From an uncultured virus (IMG/VR IMGVR_UViG_3300011867_000002) (taxonomy: Duplodnaviria; Heunggongvirae; Uroviricota; Caudoviricetes), in IMG/VR virus record IMGVR_UViG_3300011867_000002, positions 124,001-188,000 of that record: 64,000 nucleotides of DNA. One strand, written 5' to 3'. The notes under the pieces are model-generated. The model was given only the letters and a program-made list of their open reading frames with translations, had not been told where the DNA came from and did no database searches. How positions within the stretch are numbered: the stretch's first letter is position 1; each line of letters opens with the position of its first letter. Shown one piece after another: positions 1 through 64,000 of this stretch. The position numbers and the translations under genes are program-made.

Positions 1-667
1 CAGGTGTCTCGCCGCTCCGCAGTGGTGGATGATCGGCCATGAATTGCAACAATGCACTAGGCAAACCACTGCGATGAGGCTGTGGACCAAAACCTGGTGG
101 CATGCCAGCATAATGCCACCAATCGAGCGCGACTTCCGTGCCGTCCAAGTTATAACCCGGACGGACAGCGTGCCACTTCCCATCGACTTGCTGGAAAGAC
201 TCCTGTATAGGGTTACCGTCGTCCTTGAAGTTATTCATGTCCAAGCGCTTCATGGTAGCGAGTTCTTCTTCACTCATGTCAGGAAAGAGTACACGCACAC
301 GCTTCTCGGCTTCTTCTTGCGACAGCAATGGTGCCGGTGGTGCACCAAAGTAAGCCAAGTTCCATTCTTCGTCCGTTGCCTTGGTGTCGTAACGTGGTGT
401 GGCCGGGAGTACCTTACCAGCGTTACTTGGCAAAGGAGAGACACCCATCGACTCGCGGCTGTACTCAGGGAATGGACTCACACCGCACAAGTCCCGTGGA
501 TAGCGTGGACCGCCTGACATCATCCAGCCAGGTGTATGCGTGCCACCAGCAGTCATAGGTTGATTTGCGAAATCAGGCGGAGTAGGGTTGATGATCGAAA
601 TCGCTGTCGAGACATTCTTCTTCGGCATCTCAGCTTCAAACTCTTGTGGTTTCTTCTCGTCAGTCAT
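1..667 (-). CDS. Hypothetical Pro-rich protein (truncated by window start)
   Basis: Read manually: ATG at 667 overlaps the TGA of the upstream ORF (ATGA coupling). Frame MTDEKKPQEFEAEMPKK... stays open to position 1. Absent from the ORF track because no stop lies in the window. Confidence 0.75.
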   Translation of the reverse strand, partial: MTDEKKPQEFEAEMPKKNVSTAISIINPTPPDFANQPMTAGGTHTPGWMMSGGPRYPRDLCGVSPFPEYSRESMGVSPLPSNAGKVLPATPRYDTKATDEEWNLAYFGAPPAPLLSQEEAEKRVRVLFPDMSEEELATMKRLDMNNFKDDGNPIQESFQQVDGKWHAVRPGYNLDGTEVALDWWHYAGMPPGFGPQPHRSGLPSALLQFMADHPPLRSGETP

Positions 668-861
668 TCTTCATCCCCTTTTTCTTCTTCCACCTTCAAA
701 TGAAGGAAAACTTGGTAGAACATTTTCATCAAAGTTTGACGAACCATCTGGGAGGAGTCCACATTACCATAGGGTGACACGAGACGTGCTCGGATCGATG
801 CTTGGTCATACTGAGGATCGTGGGTAAGCAGCAACGTGGGTGCCATCGGTATCTCCGCCAT
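664..861 (-). CDS. Small hypothetical protein (65 aa)
   Basis: ORF coupled to the downstream gene by ATGA and preceded by the bipartite promoter motif at 873-900. Confidence 0.6.
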   Translation of the reverse strand: MAEIPMAPTLLLTHDPQYDQASIRARLVSPYGNVDSSQMVRQTLMKMFYQVFLHLKVEEEKGDEE

Positions 862-1586
862 GTAAAGGGTATTACACTATCCCTTCCTGTCGTAATTTTT
901 GACAGCCCTTAAAAGTCCGGCATAAAAGAAATTTCTTGGAAAATTTTGAAGGCGTTCAAACTCCTCAGAAATCCCCCCCAAATTTCCACTCGCAAAGATA
1001 TGAGGTAGGCGCCCCCTTGGAGCGCCTACCTATAATAAAAGCCCCCCCCACCCCCAACTATAGTTATCTTTAAGATTCTTATATTGCGAGTTGTTCATCT
1101 CGCAACTACGCTTTTTTCTGTATGATAAAGCGTCAGAAAGTTTATACATAAGGTATGTCAAATTGAGTAAAAAAAAGATTTAGTCGGAATTTTTTCTGAA
1201 AGAAAAATTCCTCAGTCTTTTGTTTGCAGAGCAACACCTAAGACAACGAAGATGAGGAAAGTGCAAACAAGGTTGTTTGCACATTACACATGTTTGTTTT
1301 CGACCACTTGATACATTGGACTTCTAAAAGTGTGATTAATGGGCGCGCGGACCGGCGGCGGCGGGCGGCGGCGACCCCGAATACCTCGCCAAAAGCTTCA
1401 CCAAGCACCCTCAGAAGCCATCAGTTAGCTTAACAAAAACCTCCCTTAGAAGTTCCGCTATCTCATCATTAAAACGCTTAGAAGTCGTTTTAATCGGTTT
1501 CTGTATAAGAAACTAACATTGTAGACTTCGTGCTAGAAAGCGTCATCATGTGACAAGCCTGTCTACACCATGCTAAAGGAATTGCT
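862..1586. other. Long non-coding divergent control region with palindromes, C-runs and short direct repeats
   Basis: No credible ORF, AT-rich. Inverted repeats at 1003-1031, 1084-1105, 1186-1211, 1261-1282. CTYARAAGY at 908, 1410, 1445, 1477. Confidence 0.6.
873..900 (-). promoter_or_regulatory. Putative phage-RNAP (middle-type) promoter AAAAATTACG-N14-TGTA
   Basis: Same motif and spacing recur upstream of sbcC, RNase H and the RNAP beta C-part gene. Resembles the phiKZ middle-promoter consensus AAanntTAC. Confidence 0.6.
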
Positions 1587-2078
1587 ATGCGACAACTCGG
1601 CCAGCATCTGCGCCGGGCACTGGAAGACGCCAATGCCCAACAACCCATTACCCTCAAGGGTCCACTGGCTCACGCCATCACCGACGCTCTGAACCAAGAG
1701 TACAGTAAGACCAAGCCCGAAGAAGGCGAGGACAAGCCGGCACTCGAAAGCCAGCAGATGGAAAACGAAGCCTTGAGCCGTGTGGCTTCGCTCCTGACAA
1801 CGCCCGAAGAAGCCATCAACGCCAGTCCGCTGCGTATCTACGGCGTCTCGCAAACCGACATCCACGACGAAGACATCGTCAACGTGGCTACCGATATGGC
1901 AGCCCTCAATCCCGACGACCGTGACAGTTACGTGATCGTCGTCCAAGAGTCGCCTGAAACGGGTGAACTCGAAACCAGGGCCAAAGAACTCTCCGGCGCC
2001 ATGGAAAGCATGGCCCGTGCGTTCGGTGTCAAAATCTTCCCAAGCATGGAAGCGTTTGCCAAAGACCGTTTCGAATAA
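1587..2078 (+). CDS. Hypothetical, probable head protein
   Basis: 163-aa acidic ORF with PALESQ, matching the S/A/G-x-E prohead-protease cleavage motif of phiKZ-like phages. Followed by a hairpin. Confidence 0.7.
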   Translation: MRQLGQHLRRALEDANAQQPITLKGPLAHAITDALNQEYSKTKPEEGEDKPALESQQMENEALSRVASLLTTPEEAINASPLRIYGVSQTDIHDEDIVNVATDMAALNPDDRDSYVIVVQESPETGELETRAKELSGAMESMARAFGVKIFPSMEAFAKDRFE

Positions 2079-2084
2079 GGATCA

Positions 2085-2117
2085 GCCGGTGCCTTCGGGT
2101 ACCGGCCCTTATGCCGC
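2085..2117 (+). terminator. Hairpin with TTATGCCGC tail
   Basis: GCCGGTGCC-TTCG-GGTACCGGC followed by CCTTATGCCGC. Confidence 0.7.
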
Positions 2118-2184
2118 AAAGTTAGTTACGGAATAAGAAAACCGCTAATCCTGTGTATTCCACACTCTTTTGTGAGAGCGGTCC

Positions 2185-3429
2185 ATGCCAGAAAACATCA
2201 AAAGTATTTTCGACGATGAATGTAAAAAGTTGAAAATCGACGCCCAGTTTGCCAAAGCAGTCCATCGTTACCAAATCCTGTTTGTCAACAAGAACCGCGA
2301 GCACATCGAGTTCTTTGGTGGCCACACCTTAGGTGTACAGGTCGTACGCTTTACGTCAGCCGACCGCAGTAAATGGTTCGACGAAATCTTGAAAGCCGAA
2401 GAAGGTCCACTGGCCAGTCGTTTGTCTGGTCTGGACGTCGTCGACTACGAGAACCGGATCGTGGGAAGTGATACCATGAATCTGTCAGCCATCTGGCTTT
2501 TGCACGCGATTCACCATAGCAAGTTCTTGAGCGACAAACTCAAGCGCGAGGCAATGATTGATGTCGTGCTCTCCTTGCAATACAAGTTCTTTACCAGCCT
2601 CTTGGGTCACTACTTCCGGTACGTGGCCGATCCCGGTGTGGCAGAAGCAACTTACGCCAGCTTGTCTGGCAGGTTCTTGATTAAGCAGTACAAGAACTGG
2701 TACGAACTCTTCCGTGGTCGTGCGGAAGAAATCATCAAGCACAAAAAGGATGGCGGCATCCACTACGACCGGATTGTCAACATGGACGACGACGAAGATT
2801 GTCAATACATGCTGAACGATATCCAAGGCCGTATTCGCGACATCATGAAAAACATCGTCGATGAATTCATGACCATCTACAAACAAGGCACCCGGATTCA
2901 TTCGACCAGTGCCGTGGTGGAACACGATGGTGCGGAAATCCTGCGGGATAAAACCAAGAACCTGACGGCTTACACCCGTTACGTCCATAGCGTGATTACT
3001 GACCGAAACTCCTTCGTGCGCGAAGAACTGGTCAGTGTGATTTGTTCAGTCATGTCCACCATGCCAGAAACCTTGTTCAGAAAGACCTTGGAATACATGT
3101 CGGATAACTACCGCCATCGCCAAGCGTCAGACATCGAGGACTTGCTGGACAAAACCTTGGTCCATAGTTTTGCCTACTTGTCGGACAACCGTGAACTCGT
3201 CAACAAGAACACGGACTTGGCAGAATTCTTGAGTCGCCTGCGCGGTGTCTACACGTCTTCTCGCTCGACCGACCCTGAGCTTTTCCACTTACGCGAAACA
3301 GCCGAGCGTATTGTGGGTCGCGCTACGCAGAATCGCAATGATTCCGTGATTGCCAGTATTCGTACCGGAGTACTGCTGTATGTGGTGTTGCGTGCATTCA
3401 CCATGCGGCACTACAGTTCGCACGCTTAA
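2185..3429 (+). CDS. Conserved phiKZ-like (probable virion) protein, possibly gp32-like
   Basis: 414-aa ORF with phage-typical codon usage, convergent with terminase as in related phages (assignment from memory of gene order). Confidence 0.65.
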   Translation: MPENIKSIFDDECKKLKIDAQFAKAVHRYQILFVNKNREHIEFFGGHTLGVQVVRFTSADRSKWFDEILKAEEGPLASRLSGLDVVDYENRIVGSDTMNLSAIWLLHAIHHSKFLSDKLKREAMIDVVLSLQYKFFTSLLGHYFRYVADPGVAEATYASLSGRFLIKQYKNWYELFRGRAEEIIKHKKDGGIHYDRIVNMDDDEDCQYMLNDIQGRIRDIMKNIVDEFMTIYKQGTRIHSTSAVVEHDGAEILRDKTKNLTAYTRYVHSVITDRNSFVREELVSVICSVMSTMPETLFRKTLEYMSDNYRHRQASDIEDLLDKTLVHSFAYLSDNRELVNKNTDLAEFLSRLRGVYTSSRSTDPELFHLRETAERIVGRATQNRNDSVIASIRTGVLLYVVLRAFTMRHYSSHA

Positions 3430-3455
3430 AACCCTCGGCTCTCTGGAGGACAGGA

Positions 3456-3845
3456 ATGACGACGATCGCAAGGATATGCTCCTTCTTCGTGCTGCTTCTG
3501 GAAAGAATCAAAGGAGAGCAAGTATTTGTCTTGGCGGAACTTGATCATAAAGCCATCAGCCACTTGGTGGGCCAATCCTTAATTGATTACGAAATCCACA
3601 TTCATTGTCAGCGGAAACAGTATGTTCGTATGTATCGCCGTTGGCCGTGGTTTAACCGGTCGTATGTTGTCTATCGGGTGTTTACTGTAATCAATGGTAC
3701 TGCTCCTCAGGATGTCGTTGAGGCGTGCATGATTGAAATCGATATCCCTGCCCAACTGCCGTCGTTTGTCGATGACAATCTACAACGCATGAAAGCAGTG
3801 AACTCGTATCTCGATTTGGTGATTGCACGTTTGGCGAAACCCTAG
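3456..3845 (+). CDS. Hypothetical protein
   Basis: 129-aa ORF with GGAGGA/AGGA RBS, ending before a bidirectional hairpin. Confidence 0.7.
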   Translation: MTTIARICSFFVLLLERIKGEQVFVLAELDHKAISHLVGQSLIDYEIHIHCQRKQYVRMYRRWPWFNRSYVVYRVFTVINGTAPQDVVEACMIEIDIPAQLPSFVDDNLQRMKAVNSYLDLVIARLAKP

Positions 3846-3856
3846 TCCAGAAAGAA

Positions 3857-3905
3857 CGGCATAAAACCCACCCCGGCCAACCAGCTAGGGTGGGTTTTAT
3901 ACCGC
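3857..3905. terminator. Bidirectional terminator between convergent genes
   Basis: CGGCATAAAACCCACCC...GGGTGGGTTTTATACCG inverted repeat. Confidence 0.8.
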
Positions 3906-3913
3906 ATGGTCAA

Positions 3914-6157
3914 TTACCGACGATAACCTTCAAACGGGGAATTACTGAAGAAGCCATGGTTTTCTCGGTGTGCAAGTGCCCCTGGATTGGTGGCCCACTT
4001 CGGCGCTTTCTGGTTACCCGTAAAGCGCGCACGTTTCTTCCACTTGTCGTCCTTCACATTTTGCAGGAGTTGATCCAGACTGTGGGTCTCGCCACGATCC
4101 CACATGATGCGGGAATCGAGTCGACGCAGTTCTTGTTCCAAACGGTGCGAGACAAATTCGTCTGGCTCGTTCTTGAGTTGTTCCATCAGCATGTCCATCT
4201 GCTGGCGGTACTCGGCCTGTTCCTCGGCCAGCCACTTATCTTCCAACGTGACTTCTTTTCCGCGTTTGGCAATCTTCGACATGATCTTGGTTGGATCAAT
4301 GCCGTAGTGCACCAAGTTAGTACCTTGGGCGAGCATCCAGTTGACCAAGAGCCAACCGATGGTCATGTCATCGTGTTCACCAGGTGGGTGGTCGACGCGG
4401 CCATTCTTGGTAATCAAGCCCACAGTTTGATCAACCAGTGCTTTGTCGCTCATGCGATCCATACACAAACTTGCTGCTGCCTGCAAGGTGGTGGTGTAGA
4501 GTTCATTACGGCTCTGAGCGCCGGCGCCAGTCGTGGCAAAGCCGAAGAAGCGCTTGAAGCGATCCATCCAGTCGGATGGACGACGGTTCATTGGTACCCC
4601 GCATACTTCCTTGTATCGCTCACGGTGCAGGCCGTGGTCATTCACTACCCAATTGAACAGGCGTTTGAAAGGATCGATGCCAGCAGCTGCCAGATTCACA
4701 ATCAGGTAGTCAAGAATCATGCCACCCGTCGATTTGCGTTCAATGATACCGGTGACGTTCGGGTACTGGATCATGAAGAGGCACAGCCACTTCGAGAACA
4801 TGATCAAGTTGATTTCGTTGTACGAACCCGCCGCCACGACTTCCAGACTTTCCACATCCATCAGGACGAAGGAAATCTCATCACGACCAATCGCTTCACT
4901 TGTATCCATGCCGAATACAAATTTGCCGGACGCCATGCGCGCTGCAATCTGACTCTTCGGGATGTACCAGCGGGTGATGTAGTTAAACGGCTTGGTGATT
5001 TCTGTGTACGCCACATCTTTCACCGAGCGCACCATCATCTCCAACACGTCCAGCGGCAACGGCGAGGTTTGGCTACCCGAAGTCCACATGTTGAAGTAGT
5101 CTCGGTTTGCATCATCGCCTTCAGCGAACGAGTCAGCCAACTTGCCAGCTAACCATGCGTCGGATTTACCCAATTGACGGTGGTTAAAGGTCGCATTGAC
5201 AGCGGCTTTCTTGATCTTACCTTCTACCCGGCAACCAGCCAACACGGTGCGTTCCAAATCTTCTTGGTCTTCACAGTCGTACAGGGCTTCTGACCAAATA
5301 CAAGCATTCGAGATCAGCTTGTACATGTACGCGCCGTCTTTGTCGTCCTTCTTACCGGCGGTCGTGGTGAAGATTGTGCCGTATGGGGAACCTTGTTCCT
5401 TAGCACGGTCAACCGCCGCGCCAGTAGCTGCCAATGCAGCCGGCAATGCAATCTTGATGTTTGGTTGGAAAGGACCTTCGTCAATCTGGAAGATCGGCGA
5501 AGTCAGACCACGACCCATGTTGATCGCACGCTTCTCCGACATTTGCGGCACGTGCGTCTTGTACCGGTTGCCATTTGCCATCACCGTGATCTCTTCGGTG
5601 TTGTTGGCGTCGTCCGGGTGTTTTAGTTGCAAGTATTTCGGTAAGTCGGCAATGATGGACTTCATGCGCTCAATGTTGGCGCGGCGCAGCGTGTCATCCT
5701 TGGTCAACAAGTTGATGACGGTCTTCTCGCAAATGAATTCCATCAAGAGTACCATCAGCACGTCGGTCGAGAAGGATTTACCCGTCTGACGAATCTGAAT
5801 CAGGAATACGGTAATGTGATTGAAGAACAACCACCAGAGACAGATGTTACCGCGGTTCGCCTCCACCATCACGCCGTCGACGCTACCGTTACCCGGTGCG
5901 AGTGCGACTTCGCGGAAGAAGTACCACGGGTTGAGTTTACACTCGACGCCAATCGCAGTCATCTGCTCCAGCGTCAGATTTGGGTCACGTGGATCGACGC
6001 CTTTCAGGGCCGGGTTCAAGAGTGCTAAAAAGAAAGCACAGTTCTTGACACCCATGGAATCTAAGAGGGCAGCCATCCTTACAAAGCTGCGGTTACGGGT
6101 ATCCCAGTCGGGACGGGCGGTTGGGTATTTTAACCAGTCACGGGCAAATAAAATGAT
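3914..6157 (-). CDS. terL: Terminase large subunit (phiKZ gp25-like); start probably non-AUG (ATC at 6157)
   Basis: Walker A RQTGKS, Walker B FQIDE, coupling motif TTT, RNase H-like nuclease GMDTS and C-terminal HDD. AAGGAG RBS lies 6 nt upstream of ATC-ATT-TTA-TTT. Confidence 0.92.
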   Translation of the reverse strand: MILFARDWLKYPTARPDWDTRNRSFVRMAALLDSMGVKNCAFFLALLNPALKGVDPRDPNLTLEQMTAIGVECKLNPWYFFREVALAPGNGSVDGVMVEANRGNICLWWLFFNHITVFLIQIRQTGKSFSTDVLMVLLMEFICEKTVINLLTKDDTLRRANIERMKSIIADLPKYLQLKHPDDANNTEEITVMANGNRYKTHVPQMSEKRAINMGRGLTSPIFQIDEGPFQPNIKIALPAALAATGAAVDRAKEQGSPYGTIFTTTAGKKDDKDGAYMYKLISNACIWSEALYDCEDQEDLERTVLAGCRVEGKIKKAAVNATFNHRQLGKSDAWLAGKLADSFAEGDDANRDYFNMWTSGSQTSPLPLDVLEMMVRSVKDVAYTEITKPFNYITRWYIPKSQIAARMASGKFVFGMDTSEAIGRDEISFVLMDVESLEVVAAGSYNEINLIMFSKWLCLFMIQYPNVTGIIERKSTGGMILDYLIVNLAAAGIDPFKRLFNWVVNDHGLHRERYKEVCGVPMNRRPSDWMDRFKRFFGFATTGAGAQSRNELYTTTLQAAASLCMDRMSDKALVDQTVGLITKNGRVDHPPGEHDDMTIGWLLVNWMLAQGTNLVHYGIDPTKIMSKIAKRGKEVTLEDKWLAEEQAEYRQQMDMLMEQLKNEPDEFVSHRLEQELRRLDSRIMWDRGETHSLDQLLQNVKDDKWKKRARFTGNQKAPKWATNPGALAHRENHGFFSNSPFEGYRR

Positions 6158-6167
6158 GATAATCTCC

Positions 6168-6953
6168 TTAGCACTTAACGTGCGCAGCAAGTGGAGTGAA
6201 AATCCAGCCTTGGTAGGGGTAAAGATTTCCTTTCCTTGTTCGATTGTTCTTGACAATGTTCAAGCCAAGACCGAGTCTTTCACATGCTTGTTTGAGTGAT
6301 TGAAAAATACAAACCTGTTTTGTTTCAACGTTATGTGCGTAAATCTCACACCGCGTGTTCAGCGTGTTTTCTTCACATTCATAAGCCATTAACGTCGGCC
6401 AAGGATGGTCGTTGTCGAGCTTGAACAACATGTTTTCATGTTTGATCCTACCCGCAGTCAACGAGTTCAAATGGCGGTTTAAGACGTCAGCATTGATAAG
6501 TAATTGTCGAGCACAGTACGAGATCGAACGATACCGCTTAATCTTACCCGTGATCGTATCTTTAACGAGAACAGCCTTTTCGTTATCGAATAAACCCATC
6601 TCTCGCGCATGTTCCATATTTTCTTTACCAGTCACCCATTCGAGGTTGTTAATTGCATTGTTGGTTTTGTTCCCGTCGATATGGTTGACTTGGAGTTCTG
6701 CGTAAGGAGTATAGCGATGGCGTTCAGGTCGCGGTACAAACAACAAGGCAAGCAGACGGTGGACAGGGAAGTGTCGGTACCTCCCGTCGTATCTGAAAGT
6801 TGTCCCGCGATATCCTTTTGGGCAGATATTCGTGAAGTGGGCTTCTTTCCTTCGATAGTTATAAAGATCACCGTTCAGATTGATGAGAATAGGAACTGGG
6901 ACGAAAGGCATTTCGTAAAAACCGGGATAATCTGGATGTTCTTTCGGTTGCAT
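6168..6953 (-). mobile_element. Free-standing HNH homing endonuclease (HNH plus NUMOD1/IENR1-like repeats)
   Basis: VHRLLA...VNHIDGNKTNNAINNLEW HNH motif. Two C-terminal helix-turn-helix-like modules (YRSISYCARQL, FQSLKQACERL). More AT-rich than the flanking genes. Confidence 0.9.
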
Positions 6954-7083
6954 AATTTCTTTCTGGAATAAGGAATCAAATTATATATGAATCCATACTC
7001 TCAAAAGAAATCATCACAATAATCTCCTTTTCGAATGACGAGCATAAACCCCCGCCACCCGAGTCGGATGACGGGGAGTTTAC

Positions 7084-8763
7084 TTACGCCGTTTGGCGGA
7101 CGGGCAGACCGGAGATACCCAGCTGGATATCGTTGTCGGCTGTCCGCTTGAAGAAGCGCACGAAGAGGGTCGACGCGTTAGGAACGGCCTCGCTGATCGT
7201 GTGCAGCAGTTTCCACTCGGCGATCGGGAACTCGATCGAGCGGTTGTTGAACACCAGCGCGAAGTGCGTTGGCACCGGCGCTTTGCTTTCCTTGTTCGAG
7301 TCGTACAACGGCAGCGAACGGTAGTACAGACGGTCGAGCCAGTCGTCGAAGTTCGTCAAACCCATGCTGATGCTGACGCGCCAGTTGTTGGTGTCGATGA
7401 AGGTCGACTCGGCGTAGTTCTGGACACCGTACACGGGATTCTGGCCCGGTTCGAAACCGATCGTCCAGTTGGTGTCTTTCTCTTCGCCAGGACGCAGGAG
7501 CGTCACGTCGATGTACTGGACGTGTTTGTACTTGTTGAAGGTGGCGTTCACGCTTTGCAGGTCGACCGACACCGCCAGTCGCTGCGTGGTGCCATACTCC
7601 AGCGGCTGGAGCGTCCGGTTCGCTTCCTCGAAACGCACATGTGGCGTACAACGCCAGATGTTGGTGCGCTCCAGATTCGACAGGAACCATTCCAGACGAT
7701 AACCATCGACGGCGCCCAGCCAGACTGGGTAAGCAAACAGCTTGACCGAGTACGAGCCATTGGCCACCAAGGTGCGTGCCCGGTAGTGCTTGGTCACGTT
7801 GTTGTTCTCGCCCACGGTCAGGTCGTACGCGATCTCGTCGCGCGACAGGTTGTAGTTGAGGATCAACTTGACTTCGTCACCCACCACGGTCAGGATGTAG
7901 TCTTCCAGACCAAACAGCGAGAACTTGGTGCCGTCGACCGGATGCTTCTCGATCGTGCCATCGCTGTAACGCACCACGCCGACCAGGTTCAAGCCCTGCA
8001 TCAGAACGTTGATCGGGTACTGGATCAGGGTGGCATCCGAGTTCGACAGGAACGGCGTATCGAGGTACACGTCGGTCACATAACGCACAGCCGTATTTGG
8101 CGCGGTAATGAAGTCGGTATTCTCGACCAGCACTTGGCGCTTCGACAGCAGCACGTTGTCGTCGGTGAAGAACGCCACGTACAGTGGTTCACCGTTTGGA
8201 ATCTTTTCGGTACACTTGAACGGCACCACCGTCTTGCGGGTCCGGTTGCCCATGATCTCTGCCAGTTCCAGTGGCACGTCTTGGCCCACCAGATTGCCGC
8301 CGGCGTCGTACACGGCACTGATGACTTTGCTGGCGGCACCAGCGAAACCACCACGCATCACACGCGCATACTTGGCACGCGCAGCCCAGACGAAGCAGCG
8401 TTGCTCGATGACCATGTCGTAAGGCACCACCTTGTCGTTCAGGTAGGCGCGGAAGGTGCTGCTTTGTGGGCCTGGTCCCACGCCGAGCAGGATGTCGTCG
8501 GGTTCGAGCGAGATGTCGACGTTGCCGCTACCGGTTCGCACCAGCGTGGACTTCATCGTAACCGGATCGATTTCCGTGACCTTGTACATGACTTCGGTAT
8601 CGGTATCGAGCACCCGGTCCTTGAGGTTCGGGACGAAACGGTTTGCGCCGATCGTGCCATCGAAAATCTCGAACAAGGCCCATTGCCGGAAACCACGATG
8701 TGGGTCCCAGATCGGTTGGACGTTGTCGACACTCCCAACGGCACTGTTGTTTTCTACAGCCAT
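7084..8763 (-). CDS. Virion structural/baseplate protein (phiKZ gp26-like)
   Basis: 559-aa ORF with strong codon bias, between terminase and sheath as in phiKZ-like phages. Confidence 0.75.
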   Translation of the reverse strand: MAVENNSAVGSVDNVQPIWDPHRGFRQWALFEIFDGTIGANRFVPNLKDRVLDTDTEVMYKVTEIDPVTMKSTLVRTGSGNVDISLEPDDILLGVGPGPQSSTFRAYLNDKVVPYDMVIEQRCFVWAARAKYARVMRGGFAGAASKVISAVYDAGGNLVGQDVPLELAEIMGNRTRKTVVPFKCTEKIPNGEPLYVAFFTDDNVLLSKRQVLVENTDFITAPNTAVRYVTDVYLDTPFLSNSDATLIQYPINVLMQGLNLVGVVRYSDGTIEKHPVDGTKFSLFGLEDYILTVVGDEVKLILNYNLSRDEIAYDLTVGENNNVTKHYRARTLVANGSYSVKLFAYPVWLGAVDGYRLEWFLSNLERTNIWRCTPHVRFEEANRTLQPLEYGTTQRLAVSVDLQSVNATFNKYKHVQYIDVTLLRPGEEKDTNWTIGFEPGQNPVYGVQNYAESTFIDTNNWRVSISMGLTNFDDWLDRLYYRSLPLYDSNKESKAPVPTHFALVFNNRSIEFPIAEWKLLHTISEAVPNASTLFVRFFKRTADNDIQLGISGLPVRQTA

Positions 8764-8773
8764 AGAGTTCTCC

Positions 8774-11347
8774 TTAGGTCGAAATCCGGATGAAGCCAGT
8801 TAAGCTCACACGGTCTTTCAGGTATAGCGTCACCACACGGGTGAGGAATTTGTAGCAGTAGAGATCGATGTCGACCACCGTTTTCAGGTGGTGTGGATGG
8901 ATCGCCACATAGTTGGCATCTGGCCGCAGGTCGTCTTGGGTCGGATCAAAGGCCAGCAGGTGTTCATACTGTTTGCAGATATCAAAGACATCCGCGTTAC
9001 CGTAGAACGACTTGATGCGAGCATCATTTAACACGCCGTTTTTCAGGTCAAACAGAATCCGGGCACAGAAAGGACTGATGACCGGGTACAGGTCTTTGAT
9101 CGTGTTGGGATTGGTAAACGGCTTTTGCGGCAACTTCTCCGACAGATAGTCGCACACCGCCGTGTCGATTGGTACCGACTTGGCACGCAGTTCATACGTG
9201 TCGTCCATGGCAATACCACGCAGCGGTACCACGATATCCCGGATGGCGTATGGCAACCCGTTCAGGCTGTCGGGCACCATCACCGCCGGATCGTCTTCTG
9301 CAAACTTCAGTTGTTGACGCCCGTAGACGCCACCACCCATGACGATGCGCTGGACTTTGTCGTCACGGATATCGAAGCGGTTGTTCGCCGACAGAAGGCC
9401 GTGGTCCACGAATCCCTTTTCAGGGAAGACTTCCCGCGACAGGTCGGACTTGCAAAAGCCACTGAAGCGGATGTCGACGTGCTGAGTGCCTGTTTCTTTC
9501 AGGTAGGTCTTGTTGATGATCCCGATAACAGGGAAGTCAACATGGTAATCCACCCCTTCGACCAAGGCATGGCCATTCAGGAAGACGTCGAGTTCCCCCA
9601 TCGGCACTTCCATGATACGGTTCGTCAGCGACCCTTTTCGGAACGCCAAGTGAGCCAACGTCACGTTCAACACCCCACTGCTATTGGGCAGGTCAATCCC
9701 ATACGCCAAGATCGAGCGGTTACTGCGCACCAAGGTGTAGGTCGTGACGGGGTTGGTGTACCAGGTCACCTTGCCTTTGTTGATGACGTAACGGTTGCTG
9801 CCAGTTACATCGACCCAGCGGTTGTTGATCGTGCCATCGTATTCAATCCCGCAGGTGTAGAAGCGGTAATCCAGGGTCTGGTCGATCTCCATGGTTTCTT
9901 GACCATAGGTATCGTCGGGCTGGTTCCCGAAGGTACCAACCAACACTTCTACCAAGCGCGTTTTGTTATTGCGGCACACGTAGGTAGCGCCTTGTACGTG
10001 TTGGTAGTATCCGAGCAGTAAGCCTTTGGCATCATACTCGTACACCGCAGAGCGCACCTGCAAACCGTATGGCAACTCGACCACTTGTTGTCCCGACACC
10101 GTTTTGGTGTAGAGTGGGCTGTCGCCTAGCAACTTGCTAATGGCATTGTAGCCATACGCTTCTTGCACCAGGGCCAAATCCATGTTGGCGGTTTCAGAAC
10201 GCATTACTTGGGCATAGGCGGAATTTTCCAATACCGCTGCCGACCAGTTCGGTACCACCGCATCGATCGACAACATGGCTTCCGTAACATCTTGGTCGCG
10301 CATTTTGTATAGTTCTTTGATGCGGTTTGCTTCATCCACCAGGGGACGGGCGTATCCAGAGTAACGCACGTGCAAACGCACCACCACGTCTTCTGCGGCC
10401 CAAGTCGGCTGCGACGCCAGATAGGCATTCACGTAGTCCGCTGGAATGGCATAGTCCTTGTGTGTCACCATGCGCATCGCGTCACCACCGTCAGCATTCC
10501 TGTGGTAATAGACACCGATGTGGCGATCACGGGTTGGATGCTTGTGTACCAAGAAGACATCGATGTCGTCTTGGTAGTCGATCATGCCGCTACCTTGGTT
10601 GGCGTAATGGAGCAAGTACTTGACCTTGTTGTCCAAGGTGCTGGCAAACGCTTTCAAGTCCTTCAACGGGAAATCGATGATTTGGCGGATCGAACTGTCG
10701 TACACCACTTCTACGTACGAGCCGATTTTGGCGCTAAAGAGCGACAAGTGCGATACTTTCATGCCATCGACAAACACGTACGTACCACCGGCCAACTTAC
10801 TCCAGTCGCTGACCAAGTTCTGCAAGGTCAAAATCTCTTCCGTCGTGGTCACGACTTTGCCGGTGACCCGCACATCGTCGATCATGACGCCAGCGCGTCG
10901 GCTTTGGAAGAAGGCATTCGTGTACACCCGCAAGAACACTTTGGTCGTGCGGATGTTGACAGGCATGGTGGGAATTTCTTTGATCGCAAACAAGAGGTTG
11001 CGATTCTTGGTAACCATGTACCAGGTCTGGGTGCGCGGGAACTGAATGCCATACTGCGTGTACACGTCAATCACCATGCGTTTCAGGTGACAGGTATCCG
11101 CAGCCAAAACCCACAGGCCGTTGGTTTCCATAAGTCCCATCAGTGCCGGACTGAGTTGTCCGACTTGGAACACATGGAAGCGGCTGGTTTTGTCTGGCAA
11201 GCTGTACATTGTCTTGCCGGCCTCCACTTCACCCCAGACACCAATCTCTCGGGTAATGCGTTTCGGCTCAACAATCGACTGCAAGTCCTGTTCAGGATTG
11301 CACCAGGCATTCAGAATGGCATGGTTGACGATATACTCTACACTCAT
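8774..11347 (-). CDS. Virion structural/baseplate protein (phiKZ gp27-like)
   Basis: 857-aa ORF, N-terminal HAILNAWCNPEQD, conserved position. Confidence 0.75.
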   Translation of the reverse strand: MSVEYIVNHAILNAWCNPEQDLQSIVEPKRITREIGVWGEVEAGKTMYSLPDKTSRFHVFQVGQLSPALMGLMETNGLWVLAADTCHLKRMVIDVYTQYGIQFPRTQTWYMVTKNRNLLFAIKEIPTMPVNIRTTKVFLRVYTNAFFQSRRAGVMIDDVRVTGKVVTTTEEILTLQNLVSDWSKLAGGTYVFVDGMKVSHLSLFSAKIGSYVEVVYDSSIRQIIDFPLKDLKAFASTLDNKVKYLLHYANQGSGMIDYQDDIDVFLVHKHPTRDRHIGVYYHRNADGGDAMRMVTHKDYAIPADYVNAYLASQPTWAAEDVVVRLHVRYSGYARPLVDEANRIKELYKMRDQDVTEAMLSIDAVVPNWSAAVLENSAYAQVMRSETANMDLALVQEAYGYNAISKLLGDSPLYTKTVSGQQVVELPYGLQVRSAVYEYDAKGLLLGYYQHVQGATYVCRNNKTRLVEVLVGTFGNQPDDTYGQETMEIDQTLDYRFYTCGIEYDGTINNRWVDVTGSNRYVINKGKVTWYTNPVTTYTLVRSNRSILAYGIDLPNSSGVLNVTLAHLAFRKGSLTNRIMEVPMGELDVFLNGHALVEGVDYHVDFPVIGIINKTYLKETGTQHVDIRFSGFCKSDLSREVFPEKGFVDHGLLSANNRFDIRDDKVQRIVMGGGVYGRQQLKFAEDDPAVMVPDSLNGLPYAIRDIVVPLRGIAMDDTYELRAKSVPIDTAVCDYLSEKLPQKPFTNPNTIKDLYPVISPFCARILFDLKNGVLNDARIKSFYGNADVFDICKQYEHLLAFDPTQDDLRPDANYVAIHPHHLKTVVDIDLYCYKFLTRVVTLYLKDRVSLTGFIRIST

Positions 11348-11397
11348 GACAAACCTTTGAAAGAAACCCTGCCTATGGTAGCGCAGGGTGCTGCAAA

Positions 11398-12345
11398 TTA
11401 ACGGGATTCGGTAAGCGGCGCGAAGTTCTCCAGGAGCTTACGCAGACTGCCGAAGAACAGTTGGTCGCTGCCACCGCGGTGGCTGCGTTCGAACAGCTTG
11501 AAGAGACCCGTGGCGCGATATGAGCGGTCGGTGCCGGATGCGTACACCACGGCGAGCCAGGTCGGGGGGTGTTCGAGAGCGACTGCCATCACTTCTTTGT
11601 AATTGTAGCCGTACCACGAACCGACGACCGATGCGAACAGCAGACCACGGTTCAGTTGGGCCAGGCGGATACCGCCGATCTTGCTGGCAGCGACGCAGAA
11701 GGCGTCGGCGTTGGCGAGCACCGAGTACTCGTCCATGATCGCCAGGATTTCCTTGACTTCGATGCCGAGGTCACGGCTGAGCGAAGCAGCGGCGCGCACC
11801 TTCTCGTTTTCGTCGAGTTCTTTGGCATCGGTGAAGTTCGAGTTGTACAGGATGCCGGCCAGGATTGAGACGTGCATCTGTTCCAGCGGTTCGAGTGCGA
11901 ACTTGCGTTGCAGCGATTCGCTGATCCAGCTGGCAAACATCTTGACTGGGATGGGCGACAGGTTGCGCAGGTAGCTGCGTTCTTCGGTCAGCCAGATACG
12001 GCTCAGGCGCAGGCGCAGCATGGCCATGTCCATCTGCGACTTGTCGCGCACGATGAAGGCGTCTTGGTTTTTCGACCAAGCACCGAATGGACGCACGTCG
12101 ATTGCCAGGGTTTCGATGTTGGCAGGATCGGCTGGATTGACTTTTGGGTCGACCAGCATTGGGTGAGTAAAGCCCGCAATGTTGTTGCGGAAGTTATCGC
12201 CATCTTGCACCACCACCATGCCGGGCGCGGCGTAGTGCAGGACACCCATGGCGTTGGCGGCTTTCAGCTGAGCTTGAGTCTTCACGACCCCCAACTCGAA
12301 ACCGTCACATTGTGTGGTCTCGTACGGCGTGCGACGAATCGTCAT
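11398..12345 (-). CDS. Virion protein (phiKZ gp28-like)
   Basis: 315-aa ORF with ALEHPPTW motif, divergent from the sheath gene. Confidence 0.7.
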   Translation of the reverse strand: MTIRRTPYETTQCDGFELGVVKTQAQLKAANAMGVLHYAAPGMVVVQDGDNFRNNIAGFTHPMLVDPKVNPADPANIETLAIDVRPFGAWSKNQDAFIVRDKSQMDMAMLRLRLSRIWLTEERSYLRNLSPIPVKMFASWISESLQRKFALEPLEQMHVSILAGILYNSNFTDAKELDENEKVRAAASLSRDLGIEVKEILAIMDEYSVLANADAFCVAASKIGGIRLAQLNRGLLFASVVGSWYGYNYKEVMAVALEHPPTWLAVVYASGTDRSYRATGLFKLFERSHRGGSDQLFFGSLRKLLENFAPLTESR

Positions 12346-12564
12346 GATTTTGTTTCCTAAAAAATTGATGAGCTATAACAAGAGGGCAAGATACCCGACC
12401 ATTTGCATCATCCTATGTTAAATAAATACGTTCTCGGGCGATTTATTTCACCGGGCGATCGCCTTTTCATGTCCGTGCCGCCAGCTGTAAAAATTTACAT
12501 TATTATGATGCTAGGCATCGTCCCAGAAATCATACCATTTATTCACCAGTGACAGGATACCATT

Positions 12565-14658
12565 ATGTCAGAAGTAATTATCCACGCGACGCCGCGTTCG
12601 GTAATGCTGGGTACGAACGACCAGTCTACCGCACCCCAGCCAGCAACGCAGGAAGCACGGCCGCAGCACGTGCCGTTCTTTTTCACGTTCGCCCAAAAGG
12701 GTCCGCTTGAACCAACGTTCGTAACTGGCGCGGAAGCGAAAGCACTCTTCGGCGCCGACACGTTCGACGCGCGCAAGCAGTACGCCACCCACGCGACCGA
12801 GTTCATCAACCGCAATTTCGCCAAGGCCGGCTGCGCCATCATCCAGCGTCTGGAAACCCCAGATGCCCACGCACGTGCTTCGGTACGCCTGTGGGCTGAC
12901 GTGCTGGAAACCACGGTGCAGGACTATGTCCGTAACGACGATGGTAGCATCAAACTGGTCAACGGCGCACCTGTCGCCGCAGGTGCACCGATCGCTGGTT
13001 ACAAAATCAAGTTCGTCCTGGGCCGCGTCTTCCCGACCGCAGAAGGCGACGACACCTTCGGTATTGCCACCCAAGCTGCCGGTGACCAAACCGACGCCGA
13101 CACGCAAGAACAGTCGATCCGCATCCCGCTGATCGACCTGCGTGTGCCGTCGTTTGGCGTGTTCGGCAACAACAGCGGTGTGCGCTTCTGGGCGCCGACC
13201 ACTGGTGGCCGCCTGCCGATCGACGCCGACGTCGTGGCCAACGAAAAGACCTTCCCGTTCCGTCTGTCGCTGGTGCAGCGCCTGAACGAGATGACCTCGC
13301 CTGCCGTGACCACCACGCTGGCCGGTGCGCAGTACATGGACTTCTCGCTGATGCCAGGCGCCTACGATCGCAAACGCGACCGTTCGCTGTACCTGGGAGA
13401 CATCTTCCTGGAGCAATACCAGAACGTCAGCAGCGCAACCGGTTCGGTGCAATATTCCCCGTTCAACGAAATCCACCTGTACGACGACCAGATCGCCGAC
13501 CTGCTGGAAAAGCTGTACACGACCGAAGTCGCCCACCGCGACCAGTTCTCGGACTTCACCGGCTCGGGCCTGGACGAGATGTACCGCTTCAACCTGTTCG
13601 GTGCGAAGACCACCGGCGGCGTGCCGTACCACAGCGTCCAGATCATCACCGGTTCCGGTGCTGCTGTGCGCCTGGCCGAGAACAGCAACCTGATGGCCGG
13701 CGGCGGTACCGAAGGCGTCATGAACAACGATGTCTTCAACACCCTGGTGGAAGCAGCGTGCGCCCAGTTCGCTGATCCCAAGAGCCCGCTGAAGAACATG
13801 GCGAAATACCCGTACTCGTGCATCTACGACTCGGGCTTCCCGCTGGAAACGAAGAAAGCACTGGTGCAGATTCTGGCCCAGCGCAAGAACACCTGGGTCG
13901 CGCTCGGCACCCACGTGGTCGGTGGTCGCCCACTGACGGCTTCGGAAGAAACCGCCATGGCCAGCACCCTGCTGGCCCACGTTCAGATGTACCCCGAATC
14001 GGAATACTTCGGCACCAGCACCTGCCGCGGCATCCTGATCGGTGGTTCGGGTCGTTACATGGGCAGCAGCTACCGTAAGGACCTGCCACTGACCCTGGAA
14101 CTGCTGGACAAGGTCGCCGAGTACACCGGCGCCGCCAATGGCGAATGGGATTCGGCTGCCCGCTTCGACGTCGACGATGGTCGCAACATCAAGCTGTTCA
14201 CCAACCTGAACGTGGCAACGCGTACGGATGACACCGCTGACGCCAATTGGGTCATCGGCCTGGTGACGCCGGAATCGTCGGATCGTAAGCAGTACTACTT
14301 CCCGGCCTTCCAAACCGTGTACGACCGCGACGACTCGGTGCTGAACTCGCTGATCACCGTGCTCGCCATCGCCGACCTGCAAGTCATCGGCGAAGAAACG
14401 CGCATCAAGTTCAGCGGTCGCTCCGACCTGTCGAACCTGGAGTTCATCGACGCGGTGAACAAGTTCATGGTGAAGAAGATCGCTGGTCGTTACGACAACC
14501 GCTTCCAAATCCAGCCGCAAGCGTACATCACCGCGGAAGACGAAGCCCGCGGCTACAGCTGGACGACGAAGATCACCATCGGCGCCCCAGGCATGAAATC
14601 GGTCCAAACGCTGTCCATCGAAGGCCAGCGCATCGAAGACATGCAGACGGCGGCATAA
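12565..14658 (+). CDS. Contractile tail sheath protein (phiKZ gp29-like)
   Basis: 697 aa. PQHVPFFFTFAQKGP N-terminus, YDSGFPLETK, very high codon bias, immediately upstream of the tube gene. Confidence 0.88.
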   Translation: MSEVIIHATPRSVMLGTNDQSTAPQPATQEARPQHVPFFFTFAQKGPLEPTFVTGAEAKALFGADTFDARKQYATHATEFINRNFAKAGCAIIQRLETPDAHARASVRLWADVLETTVQDYVRNDDGSIKLVNGAPVAAGAPIAGYKIKFVLGRVFPTAEGDDTFGIATQAAGDQTDADTQEQSIRIPLIDLRVPSFGVFGNNSGVRFWAPTTGGRLPIDADVVANEKTFPFRLSLVQRLNEMTSPAVTTTLAGAQYMDFSLMPGAYDRKRDRSLYLGDIFLEQYQNVSSATGSVQYSPFNEIHLYDDQIADLLEKLYTTEVAHRDQFSDFTGSGLDEMYRFNLFGAKTTGGVPYHSVQIITGSGAAVRLAENSNLMAGGGTEGVMNNDVFNTLVEAACAQFADPKSPLKNMAKYPYSCIYDSGFPLETKKALVQILAQRKNTWVALGTHVVGGRPLTASEETAMASTLLAHVQMYPESEYFGTSTCRGILIGGSGRYMGSSYRKDLPLTLELLDKVAEYTGAANGEWDSAARFDVDDGRNIKLFTNLNVATRTDDTADANWVIGLVTPESSDRKQYYFPAFQTVYDRDDSVLNSLITVLAIADLQVIGEETRIKFSGRSDLSNLEFIDAVNKFMVKKIAGRYDNRFQIQPQAYITAEDEARGYSWTTKITIGAPGMKSVQTLSIEGQRIEDMQTAA

Positions 14659-14675
14659 AGAAAGAAGTTGACCCA

Positions 14676-14705
14676 CACCTACCTTGCCTTCGGGCAAGGT
14701 AGGTG
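14676..14705 (+). terminator. Hairpin after sheath gene
   Basis: CACCTACCTTGCC-TTCG-GGCAAGGTAGGTG perfect stem. Confidence 0.7.
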
Positions 14706-14803
14706 CTTAGGTTGGTTTCCTCTTTATCAGAACGCTCCTCACGGAAGAATTACCCCATGTTCCTTTCCCATTTCAATCTGCATTACCTGACAGGAGGTTC
14801 GGC

Positions 14804-15679
14804 ATGAGCCGTTTCCAAGACACCCTGATGCGTCCGGGCACTGGCCCGGTCAAGACCATGCTGAACCAGGCCGTGAATCTGGCCTATGGCGGTATGAACG
14901 GTCTGGCGCCCGACTTCACTCAGTGGGTCAGCGCACAGGCATATCTCCAGAAGAACCTGATCGCTTTCGTGATCGAGTATCCGAAGGCGTTCGATCTGCT
15001 GCCAGACAACGACCGTCGTGCCTGGATCGCGGCTTACAAGGCCATCATCGAACTGCATGCCCAGTCCTGGACTGGCTTCAATTCCGGCATCGAACTCGAA
15101 ACCACCGAGAACGCGGTCGGTGGCGGTGGCCAGTTCTTCGAGGACTTCACCGACGCCAAGGAAGCCCGTACGCAGCCACAAGGCAACTGGATCGAGAAGT
15201 ACGGCCAAGCGATTGGCAACTTCTGGTCCGTGTTCATCCGTACCTTCATGATGAACCCGTACACCAAGTACCCGGACATCATGACGATGGCTGGCATCAC
15301 CCGTCCGACCGACCAACTCGCTGACCTGTACGCAGGCACGGTGCTGTTCGTCGAACCGGACTCGACGATGCTGAACCCAGTGAACGCCTACCTCTGCACC
15401 AACTTCTGGCCAAAGAGCACCGGCGAAATCACTGCCAAGCGCGACCTGACCCAAGCGGCAGAATCGCGTACCATCGACATCCAGTTCGCCGCGCTGACCC
15501 AGCAAGGTGTGGGCGTGCGCGCCTTCGCCCGTTCGATCCTGCAAAGCGTCCAGATCACCGGCGCGAACCCATTCAACGCGCCAGCGCTGGTGGGCCAGAT
15601 CGATCCGGCACTCCAGCAAGCGCCGGCCGGCTACAAGGCCAACGTTGAAAACCTGGGTGCCCGTGCAGTGACCCTGTAA
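14804..15679 (+). CDS. Tail tube protein (phiKZ gp30-like)
   Basis: 291 aa, AGGAGG RBS, EKYG and TVLFVEPD motifs, follows sheath. Confidence 0.82.
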   Translation: MSRFQDTLMRPGTGPVKTMLNQAVNLAYGGMNGLAPDFTQWVSAQAYLQKNLIAFVIEYPKAFDLLPDNDRRAWIAAYKAIIELHAQSWTGFNSGIELETTENAVGGGGQFFEDFTDAKEARTQPQGNWIEKYGQAIGNFWSVFIRTFMMNPYTKYPDIMTMAGITRPTDQLADLYAGTVLFVEPDSTMLNPVNAYLCTNFWPKSTGEITAKRDLTQAAESRTIDIQFAALTQQGVGVRAFARSILQSVQITGANPFNAPALVGQIDPALQQAPAGYKANVENLGARAVTL

Positions 15680-15712
15680 ACCAAGAAAAAAAGAACTGCG
15701 GTTCTTTTGATT

Positions 15713-15768
15713 GCGGCATAAGACCACACCCTGGAATGGGGTGTGGTCTTATTTTCTTTTATGCCCGC
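15713..15768. terminator. Bidirectional terminator with GCGGCATAA flank
   Basis: ATAAGACCACACC...GGTGTGGTCTTAT stem between convergent genes. Confidence 0.75.
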
Positions 15769-16265
15769 TTCTTGAGGAGCGCCGCAACCAAGTCCTCAGG
15801 GCTTGGTCGATCAGGGCCAACTTTGTACGACACGAAGCCCTTCTCATCGACGACGCCGCCGCGCCGTGCATGGTACATTTCCGAATCCGTGAATTGTTCC
15901 AATTCGTTGTTGGGGTCGCCGAGGTACCCATAAATTTCTTGGGCAATCTCAACCGATGGTTTTCGACTACCGGTGAAACAGAGATTGTTGTAATACCATT
16001 CGGCCGGGATACGTGGATCGTCGATGATGCATGCCTGGGCTTTAGTACCTGCAACGTCCCATTCATAGAGACGAATTTGCACCATGCCATCATCGAGGAT
16101 TTTTCTTTCTACCAACTCTTGGAGGTTTTCAGCCCAGAAGTTGAGGACACGGATTTCAGGTTTCCGGAAACAGAAATAGTTGCCCCACCGCAGAGGATAC
16201 TCATCGCTTGTACCGATCATCGACATCATGCCGACTTTTGCTTCTACTTTTAACACTGTACCCAT
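15759..16265 (-). CDS. Hypothetical protein
   Basis: 168-aa ORF in the accessory cluster. Confidence 0.7.
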   Translation of the reverse strand: MGTVLKVEAKVGMMSMIGTSDEYPLRWGNYFCFRKPEIRVLNFWAENLQELVERKILDDGMVQIRLYEWDVAGTKAQACIIDDPRIPAEWYYNNLCFTGSRKPSVEIAQEIYGYLGDPNNELEQFTDSEMYHARRGGVVDEKGFVSYKVGPDRPSPEDLVAALLKKRA

Positions 16266-16289
16266 TCTTTTCTCTCTTTCTATGTTGAA

Positions 16290-16409
16290 TTAACGTGAAC
16301 GGACTGAAAAACATCCTAGGAATCAGAACAATCCAATAACGATAACCATCCACGCTGTCGTGGCAAGTATCGGCCAGAGTACAGGTTATGCTAACATGAA
16401 CTCTTGCAT
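16290..16409 (-). pseudogene. Degraded small membrane-protein gene
   Basis: AAGGAG RBS then MQEFMLA*PVLWPILATTAWMVIVIGLF*FLGCFSVRSR*: a hydrophobic helix with two in-frame stops. Confidence 0.5.
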
Positions 16410-16430
16410 GATTTCTTCTTCTCCTTTGAT

Positions 16431-17147
16431 TTAGTTAGTACACTGTTTCGTTGCTACTTCTTTCACCCAGTCAGGGTAATCTTCTTTTTTCATTTGGAAG
16501 AAGGTACCCGCCGACAAGGACTCCTTGTCGATCAATTGCTTTGACGCGTCGTCTAACTTGTCCCAACTCCATTGCAGACATTCACACACAAAATCGAAGA
16601 CCGTATCGGGCAGCAACGTTTCATGCAAAATGTAGTACGCGTAAGACGCTACCAAGAAGGTGTCGACCTTTTCCACTAGAGTGAGGGTATTGGCTTCACT
16701 CAAACTGTGCGGGTACTTGACAACTTTCTCTACTGGAGGCACTGCTATAAACGCTTTCTGCAAATCTTCAGCACAGGTAAATTCCCCCATGTCGATGACG
16801 GTAATACCGCGTGCCTTGAAATACTTGGTGACCAAGCGCAGCCAGATGTGCCGGTGACAGAACTTCCCAGCCCGACAATAACACGCTACAATCAAGCGAT
16901 CATGGTTGGCTAGGTCATCCCACGCCTGGGCGTTAGTCCTAACCGACATGCGCATTTTCTCTACGTACAGACGGGTGTACTCTTCTTCGCTGAGTTCACC
17001 ATCTTTGTACAGACGGACATTACGCATTTCTGGTGCGAACTCCTTCCGGCCCGTCATCGCAGTGGAATCTAGGAAAAAGACACCTAGTTCTTTCGCAAGC
17101 CGATGTTTGGCCATTTGGGCGGTCCACACCAAGATGCGCTTGTTCAT
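16431..17147 (-). CDS. DUF488-like domain fused to an NAD-ligase domain Ia-like module
   Basis: N-part has ACYCRAGKFCHRH (C..CHR DUF488-type motif). C-part has ASYAYYILHETLLPDTVFD, like the LigA Ia motif YxYY...SDxxYD. Confidence 0.6.
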   Translation of the reverse strand: MNKRILVWTAQMAKHRLAKELGVFFLDSTAMTGRKEFAPEMRNVRLYKDGELSEEEYTRLYVEKMRMSVRTNAQAWDDLANHDRLIVACYCRAGKFCHRHIWLRLVTKYFKARGITVIDMGEFTCAEDLQKAFIAVPPVEKVVKYPHSLSEANTLTLVEKVDTFLVASYAYYILHETLLPDTVFDFVCECLQWSWDKLDDASKQLIDKESLSAGTFFQMKKEDYPDWVKEVATKQCTN

Positions 17148-17149
17148 GG

Positions 17150-17347
17150 TTATTCGTCTTTCTTAATGGGTTCGTGTTGCGGAAAACGAGGGAGTAACTC
17201 CCGTTCTGCTTTTGGTACCACCGTACCACGCCAGGGCTCTCCTGTCCGGGTGTCGATTACCGGCAGAATCTTCGCCGCTTCCGGTTTAAATTCCATGTTG
17301 CCGAAATGAAGTGGCGATGCCATCTCTTTGTTTTCTGTATTATTCAT
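17150..17347 (-). CDS. Small hypothetical protein
   Basis: 65-aa ORF tightly packed in an operon (ATGA overlap with the upstream gene). Confidence 0.55.
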   Translation of the reverse strand: MNNTENKEMASPLHFGNMEFKPEAAKILPVIDTRTGEPWRGTVVPKAERELLPRFPQHEPIKKDE

Positions 17348-17580
17348 AGTTTTGTTGCTTCGTCTTCAGAGACGATTCCGGCGTGCGTGCGGATGTTGTC
17401 GGTGAGGATAGCGATTTCGCTACCGGCGTGATTACGCAACGCCCAGTGTTCCATGACACGGTGCGCCTGGCCCGATTTGAACGAATTGATCAAACGCAGC
17501 AGAGCGTTGGCATTGACCTGCATCATCTCGTTTTCTTCAAACACACCAACGAATTCACCGTCTTGATTGCTGATAGACAT
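17344..17580 (-). CDS. Small hypothetical protein
   Basis: 78 aa, GAGGAGG RBS. Confidence 0.7.
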   Translation of the reverse strand: MSISNQDGEFVGVFEENEMMQVNANALLRLINSFKSGQAHRVMEHWALRNHAGSEIAILTDNIRTHAGIVSEDEATKL

Positions 17581-17616
17581 AGCACCTCCTCAAAAACAAA
17601 AAAAGAAAGAACGACA

Positions 17617-17658
17617 AAAAAGCCGTACCCGAAGGTACGGCTTTTCCTTTATGCCGGC
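17617..17658. terminator. Terminator hairpin with CGGCATAA flank
   Basis: AAAAGCCGTACC-CGAA-GGTACGGCTTTT then TTTATGCCGG. Confidence 0.8.
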
Positions 17659-17667
17659 CAGGCCGGA

Positions 17668-18195
17668 TTACAGCTTAGCCCACAGGTCGCGCGCCTGGTT
17701 CGACAGCACGTCCTTGACCTGGACCATCGGGTCGTTCTTGCCGGTGCCGTGCAGTTCGTGCGAGACCTTGACGATGCCGTACGACATGGTGCCGGCGACG
17801 TTGCGGCTCTGCTCGACCTTGACTGCGTAGTGGTCCTTGCCGAAGGTCGGCAGGTCAGCACGCACGGCCTTGATGTCCGGGTTCGCCTGCATGAACTCGA
17901 AGCCCGCTTCGCCGACGCCCAGGGCCATGCCGGCTTGCACGGCGCGGTGGTGGCCCATGAAGCGCTGGACGACTTCCGGGGTCAGGTCGGCTGGCAGCAG
18001 GCTTTCGGTGTACAGGGTCTTGCCCAGATTGCCGGTGCCGTTGCTGTCGAACGCGGCCTTGGCGGCTGGCTTGATGATGTCGGCGATGCGGCGCACTTCA
18101 GCGTCGATGTTGTCGCGCGGATTGGTGATGACGAGTTCGGTGGTCTCGGTGGTCTTGACGCCTTCGACTTGGTTTTCGGTGATTTGCATTTTCAT
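17668..18195 (-). CDS. Hypothetical, probably highly expressed protein
   Basis: 175 aa, AAGGA RBS, extreme C/G third-position bias, own terminator. Confidence 0.8.
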   Translation of the reverse strand: MKMQITENQVEGVKTTETTELVITNPRDNIDAEVRRIADIIKPAAKAAFDSNGTGNLGKTLYTESLLPADLTPEVVQRFMGHHRAVQAGMALGVGEAGFEFMQANPDIKAVRADLPTFGKDHYAVKVEQSRNVAGTMSYGIVKVSHELHGTGKNDPMVQVKDVLSNQARDLWAKL

Positions 18196-18264
18196 TTCCT
18201 TCTTCAGTTAATGCCCTTACGGGTCGGGGGTACTACATTAAAAATGGTAGTGGAATACTACCGC

Positions 18265-18834
18265 TTATGTTTTGGGTGGACGCAGCTTGGGGTTGTGGTA
18301 CGGGTGATTGCTCATCGAACCACGCGCTGGTGGATACTCGCGGGCCGTGGGCGTCTTGTGAGTCACGATGCGTGGTGCGTTGGTAAAGGCTTGCGGATAA
18401 TTCTTGACTGGGTCTGGGGCTGGCGGAGCCGGTGGCGTCACATGTAGCTTGGCCTTTTCTTTCATGGCCACAGTCGTGATGAGACGCAGGGCGACTTCGG
18501 CAGGTTTATGTGCTGCCAGCTTTTTGTGGCCCATCAGCAAGAGGTACTTGCCGTTGAACTTGACCACGACCATCGGGTCGTCGTCGAGTGCCGCATAGTG
18601 CGGCGTGTCGGCGTCGAGGTGTTGTTCTTGACCAGGCGCTGCGCGCGTGGTGGTGAAAGCGTGCAGACCCGATTCGATGGCCGAACAGTTGATGTCCGTG
18701 ACGATGTCCGATGCCAACAGCTTAAAGGGACCGCCAGTACGGCTAGGTGCACCTGCAATGTTACGCACTTTGTCGAGATCGTACTTGGTGCCATTCAACA
18801 CCAGAATGTTGATCGTCGGGATCGTTGCATTCAT
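18265..18834 (-). CDS. Hypothetical protein
   Basis: Start moved to MNATIP (AAGGA RBS). Pro-rich C-terminus. Confidence 0.7.
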   Translation of the reverse strand: MNATIPTINILVLNGTKYDLDKVRNIAGAPSRTGGPFKLLASDIVTDINCSAIESGLHAFTTTRAAPGQEQHLDADTPHYAALDDDPMVVVKFNGKYLLLMGHKKLAAHKPAEVALRLITTVAMKEKAKLHVTPPAPPAPDPVKNYPQAFTNAPRIVTHKTPTAREYPPARGSMSNHPYHNPKLRPPKT

Positions 18835-18951
18835 TTCTTTGCATTCCTTAATTGGGAGTTTGTCTTTCATACCGGTGTAGCAAGTTAGTAAAAAAGGATT
18901 CACTGTCACTTGTACATACGGGTGATATGTGGTTGTAAGTTTTTTGAACAC

Positions 18952-18986
18952 GCGGCAAAAAAGAGGAGACCGAAGTCTCCTCTTTG
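18952..18986 (-). terminator. Terminator after protease gene
   Basis: AAAGAGGAGAC-CGAA-GTCTCCTCTTT with GCGGCAAAA flank. Confidence 0.8.
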
Positions 18987-18988
18987 TC

Positions 18989-19768
18989 TTACCACTTCGC
19001 CCAGACAGGCGCGGTCGTGTCGGTCACTTGCCAGCCCATGGTGCGGAACAGATCGTCTGCCGTGAGCAGGACTGATTCCGTTGCCACGCCATTGCGGCGA
19101 TCTTCTGCCAGACCTGCTTCCAGCATCGAACGCGTCATGGTGCGCTCAAAGCTCGTCGTGAACTGCGACGGATCGAGGAAGTGTTCCAGTGCTGGCGACT
19201 TGTACTTCTCGGCGATCGCCATGCCCGGTTCATTCACGTAATCGAACGTGATGATCTGGCGCAGCGTGCGGTGATTCACACCGCCGAGCAGTCGGTCGTC
19301 GGTAAACGCACGGATCGAGAAGCAGGCGTTCTCGTCCTTGTTTTCCAAGGTACGGGCCAAGGTAGGACCAAATGGTCCGGTGTCGCGTACCTTGCTCATG
19401 ATGGCAATCGCCATCTTCCCATCTGCACCCTTGTAGTCTTCCAGCCACAGGGTCTTGTGGTGGGCGCAGACGCGGTCTTCGTCGATGTTCATGACACGCG
19501 CAGCAAAGGCACGGTCCGACATCCCTGGCAGCGGTTTCGGGTGGCCGTATTCCGCGCGCAGTACGCCACGGTTGACGCGACGCATGAAAGGACCCGACTG
19601 GTCGAACAGTTCCTTGGCTTGTTCAGCCACGTACAGTTCACCTGCCGAGTTGAACATATTGAGGGCGCCGACGATCATGGTGCGGTAACCATTCTCGTCC
19701 ACAGGCAGATTGCCTACCTTGTTCGTCCCCTGCAAGGACGTACAAGCAAAACGTACAGAATTTTTCAT
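18989..19768 (-). CDS. Prohead (head maturation) protease (phiKZ gp175-like)
   Basis: EYGHP (His), FSIRA (Ser), TFDYVNEPG motifs. SPALE candidate self-cleavage site. Confidence 0.85.
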   Translation of the reverse strand: MKNSVRFACTSLQGTNKVGNLPVDENGYRTMIVGALNMFNSAGELYVAEQAKELFDQSGPFMRRVNRGVLRAEYGHPKPLPGMSDRAFAARVMNIDEDRVCAHHKTLWLEDYKGADGKMAIAIMSKVRDTGPFGPTLARTLENKDENACFSIRAFTDDRLLGGVNHRTLRQIITFDYVNEPGMAIAEKYKSPALEHFLDPSQFTTSFERTMTRSMLEAGLAEDRRNGVATESVLLTADDLFRTMGWQVTDTTAPVWAKW

Positions 19769-19795
19769 CGTGGTGCTCTTTGGTCGAGGGGGAGG

Positions 19796-20521
19796 TTAAG
19801 CGCGCAACAAGTCTTCCAGTCGCTCCGTACGGGACGCTGGACTATTCAGGGCACTCACCACACCTTCGTGGAAGTACGAGCCTGCCAACTTGTTGAGCGT
19901 GTTCGTCGCCGCATCGGTCACGCTATACAGCGAGGTCCAGATCGGCGGGTGTTTGTCCAAGTCATCTTCGCTTTGGACAAACTGACGGTAGTACTGGGTC
20001 CGGTCGTTCGGGTTACGTGCGATCAGGGACACCAGGATTTCCGTGACTTCACGGTTGGAACCAACGTTGGCGTTGGCGTGCTTGCGTGAAGAGTCGAAGA
20101 TACCGGCCATGTCGTTGTACTGCATGTAGGTAGGCACCCGTCCCTTGGAAAATACTTCATCGAAGATTTTGTACACCAAGGTATCGGTACGCACCAACTG
20201 CAAGGACGGGGTAATCACGCTGCCGGGTTCAAAGTAGAACTCGTAGAACTCCTCGTCGTCGATGACGCGTTTGGAGGTCGTGGTCGGCGTAATCCGGATC
20301 ATGGCGTTGATTTTGGACAGGGCGTAATGCATGTCCTCGGTCACGTACATCACAATCCCACAGACATAGGTCTCGATGCCGATCTGCGCCAAGCTGTGCT
20401 CAGCAAAGCGCGCCGGAATGATTATCTTCAACGCCTTCTTCGCTACCAGACTTTCATCCGGTAGCTCGTGCATGCACGCTTTCACCCGCGCGCCATCGCG
20501 CGTGAGTCCTTTGCGAATCAT
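19796..20521 (-). CDS. Conserved virion protein (phiKZ gp176-like)
   Basis: 241 aa, between protease and RNAP genes, KLAGSYF motif. Confidence 0.65.
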   Translation of the reverse strand: MIRKGLTRDGARVKACMHELPDESLVAKKALKIIIPARFAEHSLAQIGIETYVCGIVMYVTEDMHYALSKINAMIRITPTTTSKRVIDDEEFYEFYFEPGSVITPSLQLVRTDTLVYKIFDEVFSKGRVPTYMQYNDMAGIFDSSRKHANANVGSNREVTEILVSLIARNPNDRTQYYRQFVQSEDDLDKHPPIWTSLYSVTDAATNTLNKLAGSYFHEGVVSALNSPASRTERLEDLLRA

Positions 20522-21951
20522 CGCGGCGTCACCGTGGCCTTGGTCTGCGACAGCACCCAGCGAATGATGTATTCGAGGGTCGCCATGGCGTAGGCTTCAC
20601 GCGGATCGATGTTCGGGAACTGGCGGGTCACTGCCTCGCCGGCGGCCAGGATGAACTCGGCATCGGTTTGGTAGTAACGCGAACGGCACACGAGACGCAT
20701 GCACAGGCTGTTCAGGTTGTCGAAGCAGGCTTGGGTCACACGGCTCATTTCTGCCGCGAACAGCTTGCGCACCAGGTTCAGGTTGCTCGCATTGCTTTCC
20801 ACCGGATCGGTGATTTCACGCAGCTGGGCTTCGAACGCGCCACGCAGAATGGTCAGGTTGCGGCTGAACTTGTTACTGTTCTCCGACATGACCACGGCGG
20901 TCTCGTGGCGGTGCCAGAAGGCTTTCAGACCCGCGGCGTTGTCGTTCAGTTGCGACAGCGTGTACATGGGCGAACCCGACAGCGCATTGCCGAACAGAAT
21001 TTCGTTCGAACCACCGCCGTTTTCGATCCAGTCTTTGTAGACGTCGCCGTCGACCGTGGTCACTTTACCAGCGATGCTGCGAATCAGCAGACCATTGTCC
21101 AGTGCCTTCTTGCGTTCACGCAGGATCGACAGCAGGCGCAGGGCAGCCTGGTCGCGGAAGTCGACGGCAGCGTTGTCGTACGCTTCTTTGCCGAGACCAC
21201 TGTCTTCGACCGGGTCTTGTACCATCTTGCGTGCCAGCAGGTACACGGCGAGCGCCACATCGGCGCCGTCAACCGCATTCGACACCATCTGGTAGAAGGT
21301 GCGGGTGTCACCGCTGTTCTGGAACATGTTGGCCCAGAGGTCGAGGAAGAAGCTGCCGCCTTTGATCGCGGCCCAGGCGCGGATGTCGGCGTCGACCGAT
21401 GCTTTGCCGGTTTCCATCATCGCCACCAGTTCTTCGAAGGAACGGGCAGGCAGCTTGAAGACGAAGCGCGGGTCTTTGAACGAGATGTCGCCAAATTCTT
21501 CCAGGCTGTCGGCGAAGCTCTTGTTCGACAGTGGAACCGGTACCGTCGAGACCACCACTTCCAGGCCCAGCAGCGAAGAGGCGCTTGGCATTTGGCGTTG
21601 GGCGGTCTGGACCTTTTCCACCAGATCGAGGATGGTCGGGGCTACGACCGTACGGGCAAAGCCGATGTGCTTACGCACCGCGTCGCCACAGATTTCCGCC
21701 AGTTCGTCCGACAGGACGTCGTGGTCGGAGTAACCGAGCGTGTCGTTCTTCTTGTTGGCGATGAACTCGATGTTGCCGATGTCCGGCATGAGTTCACCGT
21801 CACCGGTCGATACGGTGAAGAGGGTGGTGGCGCGCGTAGCGCGGTTCAGGGCTTCCAGGTGGCTACCGGCGACTGGTTCCAGCAGGACGCGGTGGGCATC
21901 CAGCCGGTCGACCAGGGGCAGCGCGTGTTCGAGTGCATCACGGCTCAGCAT
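20518..21951 (-). CDS. Conserved virion protein (phiKZ gp177-like)
   Basis: 477 aa, AAGGAG RBS, ATGA-coupled to the next gene. Confidence 0.65.
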   Translation of the reverse strand: MLSRDALEHALPLVDRLDAHRVLLEPVAGSHLEALNRATRATTLFTVSTGDGELMPDIGNIEFIANKKNDTLGYSDHDVLSDELAEICGDAVRKHIGFARTVVAPTILDLVEKVQTAQRQMPSASSLLGLEVVVSTVPVPLSNKSFADSLEEFGDISFKDPRFVFKLPARSFEELVAMMETGKASVDADIRAWAAIKGGSFFLDLWANMFQNSGDTRTFYQMVSNAVDGADVALAVYLLARKMVQDPVEDSGLGKEAYDNAAVDFRDQAALRLLSILRERKKALDNGLLIRSIAGKVTTVDGDVYKDWIENGGGSNEILFGNALSGSPMYTLSQLNDNAAGLKAFWHRHETAVVMSENSNKFSRNLTILRGAFEAQLREITDPVESNASNLNLVRKLFAAEMSRVTQACFDNLNSLCMRLVCRSRYYQTDAEFILAAGEAVTRQFPNIDPREAYAMATLEYIIRWVLSQTKATVTPR

Positions 21952-21953
21952 GC

Positions 21954-22151
21954 TTATTCTCCTTGGAGTTGTGCAGCCAGCTTCTGCTGGGCTTGGTTTT
22001 GGACCATGGTGTAAATCATGCCCCGCGAGATCACGCTGCCTTGGAACGTGTCAGCCACGTCGTTGCCCAAGACATTGCGGGCGATGTTGTTGACCAGCTC
22101 ACCGGCATTCGCCAGGGTCAGCGTGCTGATGACGCAATTGGGGTTTTTCAT
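21954..22151 (-). CDS. Small conserved hypothetical protein
   Basis: 65 aa, AAGGA RBS, abuts the next gene. Confidence 0.7.
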   Translation of the reverse strand: MKNPNCVISTLTLANAGELVNNIARNVLGNDVADTFQGSVISRGMIYTMVQNQAQQKLAAQLQGE

Positions 22152-22233
22152 GAACGTTCCTTACAAAAAAGTTCACATACAAAAAAGAATAAACAAGAGC
22201 ACGGGCAGAGGTTTCCCTCCACCCGTGAACCCT

Positions 22234-25200
22234 TTAACTGCGGTAGGCTTTGACGGCACGCTTCGCCAACACCTTGAGAAGCGTATTGGTGGTACCCATC
22301 AGGTCCGGGCTATTCACAATCCTGTCACTGACCGATTTAGCCCCGAAGATAGCATCGATGGAAACACCCGACTCACTTTTGACTTCACCCGTGATGACTT
22401 TACTGAACACAGTTTTCAACTGGCTCGCAAACACACCCTTGTCACCTTCGCCTGCGGGGACTTCGCTGGTGATGTAGAACTTGATCACCAAGGTATCGAG
22501 CATCAAGGGATCACCCTCGACGCGGAAGCTTTCGTCCACTTGGCCAGTAAAGCCTTTCTTACCGGCAGCTTTCTCACGCTTGACCAATTCCTTGTCGCAC
22601 GCATTGGCAATGGCGCGCAGCGATTCCGACATGTCCACCTTGTCGCCATGGTAGAACATCTCAATGTGTTCCAAGACGCCTTTGGCTTTCGCCGTTGGGG
22701 TTTGGGCACTGAGCGCACGCAGGGTGTCCAAGGACGTTTCGTCGAACAAATTCTGGTTCGCCGTCACGGAGTCTTCGATCACACATAAAATATCTTCAGT
22801 TTTCAGCGTTTGTCCGACTTTCGCCACCCGACTCACCTTCTGGTCGAAGTTCAACTTGACCATGCGAATCTTGGTGACTTTGGTACGGAGCAAGTCTGAC
22901 ACACGGGTCGTAATGGCGGACGCATCTTCCAGCGTCTCCGGTGCTTCCATCAAGGCGACCTTCACCAACACGCCTTGTTTCCACACCACGTTCTTCGGGT
23001 TGATGACATCGCGCTCGAAGAAACCACTGTTGTAACTGATGATCTCGCCAGCCTTGAACTTTTGGCCTTCTTTCATGTCGGTCACGAGATTGTGCGGAAT
23101 CGTCATACCGGCAGCGGCGCCATAACGACGGCCAATCGGGAAGCCTTTCGTTTCCCCGTCAGCAAACTCCACAATGATCCCGTCGTCCGTGACAGAGGCC
23201 ACGCGGCCATCTTTCTTGGCACTCGATGCGAAGAGTGCACCCGTGCGATGCGCGATGACTTGCTCGTAACCAGTACGGGTCGGCATCTGGTGATACGCAT
23301 TACATGCCACCGTGTGACCGTTCTGCACGCCAATGAAGTTGACACGGCGTGGATCGTCGACGTCTGCACCCACCGACACCAGTGCCGAGGTCGAGACCAG
23401 GGAAGTCGGGTCTTTCTTTTCCAGATCGTAAGGACGCGCCAAACCACGCAGCGACTTGAACTGGGGGTCCGCACTCATGTAGGTGTTGATACCCACGTCC
23501 GAACTATCGACCGTCGACTCGGAGATCATCCCCATTGCGTTCTTGTGGTAAGCACGGGTACTCTTCGTCATGCTGCGGCTACTGCGACCACCAGTACCAC
23601 CGTGGGTCACTGCTTCCGTTTCTTTCAGGTTCTGGATCGGATTGATTTCCGAGATCAAGGATACCGACGGGTCTTCAGCGATCGACTTCCACACTGCGTA
23701 CGGGTGCAGTTCAATCGGCAACTTCGACTTGGCACCACGAGAATTGTGGGCACGGATCGATTCCACCAGATTGGTGTAGACGGCACCAGCCATCCGTTCG
23801 TAACCACGTTTGCGGCGATACGCGTCGTCACCGGCATCCGGATGGTGGTCCACCAAAAGCAGTTCGACACTACGCAGGAGCAAGCCACGGAAGTCCGTAG
23901 GTTCGTGCATTTCCACCAGCAACTCTTTCGTGATCGGGTCGACGAACATTTGGTACATCAAGTCGATTTCACGCAGGTAGCGCGTGGCGTTGCCGCCGAC
24001 ATCCAAGATGTTCAGATACACACCAGGCCGATCGAACTCATAGACGCTGTAGTTCCGGATTGCCTTGTGGTATTCCCGGAAGCCTGCCAGAATCAAAGCT
24101 GCCTGTTGGTCATCACGGTTAAAGATCAGCGACTCATCGCTAAACTCCAACGCGAATTCGTTTGGCTGCATTTGTTTGCGGCCACCAGCTGGCACCCGGC
24201 GCGGTTGCACCTTCAATTTCTGCATGAGCTTTTCCAAGCCCATTTCGTAACCCAACACCACACCGAGCGGAATGGTACGGCCACGTACTTTCACTTCTGC
24301 AAAGTCCACCGGCGCTTTCGTGCCATCCAAGTGGACCAATTCTTCCAAACTCCCCATGGGCGTCAAGACGCCATCTTGCGCAGTAAACAGCGCACCGAAT
24401 TTGTCCATCACCACGAATTGGTTCTTGGTGTTCGAACCACACACCACCGCCCCGTCGTTCTCGTACAGGGCGAGTACTTCTTTGGTGTAGAGTTCTTCGC
24501 GCTTGCTGTGGTCGAAGTTAAACACGAAGCCCGCTACCGTAAAGCCACGGAACGACATCGCCATCGAACTATACAGACGTGGACACGGGAACAGGTTATC
24601 GAACACCGACGACGGATAGATGTCGATCACCGTTTGGTCCGCTGCATCCAAACCCTTGGCCATGATGGCATTACGCAGCCAGGTGGCGTAGTCGTTGACG
24701 CGTTTGTCACTACGGGTAACGAAGGTCTTGCCGAAGTAACTCGTCAGTGCCACCTTCGATGGCGAGACTTTCATGATCGGCACTTCCACATCCTGCTTAC
24801 GCAGTTTGTAGTTAATCCCGTTGGCCCGGTACACCCCTTCGTCGTCAACGATAGGTAGTTTGAACCGCACTGTCGAGGCCGCGCCTTCAATCGGACTCAA
24901 GCGCAGCGTGTACATGCGGGAGGCACCCACAATGTCTTCGATGTCTTGGGTCTCGTAGCCCGTTACCGCAATGCCAGCGTTCTGCACTGACAAGACCATG
25001 TTGGCCACGTCGCGTTGGAACACGTCTTTCACGTAACGGCTGTCGTAGTCAATCAGACTCGACTTGAGCATGGTCTTGTCCAGCACCGAAGGGATGTCTG
25101 GAATCTTGGGCGACTCACTGATCGCCACCATCTCTGGCGTGATCTTGGCAAAGTTCTCCAAGGTGGTCGAACCATCGGGCGCCAACATGGTTTTGTAAGC

Positions 25201-26505
25201 TTTGGCTTGTTCGCTGTAGCGTTTGAATTCGGCACCCGAGATGATCCCGTCGGCCGCTTTCTGTTTCAAGATAGCCAGCAGATTGTTTTCCGGCGTGTCT
25301 TCCACTGCCGCAATGGCTTCTTCCGCTTCCACTGGCAAGGGACTGTTTGCCAACTGCAAACGCTGCTCAGCCAAGAACTCCAGCTTGTTCAGCGCTTCCT
25401 TCATTTCTTCGACCTTCTTCGGGTCGACCTTCAAGTCCGCGCCCGTTTGGGTGGCGCTCTTGGTGTCACCGGTGCCGACCAACGTGATGTCTGGTTCTGG
25501 TGCGACCATTTCCATCTTGCCGGTCGCCCGGTTCATGGTCGGGACAGCCACAGGCTTTTGTGCCACCGTGCCTTGTTTGCCGGCTTCGGCCGCTTCCTTG
25601 CTGGCGGTCTCAGGTCCCGAGACAGTACGCACTTCGAACAGGGCCATCATCAAGCGCAAGAAGTAAATCTGCACTTCGCGGGCGTCGTGTCCTTGTTTGT
25701 TGGCTTTGGGATTGGCCTTCAGTTCTTCTGGTGTGGCTTTGCGCCACGAGTCAAGGATACCGAGGTTCAGGACAAACCAGCGACCCGATTCCACGAACAC
25801 CAAATGTACCGACTGCATTTGTTCTTCGGACAAGACAGACAGTGTCGAGGTTTCGCGGTCCTTGCCGAGCCACTTCCATACTTCCAAGAGCATCAGGCTC
25901 TCGGGCGAATCGAAGAGGCGCACCATGTTTTGCGACACACCGCGCTCACCCAAGCCCATCTCCGACAAACTCGGCAACAGTTTCGGCAGATGACAACGCA
26001 CGAACTGGGGGCGCTTGGAAATGTCGATCACTTCCTTCATGTTGGCCCACAGTGCGCGGTTCTCGTTCATGAAACGGTAGTACTCGGTATAGACCGAACG
26101 CGGGTACTTGTACGCCTTGTTCAGGTAACCGTAATTGTAGACCACCAAGGTCATGTCATCGCGAATCACCGATTCCAGCGATTGCAGGCGCCTGAAGCGA
26201 CGATTGCGGCCGCTGGCGTGGTAGTCCTTGATTTCTTGTAAGAGCCCGCCTGGGGTGTGTACAGGCTTTCCTTCAGGGTCTTTCAGCGTGATGACATGGT
26301 CCATCGCGATCGGTTGCCGATAACCCAGGAAAATCGGGTCGTCTGGCTTCGGTGCGAGGTCCGTTTGGCCATGCGCCGTGTAATGAAATACCGAAGCGCG
26401 CGGCAACTGCAACTTATCGGTACTCACCAAAGGCGGCGAGGTCAAATGGGAGAACAGGCGAATGCCTGTAATCCGGAAATAAGGATCGTAATAGGAAAGT
26501 GACAT
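22234..26505 (-). CDS. rpoB: Virion RNA polymerase beta subunit, N-terminal/major part (phiKZ gp178-like)
   Basis: Beta-like motifs: INPIQNL..VTHGGTGG, SESTVDSSDVG, DDPRRVNFIGVQ, LEDASAI, GDKGVFASQLKTVFS, DAIFGAKSVSDRI. Confidence 0.9.
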   Translation of the reverse strand: MSLSYYDPYFRITGIRLFSHLTSPPLVSTDKLQLPRASVFHYTAHGQTDLAPKPDDPIFLGYRQPIAMDHVITLKDPEGKPVHTPGGLLQEIKDYHASGRNRRFRRLQSLESVIRDDMTLVVYNYGYLNKAYKYPRSVYTEYYRFMNENRALWANMKEVIDISKRPQFVRCHLPKLLPSLSEMGLGERGVSQNMVRLFDSPESLMLLEVWKWLGKDRETSTLSVLSEEQMQSVHLVFVESGRWFVLNLGILDSWRKATPEELKANPKANKQGHDAREVQIYFLRLMMALFEVRTVSGPETASKEAAEAGKQGTVAQKPVAVPTMNRATGKMEMVAPEPDITLVGTGDTKSATQTGADLKVDPKKVEEMKEALNKLEFLAEQRLQLANSPLPVEAEEAIAAVEDTPENNLLAILKQKAADGIISGAEFKRYSEQAKAYKTMLAPDGSTTLENFAKITPEMVAISESPKIPDIPSVLDKTMLKSSLIDYDSRYVKDVFQRDVANMVLSVQNAGIAVTGYETQDIEDIVGASRMYTLRLSPIEGAASTVRFKLPIVDDEGVYRANGINYKLRKQDVEVPIMKVSPSKVALTSYFGKTFVTRSDKRVNDYATWLRNAIMAKGLDAADQTVIDIYPSSVFDNLFPCPRLYSSMAMSFRGFTVAGFVFNFDHSKREELYTKEVLALYENDGAVVCGSNTKNQFVVMDKFGALFTAQDGVLTPMGSLEELVHLDGTKAPVDFAEVKVRGRTIPLGVVLGYEMGLEKLMQKLKVQPRRVPAGGRKQMQPNEFALEFSDESLIFNRDDQQAALILAGFREYHKAIRNYSVYEFDRPGVYLNILDVGGNATRYLREIDLMYQMFVDPITKELLVEMHEPTDFRGLLLRSVELLLVDHHPDAGDDAYRRKRGYERMAGAVYTNLVESIRAHNSRGAKSKLPIELHPYAVWKSIAEDPSVSLISEINPIQNLKETEAVTHGGTGGRSSRSMTKSTRAYHKNAMGMISESTVDSSDVGINTYMSADPQFKSLRGLARPYDLEKKDPTSLVSTSALVSVGADVDDPRRVNFIGVQNGHTVACNAYHQMPTRTGYEQVIAHRTGALFASSAKKDGRVASVTDDGIIVEFADGETKGFPIGRRYGAAAGMTIPHNLVTDMKEGQKFKAGEIISYNSGFFERDVINPKNVVWKQGVLVKVALMEAPETLEDASAITTRVSDLLRTKVTKIRMVKLNFDQKVSRVAKVGQTLKTEDILCVIEDSVTANQNLFDETSLDTLRALSAQTPTAKAKGVLEHIEMFYHGDKVDMSESLRAIANACDKELVKREKAAGKKGFTGQVDESFRVEGDPLMLDTLVIKFYITSEVPAGEGDKGVFASQLKTVFSKVITGEVKSESGVSIDAIFGAKSVSDRIVNSPDLMGTTNTLLKVLAKRAVKAYRS

Positions 26506-26506
26506 C

Positions 26507-28129
26507 TTAATCGCCTGTCATGTTGTGGAATACGAGGTTGACCGTCGAAACGCCTGTGCTAAACAGGAATTCACCGGTGGTGTCCACGTACGCGCTTTTA
26601 GTGGTAAAGAAGTGTTTGATTTCTTCCAGCGATTCGAGGGTGTACACCGCGTTACCCGAAGTCATATCGCCGTCAAAGTCGGCCGTCAAACGCGCCAGCT
26701 TCGAGGAGTGTGGGGCCATACTGTTCACATACGGTCCCGGTACCGGGAAGTCGTAGGCGATATGGTCGTCGCTCATCGGTGCCCAGGTATCGTCCAGTTC
26801 GCGGCGCACATCCGACTTGATCGTCGTCTTTACGTGCATCCAGCTTGGATAGATACTACCAGGACCCGTGACCGGGTAACGGGTGACGTACATGGCGTAC
26901 TTATTCCACTCGCGGTAACCTGACAGGTAAATGAGTTCGCACAGGGTGATGGGAGAGACGTGTTCCTTCGAGCGCCCTTCCGGCAGTTCGCTGATGTCTT
27001 GCATGAAACGGAAAGTGCCATCCGGGCCTTTGTAGATCAAACCCAGATAGCGGCCGTCGATTTCGATTGGTACATCGCGGATGGTTTCTTCACCGAAGCG
27101 GGTCAAGACTTTTTCCAAGCCTTCGTCGGTCATCCACTGGGTGAAGTATTCCGGTCGCAGGAGAACGCTTTCTTTGGCCAGCGTTTTCTTGTTGACCAAG
27201 ATGGCCGGGGTATTCACACTTTGGAACACCTTCGACAAGAAACCGTTGCGCAGCAGATACTGGCTGACCGGCAAAATTGCTTTCGCGGCTTGGTACAAGC
27301 CAATGATGGTCGAGTTGCAGGTGACGCTACCAGGACCACCCAGATACGGCACACTGGTGTTCATTGCCGTAATCACGTTCCGGGTACCGTTCATGATGGC
27401 ACGGGTGGCCCACTTGCCCAGCAAGAGTTTCTTCTTGCCTTCGATCATGCGTTCGATCGTCTCGTAGATTTCGATGAACTTCATCTGGAGACTGTAGCGC
27501 GCGGTGTCCACTACTTCTGGATTGAGCTTCACGGTCGACTCGGCAATCGTATTGCTAATGGAGAGTAGTGTACGGTACATACCGTTGATCTCGTCTTCTT
27601 GGGTACGACCATCTTCGCCGACTTCGATATCGCGAAGACCTGCCGGCATGACGATGATCTTGCTCGTCATCGCATCGTTCTTGTATTTCTCCAAGAGGAT
27701 GATGTTTTGCATCCGCGTAACACTCTTCGATTCCGCGAACTTGATTTGTTTCCAGTACTTGACAAAATAGGCAAAGCCTGTTTTGCCGCTGGTTGCATCC
27801 GAGCGTTCGAAGTCACAGAGGACATCGTTCCAGAGCACATACTCGGTGCCCGAGAAGATACCGGCATACATGCGCTTGAGCGCAATGAAGGCGCGGTAGA
27901 CCGCTGGGTGGAACACTTCGATTTTGATGTCGATGTAGGAGAAGCGGGTGTTGCGGCGCGGATCACCCACTTTACCAAAGGTGGTTGCCGAAAAGAACCC
28001 GTCTTCTGCAAAGTTGCCAGTTGCCCCATCGAAGATGTCGAGCGAACGGGTCGGACGAATCGCTTGCAGCGCTTCCGGTGTTAGCTGGAGCAGCTTGATG
28101 TTAAATGGAATAGAAGAACTTTGCGACAT
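26507..28129 (-). CDS. rpoC: Virion RNA polymerase beta-prime subunit, N-terminal part (phiKZ gp180-like)
   Basis: Catalytic ADFDGD, DGFFSATTFG, VMPAGLRD, TRYPVT motifs. Confidence 0.93.
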   Translation of the reverse strand: MSQSSSIPFNIKLLQLTPEALQAIRPTRSLDIFDGATGNFAEDGFFSATTFGKVGDPRRNTRFSYIDIKIEVFHPAVYRAFIALKRMYAGIFSGTEYVLWNDVLCDFERSDATSGKTGFAYFVKYWKQIKFAESKSVTRMQNIILLEKYKNDAMTSKIIVMPAGLRDIEVGEDGRTQEDEINGMYRTLLSISNTIAESTVKLNPEVVDTARYSLQMKFIEIYETIERMIEGKKKLLLGKWATRAIMNGTRNVITAMNTSVPYLGGPGSVTCNSTIIGLYQAAKAILPVSQYLLRNGFLSKVFQSVNTPAILVNKKTLAKESVLLRPEYFTQWMTDEGLEKVLTRFGEETIRDVPIEIDGRYLGLIYKGPDGTFRFMQDISELPEGRSKEHVSPITLCELIYLSGYREWNKYAMYVTRYPVTGPGSIYPSWMHVKTTIKSDVRRELDDTWAPMSDDHIAYDFPVPGPYVNSMAPHSSKLARLTADFDGDMTSGNAVYTLESLEEIKHFFTTKSAYVDTTGEFLFSTGVSTVNLVFHNMTGD

Positions 28130-28221
28130 AAAAGCACCTTGAATGAACGACGTACTTGGCGAGCCAAGGACTTAATTTATGAGGGGGGTAACGCACCCCC
28201 TGTTTATTAGGAGCGGTTGAA

Positions 28222-31200
28222 ATGGCTAAAAACAAGCAGTTACAACTATCAGGCTATGATTTCGACGGCGAGTTGGATTTGCCTGATTTCGATTTTGGTG
28301 ATGGCCCACAGGTCGCGGACGACCGGAGTCCTACCACCAAATTGATCTTTGCCGGAGCACGTGGCTATGCAGAAAGCCACTTCAGCCCTGACAACGTGCG
28401 CAACTTCGTGAAGAAGTCACTGCCACCAGGCTACGGCAAGGCACTCGACACCGTCGACCATACCGCTGACACGATGCGGGGTATATACCATAAGACGGCC
28501 CAAGAACTCAAGCCCGCTATCAACGAGATCAAGAAAAGCTCGCAACGCTTGATTCCGGTTGCGGAGAAAGTTCTGCCGAAGAAAATGGCAGAAAAGTTCA
28601 AGAATTGGACCCAAGGCAGCGGTTCCGGTTCGGGCGAGATGTCGCCAGAACAAATGAAAGAAGCGGGTATCCAGGCGGAGTTGGGACAAATCTTCAAAGC
28701 CCAAATGGAGAACGATCAACGGGTGCAGTCGGAAACGAATGCCCGTGAACGCCTGCGCGATGGCCTGTCGTTTAATCGCCACAAGGACATGCTGTCAGCC
28801 TTGGTGCCGATGAGCCAAGCGATGAACGAGCTGGCCCAATACCAACGCAACATCGGCTACAACTACCAACGCAAGTCTCTGGAACTCCAACTGCGTAGTT
28901 ACTACGTGGCCGCCGAGTCCTTGGAAGAAGCCAAGCAACACAACCTGAAAACCACCAGCACGCTGGAAGGGATTCTGAAGAACACCGGCTTGCCAGAGTT
29001 CGTCAAGCTGAAAAATTCAGAGCGCCTGAAAGAGATCATCCGCAATCGCTTCATCAATGGCATTGGCGACAGCTTGGCAGACAAGCGCCGTAACTTCGTC
29101 AAGAACATGGCCGAACGCCTCGGTAAGCAATTGGCTGAGCGCGCTAAGAACACGGTTGAGGGTGTGCGTTCTGGTTTGGGTGCGTATGAGTCGCTTGCAG
29201 AACTGCGCGCCATGCAAGCCCAGTTCGGTCCACAACAATCCGGTGGCGAACAAGCTGCTGAGTTGGCGGGCGGCCTGCTGTCACAGCACCACACCAACCA
29301 GATCGCCAAGCTAATCAACGGCAAATTGCAAGGCAATGAGAAAGTTGCCAAGGGCAATAACCGTCTCATGTACTACCTCAGCCAAGGTCCACAGATGGCT
29401 TTGGATTGGGCCAAGGGTAATCGCGGGATCGGTAAAAATGATTTCGGTGCTAATTCCAGTTTGCTCTGGGGCTTGAAGGACACCATCCGTTCGGTGCTCT
29501 CGCCCGAGTCGACCAACGTCGATGTTGACAAGTTGGAAGATACCCGTAACCCGGATATGTTCAACCGGCGCACGAACCGTTCGATCACGGACATTATTCC
29601 CGGTTATCTGGCTCGCATTTACCGTGAGATCAAAATCTTGCGTACCGGTGACGAAAGCCAAGAGTTGGTGGAGTTCGACTTTACCAACAATCGCTTTGCC
29701 GAATCGTCGACAGTCAAGAAGAACATCTTGAATAAGCTGATCGGTAAAGGTGACAAAGATTGGCTGAAGCGCGAACTCGACGAAATGGTCGGGGAACTGG
29801 ACAAGGACAAGAAGCTGAGTCCAGAACAGCGTAAAGCACTCGGTCGCCTGATGATGAACAACAATCTGGCGGGCGGCGTTGGTGATTCGAAGCTGTATTC
29901 GAATGCCCGATCCGGTGTGTACAACTCACTCAACTCGGAAGACGCTGAAAAGATCGCAGCCATTGTCGCCGAGTACTTTGCTGACGATAAAACCGAACTC
30001 AAGCATCAAACCTTCGGTCGTCAGTTCGCTAACCTTGGTACCCGGATTTCCGACAAACGGGAAACCATGCAAGACTTCGTCAACCTGAACCAACGGCACC
30101 ATCTGGAAGCCTTGGGTCTCCTGTCCCCAGATGGCAACAACTTGGACATGGAAAAGTTCCGTGATTACTTGCTCGCGGAAGACGATGTCGCACCAACACC
30201 GGGCGCACAGCCAGGTCGCAAAGTAAGCCGCCAACGGGGTGACCCACAAAACAGTCAGCGTAACCGGGTCACACCACAGCGTGTTATCCCGAGCATGCCC
30301 AATGTACAGCAGCCCGGCGCTCAGCAAGGTGATGCTGGTCAGCAACGTACTGAACCGACCGAGACGATCAACCGCGAAGCGGCTTCTGAAATTGTCCGTG
30401 CCATTGAAGCAGCAAATCCGACGTCCAGTATCAACGACAGCAACCGCCTCTTGGCTGTGATTATCGAAATGCTGCAACAAGGCATCCAGACGCATGGCGG
30501 CGGTGGTGGTAACGGTAGTGGCGGCGGCGGTGGCCGCTGGTGGAACCGTAGCATCGGTAATTTGATGGGCGGTGCTTGGGACAAAGGCATGGGTGCCGGT
30601 CGTTGGTTGAAAGGTGCCATGGTCAACAGTGGCCGTCGTACCAAGAACCTGATCACTGGTAGTTGGGACTTCGCAAGAAAAGCAGGTGATTGGTCTGCCA
30701 AGAAGTTCAAAGAGTTTAACGACGTCTACGTTGAAGGCGAAGTCAAACCGCGCCTCTTGGCGTGGAAGCTCAAGGCGGGTGAGTATTATGACCAAGCCAG
30801 CGGCCAAGTCATCAAGTCCTACAAAGACATCCGTGGCGCCATTGTCGATGCCCAAGGCAACATCATCATGACGGCCGAAGATGCACGCAAAGCGTTTGAG
30901 AAGTCGCGCGTTGGTAAGAAGATGCTTTCGGCGCTGGGCTTTGTGAAAGATAAAGTCAAAGATGGCTTCAGTCTGGCACGGCGGATTATTCCTGGCGTCT
31001 ACGGACGGGCATTTGATCTTGGCACCAAGGCCATCAAGAAGTTTGGTGAATTCTTGGACCAACCGCAAGACATCTACATCGCTGGCAAGAAAGACCCAGT
31101 CCTGTTGGCGGTGACGATGAAAGCAGGTGGTTACGCATCCCGGATCAGCAGTAACCAGATTTTCCGCCCATCCCAGATCGATGGCCCGGTGGTCGATGAA

Positions 31201-34200
31201 CGTGGTGACATTGTTCTGACCGCAGAACAGCTTGCCTCGGGTCTCTTGGACAAGTATGGCAAGCCGTTGAAGACGGGTTACCGTGGCCTCCTCCAGCGAG
31301 GCAAGAACATGGTGACCGGCGCTCTGTCGTTTGTCAAGAACAGCATAGGCCGTACCACCAAATGGCTGGGCGAGAAAGCCAGCGGCCTGGCGAAAGGCTT
31401 TGACATGAACTTCGGCGTGTCAATGGGTCGCCAAGCACGCAACCAAGCGGTGCTGCTGCTCCAGATTCGGGACATGCTCAACGAGCGTCTCTCCGGTGAA
31501 CGCACGACGTTTGCGGAAGAAGTTGAGATCGGACCAACTGGTGGCGGCAACGCCAAGAAACTGGTTACTGGTATCAAGAACCAAGTCGGTCAACTCCGCG
31601 ATAAAGTCAACGGCAGCTGGAAAGATGCCTTGAAGGAGAAGACGGCGCAGATGAAAGAGAAATTGCGGGAGAAGAAAGAAAAGGGCAAGGAGAAAATGTC
31701 CTCGCTCTTTGAAAAGTACTTCGGCAAAAAGAAAGTGGCAGGTGATGTGGACGGTGACGGTATCCGCGAAGGCAGTTACCGCGACATCATGAACAAGCAA
31801 AAAGAGAAATTGAAAGCCCTGAAGGAAGCCGCAGCGGAGAAAGCAGCACGCTACGGTGGTGGTAAGGGTTTGGCGGCAATGGGGATGGACAAGATGAAAA
31901 GTCTGTTCGACCTGTTGAAACGCAAGAAGAAAGGTGACGACGATGATGACGATGGTGGTATTGACATCGACATCGACGCGGATGGTGGCGACGATGATGA
32001 CCGTAAGCGCCGTCGGCGCCGTGGTCGTGGCCGTGGTCGTGGCCGTGCTGGTCGTGCAGGCCGTGGTCTGTGGAATAAGACCAAAGGACTGGGTCGGGGT
32101 ATCGGTCGCGGTTTGATGGGCGCTGGCCGTATGGTGGCTGGCGTAGGGGGCGGCCTGGGGCGTGGCCTGTTGGGTACAGGGCTGCGCATGGGTGCCGGTG
32201 CATTGGCAGGCGGTTTGGGTGTCGGCGGGACCTTGTTGTCAGGCGCAGGCGCTGCTGCCGCAGGTGTCGGTAGTGCTTTGCTAACAGGTGCTGCTGCTGT
32301 GGGTAGTGGCCTGTTGGCGGTCGTATCGTCGCCAGTTGTCTTGGCTGGCTTGGCCGTCGCTGCGATTGGCGCAGCAGGCTATTACGGCTACAAGTACTAC
32401 AACCGTGTCAAACTCGATCCCTACTCGACGCTGCGGTATGCACAGTACGGTTTCCCATCCACCGATGAAAGTCACTTGCAAGCGATCTTTGACTTGGAAG
32501 GCCAACTGCAAAGTGCCGTTGTGTTTGACAAGGACAAAGCCAGCCTGGATGAAAAGAAGATTGACATCAAGAAGCTGCTCGATACGCTTGGCATTGATGC
32601 GAAGAACCGGGACCAGTTGACGAACTTTGTTGAATGGTTCGATAACCGTTTCAAGCCTGTTTTCTTAAACAGTGTCGCTGCTGTTCGCGCCGCTGATCCC
32701 TCCAAGACCTTGGGTGATGTCGGGAAGTTTACTGCCGCACAAAAGCGGAAGTACCTGAATATCGCCAAATACCCAGAAGGACCCTACCATGTTACTGCCT
32801 CGCCTTTCGCAGATAAGAGCGAACTCGTTGTCGGGAAATCACAAGTGGCAGCGGCAGCTGAAATGGCAGAGGCGGCAGTGCAGAAGGAGGAGCAAAGTGC
32901 TCCAACAACTGCAAAGACTGGAGCAGCCACGGCTGCCGGTGCTGCCGCAGCGCTATCCACAGTCACCGCGAAAGATACGGCAGGATTACCTGGCGTTAAA
33001 TTGCTTGAGCGCGTCGATGTAGACGATAGCAAGGGCAAGATCAACCAACTGGCCCAACAAGCACAGATGGTGGGTGCGGTGGCAACTGGTGCAGGTGCGA
33101 TCACTATGTCTGGTCCGGACGAGATGGCGAATGTCATCAATACGGGCCGAGTGGACGCGCTGACGGCTATTCGTTACCGCACCTACGGTTTGACGGAGAT
33201 GACGGCAGAGAAGGTGCGCTCACTGAACTTGCTGGAAGCGGAAGTCCAAAAGGGCTTGACGATCACCAAAGGCATTGGTACTTGGACCGGTTCTGCTGAA
33301 ACCATGATCCGTGCCATGGGCTCGACCTTCGGTGTGCAAGGTGTTGCCAACGACGATGCGTATGCGTGGATCAACTGGTTCAATACCCGTTTCCTGCCAA
33401 CTTATCTCGCGTACGTCACGGCCTGTGCGACTGCCACCAAGCGGACTAACTTAGCGCAAGCCAAGTTGTCGCTGACGCCGCTCCAAGCGGTGGATGTGGC
33501 GACCATGATTTACACCGCCAAAGGTAACTTCAATGGCAACTCGGTCTCCGTCTGGCAGATCGATAGTACGCCATGGCCTGGTTTTGCGTTGAACAGTGAT
33601 GTGAAGACCACGGAAGGCAACTTCCAAAGTCTGAAAGACCAAGCCAAGCGTTCGCTCATCGCGGAAGAGTCCACCAACGTCAAGCAAGGTGTGACGGGTT
33701 CCAGTACGGGTAGCGAGACGAAAGAAGAAGCGAAAGGTGGCTTTTTCGACCGACTCTTGGCAGACCGAAAGGATGCCACGGGTAAGCCATCAGGTAACAT
33801 CTTCTCCCGCATCTACAACAACGCCCGTGACATGATGAGCGGCACCCCAAGTACTGGTGGTGGCGACATGTCCGGTACGGGGCGCGAGATCGCTCACCCA
33901 GGCAAAGGAACCGGCGGCGATGTCAATAGCATCCCGTTCCCAACCGGCAATGGCTCGTACGCTGCACTCAAGCCTACCATTGATGCGGCAGCGAAGATGG
34001 TCGGTGTCGATGAGCGTTTGGCAGCGACCTTTGCAGGCATCGAGTCAGGCTTTAATTACAAAATCAAAGCCAGTACCAGTAGCGCGACAGGACTCTTCCA
34101 GTTCACCCGTGATACGTGGAACGACATGATGAAGAAGTTTGCGGCCAAGTACGGGATCGATCCCTCGACCCCGCCAACTGACCCGCGTGCAAATGCCATC

Positions 34201-35007
34201 TTGGGTATGGAGTTCCTGAAGTACAACGCTGGCGTCCTCAAAGGACTGGGGCGCAAGATCACGGACACCGATCTGTACTTGGCCCACTTCTTTGGTGCAG
34301 CAGGCGCGAAGAAATTCCTGTCCGCTAACCCGAACGACATTGCGGCTAACGTGATGCCAGAGGCTGCGCGGGCTAACCCGAATATCTTCATGCCAGGTGG
34401 CCGTGCGTTGTCGATTTCTGAAGTCTACGCGAAACTCAATGCCTTGGTCCGGAACAAGGCCAAGAAGTTTGGTCTGGAAGACGGTTCGGAGAAAATTCTG
34501 ACCGAACCAAGCGGCCCGGCAACATCTGCTTCTGCCCCCGCCGCAGGCGCACTCACCGCCACCCCGGCAGCAACACCAGCACCGGCACCCAAGCCGGTGG
34601 CGATCCCGGTGAGTGACCAAGCACCTGCTTCCGCCAAAGCAGCACCAACGATGGCTGCCGCCGCCCCGGTGGCAGCGAGTACCAAAGCAGCCGCCCCAGT
34701 GGTCGACCCGACTAGCGTGGATGGATACATTTCTCCACGTACGCGTAACTTGGCTGCACAGCAACAATTCCAACGCGATGCCGCAGCGGATGCACTCGTT
34801 ACAACCAACCAGATTCTGAACAAATCCTTGGACGTACAAAACAAACTCTTGGAAAATTCTGGCAAACTGCTCGAAGCCATCAAGGGCTTTGTAGGAAAGG
34901 CACCGGCCGCTTCTGCGGTACTGGATCAACCGGTGCAACCCGTTAAACCAGCGAAGCCTGCTCGTCCGATGACGGGTGCCCCGGTTTCGATGTCGGTCAA
35001 CGGTTAA
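28222..35007 (+). CDS. Tail-associated lytic transglycosylase / tape-measure-like protein (phiKZ gp181-like)
   Basis: 2261 aa. C-terminal SLT domain IESGFN...SSATGLFQF..TW and YLAHFFG, internal hydrophobic segment. Confidence 0.88.
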   Translation: MAKNKQLQLSGYDFDGELDLPDFDFGDGPQVADDRSPTTKLIFAGARGYAESHFSPDNVRNFVKKSLPPGYGKALDTVDHTADTMRGIYHKTAQELKPAINEIKKSSQRLIPVAEKVLPKKMAEKFKNWTQGSGSGSGEMSPEQMKEAGIQAELGQIFKAQMENDQRVQSETNARERLRDGLSFNRHKDMLSALVPMSQAMNELAQYQRNIGYNYQRKSLELQLRSYYVAAESLEEAKQHNLKTTSTLEGILKNTGLPEFVKLKNSERLKEIIRNRFINGIGDSLADKRRNFVKNMAERLGKQLAERAKNTVEGVRSGLGAYESLAELRAMQAQFGPQQSGGEQAAELAGGLLSQHHTNQIAKLINGKLQGNEKVAKGNNRLMYYLSQGPQMALDWAKGNRGIGKNDFGANSSLLWGLKDTIRSVLSPESTNVDVDKLEDTRNPDMFNRRTNRSITDIIPGYLARIYREIKILRTGDESQELVEFDFTNNRFAESSTVKKNILNKLIGKGDKDWLKRELDEMVGELDKDKKLSPEQRKALGRLMMNNNLAGGVGDSKLYSNARSGVYNSLNSEDAEKIAAIVAEYFADDKTELKHQTFGRQFANLGTRISDKRETMQDFVNLNQRHHLEALGLLSPDGNNLDMEKFRDYLLAEDDVAPTPGAQPGRKVSRQRGDPQNSQRNRVTPQRVIPSMPNVQQPGAQQGDAGQQRTEPTETINREAASEIVRAIEAANPTSSINDSNRLLAVIIEMLQQGIQTHGGGGGNGSGGGGGRWWNRSIGNLMGGAWDKGMGAGRWLKGAMVNSGRRTKNLITGSWDFARKAGDWSAKKFKEFNDVYVEGEVKPRLLAWKLKAGEYYDQASGQVIKSYKDIRGAIVDAQGNIIMTAEDARKAFEKSRVGKKMLSALGFVKDKVKDGFSLARRIIPGVYGRAFDLGTKAIKKFGEFLDQPQDIYIAGKKDPVLLAVTMKAGGYASRISSNQIFRPSQIDGPVVDERGDIVLTAEQLASGLLDKYGKPLKTGYRGLLQRGKNMVTGALSFVKNSIGRTTKWLGEKASGLAKGFDMNFGVSMGRQARNQAVLLLQIRDMLNERLSGERTTFAEEVEIGPTGGGNAKKLVTGIKNQVGQLRDKVNGSWKDALKEKTAQMKEKLREKKEKGKEKMSSLFEKYFGKKKVAGDVDGDGIREGSYRDIMNKQKEKLKALKEAAAEKAARYGGGKGLAAMGMDKMKSLFDLLKRKKKGDDDDDDGGIDIDIDADGGDDDDRKRRRRRGRGRGRGRAGRAGRGLWNKTKGLGRGIGRGLMGAGRMVAGVGGGLGRGLLGTGLRMGAGALAGGLGVGGTLLSGAGAAAAGVGSALLTGAAAVGSGLLAVVSSPVVLAGLAVAAIGAAGYYGYKYYNRVKLDPYSTLRYAQYGFPSTDESHLQAIFDLEGQLQSAVVFDKDKASLDEKKIDIKKLLDTLGIDAKNRDQLTNFVEWFDNRFKPVFLNSVAAVRAADPSKTLGDVGKFTAAQKRKYLNIAKYPEGPYHVTASPFADKSELVVGKSQVAAAAEMAEAAVQKEEQSAPTTAKTGAATAAGAAAALSTVTAKDTAGLPGVKLLERVDVDDSKGKINQLAQQAQMVGAVATGAGAITMSGPDEMANVINTGRVDALTAIRYRTYGLTEMTAEKVRSLNLLEAEVQKGLTITKGIGTWTGSAETMIRAMGSTFGVQGVANDDAYAWINWFNTRFLPTYLAYVTACATATKRTNLAQAKLSLTPLQAVDVATMIYTAKGNFNGNSVSVWQIDSTPWPGFALNSDVKTTEGNFQSLKDQAKRSLIAEESTNVKQGVTGSSTGSETKEEAKGGFFDRLLADRKDATGKPSGNIFSRIYNNARDMMSGTPSTGGGDMSGTGREIAHPGKGTGGDVNSIPFPTGNGSYAALKPTIDAAAKMVGVDERLAATFAGIESGFNYKIKASTSSATGLFQFTRDTWNDMMKKFAAKYGIDPSTPPTDPRANAILGMEFLKYNAGVLKGLGRKITDTDLYLAHFFGAAGAKKFLSANPNDIAANVMPEAARANPNIFMPGGRALSISEVYAKLNALVRNKAKKFGLEDGSEKILTEPSGPATSASAPAAGALTATPAATPAPAPKPVAIPVSDQAPASAKAAPTMAAAAPVAASTKAAAPVVDPTSVDGYISPRTRNLAAQQQFQRDAAADALVTTNQILNKSLDVQNKLLENSGKLLEAIKGFVGKAPAASAVLDQPVQPVKPAKPARPMTGAPVSMSVNG

Positions 35008-35064
35008 GGCGAGGGGGGGGGTAACTCCCCTCCCCTTTTCTTTATTCGTTTATTGGAGTCTTAC

Positions 35065-35439
35065 ATGGAACAACTCTTATTGCATTTGATCGGCGACTAT
35101 CTGACTCAAACCAACTGGATGGCCAATAACAAAACAAAATCTTGGTGGCCAGCATTTCTCCATGCGTTCATATACACGCTCCCTTTTTTCTTGCTGACGC
35201 ATTCAGCGTTGGCATTGTTTGTGATTTTCTCTACCCACTTTCTGATCGACCACTTCCGTTTGGCACGTTACGTGGTGTTCTTTAAGAACTGGATCACTGA
35301 ACCCAAGCTCAAGTGGAAAGATTGTTCGACCACGGGTTATCCGGAAGCCACGCCACCGTTTATCGCAGTCTGGCTCCTCATCATCGCGGATAACGTCATC
35401 CATATTTGTATAAACTACAGCGCACTGCGCTGGCTCTAA
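35065..35439 (+). CDS. DUF3307-like membrane protein
   Basis: HLIGDYLTQT.WMA..K, HAFIY, HFLIDH, DNVIH motifs. Hydrophobic. GGAG RBS before ATG 35065. Confidence 0.75.
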   Translation: MEQLLLHLIGDYLTQTNWMANNKTKSWWPAFLHAFIYTLPFFLLTHSALALFVIFSTHFLIDHFRLARYVVFFKNWITEPKLKWKDCSTTGYPEATPPFIAVWLLIIADNVIHICINYSALRWL

Positions 35440-35454
35440 CAAAGGAGGTTTCCC

Positions 35455-37596
35455 GTGAGTGGTGCAATGCTCAAAGACTCAGCCTGGGTCAAACAAGCGT
35501 TCTTGGTAACGGCCAAGGACATGGCCAAACTGAGTATTCAAAACCGTATCCGCAACAACATCGTCGAAGAATACCAAGACACCTCGCCGGGTGGTAACCT
35601 TTCGATCAACCCACCGCCGCAGTTTACCCGGTATGCTGATCCCAAGGCGACCTTGATGGATGCCAATGGCGATTCGCTGGAAGTCTATTCGAATTACATC
35701 GGTAGCAAAGGCATGGGGCGTTACTACGGTGAAGCGATCAACAACAATGCCCAGCGCGTTAGTATTCGCTTTGGTGTCCCCGAGTTCAACTCGATGTCAA
35801 CTTTCTTCACGGGGTTCTACAATTCCGAAGCAGGTCAGTTGGCAAGGACAGGTCGTGCCAAGAACGTGTTCTATACGCTTGGCTTGGCAGCTGGCTTTGT
35901 GGTCTCGATTATCGCTTGGCCGCTATTGGTAGCAAACGTCATCGGTAACGGTTTGCGCTTTTTCATGCAAAAGCCGTCGACCAAGTTCTACTACCTGAAG
36001 CCGACCATGCCGCTGTACTGGAATGCGGTGCAGACCATGGTCAACCAGATTGCGGTCAACGCTGGTATCGTGCCCCGTGTTTGGGGTGACGACAATACCC
36101 GTAAGCTTTTCGGTGAGAGCGTTCAGTTCGACAAAGCGTCGCTGGAACTCTTGGCCAGCAAGGCACCAGACATCTTCTCCAAAGGTGGCGGTGTCGACGT
36201 GTTTGCCATGGCCACCAAAGCTCAGCGTCTGGCCCAGCGCCGCCGGAAAGCGGTGCAGCGTATCTTCGATGTCGATAGCATGGCCGACATCCGTAAGCAA
36301 GTGCTGCAATTGCAAAACGAAAAGCTGGAAGACACCCGGCCCACCTTTGCAGGTTACATGCAGAAGTGGTTCAACTCTGCCCCTTCTCAACCGAAAGGTG
36401 GCGGTGTAGGCGGCGGTGGTGATGGCGCTTCTGACGTCAATACCGAAACGTCCAATGCCACGCCATCCTCGACCGCAGGCTGGCTGGAACTCTTGGAAAC
36501 AGAATTGAACGATGGTGGTGCGTTCGCCACCTTCAGTGTCAATTCAACTGGTGCTGTCGGTGAGTCGATCTCCAGTCAAGTGACGGAGTCAGACATCGCC
36601 AACCAAATCAACAGTACTTCGTCTGCTTCGCGTTCTACCAACTTCTCGATTGCCAACGGTAACATTGTGGGTGGTGTGGTCGGTGACGTGCTGGGGTCGG
36701 TGGCGACTGTTGTGAAAGATGCAGCCTCCGGGGTTGCTGCTGGTGTGGGTGCCTCTGGTTTGGCCGCCTTGGGTGGTGCTGCGTTTGTCGACATTCCGAA
36801 ACACTGGACGAGTTCATCGGTCGACTTGCCACAAGCAACGTACACCGTCAATCTGCGGAGTTGGTCGAACAACCCCATTTCGCGGCTGGTCAACATCTAC
36901 GTGCCGCTTTGCATGCTGCTCGCAGGTGCCTTGCCACTCTCGACGGGTCGTCACTCGTACACCAGTCCGTTTATCTGCGAGTACTATGACCAAGGTCGTT
37001 GTCAGTCGCGTCTGGCGATGATCACCAGCATGACTGTCTCGCGTGGCGAAGGTAACTTGGGCTTTGACTCCCAAGGGGTGCCGATGGGTATTGACGTCAC
37101 CTTCACGCTCACGGACTTGTCGACCATCATGCACATGCCGATTTCGCAAGGCATGACCTGGACGGGTGCCGCCGCTGGTGCCACCATTGGTGCGGCTGTC
37201 GGCGGTGTTGGCGGTGCCGTAGTGGGCGGTAGTGCGGGTTCCATTGCAGGTCCAGTCGGTACGGTAGCAGGTGGCGTCACCGGTGCAGGTGTCGGCGCAG
37301 CTGGTGGTGCCGCCGCAGGCGCTGCGGTAGGCGCTGTGGCGGATGCCGCTGGCGCGGCGATCTCGGCGTGGAAAGGGGCTTTCTCGGACGACACGGTGTT
37401 CAGTGACTACATGGCCGTTCTTGCCAGTCAGAGTTTGCCGGATCAGATTTACTCGCTCCGGAAGTTCAAACTGAACATCACCCGAAGCTTGAAGAACTTG
37501 GACAGCTTCTATAGCGCCACACACTTCGCCAGCTTCATGGGCGATGCCCCACCTGCTCGTTTGCTGTCGATGGTCTACAAAGGTATCGAACGCTAA
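35455..37596 (+). CDS. Baseplate/tail protein (phiKZ gp182-like)
   Basis: 713 aa, AAGGAGG RBS, GGNLSINPPPQFTRYAD and SYTSPF motifs, follows the gp181-like gene. Confidence 0.75.
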   Translation: MSGAMLKDSAWVKQAFLVTAKDMAKLSIQNRIRNNIVEEYQDTSPGGNLSINPPPQFTRYADPKATLMDANGDSLEVYSNYIGSKGMGRYYGEAINNNAQRVSIRFGVPEFNSMSTFFTGFYNSEAGQLARTGRAKNVFYTLGLAAGFVVSIIAWPLLVANVIGNGLRFFMQKPSTKFYYLKPTMPLYWNAVQTMVNQIAVNAGIVPRVWGDDNTRKLFGESVQFDKASLELLASKAPDIFSKGGGVDVFAMATKAQRLAQRRRKAVQRIFDVDSMADIRKQVLQLQNEKLEDTRPTFAGYMQKWFNSAPSQPKGGGVGGGGDGASDVNTETSNATPSSTAGWLELLETELNDGGAFATFSVNSTGAVGESISSQVTESDIANQINSTSSASRSTNFSIANGNIVGGVVGDVLGSVATVVKDAASGVAAGVGASGLAALGGAAFVDIPKHWTSSSVDLPQATYTVNLRSWSNNPISRLVNIYVPLCMLLAGALPLSTGRHSYTSPFICEYYDQGRCQSRLAMITSMTVSRGEGNLGFDSQGVPMGIDVTFTLTDLSTIMHMPISQGMTWTGAAAGATIGAAVGGVGGAVVGGSAGSIAGPVGTVAGGVTGAGVGAAGGAAAGAAVGAVADAAGAAISAWKGAFSDDTVFSDYMAVLASQSLPDQIYSLRKFKLNITRSLKNLDSFYSATHFASFMGDAPPARLLSMVYKGIER

Positions 37597-37649
37597 GCGG
37601 CATAAAAGGAAAAAAGAGGAGAGCGGTCGCTCTCCTCTTTTTATGCCGC
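37597..37649. terminator. Bidirectional terminator with GCGGCATAAAA/TTTTATGCCGC ends
   Basis: AAAAAGAGGAGAGCG-GT-CGCTCTCCTCTTTTT nested inside the conserved flanks. Confidence 0.85.
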
Positions 37650-37651
37650 CA

Positions 37652-39196
37652 TCACGTGATCGTGGTGGCTTCGTAAATGGCTTTCGATGCCTTGTATTCG
37701 GCACTCAACTTATCGTACTTGGCTTTGTAGATATCGTCAAGATCGCTTTCGATACGCTTCGCCGCGAACCATTTCTGGTTATAAAGCAAATTATCGCCCG
37801 CAGCGAGCGCTGCTTCTGCTTCTGCGTACACGGGACCGGCTTCATTCTTCACCCGACTATTCCATTCATCCATGACCCGGTCCATGTCTTGCAGGATGAC
37901 GTTGGGTAGACGGGCACCAGACTTCGGAGTAGTCTGTCCCGTTTGGACTGTTTTCAAGCGTTCCACTTCCGCCACGGCTCGGACGTCGACCGGTGCAGTG
38001 GTGACGTTCCCTATGGCTGCTGCTGCGGGATACAGGTTATCCATGCGGGTAAGTGGGCTCGTCGGTTCTTTCCGCGGGGCGTCGTCGCTAAACGTGAAGC
38101 CGGCACTTTTCGACACACCCAGCGGATAACCTAACGCATCGCGTGGCACATCCGTGGTCACGTCCTTGCCGCCAGAGGTGATGGTAGTGCCTTCCGCCAA
38201 AAGACGGTAGTTTTCTTCTGGACTGATGGGCGCCGTACTGGCCAGCAACCATTTGTCTTCCGGGTTAGTGCTATTCAAAGCGCCGATCGCGATGGTCTTC
38301 TTAAATTCTGGCGAAGCATCGATCAGCATGCTGTGGCTAAGACCACCTTCGATAGTGGCCTTGTCCGTCAACCAATCAGCGTTGATGGTCTGGAAGGAAT
38401 TTTGAATGTCACCAAATTCGGACTGGTACTGGCCAGGTGACTTGGGTGTATCTGGCGCTGGGTAATACTTGCAGAATTCAGACAAGGTGTTGTCCTTGAT
38501 CGACACCAGTGAATCCGTGGCCACGGTGGTGATTTCTTTGAGTACCCCGATGTCACCCTTTTGGATAACAGCTGGCAAGACACCTTTGACGATGGCATTC
38601 ATGGCAGCGGTATTGGGGATCATGTTGCTGTTCTTGAGCGTTGTCAAGACACCCGGCACGCCATTCTGGATGCCTTGGGTCACCAAGCCCTGGCCGAGCG
38701 CAATCATGCCCTTGGGGTCTTTGATCTGGATGCCTGGAACACCTGCCATCTGCGCGAGGTTATTGACACTACCGACCACACCCATGATGTTGCCGGACTT
38801 GGCCATGTCCATGACACGGTCAACCGAACCGACAGCTGAGATCGCAGCATTGATCTTGCCCATGGGTAGGGATTTTTCCAATGCCTTGGTGGCGATCGGT
38901 GTTAATGCACTGATGGCTTTCGACACCGATGGATTGGTGATACCCAAGCGATCAGTCAACCCGGTGACGCCTACTTTCAGTAGTGAAGACGCACCACCTG
39001 CCAAAGGCAAGCCACCAAGCAGAGACTTACCGCCCAACAGTGAGCCTACGCTCCCAAAGTTCACCGCAGCCCAGCTATCCGGGCGATTGTTGATAGCGGT
39101 ACTGCTTTGTTGTGAATAGACGTCTACCGTTGCCAGCTTGTCGTTTGGCCCGGAGAGAAACGTCGGTTGTGCCATTTTCATCGGCATGGTAAACAT
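37652..39196 (-). CDS. Probable virion protein
   Basis: 514-aa ORF, N-terminal FLSGPNDKLATVDVY. Confidence 0.7.
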   Translation of the reverse strand: MFTMPMKMAQPTFLSGPNDKLATVDVYSQQSSTAINNRPDSWAAVNFGSVGSLLGGKSLLGGLPLAGGASSLLKVGVTGLTDRLGITNPSVSKAISALTPIATKALEKSLPMGKINAAISAVGSVDRVMDMAKSGNIMGVVGSVNNLAQMAGVPGIQIKDPKGMIALGQGLVTQGIQNGVPGVLTTLKNSNMIPNTAAMNAIVKGVLPAVIQKGDIGVLKEITTVATDSLVSIKDNTLSEFCKYYPAPDTPKSPGQYQSEFGDIQNSFQTINADWLTDKATIEGGLSHSMLIDASPEFKKTIAIGALNSTNPEDKWLLASTAPISPEENYRLLAEGTTITSGGKDVTTDVPRDALGYPLGVSKSAGFTFSDDAPRKEPTSPLTRMDNLYPAAAAIGNVTTAPVDVRAVAEVERLKTVQTGQTTPKSGARLPNVILQDMDRVMDEWNSRVKNEAGPVYAEAEAALAAGDNLLYNQKWFAAKRIESDLDDIYKAKYDKLSAEYKASKAIYEATTIT

Positions 39197-39258
39197 CCTT
39201 TTTTAGAACAAAGAAAAAAAGAGGGCCGAAGCCCTCTCATGTGTTGTCCGCACCGCGG

Positions 39259-39837
39259 TTAGCGGGCGTGACGCGGTCGTACGTAGTTTTCCATTCCCTC
39301 TGGAAGGGATTCGTGCCACATCAGTTCGCGCACCTTGGTCAGGGCTTGTACGATGATGTCGCGGTTCGAAGGACGGATCGCGATGGCCTGGGGAGTTTCG
39401 GGATTACGGACGTAGTACATTTCGAACGGCAGCGCCGAGCACAGGAACTCTTTACGCAGCCGTTCGTTTTGGTCGATCTGGCAAAAGAGCGCCTGCTCGA
39501 CCAGTTGTTGGAAGTTGGCCAGGTAAATCTTGGTCAGGCTACGTCCGATCCGTACCGCTTGCTTACCGGAGACGTAGCGAATCGAATCCGGACGTTCGTC
39601 GGACTTGATCCATTCCCAGAAGGCTTGGAAGTTCTGGAACGGCCCGTATAGCGGATGCGTGAACGGCATGTGGTTCACCGGCGAGAGCATCCGGCCGAGC
39701 TTGCCTTCGTCGTCGTCTTTCCCTTCGTCGTAGATGTTGATGTACTTCACGCCATTGGCGGGGTCTTTACCTTCTTCATCCAGTGCGATCGGTGGCAGGA
39801 TGATGTCGGGGGCGTAGTTTGCTTTAGGGTGCGTCAT
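39259..39837 (-). CDS. NADAR/T4 gp30.3-like protein (tentative)
   Basis: YINIY...LGRMLSP..HMPFTHP.YGPF..FQAFWEWIKS...GKQAVRIGR...NERLRKEF resembles the gp30.3/NADAR pattern. Confidence 0.5.
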   Translation of the reverse strand: MTHPKANYAPDIILPPIALDEEGKDPANGVKYINIYDEGKDDDEGKLGRMLSPVNHMPFTHPLYGPFQNFQAFWEWIKSDERPDSIRYVSGKQAVRIGRSLTKIYLANFQQLVEQALFCQIDQNERLRKEFLCSALPFEMYYVRNPETPQAIAIRPSNRDIIVQALTKVRELMWHESLPEGMENYVRPRHAR

Positions 39838-39842
39838 TCTTT

Positions 39843-40313
39843 CTATTCCTTGTTTTCGTCGGTGTCGTCGTCATGTTCGTTCTCGTCAACATCTTCCTTG
39901 AGGTCTTCCAGGAGTGCTGCCAAGTTACTACGATCACCAAAATTGAGTGGCTGAGAGTGTTCTGTTACTTTCTTGGAGCGCCAAGTAATCCGGAGCACCA
40001 GATCGATCTTGATAGGTTGCAGGAACCGAATGCCTTTGGAGAAGACTTTCCAGGTCATCTCCGGTTTACCGAGTTCCTTCATCAGATTCCCGCGCATGCT
40101 GGTAATCTTCTTCCGAGGTTCCTCGCCCGCACCTTTCTTGTAGTCGGAAATCCAGTCTTTCATGAGACTGTCCCACCACATGGGGTTCATATTAATGTCG
40201 TCCAAAATCGAACGATAAAAGGCCGCGAAGAAGCCGCGGATACCACCGGGTTCTGTCTTACCCTTTCCGGGTGTGCTAAGCAGCACCTGGATTGGATTGG
40301 ATTTCTTTTTCAT
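39843..40313 (-). CDS. Hypothetical protein
   Basis: 156 aa, AAGGA RBS, RGNLMKEL..PEMTWKVF motif. Confidence 0.75.
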   Translation of the reverse strand: MKKKSNPIQVLLSTPGKGKTEPGGIRGFFAAFYRSILDDINMNPMWWDSLMKDWISDYKKGAGEEPRKKITSMRGNLMKELGKPEMTWKVFSKGIRFLQPIKIDLVLRITWRSKKVTEHSQPLNFGDRSNLAALLEDLKEDVDENEHDDDTDENKE

Positions 40314-40350
40314 TCTTGCATTCCTTTCTTTTAACCAACGGCGAAGTTGG

Positions 40351-40860
40351 CTAGTTCGTAAGGCTTACCTCAATCAATGTTTTAGCAAGTGCCTGGACAT
40401 TGAGAAAGAGCTTCGTTAAGAGTCTGCGGTTATGTTCATCCACCCCGAACTCTGCTTGGTCTGTTTTGGCAGCAATCTCGCACATACCGAGCGCAGCAGT
40501 CTTCAGTCGACCGACTGCTTTTTCTGGGTCTTGGTAGAACCCCGTGGTCGAGACGAAGAAACGGTCCAGCGTGACAGTGTTCAGCGACCAACTGAAATCC
40601 TCCGCTTGGAGCATCCGGTTATTGTGGAGTTGTCGTTGAATGCGTTTGATCCTTTCAATGTAAGTGTCGATATCCCGGTCGGGTACGGTGACGTTGGTCG
40701 CCACACCGCGACTGACTTCGTAGAGTGAGAATTGAACAGGGGAAACTTCTTGTAGCAGCGTAATGGTGCGCTGCCGTTCGTTCTCTAGTTCACGAGAACG
40801 TTCCAGCTTCTTGAGGGTTTGTCGGTAGCGATACTGCAAATACCACTTCCAGAAAAACAT
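40351..40860 (-). CDS. Hypothetical protein
   Basis: Start moved to MFFWKW (GGAG RBS). Confidence 0.7.
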   Translation of the reverse strand: MFFWKWYLQYRYRQTLKKLERSRELENERQRTITLLQEVSPVQFSLYEVSRGVATNVTVPDRDIDTYIERIKRIQRQLHNNRMLQAEDFSWSLNTVTLDRFFVSTTGFYQDPEKAVGRLKTAALGMCEIAAKTDQAEFGVDEHNRRLLTKLFLNVQALAKTLIEVSLTN

Positions 40861-40986
40861 CTTGTATCTCCGTAATTTAGTCTGCATGGGAAGAAGAGTA
40901 AGGTGGTAGCTCACAATGATGATATGTGACTGAACTATAATTGAAATGGTTCGGTATCCATCTAACCAGATCAAAGGAATGGCACC

Positions 40987-41442
40987 ATGTCAACCGCTAC
41001 TGAAGAAAAAACAATTGACCACATCTTGCTCGACGAGAACGTGGTGCGGCGTCAAGAGTTCATTAACCTCATGATGCCTAACGGAAAACTCCCTGACGAC
41101 CCGAAGGATAAAGCCCTGATTCTGAAGGCCATCGATGGGATTGACAAAACCGCCGTTAGCCGCTTGCGCATCAAGCAAGAAGATAAGACCAACGTCAGCA
41201 ACGAAAAGATCGCCATGCTGCTCGCCGGTGTCTACAAGGGGGTTTCGGCTACCAAGAACCCGTACGTGGTGCAAGACATGAAAGACATCACGCCCGAGAA
41301 CACCGGGGTGATTCCGACCATTCCTGACCACTTACGGACGATCAATTTGGTGGAAGGCGAAACATCGATCAATCCGCGCCAGCTTTCCTACAAAGAGTTC
41401 ACGGAAGGAACCCCGTTGCCCGCAGCTGCAACGGAAGAATAA
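40987..41442 (+). CDS. Hypothetical protein
   Basis: 151 aa, AAGGA RBS, followed by hairpin 41443-41471. Confidence 0.75.
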   Translation: MSTATEEKTIDHILLDENVVRRQEFINLMMPNGKLPDDPKDKALILKAIDGIDKTAVSRLRIKQEDKTNVSNEKIAMLLAGVYKGVSATKNPYVVQDMKDITPENTGVIPTIPDHLRTINLVEGETSINPRQLSYKEFTEGTPLPAAATEE

Positions 41443-41471
41443 GACCAGAGGAGCCAGTTGGCTCCTCTGGG

Positions 41472-42188
41472 TTATATGCCGTTTAGATCGACGATGCTGA
41501 AGTTTTCCACCTCGATCAAGTCCAAAGAGACCAGCGGCCTTGCCATCATCTCAAAAGCCAAGAACGGCGCTGCTCCTTGGTTTAGGAGTTGTTGCATTTG
41601 TTGCTCGTCCGGTTCCAAGACGTGGTGAATCCGCGCGGAGAGCATAATCACTTCTGGCATGGGGTTGCGTTCCAGTGCCGCCATGTGAGTATTAAACCAC
41701 TCCTGCGGATTGTACATAATGAGTACACCGAACTCTTTTTTACATTTCTCTGGTGTCAGTTCCGAGACCGGATAGTGCACCAGTTCAATTTTCAACTCCG
41801 TACCGATCCAGACGTACAAAGCTTTGAGCATGTCTTCTTGCACTTCTGGCGACATTTGGTACGGGTAACAGTTCACCACAATCTTGCAGCCTTTGTAATA
41901 CGGCCGCTCGATCATTTGGGTCGCGGCAGTCTCGGCCAACTTGCGCACCAACTTGTAGCCATTGGAAATGCAACTCACCCGCAGGGTGTCTGCATCGCGC
42001 TTGGCGTAACGTTCACGAAACACTTTGCGGTCAATGCCAGGGAAGGTGTCGGAAGTCCGTTTCTGGTAATCGCTATTGATGACCTGTTCAGCGACAACTG
42101 GGTCAATCAAATGCAAGGTGCCTGCCACCGTGTCAAGCAGTTCGTCCAAGCTGATGTAGATGTCAACTTGGCCTTGGCTGGCCATCAT
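41472..42188 (-). CDS. Conserved hypothetical protein (degenerate HAD-like N-terminus)
   Basis: IYISLDELLDT at the N-terminus. ATGA-coupled to the upstream gene. Confidence 0.65.
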   Translation of the reverse strand: MMASQGQVDIYISLDELLDTVAGTLHLIDPVVAEQVINSDYQKRTSDTFPGIDRKVFRERYAKRDADTLRVSCISNGYKLVRKLAETAATQMIERPYYKGCKIVVNCYPYQMSPEVQEDMLKALYVWIGTELKIELVHYPVSELTPEKCKKEFGVLIMYNPQEWFNTHMAALERNPMPEVIMLSARIHHVLEPDEQQMQQLLNQGAAPFLAFEMMARPLVSLDLIEVENFSIVDLNGI

Positions 42189-42712
42189 GACGCTGCGCCT
42201 CGTCGCGGTGTTTTCGCTACCTTCTCTTCGAAGTCACGGTACGGCATGAACATGGTTGACATGGCCATCACCGCCAACCACGAGTTAGCGACCAGTACTT
42301 CGTACGCATCATTGGCATCGACCAAACGATCGCTATTGGCACGCGGCATCGCGCGGTAGGTCGACGGCTTGGAGAGGAACAGACCCAAGTCAACACACAA
42401 CGATTGCGACAGATTGCGCATCAACGCCATGCGAGTATCGTTGTCAGCGCCCCAGAGGAAAAAGAAGGTTGAGGTGAGATTCATGACGAAGTCACGTTGG
42501 ATGTCGTCACCGAACACCGCTTTGGCGTAAGAGTTCAAGCCTTCGGTGGTCACCATCATGAACGGCCGCCCGTTCTTTAAGAGACGTAGCCAAAATTCGT
42601 CGATGCGTTTTTGGTATTCCGGGTCGAGGTTACGGTGCACGGCCACGAAGGCTTCGCGCAGTACCTCGGCCACTTCTTCCATTTCTTGTGGTGTAAATTT
42701 CTTGATGTCCAT
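42185..42712 (-). CDS. Hypothetical protein
   Basis: 175 aa, AGGA RBS. Confidence 0.7.
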   Translation of the reverse strand: MDIKKFTPQEMEEVAEVLREAFVAVHRNLDPEYQKRIDEFWLRLLKNGRPFMMVTTEGLNSYAKAVFGDDIQRDFVMNLTSTFFFLWGADNDTRMALMRNLSQSLCVDLGLFLSKPSTYRAMPRANSDRLVDANDAYEVLVANSWLAVMAMSTMFMPYRDFEEKVAKTPRRGAAS

Positions 42713-42724
42713 TTGTTCTTCCTG

Positions 42725-43420
42725 TTAGTGAGCCAAGAGCGTGCTCTTGTAATGCATACAGGTCAAGAGTGTATGCAGGGTTTCAGTCGAGCGCACTTTG
42801 CCACCGAACGGTTTAACAGCAGCTTGGCTGACGCTACCATTGCGACTCAAGAGCGCATTCATGGCATTGAAACTCGCCACGTCACCACCGCGCAGTTTCA
42901 TGAGTTCCAGAATCGAGTTGTCCATCTTCCACGACGCCATCAACTGCACTTCCGAGAAGGATAGACGACTGCCTTTGGATTTCCCGGTAGGTTGGCCGGT
43001 GAAGTCATCGATCGACTTGTTGTCTTCGGGAATCGAGATTTTCTTGGTCAACAGCTGGGCTTGTCGACGCAGTGGCAAATCGACGATCAGGTAATACTCG
43101 TTCGACAGGTAAGCCGGGCGATCGTCGTCACTGGTGAACCAGATACGCTCAAAGAAGTTGTGTCCCCAGAGCTTGGCCAATTCCAGATTGCGCTTCACGC
43201 TCAGTTTCACTTGCTTGATGTCAGTACGGCCCTTCGTGAAGTTGGGGGCAACGATCGGCGGGATGATACTACCATCTTCCAAGCCTTGCATGAATTTGTC
43301 GAATGCCTTGTCGTCCATCGAGGCAAACAAGTCTTTGTAAATCTGGACGTTATCGGAACCGGGCAGGATCGCATTGATACCACTGAGCAGTTCCGCTTCC
43401 GCTTTTTTTCGGTTAGTCAT
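42725..43420 (-). CDS. rpoB: Virion RNA polymerase beta subunit, C-terminal part (phiKZ gp149-like)
   Basis: TGQPTGKSKGSRLSFSEV and LELMKLRGGD correspond to bacterial RpoB TQQPLGGKA..GGQRFGEME and LQEMLTVKSDD. Confidence 0.8.
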   Translation of the reverse strand: MTNRKKAEAELLSGINAILPGSDNVQIYKDLFASMDDKAFDKFMQGLEDGSIIPPIVAPNFTKGRTDIKQVKLSVKRNLELAKLWGHNFFERIWFTSDDDRPAYLSNEYYLIVDLPLRRQAQLLTKKISIPEDNKSIDDFTGQPTGKSKGSRLSFSEVQLMASWKMDNSILELMKLRGGDVASFNAMNALLSRNGSVSQAAVKPFGGKVRSTETLHTLLTCMHYKSTLLAH

Positions 43421-43487
43421 CAGGAAACCTTTGGTATGTGGGTGAGGATTGTGGCCGCCGTTTTAGCGATCCACCTATACCAATTTG

Positions 43488-43515
43488 TGCAGATTGACCT
43501 GATGTCGTAATTTAT
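43488..43515 (-). promoter_or_regulatory. Putative bipartite promoter ATAAATTACG-N14-TGCA
   Basis: Variant of the recurrent motif, upstream of the RNAP beta C-part gene. Confidence 0.45.
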
Positions 43516-43526
43516 TCTTGTCCTAA

Positions 43527-43598
43527 CCGGCATAAAACACACACCCTCTCCATTGTTAGTTGAAGACACCAACTAACGCACGAGAGGGTGGTGGTATT
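43527..43598 (-). terminator. Extended hairpin with CGGCATAAAA flank
   Basis: CACCCTCTC/GAGAGGGTG and GTTAGTTG/CAACTAAC stems. Confidence 0.65.
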
Positions 43599-43944
43599 AC
43601 AGGCCGCACTGGATGATGCAAGGGACGACGATTTGCTTGAACAGCTTGTGCCATTCGTATTCGTTGCAGTTGTCCTCGATGCAGAAGCGGGCATTCGAGG
43701 TGTCGACGCCGGCGTTCACGCCGTGGGTGCCGAGGATGTAACGCCAGTGGCTGTTGGCAGCGTGGCGCGCCACCATAACCGGTTCACGGGTAACTTGGTC
43801 GCCGTAGTTGGCCACCATGCCGTTCACCCATGCGGTTGGGTCTTTGTGACCAGCTTCGGCCAGCAGGTTGGAGATTTTGTCGAACAGTTCCGGTGCCGTT
43901 TTGGCATCGACGTAGACTTGCTTTTCAGCGGTTGCGGTACTCAT
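43597..43944 (-). CDS. Hypothetical protein
   Basis: Start moved to MSTATAE (AGGA RBS). Strong codon bias. Confidence 0.75.
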   Translation of the reverse strand: MSTATAEKQVYVDAKTAPELFDKISNLLAEAGHKDPTAWVNGMVANYGDQVTREPVMVARHAANSHWRYILGTHGVNAGVDTSNARFCIEDNCNEYEWHKLFKQIVVPCIIQCGL

Positions 43945-44032
43945 GATCAGGTTCCTAATTTTGAAAGATTGTCGATGTGCAACAACAGGTGCACACAATG
44001 GGTGGGCCGACCCACCCATTTTTCTTGTATGG

Positions 44033-45505
44033 TTAAGCTAAGCGTTTCACTTCGATGATTTCGTTCGTGGTGACCGAACCATCGGCATTACGGGGCGCCA
44101 TCCAGTAAGGATGGTAGGCCAGCTTGTGGTCGTGCGGCAGACGCATGCGCAGCAGGTCCATCGTCGACAGGTAGTGACGTTCGTATTCGGCGTCAGCGTC
44201 GATGCCGACCCAGCCGCGGGTGTCGAGCAGGGTTTCCCAGTTGTAGCCCTTCTTGCGCAGGTCGTTGAAGAGTTCCTGCGGCGTGCACATCAGCATCTTC
44301 GTGATGTCGTCGTGCCACAGCGTATCGATCTGGCACATTTGCGACGAGTAGAAGATCGCTTGGCGCAAGCGATGATCGTCGTCGATCTTGCGCCGCACCG
44401 CAGTGCGCGACAGTTTCACGTCCGGCCAGAGCGACATGGCATAGTTCTGCATGTTGCCGTCCAGACCGTAACGGTCGTTGGTCTTGCAGAGGTGGAATTC
44501 CGTCAGCGACGGCAACACACCTTCTTCCTGCGAAACGATGATCCCGAGCGGCATGCCCGATGGACCACTCTTACCGCGCGTTTGTACCGTCCAGATGAGG
44601 TTGAGGTCGGTATCGCCCTTGACGTCGTCCGACGAGTTACGCGGGTATTCTGGTGCCTTGGTGGTGTCGTTTTTCAGAATCTCTGCACTGAAGCAGAGCC
44701 AGGCATTGTTCATGTGGAACAGGAACTTCTCTGGCACGCCCTTGATCTTGAAGTCCGCCGGGATGTGTTGCAGCTGCTTACGCACCGGCGCACGGGGGTC
44801 GAGATTGAAACGCTGACCCAAGTGGGCCGTCAGCTGCATGTAATGGCTGTGGCGCGAGCAGACGACTGGCAGTTCGGCGATCAGACGGGTCTTGTCGTTA
44901 CCGCCCGTCATGTACATCATGTTCGCTTCCTTGTCGCCGATCTCGGTTTCATCCAAAATCTTGTCGACCCGGTCCGAACGCCACTCTGACAGCGAGTCGA
45001 CGCAGCGGAAGGTCGGACGCTGTACCGTGAACTGGGCCGTGCGGTTGTAGTTCATGTACGGCGTGCGGATGACGATGTCTTTCTCTTTGCTCTTTTCCTT
45101 GAGCGCGGCCTTTTCTGCTTCCCACCATTTATTGCCGCTGTAACCTTCGCTGTTGATGACTTGCCAGCGACCCGAGCCGATCACGTCTTCGCCCTTGAAG
45201 TCGGGGATGCTGTGCACCGAGAAAGTGGCCAGACGTTCCTTTTCCGTACTGATCTCGGTATCGTAGGTGCCGCCTTCGGAACCGACCACGCGCGCCATCG
45301 CAGTCAAGCCTTGGTAGTGGGCCTGGGTCGACTTGAACATGTTACCGGGGCCAATAAAGCCAGTGGTAGCCGACATGCCGGCGTTCAGGAGGGATTCGCC
45401 ACGGGCGCCAGTCACAAAGCGACCCGTCGGAATATCCCAGCCGCAGCCGAGGTTAATCTTGATCTTGAGATCAGGTGCTGGCGTAAACGACGAATTAAAT
45501 CCCAT
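44033..45505 (-). CDS. uvsX: RecA/UvsX-like recombinase (phiKZ gp152-like)
   Basis: Walker A GPGNMFKST, YDTE, Walker B CVDSLS, LTAHLG, RGKSGPSG. Confidence 0.85.
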   Translation of the reverse strand: MGFNSSFTPAPDLKIKINLGCGWDIPTGRFVTGARGESLLNAGMSATTGFIGPGNMFKSTQAHYQGLTAMARVVGSEGGTYDTEISTEKERLATFSVHSIPDFKGEDVIGSGRWQVINSEGYSGNKWWEAEKAALKEKSKEKDIVIRTPYMNYNRTAQFTVQRPTFRCVDSLSEWRSDRVDKILDETEIGDKEANMMYMTGGNDKTRLIAELPVVCSRHSHYMQLTAHLGQRFNLDPRAPVRKQLQHIPADFKIKGVPEKFLFHMNNAWLCFSAEILKNDTTKAPEYPRNSSDDVKGDTDLNLIWTVQTRGKSGPSGMPLGIIVSQEEGVLPSLTEFHLCKTNDRYGLDGNMQNYAMSLWPDVKLSRTAVRRKIDDDHRLRQAIFYSSQMCQIDTLWHDDITKMLMCTPQELFNDLRKKGYNWETLLDTRGWVGIDADAEYERHYLSTMDLLRMRLPHDHKLAYHPYWMAPRNADGSVTTNEIIEVKRLA

Positions 45506-45740
45506 GATTGCCCTCTTCTTTCATTTTGTTGAATTCTTCTTCGGTCAAGTAACCGAGCGTCTTGTCTTCGTATTTGATGGCGTAACCGCCGACCTTGGGA
45601 TTGAAGCCGACCATGTAGGCTTTCATTACCACGATCGAGAACGTCTTGTCCTTCAAGCTGAGCGACCACATTGTCGGGTCAGTCTCTTTGCTTGGTACGA
45701 TTTTGGTGATTTGCCCCCAGACTGCAATGCGTTTATTCAT
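45495..45740 (-). CDS. Small hypothetical protein (paralogue of 45755-46105)
   Basis: 81 aa, AAGGA RBS, NPKVGGYAIKYED...LTEEEF. Confidence 0.75.
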   Translation of the reverse strand: MNKRIAVWGQITKIVPSKETDPTMWSLSLKDKTFSIVVMKAYMVGFNPKVGGYAIKYEDKTLGYLTEEEFNKMKEEGNHGI

Positions 45741-45754
45741 GTGGGTTCCTTTTC

Positions 45755-46105
45755 TTAACGGCGTTTCTGGCGGCGGGCTTCTCGCCCCAGATACCGGTAG
45801 GTATTGCGTTGGAGTTCGAAATTGAGTTCCGTCAGGTCCATGGGCAGGACTTCTTGTTTGACGAACACCGCTTTCAGGAATTCTTCTTTGGTCAGGACAA
45901 TCGTGGAGTCGTCCAACTGCTTGAGCAGGAATTGCCCGACCTGTGGTTTGTGCGCTTCCATGAATTCATCGTTGACCGCCACCGTGGTAGTGTATTCCCC
46001 GTACGAGGACAAGGTCAGAATCGTCATGCGGATGCCGCGTCCAGTTGGCGTTTCGATCTTCTTGACTTCGCCATACAGTTTGTATTTGATGATGGACTTC
46101 GACAT
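45755..46105 (-). CDS. Small hypothetical protein (paralogue of 45495-45740)
   Basis: 116 aa, KPQVGQFLLKQLD...LTKEEF. Confidence 0.75.
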   Translation of the reverse strand: MSKSIIKYKLYGEVKKIETPTGRGIRMTILTLSSYGEYTTTVAVNDEFMEAHKPQVGQFLLKQLDDSTIVLTKEEFLKAVFVKQEVLPMDLTELNFELQRNTYRYLGREARRQKRR

Positions 46106-46128
46106 GGTGTGTCTCTTTCAGGAGGATG

Positions 46129-46380
46129 TCAGCGCACCGGCTTCACGTAGTTCTCGGCTTCTGCTGCGGTGATGTATTGGAGTTGTCGCGTACTCTGCGA
46201 CATAACAATAAAGCCGGTCGTGTCAATGACCGCATCACCCACCACCGCGATATCTTGCCGTGGCAGCTTTTCCGAAGCACGCATCACCGACACAGTGTCC
46301 TCGGCTACTTCCACCACTGGCCAAACTTCAAACCAGTGCTTCTTGTTTTGTTGGTATTGGCGTGTGTATGGGGTATGCAT
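46129..46380 (-). CDS. Small hypothetical protein
   Basis: Start moved to MHTPY (GGAG RBS), downstream of a promoter-like motif at 46401-46428. Confidence 0.65.
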   Translation of the reverse strand: MHTPYTRQYQQNKKHWFEVWPVVEVAEDTVSVMRASEKLPRQDIAVVGDAVIDTTGFIVMSQSTRQLQYITAAEAENYVKPVR

Positions 46381-46479
46381 AATGTGGCTCCAGTTATCTA
46401 CACAAGATGAGCGCGCCACGTTTTATTTTATGTCCTAACGTTAATTATTTACTCTCTCCACCAAACGGAACCAGTCACC

Positions 46480-47307
46480 ATGCAGACCCAACTCTCTATC
46501 CTGCGTAATGCCGTGGCCCTCGAAGCGCTCTCCATGCGTGACATGACGGCTTATTTCCACGACATCATGCCAAGCCTCCAGTCGTCGTTTAACGACTTCA
46601 CGAGCCGCTTCTCGCCCAAGCAAGAAGCCATCCAGGGCTTCACTTCGCAGCAACGCGAGTTCGACCGGGAAATCAGCGGCCGCTCGTACATGGCCGTGTC
46701 GCAGATTACCGCATACATTCCGGAAGGACTGGATGTACCATACATCGACTACGCCGAAGTCCTGCTCGATGCTGTCAAGCACGCCAGCAAAGTTATGGAT
46801 GTGCTGGTGCCGTATAGCGCCTACCTCGCCGGGCTCGTGACCGACAAGGAAGCCACCCTCTCGACCAAAAGCTTCGAAGTCGAATTCAAGCTGATGGAAG
46901 AAGAACGCAAGCGCATCAATGCCGAACTGGGTGCCTGCTTCAAGAAAGGTTCCTCGAAAGCAGAAGCGGCAATCGGCGATGTGGTGCAACGCAACGCGGA
47001 CTGGAAAGCCGTCTTCGAACGCTGCAACGACATCAGCAAGACCATCAACGACGTCAACCGTTCGGCCCTCCTGAAGAAGGTCAACGAATGCAACAGCCAT
47101 CTCGAAATCATCCTCAAGATGGCGCGTGAAGGCCGTGTCGGCAAAGTGGCCACCAGTGCCGTCATGAACCTGGCCGATGGCGCCTACCAAGTTGCATCCG
47201 AACTGGAGTTCTACGCTGTGGCCCATTACAAGGCCGAGGTGTTCGTTTCCTGCGTCAATCAAACGCTGGAGCACTTCAAGAAAGTCACCAAGCAGAACCA
47301 AAAGTAA
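46480..47307 (+). CDS. Probable head protein (phiKZ gp153-like)
   Basis: 275 aa, N-terminal VALEA candidate cleavage site, between uvsX and RNase H. Confidence 0.65.
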   Translation: MQTQLSILRNAVALEALSMRDMTAYFHDIMPSLQSSFNDFTSRFSPKQEAIQGFTSQQREFDREISGRSYMAVSQITAYIPEGLDVPYIDYAEVLLDAVKHASKVMDVLVPYSAYLAGLVTDKEATLSTKSFEVEFKLMEEERKRINAELGACFKKGSSKAEAAIGDVVQRNADWKAVFERCNDISKTINDVNRSALLKKVNECNSHLEIILKMAREGRVGKVATSAVMNLADGAYQVASELEFYAVAHYKAEVFVSCVNQTLEHFKKVTKQNQK

Positions 47308-47312
47308 TTCAC

Positions 47313-47378
47313 GCGGCATAAGACCCCTTGCCCTAGGACTTGCGTCTTAGAGCAAGGGTTCGACCACTTTTATGCCGC
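47313..47378. terminator. Bidirectional long hairpin with GCGGCATAA/TTATGCCGC ends
   Basis: CCCTTGCCCTAGGAC-TTGC-GTCTTAGAGCAAGGG between convergent genes. Confidence 0.75.
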
Positions 47379-47759
47379 AGAGTTGGTTTCCGGTGCTTGG
47401 TTGAACACCGTAAAAAGCTTTTCCACGTCACGCTGGATGGCACCCTCTTCACCGTAGCTCAGCCACTTGGGGGTGGTGACCGACGGCGAAGCGTTTGGGT
47501 CTTGGGAATGCATCAGTACTTTGCCGTCCCAGATCGCACGTGACACGAACACCGGCAATTTCAAGGCCGCTTTATTGCGACCCAACGCCATGACGGTGTT
47601 GAGCTTATTAAGCGTATCGTCATCGAGGTTGGTCGACCCCTTCAGATACGCGCCAAGCGAGGCGATATGGACCAGGCGTTTCATGCGAGCGGATAAGCGC
47701 ACTACCACAAAGCTTATCGCGCGCACCTTCCAGGTCCGACGCAGACTTGTTTGACTCAT
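47370..47759 (-). CDS. Hypothetical protein
   Basis: 129-aa ORF. The stop lies inside the conserved GCGGCATAA motif. Confidence 0.65.
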   Translation of the reverse strand: MSQTSLRRTWKVRAISFVVVRLSARMKRLVHIASLGAYLKGSTNLDDDTLNKLNTVMALGRNKAALKLPVFVSRAIWDGKVLMHSQDPNASPSVTTPKWLSYGEEGAIQRDVEKLFTVFNQAPETNSAA

Positions 47760-47841
47760 GATTAAGGAACTCCAGTGGTCTACCCGATGCCTGAGACAAC
47801 GGGCATACCAAGTAGGTTAATGAAAAAAGGCCCTTTGAAAC

Positions 47842-49377
47842 TTACGCAGGCTGCTTGGGACGCTCGATGATGCGCATGTTGCTATACACACCCGAGTAGA
47901 TGCCCAGGCCATTGCTGACCTTGACGACCACTGCGTAACGGAACACGTAGTCAGAGTCTTTCCACGTGATCAGCGTCACCGCCGGGTCGAGCGCTTCCAG
48001 CCGTTTCAGAGCATTGCGATCAGGCATGTCAATCCCGAGGTTGATCGTGATTGGCAAGCTTTCGATCTGTCCTTCGACCGACTTGTAGTTGGCGTCCAGA
48101 CGCAATGCGGCGTAACCCACGTTAAACATCTCTTTCAGAACAAGGTGGGTAGTTGGTTCGCCATTCTTCGGCGTTTTCACAACTGTCTCATACAAGATAG
48201 ATGTGAGATCGGTACGGACCACGCGTGGATCGTCCGAAAGGTACCACACCAGCTTTTCATCGAGCGAACTGAGTTCCTCAATCACGCGGCTCGACAAGCG
48301 TGCCGGGTCGAGTACCTTGGTCAAAGGTTCCCGGTCCAGACAGTACAAGTCGAGCTTCTTCATGTTCTTGCGTTCCATGGCAAAGCTGCCATGCTTCAAC
48401 ACCTGTCGATGAGTGTCAGGCCGGAACAAGTTATCGATCCGGATGAACGCAATGTGATCGGTACCGGCGCAGGTAGCGATCTGTTGATTACGGACGATTT
48501 CGATGGCTTCATCTGGCTCGTCGATCCGCACGATACCATAACAGCCGTCGCTGACCCGAATACCGGCCGCGTCGTCGTCCTTGCCATGGTCACCCATGTA
48601 GTACTCGCCAGCAGCACGCAAACCAACTGCCGTGTTGAAATACGCCCGACGATGGAACAGGAGTGGGTGGCGTCGCGGATCGTAGGACCAGTAACCTTCT
48701 GCTTGATTCTGCTCCATCGAGTGTTCTTGCTTGCCGACGATGCTGCGCAAAAGACCCGAGGTCGCCAGTGCGTCCGCATCTTCGTTGCCGAGCGAACCAT
48801 CGTGGCTTTGAATCCAGCTGGCCTTGAACTCGACGCCACGTTGGGTCAGCATGTCACGGTAGCTGACGGCTTCCTTCCAAGTATCGGCGTTCTTTCGTGG
48901 CTGGCCGTCTGGTTGCAACCAGTTGGCTTTGGCCCACTTGTCGACGCCACCGTTCAAGCCCTTGATGACGTATTCGCTGTCGCTGATCAGGTGGAACTTC
49001 TGGATGTCGAAGTCAAGCGCATATTGCATGCCGCGCAGGGCGCCGACCAATTCGCAGACGTTGTTGGTGACCATCTGCGCACCCATCGCACCGTAGCCGT
49101 CGATGTAGTGTACTGGCGTAACCGCACCGTAATTTGGCTTTTCTCCAGTAGCCGTAGGTGACTCTTCTTCCAGTTCGGCCTTGCTCCTGTAGCCATCCGG
49201 CGTCGGAACGATACCAGGTACGCCGATGCCTTTTTTGGGTGGGGCGGTGTTGTACAGGTAACCGTGGATGCCGTAGCCACCGTAACCGGGATTTGGGTTG
49301 GCTTGGAACGGATTACGTGCACCACCATCCGTGTACAGCACTATCCCTTGTTTCGTTTCTTCTACTGCATCACTCAT
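47842..49377 (-). CDS. rnhA: Ribonuclease HI with C-terminal extension (phiKZ gp155-like)
   Basis: YTDGG, NPGYGGYG, TNNVCEL, SDSEYV, KNADTW, HDGSLGNEDADALA catalytic motifs. Confidence 0.92.
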   Translation of the reverse strand: MSDAVEETKQGIVLYTDGGARNPFQANPNPGYGGYGIHGYLYNTAPPKKGIGVPGIVPTPDGYRSKAELEEESPTATGEKPNYGAVTPVHYIDGYGAMGAQMVTNNVCELVGALRGMQYALDFDIQKFHLISDSEYVIKGLNGGVDKWAKANWLQPDGQPRKNADTWKEAVSYRDMLTQRGVEFKASWIQSHDGSLGNEDADALATSGLLRSIVGKQEHSMEQNQAEGYWSYDPRRHPLLFHRRAYFNTAVGLRAAGEYYMGDHGKDDDAAGIRVSDGCYGIVRIDEPDEAIEIVRNQQIATCAGTDHIAFIRIDNLFRPDTHRQVLKHGSFAMERKNMKKLDLYCLDREPLTKVLDPARLSSRVIEELSSLDEKLVWYLSDDPRVVRTDLTSILYETVVKTPKNGEPTTHLVLKEMFNVGYAALRLDANYKSVEGQIESLPITINLGIDMPDRNALKRLEALDPAVTLITWKDSDYVFRYAVVVKVSNGLGIYSGVYSNMRIIERPKQPA

Positions 49378-49400
49378 GGGTTCTCCTAATGTTTATTCCC

Positions 49401-49428
49401 TACACCATGCTACGGGCCCGTATTTTTT
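49401..49428 (-). promoter_or_regulatory. Putative bipartite promoter AAAAAATACG-N14-TGTA
   Basis: Recurrent motif directly upstream of RNase H. Confidence 0.6.
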
Positions 49429-49808
49429 CCATCGTGCGGGTTGACGAGCGGGGTGCAGCGCTTCAAGTATTCTTGGTAAGCTTCGCGGTGGACAGCTTGG
49501 CGTTTGCGGATGAAGGTACGCAACTGCTTCATGTAGTCTTGCTGGATGCGGTCCAGTGCAGCGTCGTCATTCTCGTTGATCTTTTCCAACTCATCGATCG
49601 GCACCTCTGGAATGGCTTCCAGTTTGGGCATGCGGTACAGACATTCACCGGGAATCACAACAGGTGGTGCTTGTACCGTACTTTCGTTGTTTTCTGGTTT
49701 GACCATCACCACAATGGGTGATGGAAACTGGTACGTGTTAAAGCTGCGACAGCCGATCATTAAAAGACAAAGAACGGCTCCGAACACGATAGTTTTGTTG
49801 GAAGGCAT
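49410..49808 (-). CDS. Lipoprotein, candidate o-spanin
   Basis: Signal peptide with lipobox-like LMIGC, Pro-rich stretch, two further Cys. Confidence 0.55.
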   Translation of the reverse strand: MPSNKTIVFGAVLCLLMIGCRSFNTYQFPSPIVVMVKPENNESTVQAPPVVIPGECLYRMPKLEAIPEVPIDELEKINENDDAALDRIQQDYMKQLRTFIRKRQAVHREAYQEYLKRCTPLVNPHDGKNTGP

Positions 49809-49824
49809 AAAAACATCCTAGGGG

Positions 49825-50265
49825 TTAAGGGACAGGCTCGCTGTCGTGACTTTGCAATTCGATGAAAGACTTTTGGAGACGCTCGTAGCGTTCGTTGGTT
49901 TTCTTCTTTTTCGGCACAGCAGCAACTGGTTTCTTGGTTTTGTGGGGTTTGGTGGCAGTGGGCTCCACTTTCGGTGGCACATACGTGACCGCAGGCACGG
50001 CAGTCGGTTGTACCACTGGCGCAGCAATCAGCGTAGGTGGCGCGTTCACCAAGGTCTCGTACTTCTTGCGCAAGGTGATGTAATCGTGCGAAATCACCAC
50101 AATGCGTTTCATCAAGAACACATTGGTGACCAACAGCATGCCGCTAATGAGACCGACCGCCACCAAACCTTTGTGTTCTTTCAGAATCTGGGCCATGGTC
50201 TTTTGACCGAACAGCATTTCCTTGATGAATGGCCACAGCATCGACAAAATCTTAAATACTAACAT
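49825..50265 (-). CDS. Membrane-anchored protein, candidate i-spanin
   Basis: TM segment LVAVGLISGMLLVTNVFLM followed by a coil and a Pro/Lys-rich linker. AAGGAG RBS. Confidence 0.5.
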   Translation of the reverse strand: MLVFKILSMLWPFIKEMLFGQKTMAQILKEHKGLVAVGLISGMLLVTNVFLMKRIVVISHDYITLRKKYETLVNAPPTLIAAPVVQPTAVPAVTYVPPKVEPTATKPHKTKKPVAAVPKKKKTNERYERLQKSFIELQSHDSEPVP

Positions 50266-50399
50266 GACGTGTTTGCTCCTTCTCTTTGTATTTTATAGTT
50301 GAGTTCCAACATTTAAGCTAGTGTAGCAAAATGGTTTCTTTCTGTCAAGAAAATTGATATTCTCTCATCCTTCAAGCGCGTATCGCGCAGGAGAACCCC

Positions 50400-51725
50400 A
50401 TGCTGGTATTGAAAACTTTCGTCACCCATTCGCAATTTGTTGACAATGCAGTCAACGAAGTTGCGCCATTTGGTGAACTGTCCACGGATGCGGCAACGTA
50501 TTCCCGTGACATCGGCCAGTACTTTACGCCTGCGTATCCAAAACTGGCACTCCATAGCTTCTACAGCAAAGACAATGGTGTGCAGGCGGCTGTTCCGCAA
50601 ACGTTGGTCGACCATATCCTCAAAATCGTCCAATACGTCTATGCCACCACCTTCACCACCTCGGGTGAAATCTTCAGCGACGTCCTGCTGGCAAACCTGC
50701 TGACAGACCATGCGGCGATTGCCGAATCGTTCAACTGTGGCGAGATGGTAACCGACGGCACTTACTACGTCCCTGAGTGGCTGGCGTGGAAAGCCAAAAA
50801 CGTCGACGGTGTGCCGGCGACTGAAGTCCGAGTCTGGTTCGCCGACAGCAGCTTCAAGCTGCAATACGATGAGTTCGAAATCGTCGTGGTTCCACCGACC
50901 CCGGTGCTCGACAACTTCTTCAAGACCGGCACCGAAGTGGCCCTTATGTTGAACGCGGAAACGCCAAGCACGATGGTCATGAAAATGCAAGTGGCGCGGG
51001 ACAAGTACCCCACCACCATGCAGCGCGTGATGACCTACGATTACGTCGACCCATTCCTGCCATCCCACAAGGAAGTCTCGAACTGGGGTGTCTTGATCTA
51101 TGGTGCCGCCGGTAACAACATCGACAACATCAGCGATGCCCTGATCGAATACATCTTGGGCAACAGTACCCACACCCGCGAAGAGTGGACCAAGATTTTG
51201 CCGGACCTCTTTAAGCGCACGGAATTCTTCATGATTCCTTCGTGGTTCCAGTACGCTATCAGTCCCCGCAAGACGCAGCCGGCAGGCGTGCCGTCGCCGT
51301 TGCTGTCGGTCAACCAAATTGTTGCCCGTGTGAAAGAGGCCGCCCCCGGTTACACCGATGCTCATATTAATGAGAACGCAATGGTCATGCCGCACCCGTA
51401 CGCGTCGCTCACGATTTTGACCGTGGGCAGCCCGAATAACCGGGAAGGCAAGTTCAAGATTAGTGACATTTATCCAGACTACATTTCGGTGTCGACCTCC
51501 AGCACCGACTTCAACCGGATGAGTGCCCGCACCAAAGCGTGGCTCGACCGCCTGCAAGAACAACTGCTCGCTGCTGAACAGATGACGGAATTTTCCAACA
51601 TCCCAAGCGGCATGACGCGCGCCAAACGCGATGGTCGGGTGTACCTCGTCATCAACGTGGAAAACATCAACTACCTGATGGCCCTGCGTTCGAACTACGC
51701 CGCCGAATTTGTGGTTGAAGAATAA
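50400..51725 (+). CDS. Virion structural protein (phiKZ gp157-like)
   Basis: 441 aa, AGGAG RBS, VAPFGELS and ILPDLFKRTEF motifs. Confidence 0.7.
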   Translation: MLVLKTFVTHSQFVDNAVNEVAPFGELSTDAATYSRDIGQYFTPAYPKLALHSFYSKDNGVQAAVPQTLVDHILKIVQYVYATTFTTSGEIFSDVLLANLLTDHAAIAESFNCGEMVTDGTYYVPEWLAWKAKNVDGVPATEVRVWFADSSFKLQYDEFEIVVVPPTPVLDNFFKTGTEVALMLNAETPSTMVMKMQVARDKYPTTMQRVMTYDYVDPFLPSHKEVSNWGVLIYGAAGNNIDNISDALIEYILGNSTHTREEWTKILPDLFKRTEFFMIPSWFQYAISPRKTQPAGVPSPLLSVNQIVARVKEAAPGYTDAHINENAMVMPHPYASLTILTVGSPNNREGKFKISDIYPDYISVSTSSTDFNRMSARTKAWLDRLQEQLLAAEQMTEFSNIPSGMTRAKRDGRVYLVINVENINYLMALRSNYAAEFVVEE

Positions 51726-51736
51726 GGAGCAAACCC

Positions 51737-52351
51737 ATGTCGCTCTTTACTCCCGGCCTCAACGACAAGGGGCGCTTTCGGCTAAACGGCCAGCTTGCGA
51801 ACTTGCTCAGCCCTGACTTGGAGTACACCTGCATTAACTTACAGACCATCCAGTCAGCCGCGGGTAGTGGTATCGATATCCTCGAAACCTACTACGTACC
51901 CATTGGTCTCGATGCAGCCGCATTGGCTGCTGACATCACGGCCAACGCGTTCTTGGTGACGCTCCAAGCTGGTGTCTTGCCAGAAGTGGTGGTGCCATCC
52001 ACGTACTTCGTGGAGAAAGCCAACACCGATGGCATTCGTTATCTGGGGCGGATGATTGCGGTGGACTTGTCAGTCCTGCCCGCAGACTTTGATCTCTCCT
52101 TACTGCGTCAGCGCTTGCTGGAAGTGGTGAAAGAGACGATTGGGGTCGTGGGCGAAGCCCGTACCATCGTGACCACCAACGTGCTTAACAAGAGCCAAGA
52201 TGAGCATGCGATCATCGAAGCGACGCGGGCACTGAACGCATCGAACCTCGATACCGATTACGCCCGCTTCTTGGCTGAGCGTAAGCGTGCAGATTCGTTG
52301 CAGCAAAAGGTTACGTCCTTGTCGAACTACATCGTTGCCAATCGGACCTAG
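51737..52351 (+). CDS. Conserved hypothetical protein
   Basis: 204 aa, AAGGAG RBS, C-terminal coiled coil. Confidence 0.75.
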   Translation: MSLFTPGLNDKGRFRLNGQLANLLSPDLEYTCINLQTIQSAAGSGIDILETYYVPIGLDAAALAADITANAFLVTLQAGVLPEVVVPSTYFVEKANTDGIRYLGRMIAVDLSVLPADFDLSLLRQRLLEVVKETIGVVGEARTIVTTNVLNKSQDEHAIIEATRALNASNLDTDYARFLAERKRADSLQQKVTSLSNYIVANRT

Positions 52352-52352
52352 T

Positions 52353-52395
52353 CCGGCAAAAGACCAGTACCCGAAGGTACTGGTCTTTTATGCCG
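52353..52395. terminator. Bidirectional terminator with CGGCA/TTTTATGCCG flanks
   Basis: AAAAGACCAGTACC-CGAA-GGTACTGGTCTTTT. Confidence 0.85.
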
Positions 52396-52397
52396 TC

Positions 52398-53750
52398 TTA
52401 TGTTGGCTTGACACGGAAGTAGGTTTCCACCAGCTTACCGAACACGGGCATGCTGGCATTGAACACGTCGGGCGGCGTTTCATCGTCGATCCGGCGAATG
52501 CGTTTGTCGTGCTGGACCCAGAGCATGTAGGATGCTTGTGCAACCATGTTGCGCAGGTCTTCTTCGTTACGCGGCCCCGCTGCGTTATACAGGTCAGGAA
52601 TGACGACCGCACATTGGAGATCGGCACCACTGATGTTGAGCAAGAGCTGGTTTGCACCAGTGTCTTGGTTTTGGTAGATACCCGTTGGCCACGCCAACAG
52701 CTTGTCCATCGGGATCACGCTCAGGTCTTCGCGGAAACGCTTGAAGGTCATCCCACCGACGCCATTGATGATCAAGGTGTTCGACAGGTACAGACGCAGA
52801 ATCGGTGCGATGTACTTGCCAACCGCATTGACCCGCGGCAGTGGCTGTGTAGGAGATGCAGCAAAAACCTCTTCGTCGATCGGCGTCGGCATGTCGGGGA
52901 CGACGTAATGGGTGATCGTGGTCTTGCTCATGTCCGGCACTTCTGGTGCACCAAACACTTCGAGCGGCTCGTCCACCGGAACCGACGGCGCCAGTGACTG
53001 ATCGGCTTTTTGCTCAGCCAGCTCGCTCCAGTTGGCTGGGAGCGGGTGTTGATCGAGAATGGCAATCGCTTCCCGCCTCGTCAGATGGAGCGCCTGCATC
53101 AGTCCTTGGACGTTGCTTTCCAACGCGAACTGGGTGGCCACCTCCATCATGGCATCCGATGGGCAAACGGTCTCCCACTTGCCCATTTCCTTCATGCGCT
53201 CCACGATATTTTGCCGCATTGGGGCAGAACGCGGCACGCCGGCGTAGGTCATGGGGGCGGCCACCTTGGCGCCGATGGTAGACACATCCACCTTGTTCAC
53301 GAAATCCTGCACATTGGCAATGATCTCTTCTTTGGGGGGTGACGTGAAACCTTCTTCGACGGCGGCAGCAATGGCCGCCTCGGATGGCGATGCTTTGCCT
53401 ATCAGGTTATCGGTCACTTGCGCAAGGTTCTCGTCGACGAACGGTGCCACCATTTGGCCAGCGATCTCGTCCATCGTTGTTTGGATGTCAGCTTCCATGC
53501 GCGAACGGGGGTTGAGTTTCTGGGTGGATGCTTGCACATCCACCACCAGGCTGTTAACCAGTTCACCCGCGTCCCCGAGGGGAATGGGCTTGACTTCGAA
53601 CTTGACGTCGGTCACGAGGCCGTGTTCCTTCAGGAGTGCGTGCGCCGCCATGAGGTCGCTCACGAATTGGTTCTGCGAATTGGCCATCGACACCAATAGC
53701 GATTTCAGGCCAGGGATTTCGTTGATGTCTTGGCGATTTTCTTGATTCAT
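52398..53750 (-). CDS. Hypothetical acidic protein
   Basis: 450-aa ORF starting 1 nt after the sbcC stop. Confidence 0.75.
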   Translation of the reverse strand: MNQENRQDINEIPGLKSLLVSMANSQNQFVSDLMAAHALLKEHGLVTDVKFEVKPIPLGDAGELVNSLVVDVQASTQKLNPRSRMEADIQTTMDEIAGQMVAPFVDENLAQVTDNLIGKASPSEAAIAAAVEEGFTSPPKEEIIANVQDFVNKVDVSTIGAKVAAPMTYAGVPRSAPMRQNIVERMKEMGKWETVCPSDAMMEVATQFALESNVQGLMQALHLTRREAIAILDQHPLPANWSELAEQKADQSLAPSVPVDEPLEVFGAPEVPDMSKTTITHYVVPDMPTPIDEEVFAASPTQPLPRVNAVGKYIAPILRLYLSNTLIINGVGGMTFKRFREDLSVIPMDKLLAWPTGIYQNQDTGANQLLLNISGADLQCAVVIPDLYNAAGPRNEEDLRNMVAQASYMLWVQHDKRIRRIDDETPPDVFNASMPVFGKLVETYFRVKPT

Positions 53751-53751
53751 C

Positions 53752-56346
53752 TTAGTGCTCCATTTCTACGTGTTGGTTGTATTGCGCGTTAGCCGGGATG
53801 GTAATGTTGTTCGGACACATGACGCAAATTTCGGCATTGGTAAAGGCACCATAGCTGGCTTCATAGTGCGAGATCATGAATAGCTGTGGGAATTGACGTT
53901 CTTCCATGATGGTCGAGATCACCATGGTCGCTTGCGTTTGGTGGTGCTTATCAAAGCCCGTACCAAATTCATCTAAGAACAAGGGATGGTTCCCCAGTCC
54001 CAAGCACTGCATGGCAGTGATCCGGAAAGCCAAGTCAATGATTTCCGAAATACCAGTACTGGTTTCTTTCACATCGTTCGGCGGGTCCTCGGTATCATCG
54101 TTGACAATCACCGGGAAGCGGTAATCGAGTTCGACGCCCCCCAAGCTTTCCACCGCACAGTCCTGTACCACCAGTGGGTACGACCAGATGCGTTCGATGA
54201 CTTCGTTCATGTCGCCCACAAAGTGGCGGATGAAACCCAACAGGCTGTCTGCAATCAAACCTTCCGTTGGGGACAACTCATCGCGTACCATGCGCACTGC
54301 TTGTTCCCTGAGCGTTAGTTCCTCAATTTGCTGATGAAGGTCTGCTACCCGTGCGTGCTGCAAGTTGACGTACGACAGGGTTTCTTCTTTACGTGCTAAA
54401 GCCGTCCGTAGCTGCTTGATGCAGTGCAGAACGGTTTCCTTGTGCAACGCATCGATCCAGGCTTCGTTGGTATGCACCAAATCACTACGGGTCTTGGTAA
54501 TCCGCTGTTCAAGTGCAATGCCTTCTGCCATGGTGCGGTGGTACGCCGTGAACTCCGTCACATCTTTCTGGAGTAAATGGCGGTCACTCGTCAACTGCTC
54601 GATCTCGTGTCCCCACTGCTCCATACCAATCCGTACATCAGTAAGCGTGGCATCACCCAACTTCTCTGCCGAGGCAATCAGGTTACTGATTTCGCCCAGT
54701 TCTGCGTCCAATCGCAGCGTGTCCTTCATGATCTGTAGGTCGACCCGGAAGCGTTCGACAAAACCCATCAAGAGGCGTGCCTTGCTCGTGATGTACTCTT
54801 GTTCTGCCAAGTAATCCCAAAGCGGTGCCAAGACTGGCCATGCTTGGGTCAAGCGGATGAAGCTGCGGTACTTCTCGCCGTATTCGTAGTTCGTGGCGAG
54901 TTGTTCCTCAATGTCTTTCATCTCCGCTTTCAAGACCTTGGCTTGCTCTTGGTAGACGTCGATTCCATTGACGAGACGCTGGTACTCTGTTTCGTTGTAA
55001 CCAATCGTCCAGCGGTAGCTGCACTGCGGGCAAGTGGTTTCACCATTCCCACGGTGGTTGTCCGCATGGGTCTTGCGGGTGGTGAGTTTCTCGATGTGGT
55101 TGCTGACCGTATTGAGCGCACGGGTCTTTTGTTCCAGTGCTTCGTTCAGTTCCCGAATCTTGGCTTGACCGTATTTCTTTTCGCTGTTGTCAGGAATTGA
55201 ACTAGCGATTTCAGTCAACGTGTCCCAAACAGAATCGAGTGCGCCAATCCCGTTGATCGGGTGGATGCCGTCCAGACCCGCCAGAACGTCCACCAGCGTG
55301 CGCGAGGACAAGACCTCCACTTTCCTACCATGCACTGCTTTAAAGCGCTTGTGCAGCTCCGCAATGCCTGCCTCGCCGGTTTTGGTCAAGACTTCGTATT
55401 GCTCACGCAACCGGTCATGCTCTTTCACCGCTTTGTTGATGAGCGCGTCACGGGACATGACTTCGCCCTTCAAGCGTTCGATCTCAGTGGCGATCTCAGC
55501 CAATGAACCAAAGCTTGGGCGTACCTGTAACCATGGACCACCTTCTTCGGACTGTTCGTAATGCGGATGGTCAGCCCGGTAATTGTAGTACGGCGCAATG
55601 AAGCGCAAGCGGTACAGTTGTTGGGTCATGCTCTGAAGGCTGGCCAACTGCTGCTTTTGTTCTTCTTCAAACGTACTCGACGCACGGGTCACTGGTGCCC
55701 GGTGTTCCATCAAGATGTTGAGTTCACGCTCGATCTGGTTGACTTCATCGTTCAGCCGTTTGAGTTCAGCTTCATTGACCACTTTCTCTTGTTCAGCCAC
55801 CAGTCGCTTCTTGGCACCACGCAACTGTGCAGTCAAGTCGTTTGCTTCGGCATTGACGCGATTGAACACGCTCAGGGCGTAATCGTAGTTGGCGTTGTTA
55901 AGACGCATGAACCATTCACGGCGTTTGCCGGGACCCCACCGGGTAAAGCGTTCCCGACCCAACATGAGGTCACGAATCTCGGGGGTCACCTTAAACAGTT
56001 CTTCCACCGTTTCGCGCTGTTTGGATGCGTTCACCCAATCGTTGATGACCACATCACCCTCTTCGTCGTGGCGCACCAACTGGTATCTTGTGTGGGGATC
56101 AAAGACCGAGGTAGCCGTGTAGACCCGGCCATCATCGGCTTCGCAGGTGACGATCTTGCTGCCCCCTTTTTCATACAGCGCTGGTTCTGCGGGTAGCATC
56201 GATAGCTCCCGTGCCAGCGTGGATTTGCCTGACCCATTCGATCCCAAAAACAACTGGATGAATTCGGTAAAGGTCAGTTTAATGCGTTTGATGCTGTTTA
56301 ATCGCAGCCGCTTATGGCGGTTGACTTCTATTGAGAGGTATCGCAT
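53752..56346 (-). CDS. sbcC: SbcC/Rad50-like SMC ATPase (phiKZ gp165-like)
   Basis: Start MRYLSIEV. Walker A GSNGSGKS, coiled coils with CPQC zinc hook, signature TSTG, Walker B LFLDE, ISH. Confidence 0.92.
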   Translation of the reverse strand: MRYLSIEVNRHKRLRLNSIKRIKLTFTEFIQLFLGSNGSGKSTLARELSMLPAEPALYEKGGSKIVTCEADDGRVYTATSVFDPHTRYQLVRHDEEGDVVINDWVNASKQRETVEELFKVTPEIRDLMLGRERFTRWGPGKRREWFMRLNNANYDYALSVFNRVNAEANDLTAQLRGAKKRLVAEQEKVVNEAELKRLNDEVNQIERELNILMEHRAPVTRASSTFEEEQKQQLASLQSMTQQLYRLRFIAPYYNYRADHPHYEQSEEGGPWLQVRPSFGSLAEIATEIERLKGEVMSRDALINKAVKEHDRLREQYEVLTKTGEAGIAELHKRFKAVHGRKVEVLSSRTLVDVLAGLDGIHPINGIGALDSVWDTLTEIASSIPDNSEKKYGQAKIRELNEALEQKTRALNTVSNHIEKLTTRKTHADNHRGNGETTCPQCSYRWTIGYNETEYQRLVNGIDVYQEQAKVLKAEMKDIEEQLATNYEYGEKYRSFIRLTQAWPVLAPLWDYLAEQEYITSKARLLMGFVERFRVDLQIMKDTLRLDAELGEISNLIASAEKLGDATLTDVRIGMEQWGHEIEQLTSDRHLLQKDVTEFTAYHRTMAEGIALEQRITKTRSDLVHTNEAWIDALHKETVLHCIKQLRTALARKEETLSYVNLQHARVADLHQQIEELTLREQAVRMVRDELSPTEGLIADSLLGFIRHFVGDMNEVIERIWSYPLVVQDCAVESLGGVELDYRFPVIVNDDTEDPPNDVKETSTGISEIIDLAFRITAMQCLGLGNHPLFLDEFGTGFDKHHQTQATMVISTIMEERQFPQLFMISHYEASYGAFTNAEICVMCPNNITIPANAQYNQHVEMEH

Positions 56347-56369
56347 TGGGAACTTTCGCTGTTGCTTAT

Positions 56370-56397
56370 TACAACATGAGTTAGCTGCGTAATTTTT
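56370..56397 (-). promoter_or_regulatory. Putative bipartite promoter AAAAATTACG-N14-TGTA
   Basis: Identical elements and spacing to 873-900, directly upstream of sbcC. Confidence 0.6.
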
Positions 56398-56415
56398 GAT
56401 AAGGCATAAAAGAAA

Positions 56416-57432
56416 ATGAACCAAATTTCCAAACTGCACATCTATTCGCTGGGGATTGTGGCCACTAACAAGCCGCTGTCCACTGACGAAATTGAGGTGA
56501 CGCCGATTGAAGTGTCGATGATGCTTGACGGTGAACTGTCTGACGCCAGAACAACACTGGCGGCATCTGCCAAAGACAACGATGGTGCCGCCTACTCGGT
56601 CGAAGTCGACACAGCAACTACCATCAAAGCCAAGTGGGCACATTTTGGTCGCGGCAACCGCATGACGCCACCTGATGTCCGTCGCGGCGACCCAGTGATC
56701 ATTTGGCGCTTTGGTGACACTGACCAGTTTTATTGGGAAACCCGTGACGACATGGGATTACGGCGTCTGGAGACGGTGATCTGGCGGTTCAGCGCGACCA
56801 AAGAAGAAAGCGCCAAACTGTCAGCCAAGAATTCGTACATGGTCGAGTTGTCTACCCACAAGAAGCTCCTCCATATCCACACTTCGCAGGCGAATGGTGA
56901 GTATTGTGGCTGGAGTATTCAGCTCAATACTGCCGAAGGTTTCTTGCAATTCGAAGACACCAAGGGCAACACCATCTTGATGAATGCCAAAGAGAACCAG
57001 ATTGAACTGCAAAATGCAGACAATTCGTTCTTTAACATGATCGGCAAGAAATTGTTCATCAAGACCGACGACTTGATCGACATCAAGACCAAGACGATGA
57101 ATGTCACTGCCACCGACATCACGACGAAGGCGACCACCAACAAGTTGACCACCAGTACTAACGACATCAAGGCCGATACCCAGACCACGAATGCCGATAC
57201 GAATAACCTGACGGCGAGCACCAACAACATCACTGCGACGACCAAGCATACCGGTATGTACACGATTGCGGGCGCACTCACGGTATCTGGCAAGGCAACC
57301 TTGAACGGTGGCTTGGCAGGCAAGGGTGGCTTTGCGATGACAGGTGGTGGCGAAATGTCCTTCAGCGGCGGTACCCTGAAGGTCGATTCGATCGTCTCGT
57401 CGGGCAACGTCACAGCGCCGAATATTCGATAA
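56416..57432 (+). CDS. Baseplate central spike / tail tip (phiKZ gp164-like)
   Basis: N-terminal OB-like region with NRMTPPDVRRGD, then Thr/Asn-rich short beta-strand repeats typical of a beta-helical spike. Confidence 0.75.
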   Translation: MNQISKLHIYSLGIVATNKPLSTDEIEVTPIEVSMMLDGELSDARTTLAASAKDNDGAAYSVEVDTATTIKAKWAHFGRGNRMTPPDVRRGDPVIIWRFGDTDQFYWETRDDMGLRRLETVIWRFSATKEESAKLSAKNSYMVELSTHKKLLHIHTSQANGEYCGWSIQLNTAEGFLQFEDTKGNTILMNAKENQIELQNADNSFFNMIGKKLFIKTDDLIDIKTKTMNVTATDITTKATTNKLTTSTNDIKADTQTTNADTNNLTASTNNITATTKHTGMYTIAGALTVSGKATLNGGLAGKGGFAMTGGGEMSFSGGTLKVDSIVSSGNVTAPNIR

Positions 57433-57497
57433 GCGGCATACAGCCCTCCAGCCTACTCACTCATCGAAAAGTAGACTGGAGGCGGTACCGACAACTA

Positions 57498-58733
57498 TCA
57501 GACGTCAGTGCCGATCTGTAGGTAATGCAAATCACCATTGGTGAGAGGCCGGACAGGGTTTCGATTATCACCCAAACTCAATGCCTTACGACTCTCCACT
57601 GTACGGTAATTGTAGTCATGGCGGTAAGCATCGGTGGTGGTAACTGAGTATTGACCAGTCTCATACTGATAGCCAAAATTGACCATCTTTCCCAGTTCGT
57701 CAACGAGTGGGTAAATTGGCGCGATGTCACTCACGTACAAGCCAGGCAGTTTGCTGCCTTGCAAGAGCGTGCGTTCCACGAAGATGTCTGGGTTGTCCAG
57801 CACCACAAAGAACGATTGCGACAGCGTCAAGTACGCTTGGATCGCCGCATCCGACAGTAAGTCGTCGACGGCGAAGTGAGAAGGGTTGTCCGTGCTGATT
57901 TCCACGTTCATCGAACTCAGGTCGATATAGTGGCGCGAGTTCAAGAAGCGGTCGATGTATGGCAGGTTGTTAAACACCACCGCAAAGCCGCTTTCACTGA
58001 CCCGATAGAAAGTGCGATTATCGAGCACGTGCAAGTAGCCCCCCAAGACCAGCATCACTGTCTTGTCGCCCACATCTTCTCCCAAGTCCACGTGCACCCG
58101 GTCTTTGAACTGTTGGTTCACGTCTTGACGGTACACCATGTCACTGGTGATCGGTACAAAGCGCAGCTTACCGAGTTGGCGGAAACTCATGATACCCAGT
58201 TCCGCTTTGCCCGACAGTTGCTGCGACTTCATGCCTTCTTTGACATACAGGCCATCGTTACTGGCGTCGGTCGCGTGGATGAAACCATTGACGGAGACCA
58301 AGAAGCTTTCGTAGCAGTGGTTGTAATTCGTTTCTGGCCGGGTGAGCAACAACCAGGTGCGTTCCGACGCCGGCATGGGGGTGTCAGGTGCGGCGCTCGG
58401 ATGCACGGCCTGGACCTTGTAGCCAGCTTCGAACGCATCGTTGTACAGCGCAATGCGGGTACGCAGCAGTGGCAACGTGTCTGTTGTTGGGAGTGCTGCG
58501 TCGCCAATGCTGGCCAACACGGCATTGAACGTGATGTCTTGGCTGCCGTATTCTGCGCGCAGTTCTGCCAGATCGAGTCCCACATATCGGGACAAATAGC
58601 TATTCGCCAACGTCACCAAAATGCGGTCATATGTCGAAAACACCACTGGCAGCAGCATCTCCCCCAGTTCGATGGTGGTCCACCGTCCACCGCCGCCGAT
58701 GGGTTTTGCGATCGCTTGAACAAGTGTGTACAT
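57498..58733 (-). CDS. Virion structural protein
   Basis: 411 aa, LVSVNGFIH and MLVLGGYLH motifs of the phiKZ-like tail region. Confidence 0.7.
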   Translation of the reverse strand: MYTLVQAIAKPIGGGGRWTTIELGEMLLPVVFSTYDRILVTLANSYLSRYVGLDLAELRAEYGSQDITFNAVLASIGDAALPTTDTLPLLRTRIALYNDAFEAGYKVQAVHPSAAPDTPMPASERTWLLLTRPETNYNHCYESFLVSVNGFIHATDASNDGLYVKEGMKSQQLSGKAELGIMSFRQLGKLRFVPITSDMVYRQDVNQQFKDRVHVDLGEDVGDKTVMLVLGGYLHVLDNRTFYRVSESGFAVVFNNLPYIDRFLNSRHYIDLSSMNVEISTDNPSHFAVDDLLSDAAIQAYLTLSQSFFVVLDNPDIFVERTLLQGSKLPGLYVSDIAPIYPLVDELGKMVNFGYQYETGQYSVTTTDAYRHDYNYRTVESRKALSLGDNRNPVRPLTNGDLHYLQIGTDV

Positions 58734-58827
58734 GATGATTTTCGCCTTTTGAAGAGTGCAATTTGCAAATTATATAGTCGCTCAACCGAGCCCATAACAT
58801 ATCGGATTCCTACTGGAGGGCTTGTCC

Positions 58828-59529
58828 ATGGCCACACCTACCGTCCCATCTTACCCTTTTGACCCGACCGGATTAAAACTGAGCAACAAGATCACGGGTG
58901 AGCAACACATCCTGACAATTGCCAATCCACGGGATAATTACTTCATCATCCCTGACGTTCCACCGTACTTCGAAGACGGACTGAGCATCGTGTTCAAGGA
59001 CTCGGTGACAGGCAACTCGCGTACGCTATCCAAGAACGTCGATTACTATTGTTCGCACCCATTCCTCGAAGCGTCGTACAGTGCGGCCAAGCCGATCTTC
59101 GGTTCGATCACCTTCCTCAACACTTCCCTTGCCGGGATTGTGACGCTCGCATACAACACGATCGGTGGCAAGTGGGTGCCCAACAATGCCCAGATCGCCG
59201 AAGCACTGGCAGACCGGATCAACAACCCACGGGTCACCTCGTGGGAGAGCGTCATCAACATGCCGGACAGTTTCCCGGTGATCGCCCACGAGTACAACCT
59301 GAAAGACCTCAAGGGTCTGGATGATCTGGTGGCATCGGTGAACAAGCTGACCGAAGCGGTGATCGCCAATAGCGGCCTGGGTGTGGCAACGCACCGTGCT
59401 GACATGGCCAATCCCCACGGCACCACAGCAGCGCAAGTCGGTGCCTACACCAAAGCGGAAACCGTCAGCAAGATCAACGAAATTGTGAACGCGGCAATCG
59501 CGGCCCACGTGGCCGGCTACCACAACTGA
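58828..59529 (+). CDS. Baseplate/tail protein, YPxDPTG family paralogue 1
   Basis: YPFDPTG..SNKITGEQH N-terminus, NPHGTTAAQVG fibre motif, GGAGG RBS. Confidence 0.75.
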   Translation: MATPTVPSYPFDPTGLKLSNKITGEQHILTIANPRDNYFIIPDVPPYFEDGLSIVFKDSVTGNSRTLSKNVDYYCSHPFLEASYSAAKPIFGSITFLNTSLAGIVTLAYNTIGGKWVPNNAQIAEALADRINNPRVTSWESVINMPDSFPVIAHEYNLKDLKGLDDLVASVNKLTEAVIANSGLGVATHRADMANPHGTTAAQVGAYTKAETVSKINEIVNAAIAAHVAGYHN

Positions 59530-59610
59530 TTTTTCTACCAGTAACGTGGCTAGACCAGCTACGTTACTGGTTATATTTCGAAAACACATCATCAAGAATT
59601 GGAGCGCAGC

Positions 59611-60612
59611 ATGTCCCGTTATCTGCACCGTTACGGTATTGACCCCACGGGCGTCAACCGCAGTAATCTGGTTCAAAACGAAGTTCGCACCTTGGTCCGC
59701 AAAGACCGGCGGGCGCTGGTACCGAAATATGGTGCCTTTTTCTCTGAGTCGCTGAAGGTCCGCGACAAAGCCACCAATCAAGTCCTGAAAGTAGGTACCC
59801 ACTACACAGTGAGTCGCCTGTACGACGAACCAACGGCGGAGTTCGGTAAGGAAATCTACGGCCTGATCGTGATCATTGATCCACGTGTTTCGGACACGGT
59901 AGTGATCGAGTACCAAGCAGTGGGTGGCAAGTATGAGGACAGCCTGCCCATTATTCTTGAACTCATCAGTGCGGTCAAAAACGACCACCGTGGTGCCCTC
60001 TATGGTAGCGTATCGGGCAAACCATCCGGGTTCAAGCCGGTACGCCACCTGCATGACATCGGCGATATCTACGGCTTCGAGCCGCTGGTGCATAGCATCG
60101 AACGCACCCGGATGGCCATGGAACTGTCTGGTGCACTTGACCACGACCATTACTACACTTACCTCGACCGTCTTTTGTTGTCGATGGCCAATCTGGGAAG
60201 TCTGCTTGCGTCAGAAGTCATTAACAACCACGCAGTTGACATCACTGCCCATGCGCCGTACATCCTGCGTACCCGCGCCGAGGCATCGGCCATCATCGTG
60301 CGTCGTCCGACGATTGTGAAACCAGTCAACAACGCGACCAAGGTGGCACGTAACCCGGTGTTTGAATTGAGCCCATATCTGTGCATGTACCGCAACCCAC
60401 AGCGCTCGATGCAAGTGCAAGTGAGTCGCCGTGCAGACTTTAGCGTTGCACTGGATGTGAATGCCAGTTTGCCGGGGCCATTTAGCACCTACCAGTATCC
60501 GAGCACGTTGCTTGCCAATACGGGTTACTATTGGCGCGCACGGTATCAGGCAGACGATTCCAGTTTTTCTGACTGGAGCCCCGTGGGTTACTTCACCACC
60601 GGTCTTAGCTAA
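59611..60612 (+). CDS. Baseplate/tail protein paralogue 2 with C-terminal FN3-like domain
   Basis: YGIDPTG..NLVQNE, YGAFF.ES, HLHDIGDIYG, YYWRARY...SDWS...FTT. Confidence 0.75.
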   Translation: MSRYLHRYGIDPTGVNRSNLVQNEVRTLVRKDRRALVPKYGAFFSESLKVRDKATNQVLKVGTHYTVSRLYDEPTAEFGKEIYGLIVIIDPRVSDTVVIEYQAVGGKYEDSLPIILELISAVKNDHRGALYGSVSGKPSGFKPVRHLHDIGDIYGFEPLVHSIERTRMAMELSGALDHDHYYTYLDRLLLSMANLGSLLASEVINNHAVDITAHAPYILRTRAEASAIIVRRPTIVKPVNNATKVARNPVFELSPYLCMYRNPQRSMQVQVSRRADFSVALDVNASLPGPFSTYQYPSTLLANTGYYWRARYQADDSSFSDWSPVGYFTTGLS

Positions 60613-60624
60613 CAAGGAGTTACG

Positions 60625-61611
60625 ATGGCTTTGAATCAATACCCACTTGACCCAACGGGTGTGAGTGTGAACAACTTGGTCCGTGGCGAAACCGTGACGG
60701 TACCGACCACCGGACTGCGTGTGCTGTGCCTGCGCTTTGGTGCGTTTTTCGCTGCCAGTCTGAAAATCAAGGATGTGGCCAGCAATACGCTGCTGCGACC
60801 TGACCAGTTCCACGCTGCGTACCGTTACAAGGTACCGACGTCCATCTTCAAAAAGGACGTGTGCGGTCTGATCGTGATCGACGACCCTGGTGTTGGCGAT
60901 ACCCTCCAGATTGACTACCAAGTCGTGGGTGGTATCTATAGCGGCACGGAAGACAGCATCGTGGCCATGCTCAAGCGCCGGGCTCCCCAGAACCGTCCAG
61001 CGATGTGGCGGCCACTCTTGGGTCGCCTGCCATCGGTGACCCTGAAAGACTTCACCGACGACAAGTACGGTTTCGCTCGGATGGAAAACGCCTTGAACGA
61101 TGTGGCTCGGTTGATGGTCAACGGCAACGCGGAAACGCAAGACGCCCTCTACAATTACACCGATACCCGGACGGCGCCATACACCAATAACGCGTCACCT
61201 GACTTCGCGGCCGAACTGAGTGCACACATTGCCAAGGCAGACCCGCATCCGTATTACCTGCGCAAGAACGAACTGGCCACTACGCTACCCAAAGTCTTTG
61301 CGGCAGTGCGCCGTCCTAAGAACTTCTTGCCTAGCGACCGGGCTACGGGGGTTGCACTAAAGCCTGCTCTGGAAGGTTCGGCCTACCGTGCCCTGTATGG
61401 TGTCCCCCAAGGAAAGATGCAGGTGCAGGTGGCCACCGATGGTCTCTTTGCCAAACTCGTCTTGGATCAAACCACGACAGGTGTCAGTGTCAAGTACACC
61501 TTGCCCGTGGCACTCACGGCGAAGACTAAGTACTTCTGGCGAGTACGCTACCAAAACACAGAAGCACAGTGGTCTGAGTGGTCTTATACGACCAGCTTCA
61601 CCACCGTGTAA
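60625..61611 (+). CDS. Baseplate/tail protein paralogue 3 with C-terminal FN3-like domain
   Basis: YPLDPTG..NLVRGE, DPHPYY, YFWRVRY...SEWS...FTT. AAGGAG RBS. Confidence 0.75.
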   Translation: MALNQYPLDPTGVSVNNLVRGETVTVPTTGLRVLCLRFGAFFAASLKIKDVASNTLLRPDQFHAAYRYKVPTSIFKKDVCGLIVIDDPGVGDTLQIDYQVVGGIYSGTEDSIVAMLKRRAPQNRPAMWRPLLGRLPSVTLKDFTDDKYGFARMENALNDVARLMVNGNAETQDALYNYTDTRTAPYTNNASPDFAAELSAHIAKADPHPYYLRKNELATTLPKVFAAVRRPKNFLPSDRATGVALKPALEGSAYRALYGVPQGKMQVQVATDGLFAKLVLDQTTTGVSVKYTLPVALTAKTKYFWRVRYQNTEAQWSEWSYTTSFTTV

Positions 61612-61625
61612 ACCAAGGAGCTAAC

Positions 61626-64000
61626 ATGGCTGATATTTATCTTCCGTTAGACACCACTGGCAAAGCAATCGGCAACCGAGTCGTGGACGAAAGTCACACC
61701 TTGGTCAACCGTGCTGTTCGGATGGCTGTCACGGAGTATGGTGCCTTCTACGCGGAGTCCCTCGCCGTCAAAGACCGCGCTACAGGAAAATTCCTGACCA
61801 AGAAACAATTTCGTGCCAGTGAAATGCTGGTGGAGGAAACGGCTCAGTACGGTCGGCGTATCTGTACCGTGGTGTTGGTGACCGATCCCACGGTCAGTAA
61901 CGATATTCTCGTAACGTACCAGGCGTTGGGCGACTGGAATAACTATTCCAAGAGCCAACTCAATATCGAGTTGATGAAACTCGGTACCGGCAGCGAAGGC
62001 ATCGACTGGAACGACTTGGTCGATAAGCCGTCGAGTTTCCCGCCAGCTGCGCACTTGCACCATGCCTCAGAAGTTTATGGTGCCGAGTATTTGGACGACG
62101 CCCTGATGCGTGTTCGCAATGCCGCCACCATGGGCGATACCTTGACGCGTGAGCGACTGGTCGAGTACATCCGGACGAAAGTCATGGAGGCAGTGGACAA
62201 AGTCGACTCCACCACCACGGCGTTGCTCGCTGAACACAAAGAGCACGCCGACCCGCATACCCAGTACGCCAAGTTGTCAGACTTTGTGTACGCGTTGCCT
62301 GCTGTGCGCAAACCACAAGCGATCACGCCAGCTAACAACGCGAAAAAGGTCTTGCTGGAAACGGTACTGAAAGGCTCGACGTATTACAGCCTGTATGGCA
62401 TTGCGCAAAAAGCGGCGCAGTTCCACGTCTCGACCAAAGCGGACTTCACCAACATCACCTTGCTTGAAACGGTGCTGGGCGAAACCCAGCAATACCAGCA
62501 AGAAGGGTTACTGCCCGGCTCGAAGACCTTGTACTGGCGGGTGCGATACCAAGACATGGACGACGTCTGGTCTGAATGGTCGGACACCAGCCAATTCGAA
62601 ACGGTGCCGGACTATCCCGCCAAGGGCACCATCCTCAGTAAGTACTGCGTGGGTGTGGAACAATGGGGCAAGATCGCCGATGGCCGTAATGGCTCAACCG
62701 ATCAACTGCTGGACCCCAAGAGTCTTGATTGCGGTTACATTCCGCCTAAGCCACCCGGTACCGTGCTGGCAGAATTCTGTAAGGGTGTTGATAAGTGGCG
62801 CACTTACGCGGATGGCAACTACGGTAGTTACGATGCGCTGTACCAAAAGAACAGCCTCGATTGCGGCTATGTTCCGCCACCACCTGAAGGTACGGTACTG
62901 AAAGAGTACTGCAAAGGTTTCGACCTGATGCGTGACATCGCCAATGGCACTGGTGGTTACAGTACCGTGGTGTACAAAGCCAACAGCACGACTTGCGGCT
63001 ATGTTCCTCCACCAGCAGAGGGTACTGAACTGCGTCGTTACTGCGATAGCTTTACCTTGCATGTGGTGTTGGCTGACGGCAAAGGCGGTGAGCGCGATAC
63101 CATCAAAGAGTACAACAGCAAGGAGTGCGGTTACGTCCCACCGCCAGCCGCCGGTACGATCTTGGCAACGTATTGCAAAGGCTTCGACAAGTACCAACGC
63201 ATTGCGAATGGCGACGGCACTGACCGTGAACAACTGGTCGAACAAAACAGTTCCTTCTGCGGGTACATTCCACCACCACCACCAGCTGCCGGTACCATCC
63301 TGGGTTACCAGTGTATTGGCTTTGATAAGTACAACAAAGTCGCGGACGGCAAGGGTAGTTATACCTTGGAATTGGCACAAAGAAATGCACAAGTGTGCGG
63401 TTACTCGCCACCACCTGCTGGTACGGTGCTCGCTGAGTTCTGCGTAGGCGTTGACCTGTGGCGCAAGTATGCTGACGGCAACGACGGTTCGTACGACAGG
63501 CTGTACCAAGCCAAGAGTGGAACATGCGGTTACATTGCGCCCACGCTGGGCAAAACAACGTGGGAAGCGGCACAAGACTTCGTGGTTACCCATAAAGCCG
63601 ACGGTTCGATCGGTCCACATCTAAATGAGATGGTGGTCAACAACAACGACGGCTCTGTGGCCTGGGCTTCGACCGAGTGGAATGTGTACAACTCAAGCGG
63701 TCAGTTGATCCAAAGTGGTTTTAACAACGATTCTAGTTTCTCGAAGAAAAATATCGCTTGGATTAATTTCAACGATTTCCCGAACAAGCAAAGTTACACG
63801 GTCTATGCGCGCCACGGTAGCAATATTCTCGGCTGGGCGCCTTGGTCGGATGCTTGGCGGTTTAGCTTGAACTGGGAAGAGTTTACTCCAGAAGGCACGG
63901 TGGTCGGCCAAAGGTGTATTGGTTACGACAAGTACGATGTCGTGGCTGATGGTCGCGGCGGTACCTTTGATCGTCTGGTGGAGCGTAACGCAGCGTACTG
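61626..64000 (+). CDS. Large tail/fibre protein paralogue 4 with FN3-like domains and Cys repeats (truncated by window end)
   Basis: Read manually: AAGGAG RBS, MADIYLPLDTTG..., DPHTQY, LYWRVRY..WSEWS, then tandem repeats. Frame open to 64000. Confidence 0.85.
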   Translation, partial: MADIYLPLDTTGKAIGNRVVDESHTLVNRAVRMAVTEYGAFYAESLAVKDRATGKFLTKKQFRASEMLVEETAQYGRRICTVVLVTDPTVSNDILVTYQALGDWNNYSKSQLNIELMKLGTGSEGIDWNDLVDKPSSFPPAAHLHHASEVYGAEYLDDALMRVRNAATMGDTLTRERLVEYIRTKVMEAVDKVDSTTTALLAEHKEHADPHTQYAKLSDFVYALPAVRKPQAITPANNAKKVLLETVLKGSTYYSLYGIAQKAAQFHVSTKADFTNITLLETVLGETQQYQQEGLLPGSKTLYWRVRYQDMDDVWSEWSDTSQFETVPDYPAKGTILSKYCVGVEQWGKIADGRNGSTDQLLDPKSLDCGYIPPKPPGTVLAEFCKGVDKWRTYADGNYGSYDALYQKNSLDCGYVPPPPEGTVLKEYCKGFDLMRDIANGTGGYSTVVYKANSTTCGYVPPPAEGTELRRYCDSFTLHVVLADGKGGERDTIKEYNSKECGYVPPPAAGTILATYCKGFDKYQRIANGDGTDREQLVEQNSSFCGYIPPPPPAAGTILGYQCIGFDKYNKVADGKGSYTLELAQRNAQVCGYSPPPAGTVLAEFCVGVDLWRKYADGNDGSYDRLYQAKSGTCGYIAPTLGKTTWEAAQDFVVTHKADGSIGPHLNEMVVNNNDGSVAWASTEWNVYNSSGQLIQSGFNNDSSFSKKNIAWINFNDFPNKQSYTVYARHGSNILGWAPWSDAWRFSLNWEEFTPEGTVVGQRCIGYDKYDVVADGRGGTFDRLVERNAAY
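62625..63533 (+). repeat. Seven tandem ~132-bp (44-aa) two-cysteine repeats
   Basis: Units start at 62625, 62757, 62889, 63021, 63153, 63291, 63420. Consensus GT(I/V)LxxYCxGxD...A(D/N)G...NSxxCGYxPPP. An eighth unit starts at 63894. Confidence 0.9.

Follow-up and report, generated by a model that had tools for sequence, protein, structure and literature searches.

A probable non-AUG start of the large terminase gene beside an HNH endonuclease gene in a phiKZ-related jumbo phage

The large terminase subunit gene (terL) of an uncultured jumbo phage has a non-AUG start region, an observation confirmed here as real. Translation of terL probably begins at a near-cognate codon, ATC 6157 or ATT 6154, with low output and on a homing cassette that includes an HNH endonuclease gene. 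Comparison of terL 5' ends indicates, as the best reading, that such starts arose repeatedly in phiKZ-related phages and would work without the HNH gene.

Results

Genomic context of terL

The window, the whole 64,000-nt stretch of DNA that was analysed, belongs to a 221,460-base genome record (82% complete), in which neither tRNA genes nor an IF3 C-domain was found. Judged by the likeness of TerL and the neighbour gene alone, this is the genome of a phiKZ-related jumbo phage. TerL shows 57% likeness to that of FLC9 and 41% to phiKZ gp025, and no solved structure with a sequence match to it was found. The neighbour gene of terL is shared with the compared phiKZ-related phages, and gene order in the HNH-less relatives L001-L003 places the 559-aa virion gene immediately before terL. 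The features of the region are as follows.

7084..8763, minus strand: virion structural gene, 559 aa (phrog_3430), upstream of terL
7049..7077, minus strand: terminator-like hairpin 3' of the virion gene, 13 pairs (9 G-C) and a T tail
7043..7046, minus strand: TATG, candidate phiKZ-type late promoter motif (a 4-mer, weak)
7019..7029, minus strand: upstream copy of the terL ribosome-binding site (RBS), Shine-Dalgarno (SD) AAGGAG, -8.7 kcal/mol
6976..7014, minus strand: mini-ORF MISFESMDSYII*, read as a decayed, stranded terL 5' end (12/2000 shuffles)
6168..6953, minus strand: HNH homing endonuclease gene, 261 aa, HNH_3 and NUMOD-like by profile matches
6159..6169, minus strand: downstream RBS copy, overlapping the HNH stop (TAAGGAG), identified by the sequence repeat and by alignment with relatives
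3914..6157, minus strand: terL, 747 aa, the sole full copy in the record

TATG-type late promoter motifs are described for phiKZ-type phages (PMC12809450). A transcript from the weak motif at 7043..7046 would carry the mini-ORF, HNH and terL; no sigma-70-like promoter was found on the coding strand.

Two copies of the ribosome-binding site

The 11-mer AAGGAGATTAT occurs on the minus strand on both sides of the HNH gene, at 7029-7019 and 6169-6159, as the preliminary description had reported, and the 221,460-base genome has no other exact copy. Within the window the number stays at two even with one mismatch allowed, a setting at which 6 of 100 shuffles also give two matches. The likeness of the two regions extends over about 28 nt, into ATGATTTCTTTTG / ATCATTTTATTTG, and an equal or higher score was reached by 12 of 2000 shuffles. 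The downstream copy does overlap the HNH TAA inside TAAGGAG, as first described, and shares homology with the RBS native to L001, an HNH-less relative (AAGAAGATTATC-ATG). In the predicted fold its SD and the ATC are partly paired (unpaired 0.34 and 0.23).

The start region of terL

The terL frame reads K-E-I-I-I-I-L-F-A-R-D-W. Its first in-frame ATG is Met28 (6076), which bears out the earlier statement that none precedes the conserved N-terminus. The codons considered as starts are listed below.

6155..6157, minus strand: ATC, the proposed start, in the conserved Met1 position, aligned with the L001 ATG and with Met1 of protein P0006
6152..6154, minus strand: ATT, alternative near-cognate start one codon 3' (SD -10.1)
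6188..6190, minus strand: in-frame TTG inside HNH, main rival start (SD -4.0 kcal/mol)
6254..6256, minus strand: in-frame TTG inside HNH, rejected start (SD -3.9 kcal/mol)

The ATC sits exactly at the ATG of a 95%-identical relative, and the alignment with HNH-less relatives called for earlier places the ATG of L001 opposite it. No canonical start with an SD is present at the conserved N-terminus; an SD does stand at working distance from the ATC. TAAGGAG lies 6 nt before ATC 6157 (-9.1 kcal/mol) and 9 nt before ATT 6154 (-10.1), and pairing at ATC 6160, ATC 6157 and ATT 6154 spans -9.1 to -10.1 kcal/mol, with the qualification, at all loci, that the true anti-SD depends on the host and may differ. 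Together with the ATC, ATT and ATA (ATH) starts of relatives, these energies support the earlier proposal that terL may be initiated at ATC/ATT.

ATH codons at the proposed start across relatives

ATH codons occupy the Met position in 9 of 137 distinct terL 5' ends (L022, with a misplaced N-terminus, was removed from the counts), and four of the nine alleles each recur in 2-3 separate contigs. Seven have no ATG, GTG or TTG within 6 codons, and in L156 and the cultured phage RTH11 a GTG that lacks an SD stands at -3. In the L023 group, L128, L146, L150 and L173, no in-frame ATG, GTG, TTG or CTG occurs from the upstream stop to the ATH codon. The window is a weaker near-cognate case than these five relatives, since TTG 6190, CTG 6187 and TTG 6256 are in frame. 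A check of 13 other cultured phages found no ATH start.

A FastTree phylogeny of 124 rows, with 13 short loci left out, forces at least six changes to ATH. The terL start varies among ATG, GTG, TTG, ATT, ATC and ATA between close relatives, and a single tight clade holds all four combinations of HNH presence or absence with ATG or ATH. Between two sister genomes, terL alone of 217 genes shifts from ATG to a codon without a nearby canonical start; this genome-wide comparison used a coding filter, and for the G001/G000 pair it covered genes other than terL.

Conservation, synonymous excess and fold all place the beginning of coding constraint directly after the ATH codon. Residues 2-27 of ATH alleles are conserved at 15-21 of 26 positions, against a median of 17 in ATG alleles; synonymous changes are in excess in close pairs (L023/L146 5:0, L146/L150 10:2, window/L001 9:3); and the N-termini are predicted to fold with pLDDT of about 91-93. 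The median SD energy is -8.7 kcal/mol in ATH alleles (n=9) versus -5.4 in ATG alleles (n=84; p 1.5e-4, uncorrected for kinship).

Six of the nine ATH alleles lack HNH, and the odd start therefore does not require the endonuclease; they also have no stranded remnant upstream, which makes splicing or bypass unnecessary. Two proposals of the preliminary description find no support in this comparison: that the non-AUG start was of necessity the work of the endonuclease, and that terL expression depends on the parasite as a result. Six HNH-less lineages have ATH at the same position, the RBS is homologous to that of HNH-less L001, and all HNH/start combinations exist.

The HNH gene and its insertion site

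The HNH protein matches PF13392 (E 2.6e-9, above cut-off) and, weakly and below cut-off, PF22083, and its family profile matches PDB 1u3e at 3.6e-14. Profile comparison resolves an HNH motif and a separate DNA-binding region. The gene has a G+C of 0.42-0.44 versus about 0.54. The best reading is a free-standing, I-HmuI-like homing endonuclease of putative activity. The family stands at the terL 5' end in 8 of 137 distinct loci, is missing in L001-L003 and is present or absent inside the L023-L148 clade; the HNH gene of RTH11 is mis-annotated. A single-protein HNH scan and a search with an exact junction pattern each gave no matches in viral contigs, and a broad HNH alignment scan gave mostly unrelated HNHs, with terL beside one among the 80 loci listed.

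A group I intron with an endonuclease was considered and rejected, as no ribozyme core flanks or overlaps the ORF. Between 5800 and 7300 no Rfam intron match was found at E<=10 (there were six sub-threshold Rfam matches). Only 22 nt separate the mini-ORF stop from the HNH start and 0 nt follow the HNH stop; with its own start and stop and no space for a ribozyme core, the gene lies outside an intron.

The insertion breakpoint lies near terL codon 7 and recurs in relatives, in agreement with the earlier view of an insertion at the terL initiation region that stranded the old start upstream. About seven terL codons are left upstream, and a second terL start stands downstream. The window TerL differs from P0006, which is known as a protein only, solely at residues 1, 6 and 10 of 747, a pattern that would be expected from a short co-conversion tract. 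The 5' ends of terL are mosaic: between L150 and L108, 7 codons differ within codons 2-10 and 0 within codons 11-27.

Stranded terL heads and a predicted hairpin

Profile scoring upstream of HNH detected terL heads in five of six relatives, at 0 of 1000 shuffles in L106, L118 and L170, 1 in L109 and 7 in RTH11; the remnant of L108 was not significant (68/1000). L118 carries two nested stranded heads, and in P0019 the head is fused to HNH. Among 129 HNH-less loci, one upstream region scores 10 or more. The mini-ORF of the window is present at 7014-6976 as previously described, and as a terL head it is not significant in the ungapped profile (517/1000).

A feature absent from the earlier reading is a predicted hairpin of the mini-ORF over the HNH start.

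6948..7019, minus strand: predicted RNA hairpin, pairing the HNH initiation region and AUG 6953 with codons of the mini-ORF (-24.8 kcal/mol)
6994..6997, minus strand: TATG within the hairpin, beyond the arm over the HNH start, a weak candidate for an internal late promoter

The predicted hairpin has a z of -6.25 (0/200 shuffles; a further figure was 9/1000) and pair probabilities of 0.84-1.0. In L118, which has a TATG at the corresponding place, z is -5.61; the hairpin is modest in L108 and L170 and weak or absent in L106, L109 and RTH11. If formed as modelled, it may hide the HNH start and hold the nuclease low.

Loss of the ATG and alternative readings

The ATG may have been lost to lower TerL, to escape the nuclease, or both. 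That it was lost chiefly because the nuclease recognition site spans the start codon, with ATH carriers immune and HNH-less ATH phages resistant, is possible, though we do not favour it. An intact RTG-AT occurs at 1 of 8 HNH loci versus 83 of 129 HNH-less loci (Fisher p 0.0055), in a scan that required ATH at codon 2 and so inflated the HNH-less 'intact' count. ATH starts are found in 3 of 8 versus 6 of 129 (p 0.009), but under a strict definition in 2 of 8 versus 5 of 129 (p 0.054), and independent-pairs tests did not reach significance (median p 0.125 and 0.625). In L118 the Met position holds ATT despite a new ATG two codons upstream, and the mosaic 5' ends of L150 and L108 also fit; L108, however, retains ATG-ATT next to HNH, and the cut site is putative only. 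With 7 of 8 HNH loci lacking RTG-AT, immunity via ATG loss is plausible, and the cut-site immunisation proposed earlier is suggestive only, the Fisher test favouring it and the independent pairs (p 0.125) not. More tentatively still, the HNH family would recognise the head ATG-ATH-YTN-TTY, phages would escape via AUC, AUU or AUA with a stronger SD, and the nuclease would reuse the captured head as a translational silencer. If true, start-codon escape would make the packaging motor subject to control by host IF3.

It is improbable that terL starts at TTG 6190 (or CTG 6187 or TTG 6256) inside HNH, which would add 11-33 residues and make the ATC a later neutral loss. Database gene calls choose TTG 6190 (P0003, P0007), TTG initiates better than ATC (bioRxiv 10.1101/063800), and short TerL extensions are tolerated (phiKZ +2, Goslar +8). 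Against this, the SD at these codons is only -3.1 to -4.0, versus -9.1 at the ATC, where a strong SD is kept with native spacing, and five ATH relatives have no such upstream option. The earlier dismissal of TTG 6256, as lacking an RBS and lying within HNH, agrees with its weak SD; it overlooked the in-frame TTG 6190 and CTG 6187. Gene callers probably mis-started terL in P0003, P0007 and P0114.

An error of sequencing or assembly at the ATC, a dead lineage, or translation from Met28 is very unlikely. One base separates ATC from ATG, and the near-identical P0006 begins with Met; yet a 32-kb contig of the Logan assembly (P0007), possibly built from the same reads, has the same Met-less N-terminus, and eight other distinct 5' ends are alike, several in multiple contigs. 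No SD precedes Met28 (+0.8), which falls within predicted helix 23-34.

Slightly less credible again is a true start at the mini-ORF AUG, with splicing or ribosomal bypass of about 850 nt leading from it into terL. A strong SD (-8.7) precedes AUG 7014, relatives' upstream remnants retain ATG/GTG, a 10-nt bypass is known in a phage terminase (PMC10732093), and the two ends could form a 14-bp duplex in isolation. That duplex is lost in the whole-transcript ensemble (pairing probability about 1e-7), and ATGAT/ATCAT are reverse complements by construction. There is no intron family match, the flanks of HNH leave 22 nt before its start and none after its stop, and the six HNH-less ATH alleles have no insert to skip. 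Programmed bypassing, which uses a short coding gap with matched take-off and landing codons, was rejected, as the gap would be about 850 nt and six ATH alleles lack it; the bypasses described in PMC10732093 span 10 and 50 nt. Splicing or bypass had already been rated the lesser option, and these results agree. Least credible is an HNH-TerL fusion made by a frameshift at the HNH stop or by read-through there: the terL frame stays open 34 codons into HNH and, in the L023 group, the TGA that ends HNH shares the terL frame, but the frame relation varies by locus (+1 in the window, 0 in L023) and HNH-less ATH alleles could not make it.

Discussion

We propose that the SD directs initiation with fMet-tRNA at ATC 6157, where the ancestral Met stood, or at ATT 6154. 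The strong SD (TAAGGAG) would partly compensate for the poor start codon, and the resulting low TerL output would be bearable for an enzyme needed in few copies; re-initiation past the HNH stop might contribute slightly and would not be required. The cassette would comprise HNH and a donor terL RBS with the first ~10 codons, inserting about seven codons into a recipient terL and leaving the old RBS and codons upstream, here shaped into the 5' arm of the hairpin over the HNH start.

The switches to ATH, at least six in number, offer a natural replicated test of SD strength offsetting a poor start codon and bear on how small a supply of terminase suffices for a jumbo phage. An intron-less endonuclease could invade an essential gene without splicing by entering its first codons and supplying a spare start. 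A literature search, mostly of open-access main texts, turned up no publication that dealt with non-AUG terminase starts or with HNH insertion here.

The T4 gene 26 has an internal AUU start. In E. coli, AUA, AUC and AUU initiate at 1-2% of AUG, Met has been found at AUC, and natural starts besides AUG, GUG and UUG that are confirmed in bacteria are very few, two of them in E. coli (bioRxiv 10.1101/063800). The AUU starts of E. coli infC and pcnB are read as Met with low, IF3-sensitive output (bioRxiv 10.1101/063800, PMC2268962). Like these genes, terL has a near-cognate Ile codon as its proposed start; unlike them, it is a core phage packaging gene with repeated start-codon switching. T4 gene 60 and the terminase of Streptomyces phage Hau3 bypass 50 or 10 nt within the gene (PMC10732093). 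They too are essential phage genes seemingly unreadable by standard rules, and Hau3 is also a terminase case, but no skipping is needed in the terL described here.

HK97 gp74-type HNH terminase cofactors are encoded by a gene that adjoins terL. Unlike these, the HNH protein here has 261 aa and is I-HmuI-like, and its presence in only 8 of 137 distinct loci argues that it is not a required packaging part. It resembles the free-standing phage HNH homing endonucleases T4 mobA/mobE and Aeh1 mobE in its HNH and C-terminal NUMOD-like parts, intron-free setting, optional presence between sister phages and low G+C, and may also share a short co-conversion tract in the neighbour gene. Free-standing enzymes are described as intergenic and as cutting at a distance of hundreds or thousands of bases (PMC2988022); the gene here, whose product has putative activity, differs from T4 mobA/mobE and Aeh1 mobE in lying in its neighbour's first codons with the initiation region duplicated. 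The predicted hairpin over the endonuclease start, with a late-promoter-like motif inside, recalls the hairpin control of I-Tev-type genes (PMC2988022), as in I-TevI, I-TevII, I-TevIII, segB and Aeh1 mobE. In contrast to I-TevI/segB-type hairpins, it is strong in 2 of 5 loci folded, and its 5' arm is the invaded gene's stranded head, behind its own SD and AUG.

Anatomy of the terL locus

The arrangement given in the preliminary description, with an 11-mer on either side of an HNH endonuclease gene, a mini-ORF, and one copy overlapping the HNH stop, is borne out by the sequence:

Upstream of the terminator-like hairpin, minus strand: virion gene, 559 aa, phrog_3430
7077-7049, minus strand: terminator-like hairpin
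7029-7019, minus strand: AAGGAGATTAT, upstream copy
7014-6976, minus strand: mini-ORF, 12 codons
6953-6168, minus strand: HNH gene, 261 aa
Overlapping the HNH stop, minus strand: AAGGAGATTAT, second copy
6157 to 3914, minus strand: terL, 747 codons, phrog_2

Across the 221-kb record these are the only two copies of the 11-mer, and the repeat around it spans ~28 nt (12/2000 shuffles). The record contains one full-length terL, whose product best matches Burkholderia phage FLC9 among cultured phages (57%; phiKZ gp025, 41%). The gene indeed lacks an early in-frame ATG, the first being Met28; the reported TTG 6256 is present, and in-frame TTG 6190 and CTG 6187 had been overlooked. With an E. coli-type anti-SD, which may not be the host's, Shine-Dalgarno (SD) pairing was -9.1 kcal/mol for ATC 6157 and -10.1 for ATT 6154, versus -4.0 for TTG 6190, -3.9 for TTG 6256 and +0.8 for Met28.

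In the nearest HNH-less relative, L001, AAGAAGATTATC-ATG-ATC-CTG-TTT aligns with AAGGAGATTATC-ATC-ATT-TTA-TTT of the window, and because ATC 6157 thus faces an ATG, it is taken as the ancestral start position. A near-identical TerL from another contig (P0006) begins MILFAKDWLR and differs from the window protein only at residues 1, 6 and 10 of 747, while the adjacent virion proteins differ at 2/559 residues. An identical Met-less TerL was found in a Logan assembly (P0007), the same reads possibly underlying both.

Recurrence of ATH starts

A total of 204 terL 5' ends were gathered, including two GenBank records, of which 138 were distinct at 97% identity (137 once L022 was dropped). Seven distinct ends carry ATC (window, L023 group, L130, L173), ATT (L146, L150) or ATA (L128), collectively ATH, at the conserved Met position, with no ATG, GTG or TTG in the six codons upstream. 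L156 and the cultured Xanthomonas phage RTH11 also carry ATT. Each has a GTG three codons earlier, which lacks an SD and itself belongs to the SD of the ATT. In the L023 group, L128, L146, L150 and L173, the stretch from the preceding in-frame stop to the Met position is free of ATG, GTG, TTG and CTG, and beyond it a canonical codon first appears at position 26-35. Three contigs each support the L023 group and L146, and two each L130 and L150. Placed on a FastTree phylogeny of 124 rows (14 others omitted), the nine ATH ends require nine changes, and well-supported branches force at least six of these.

At the protein level, a Met near ILF is absent from 5/119 scorable N-termini (125 examined): two from the window's phage, P0114 (= L131), P0070 and P0121, where the Val of the last two may reflect a GTG start. 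Among 14 cultured phages examined of 314 matching, 12 have ATG, PCH45 has GTG and RTH11 ATT/GTG.

The ATG has moved 1-6 codons upstream in 37/138 distinct ends (M-x-I-L-F and longer), so the ATG-ATH junction is broken there too. In L022 (3818-7033), the terL frame is 1071 codons long, being extended at the N-terminus and carrying a large insert, possibly an intein or fusion.

Proposed translation from the ATH codon

As judged by conservation and structure prediction, residues 2-27 are translated in ATH alleles. There, 15-21/26 positions equal the ATG consensus (median 17 in ATG alleles), close pairs show a synonymous excess, and the P0006 model has pLDDT 91-93 at residues 1-30, with Met28 within helix 23-34. 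SD pairing is stronger in ATH alleles (median -8.7, n=9) than in ATG alleles (-5.4, n=84; p 1.5e-4), in a comparison that ignores kinship and assumes an E. coli-type anti-SD, possibly not the host's. From sister genome L148 (ATG) to L147 (ATT), the canonical start was lost in terL alone (1/217 tested, 302 pairs); the reverse direction flagged 2/213 genes, one being ATG-to-ATC with SD on neither side. From genome G001 to G000, 2/83 genes were flagged, neither ATH, terL being outside the tested set. In E. coli, initiation at AUA, AUC and AUU reaches 1-2% of the AUG level, Met being found at AUC (bioRxiv 10.1101/063800), and near-cognate starts of this type are suppressed by IF3 (PMC2268962).

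The HNH gene and loss of ATG

The proposal that the HNH created the non-AUG start and coupled it to its own stop is not supported: an upstream HNH is absent from 6/9 ATH ends (only 300 nt of flank inspected in about a dozen loci), and a single clade has all four states, HNH/ATC (L023), HNH/ATG (L108), none/ATT (L146, L150, L156) and none/ATG (L148, L177). On these comparisons the HNH is not the cause of the ATH start, and neither the stop coupling nor the mini-ORF is required. Splicing or bypass from the mini-ORF, the suggested alternative, is therefore unneeded; Rfam gave no intron at the window locus, and an end-to-end RNA helix bridging mini-ORF and terL was negligible in the ensemble.

ATG loss may serve lower TerL, nuclease escape, or both. 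In general, few terminase molecules per capsid should suffice. That the loss confers immunity against the HNH nuclease is a tentative idea, somewhat less probable than its negation: RTG-AT is intact in 1/8 HNH loci versus 83/129 others (p 0.0055), a contrast biased by one contributing scan that demanded ATH at codon 2, and in L118 the Met position reads ATT although a new ATG lies upstream; however, independent-pair tests were not significant (p 0.125, 0.625), and L108 retains ATG-ATT beside its HNH.

Stranded terL heads and a predicted hairpin

The HNH classes as I-HmuI-like (PDB 1u3e, I-HmuI), and relatives immediately precede terL at eight distinct loci. A stranded terL head upstream of the HNH, as suggested in the preliminary description, recurs in relatives: MILFLDD (L170), MITFTED (L106), MVVFKND (L109) and VILFCYE (RTH11). 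In shuffle tests (L016 left out), the head score was reached in 0/1000 for L170, L106 and L118, 1 for L109 and 7 for RTH11. The L108 head, with a one-base insertion, gave 68/1000, and the window's own mini-ORF was not significant ungapped (517/1000). Scores of at least 10 occurred in 1/129 HNH-less upstream regions. L118 (2061-2100) contains two nested heads, an earlier MILFAR and then VILFTYD, which suggests two successive homing events; one HNH protein (P0019) begins MILFAED. Most heads end at codon 7, short of a Trp present in 125/129 HNH-less alleles. The cassette would thus comprise the HNH, a donor RBS and the first terL codons, landing at about codon 7 of terL. Both the mosaic 5' ends and the TerL residues that set the window apart from P0006 would fit co-conversion.

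In L106 versus L146 and L108 versus L150, the cassette stands in place of a conserved intergenic stretch of ~150 nt before terL, with the left junction directly after TATGCCG at the tail of the terminator in both comparisons. Another HNH subfamily, related but longer at the C-terminus, occupies a different locus away from terL (L111-L117, L121-L123) and occurs in the records of L001-L003. Members of ~400 aa (L109, L016, L170, P0013-P0021) have an added N-terminal degenerate HNH-like part, and three sit before terL. In RTH11 (L103, OQ790161.1), the gene at 2585-3373 is not annotated as HNH, and the annotation shows an ORF on the opposite strand and a tail of 67 aa in its place; with the motif QVSHRNGNKVVNSVDNL, it is possibly decaying. 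Outside the window, a short ORF (G000:C1:75545-75727) has an end 42% like TerL residues 47-107 (GIDPYDPDLT...ECKVNPWFF).

A hairpin predicted at 7019-6948 (z -6.25, 0/200 shuffles; pair probabilities 0.84-1.0) pairs the HNH initiation region and AUG with mini-ORF codons. L118 shows the same layout (z -5.61), whereas the fold is modest in L170 (z -1.8) and not significant in L106. In a duplex test, shuffles per 1000 were 9 for the window, 3 for L118, 34 for L108, 65 for L106, 109 for L170, 267 for RTH11 and 715 for L109. The stranded head may thus be reused as a hairpin arm covering the HNH start. TATG, the phiKZ late motif (PMC12809450), occurs at 7046 and, within the hairpin, at 6997; a motif of only four bases is weak evidence. 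An alternative, mutually exclusive hairpin at 7030-7003 (minus strand, z -3.6) would hide the upstream SD and not the HNH start.

Comparison with known systems

The observation is real, wider than first described and less dependent on the parasite, every functional step being one that we infer. Its parts are precedented: AUU-started genes, free-standing HNHs, and RBS hairpins, which in T4 and Aeh1 endonucleases hide the RBS and are relieved by a late promoter (PMC2988022). No account of a terminase with recurrent ATH starts, or of HNH insertion with a spare start, turned up in literature searches outside subscription papers and supplements, or in the accessible text of a review on phages that form a nucleus (PMC12908238). 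Relative to these precedents, ATH terminase starts and insertion with a spare start would be new. The free-standing enzymes of T4 are intergenic with distant cut sites (PMC2988022), whereas the HNH here lies within the terL head.
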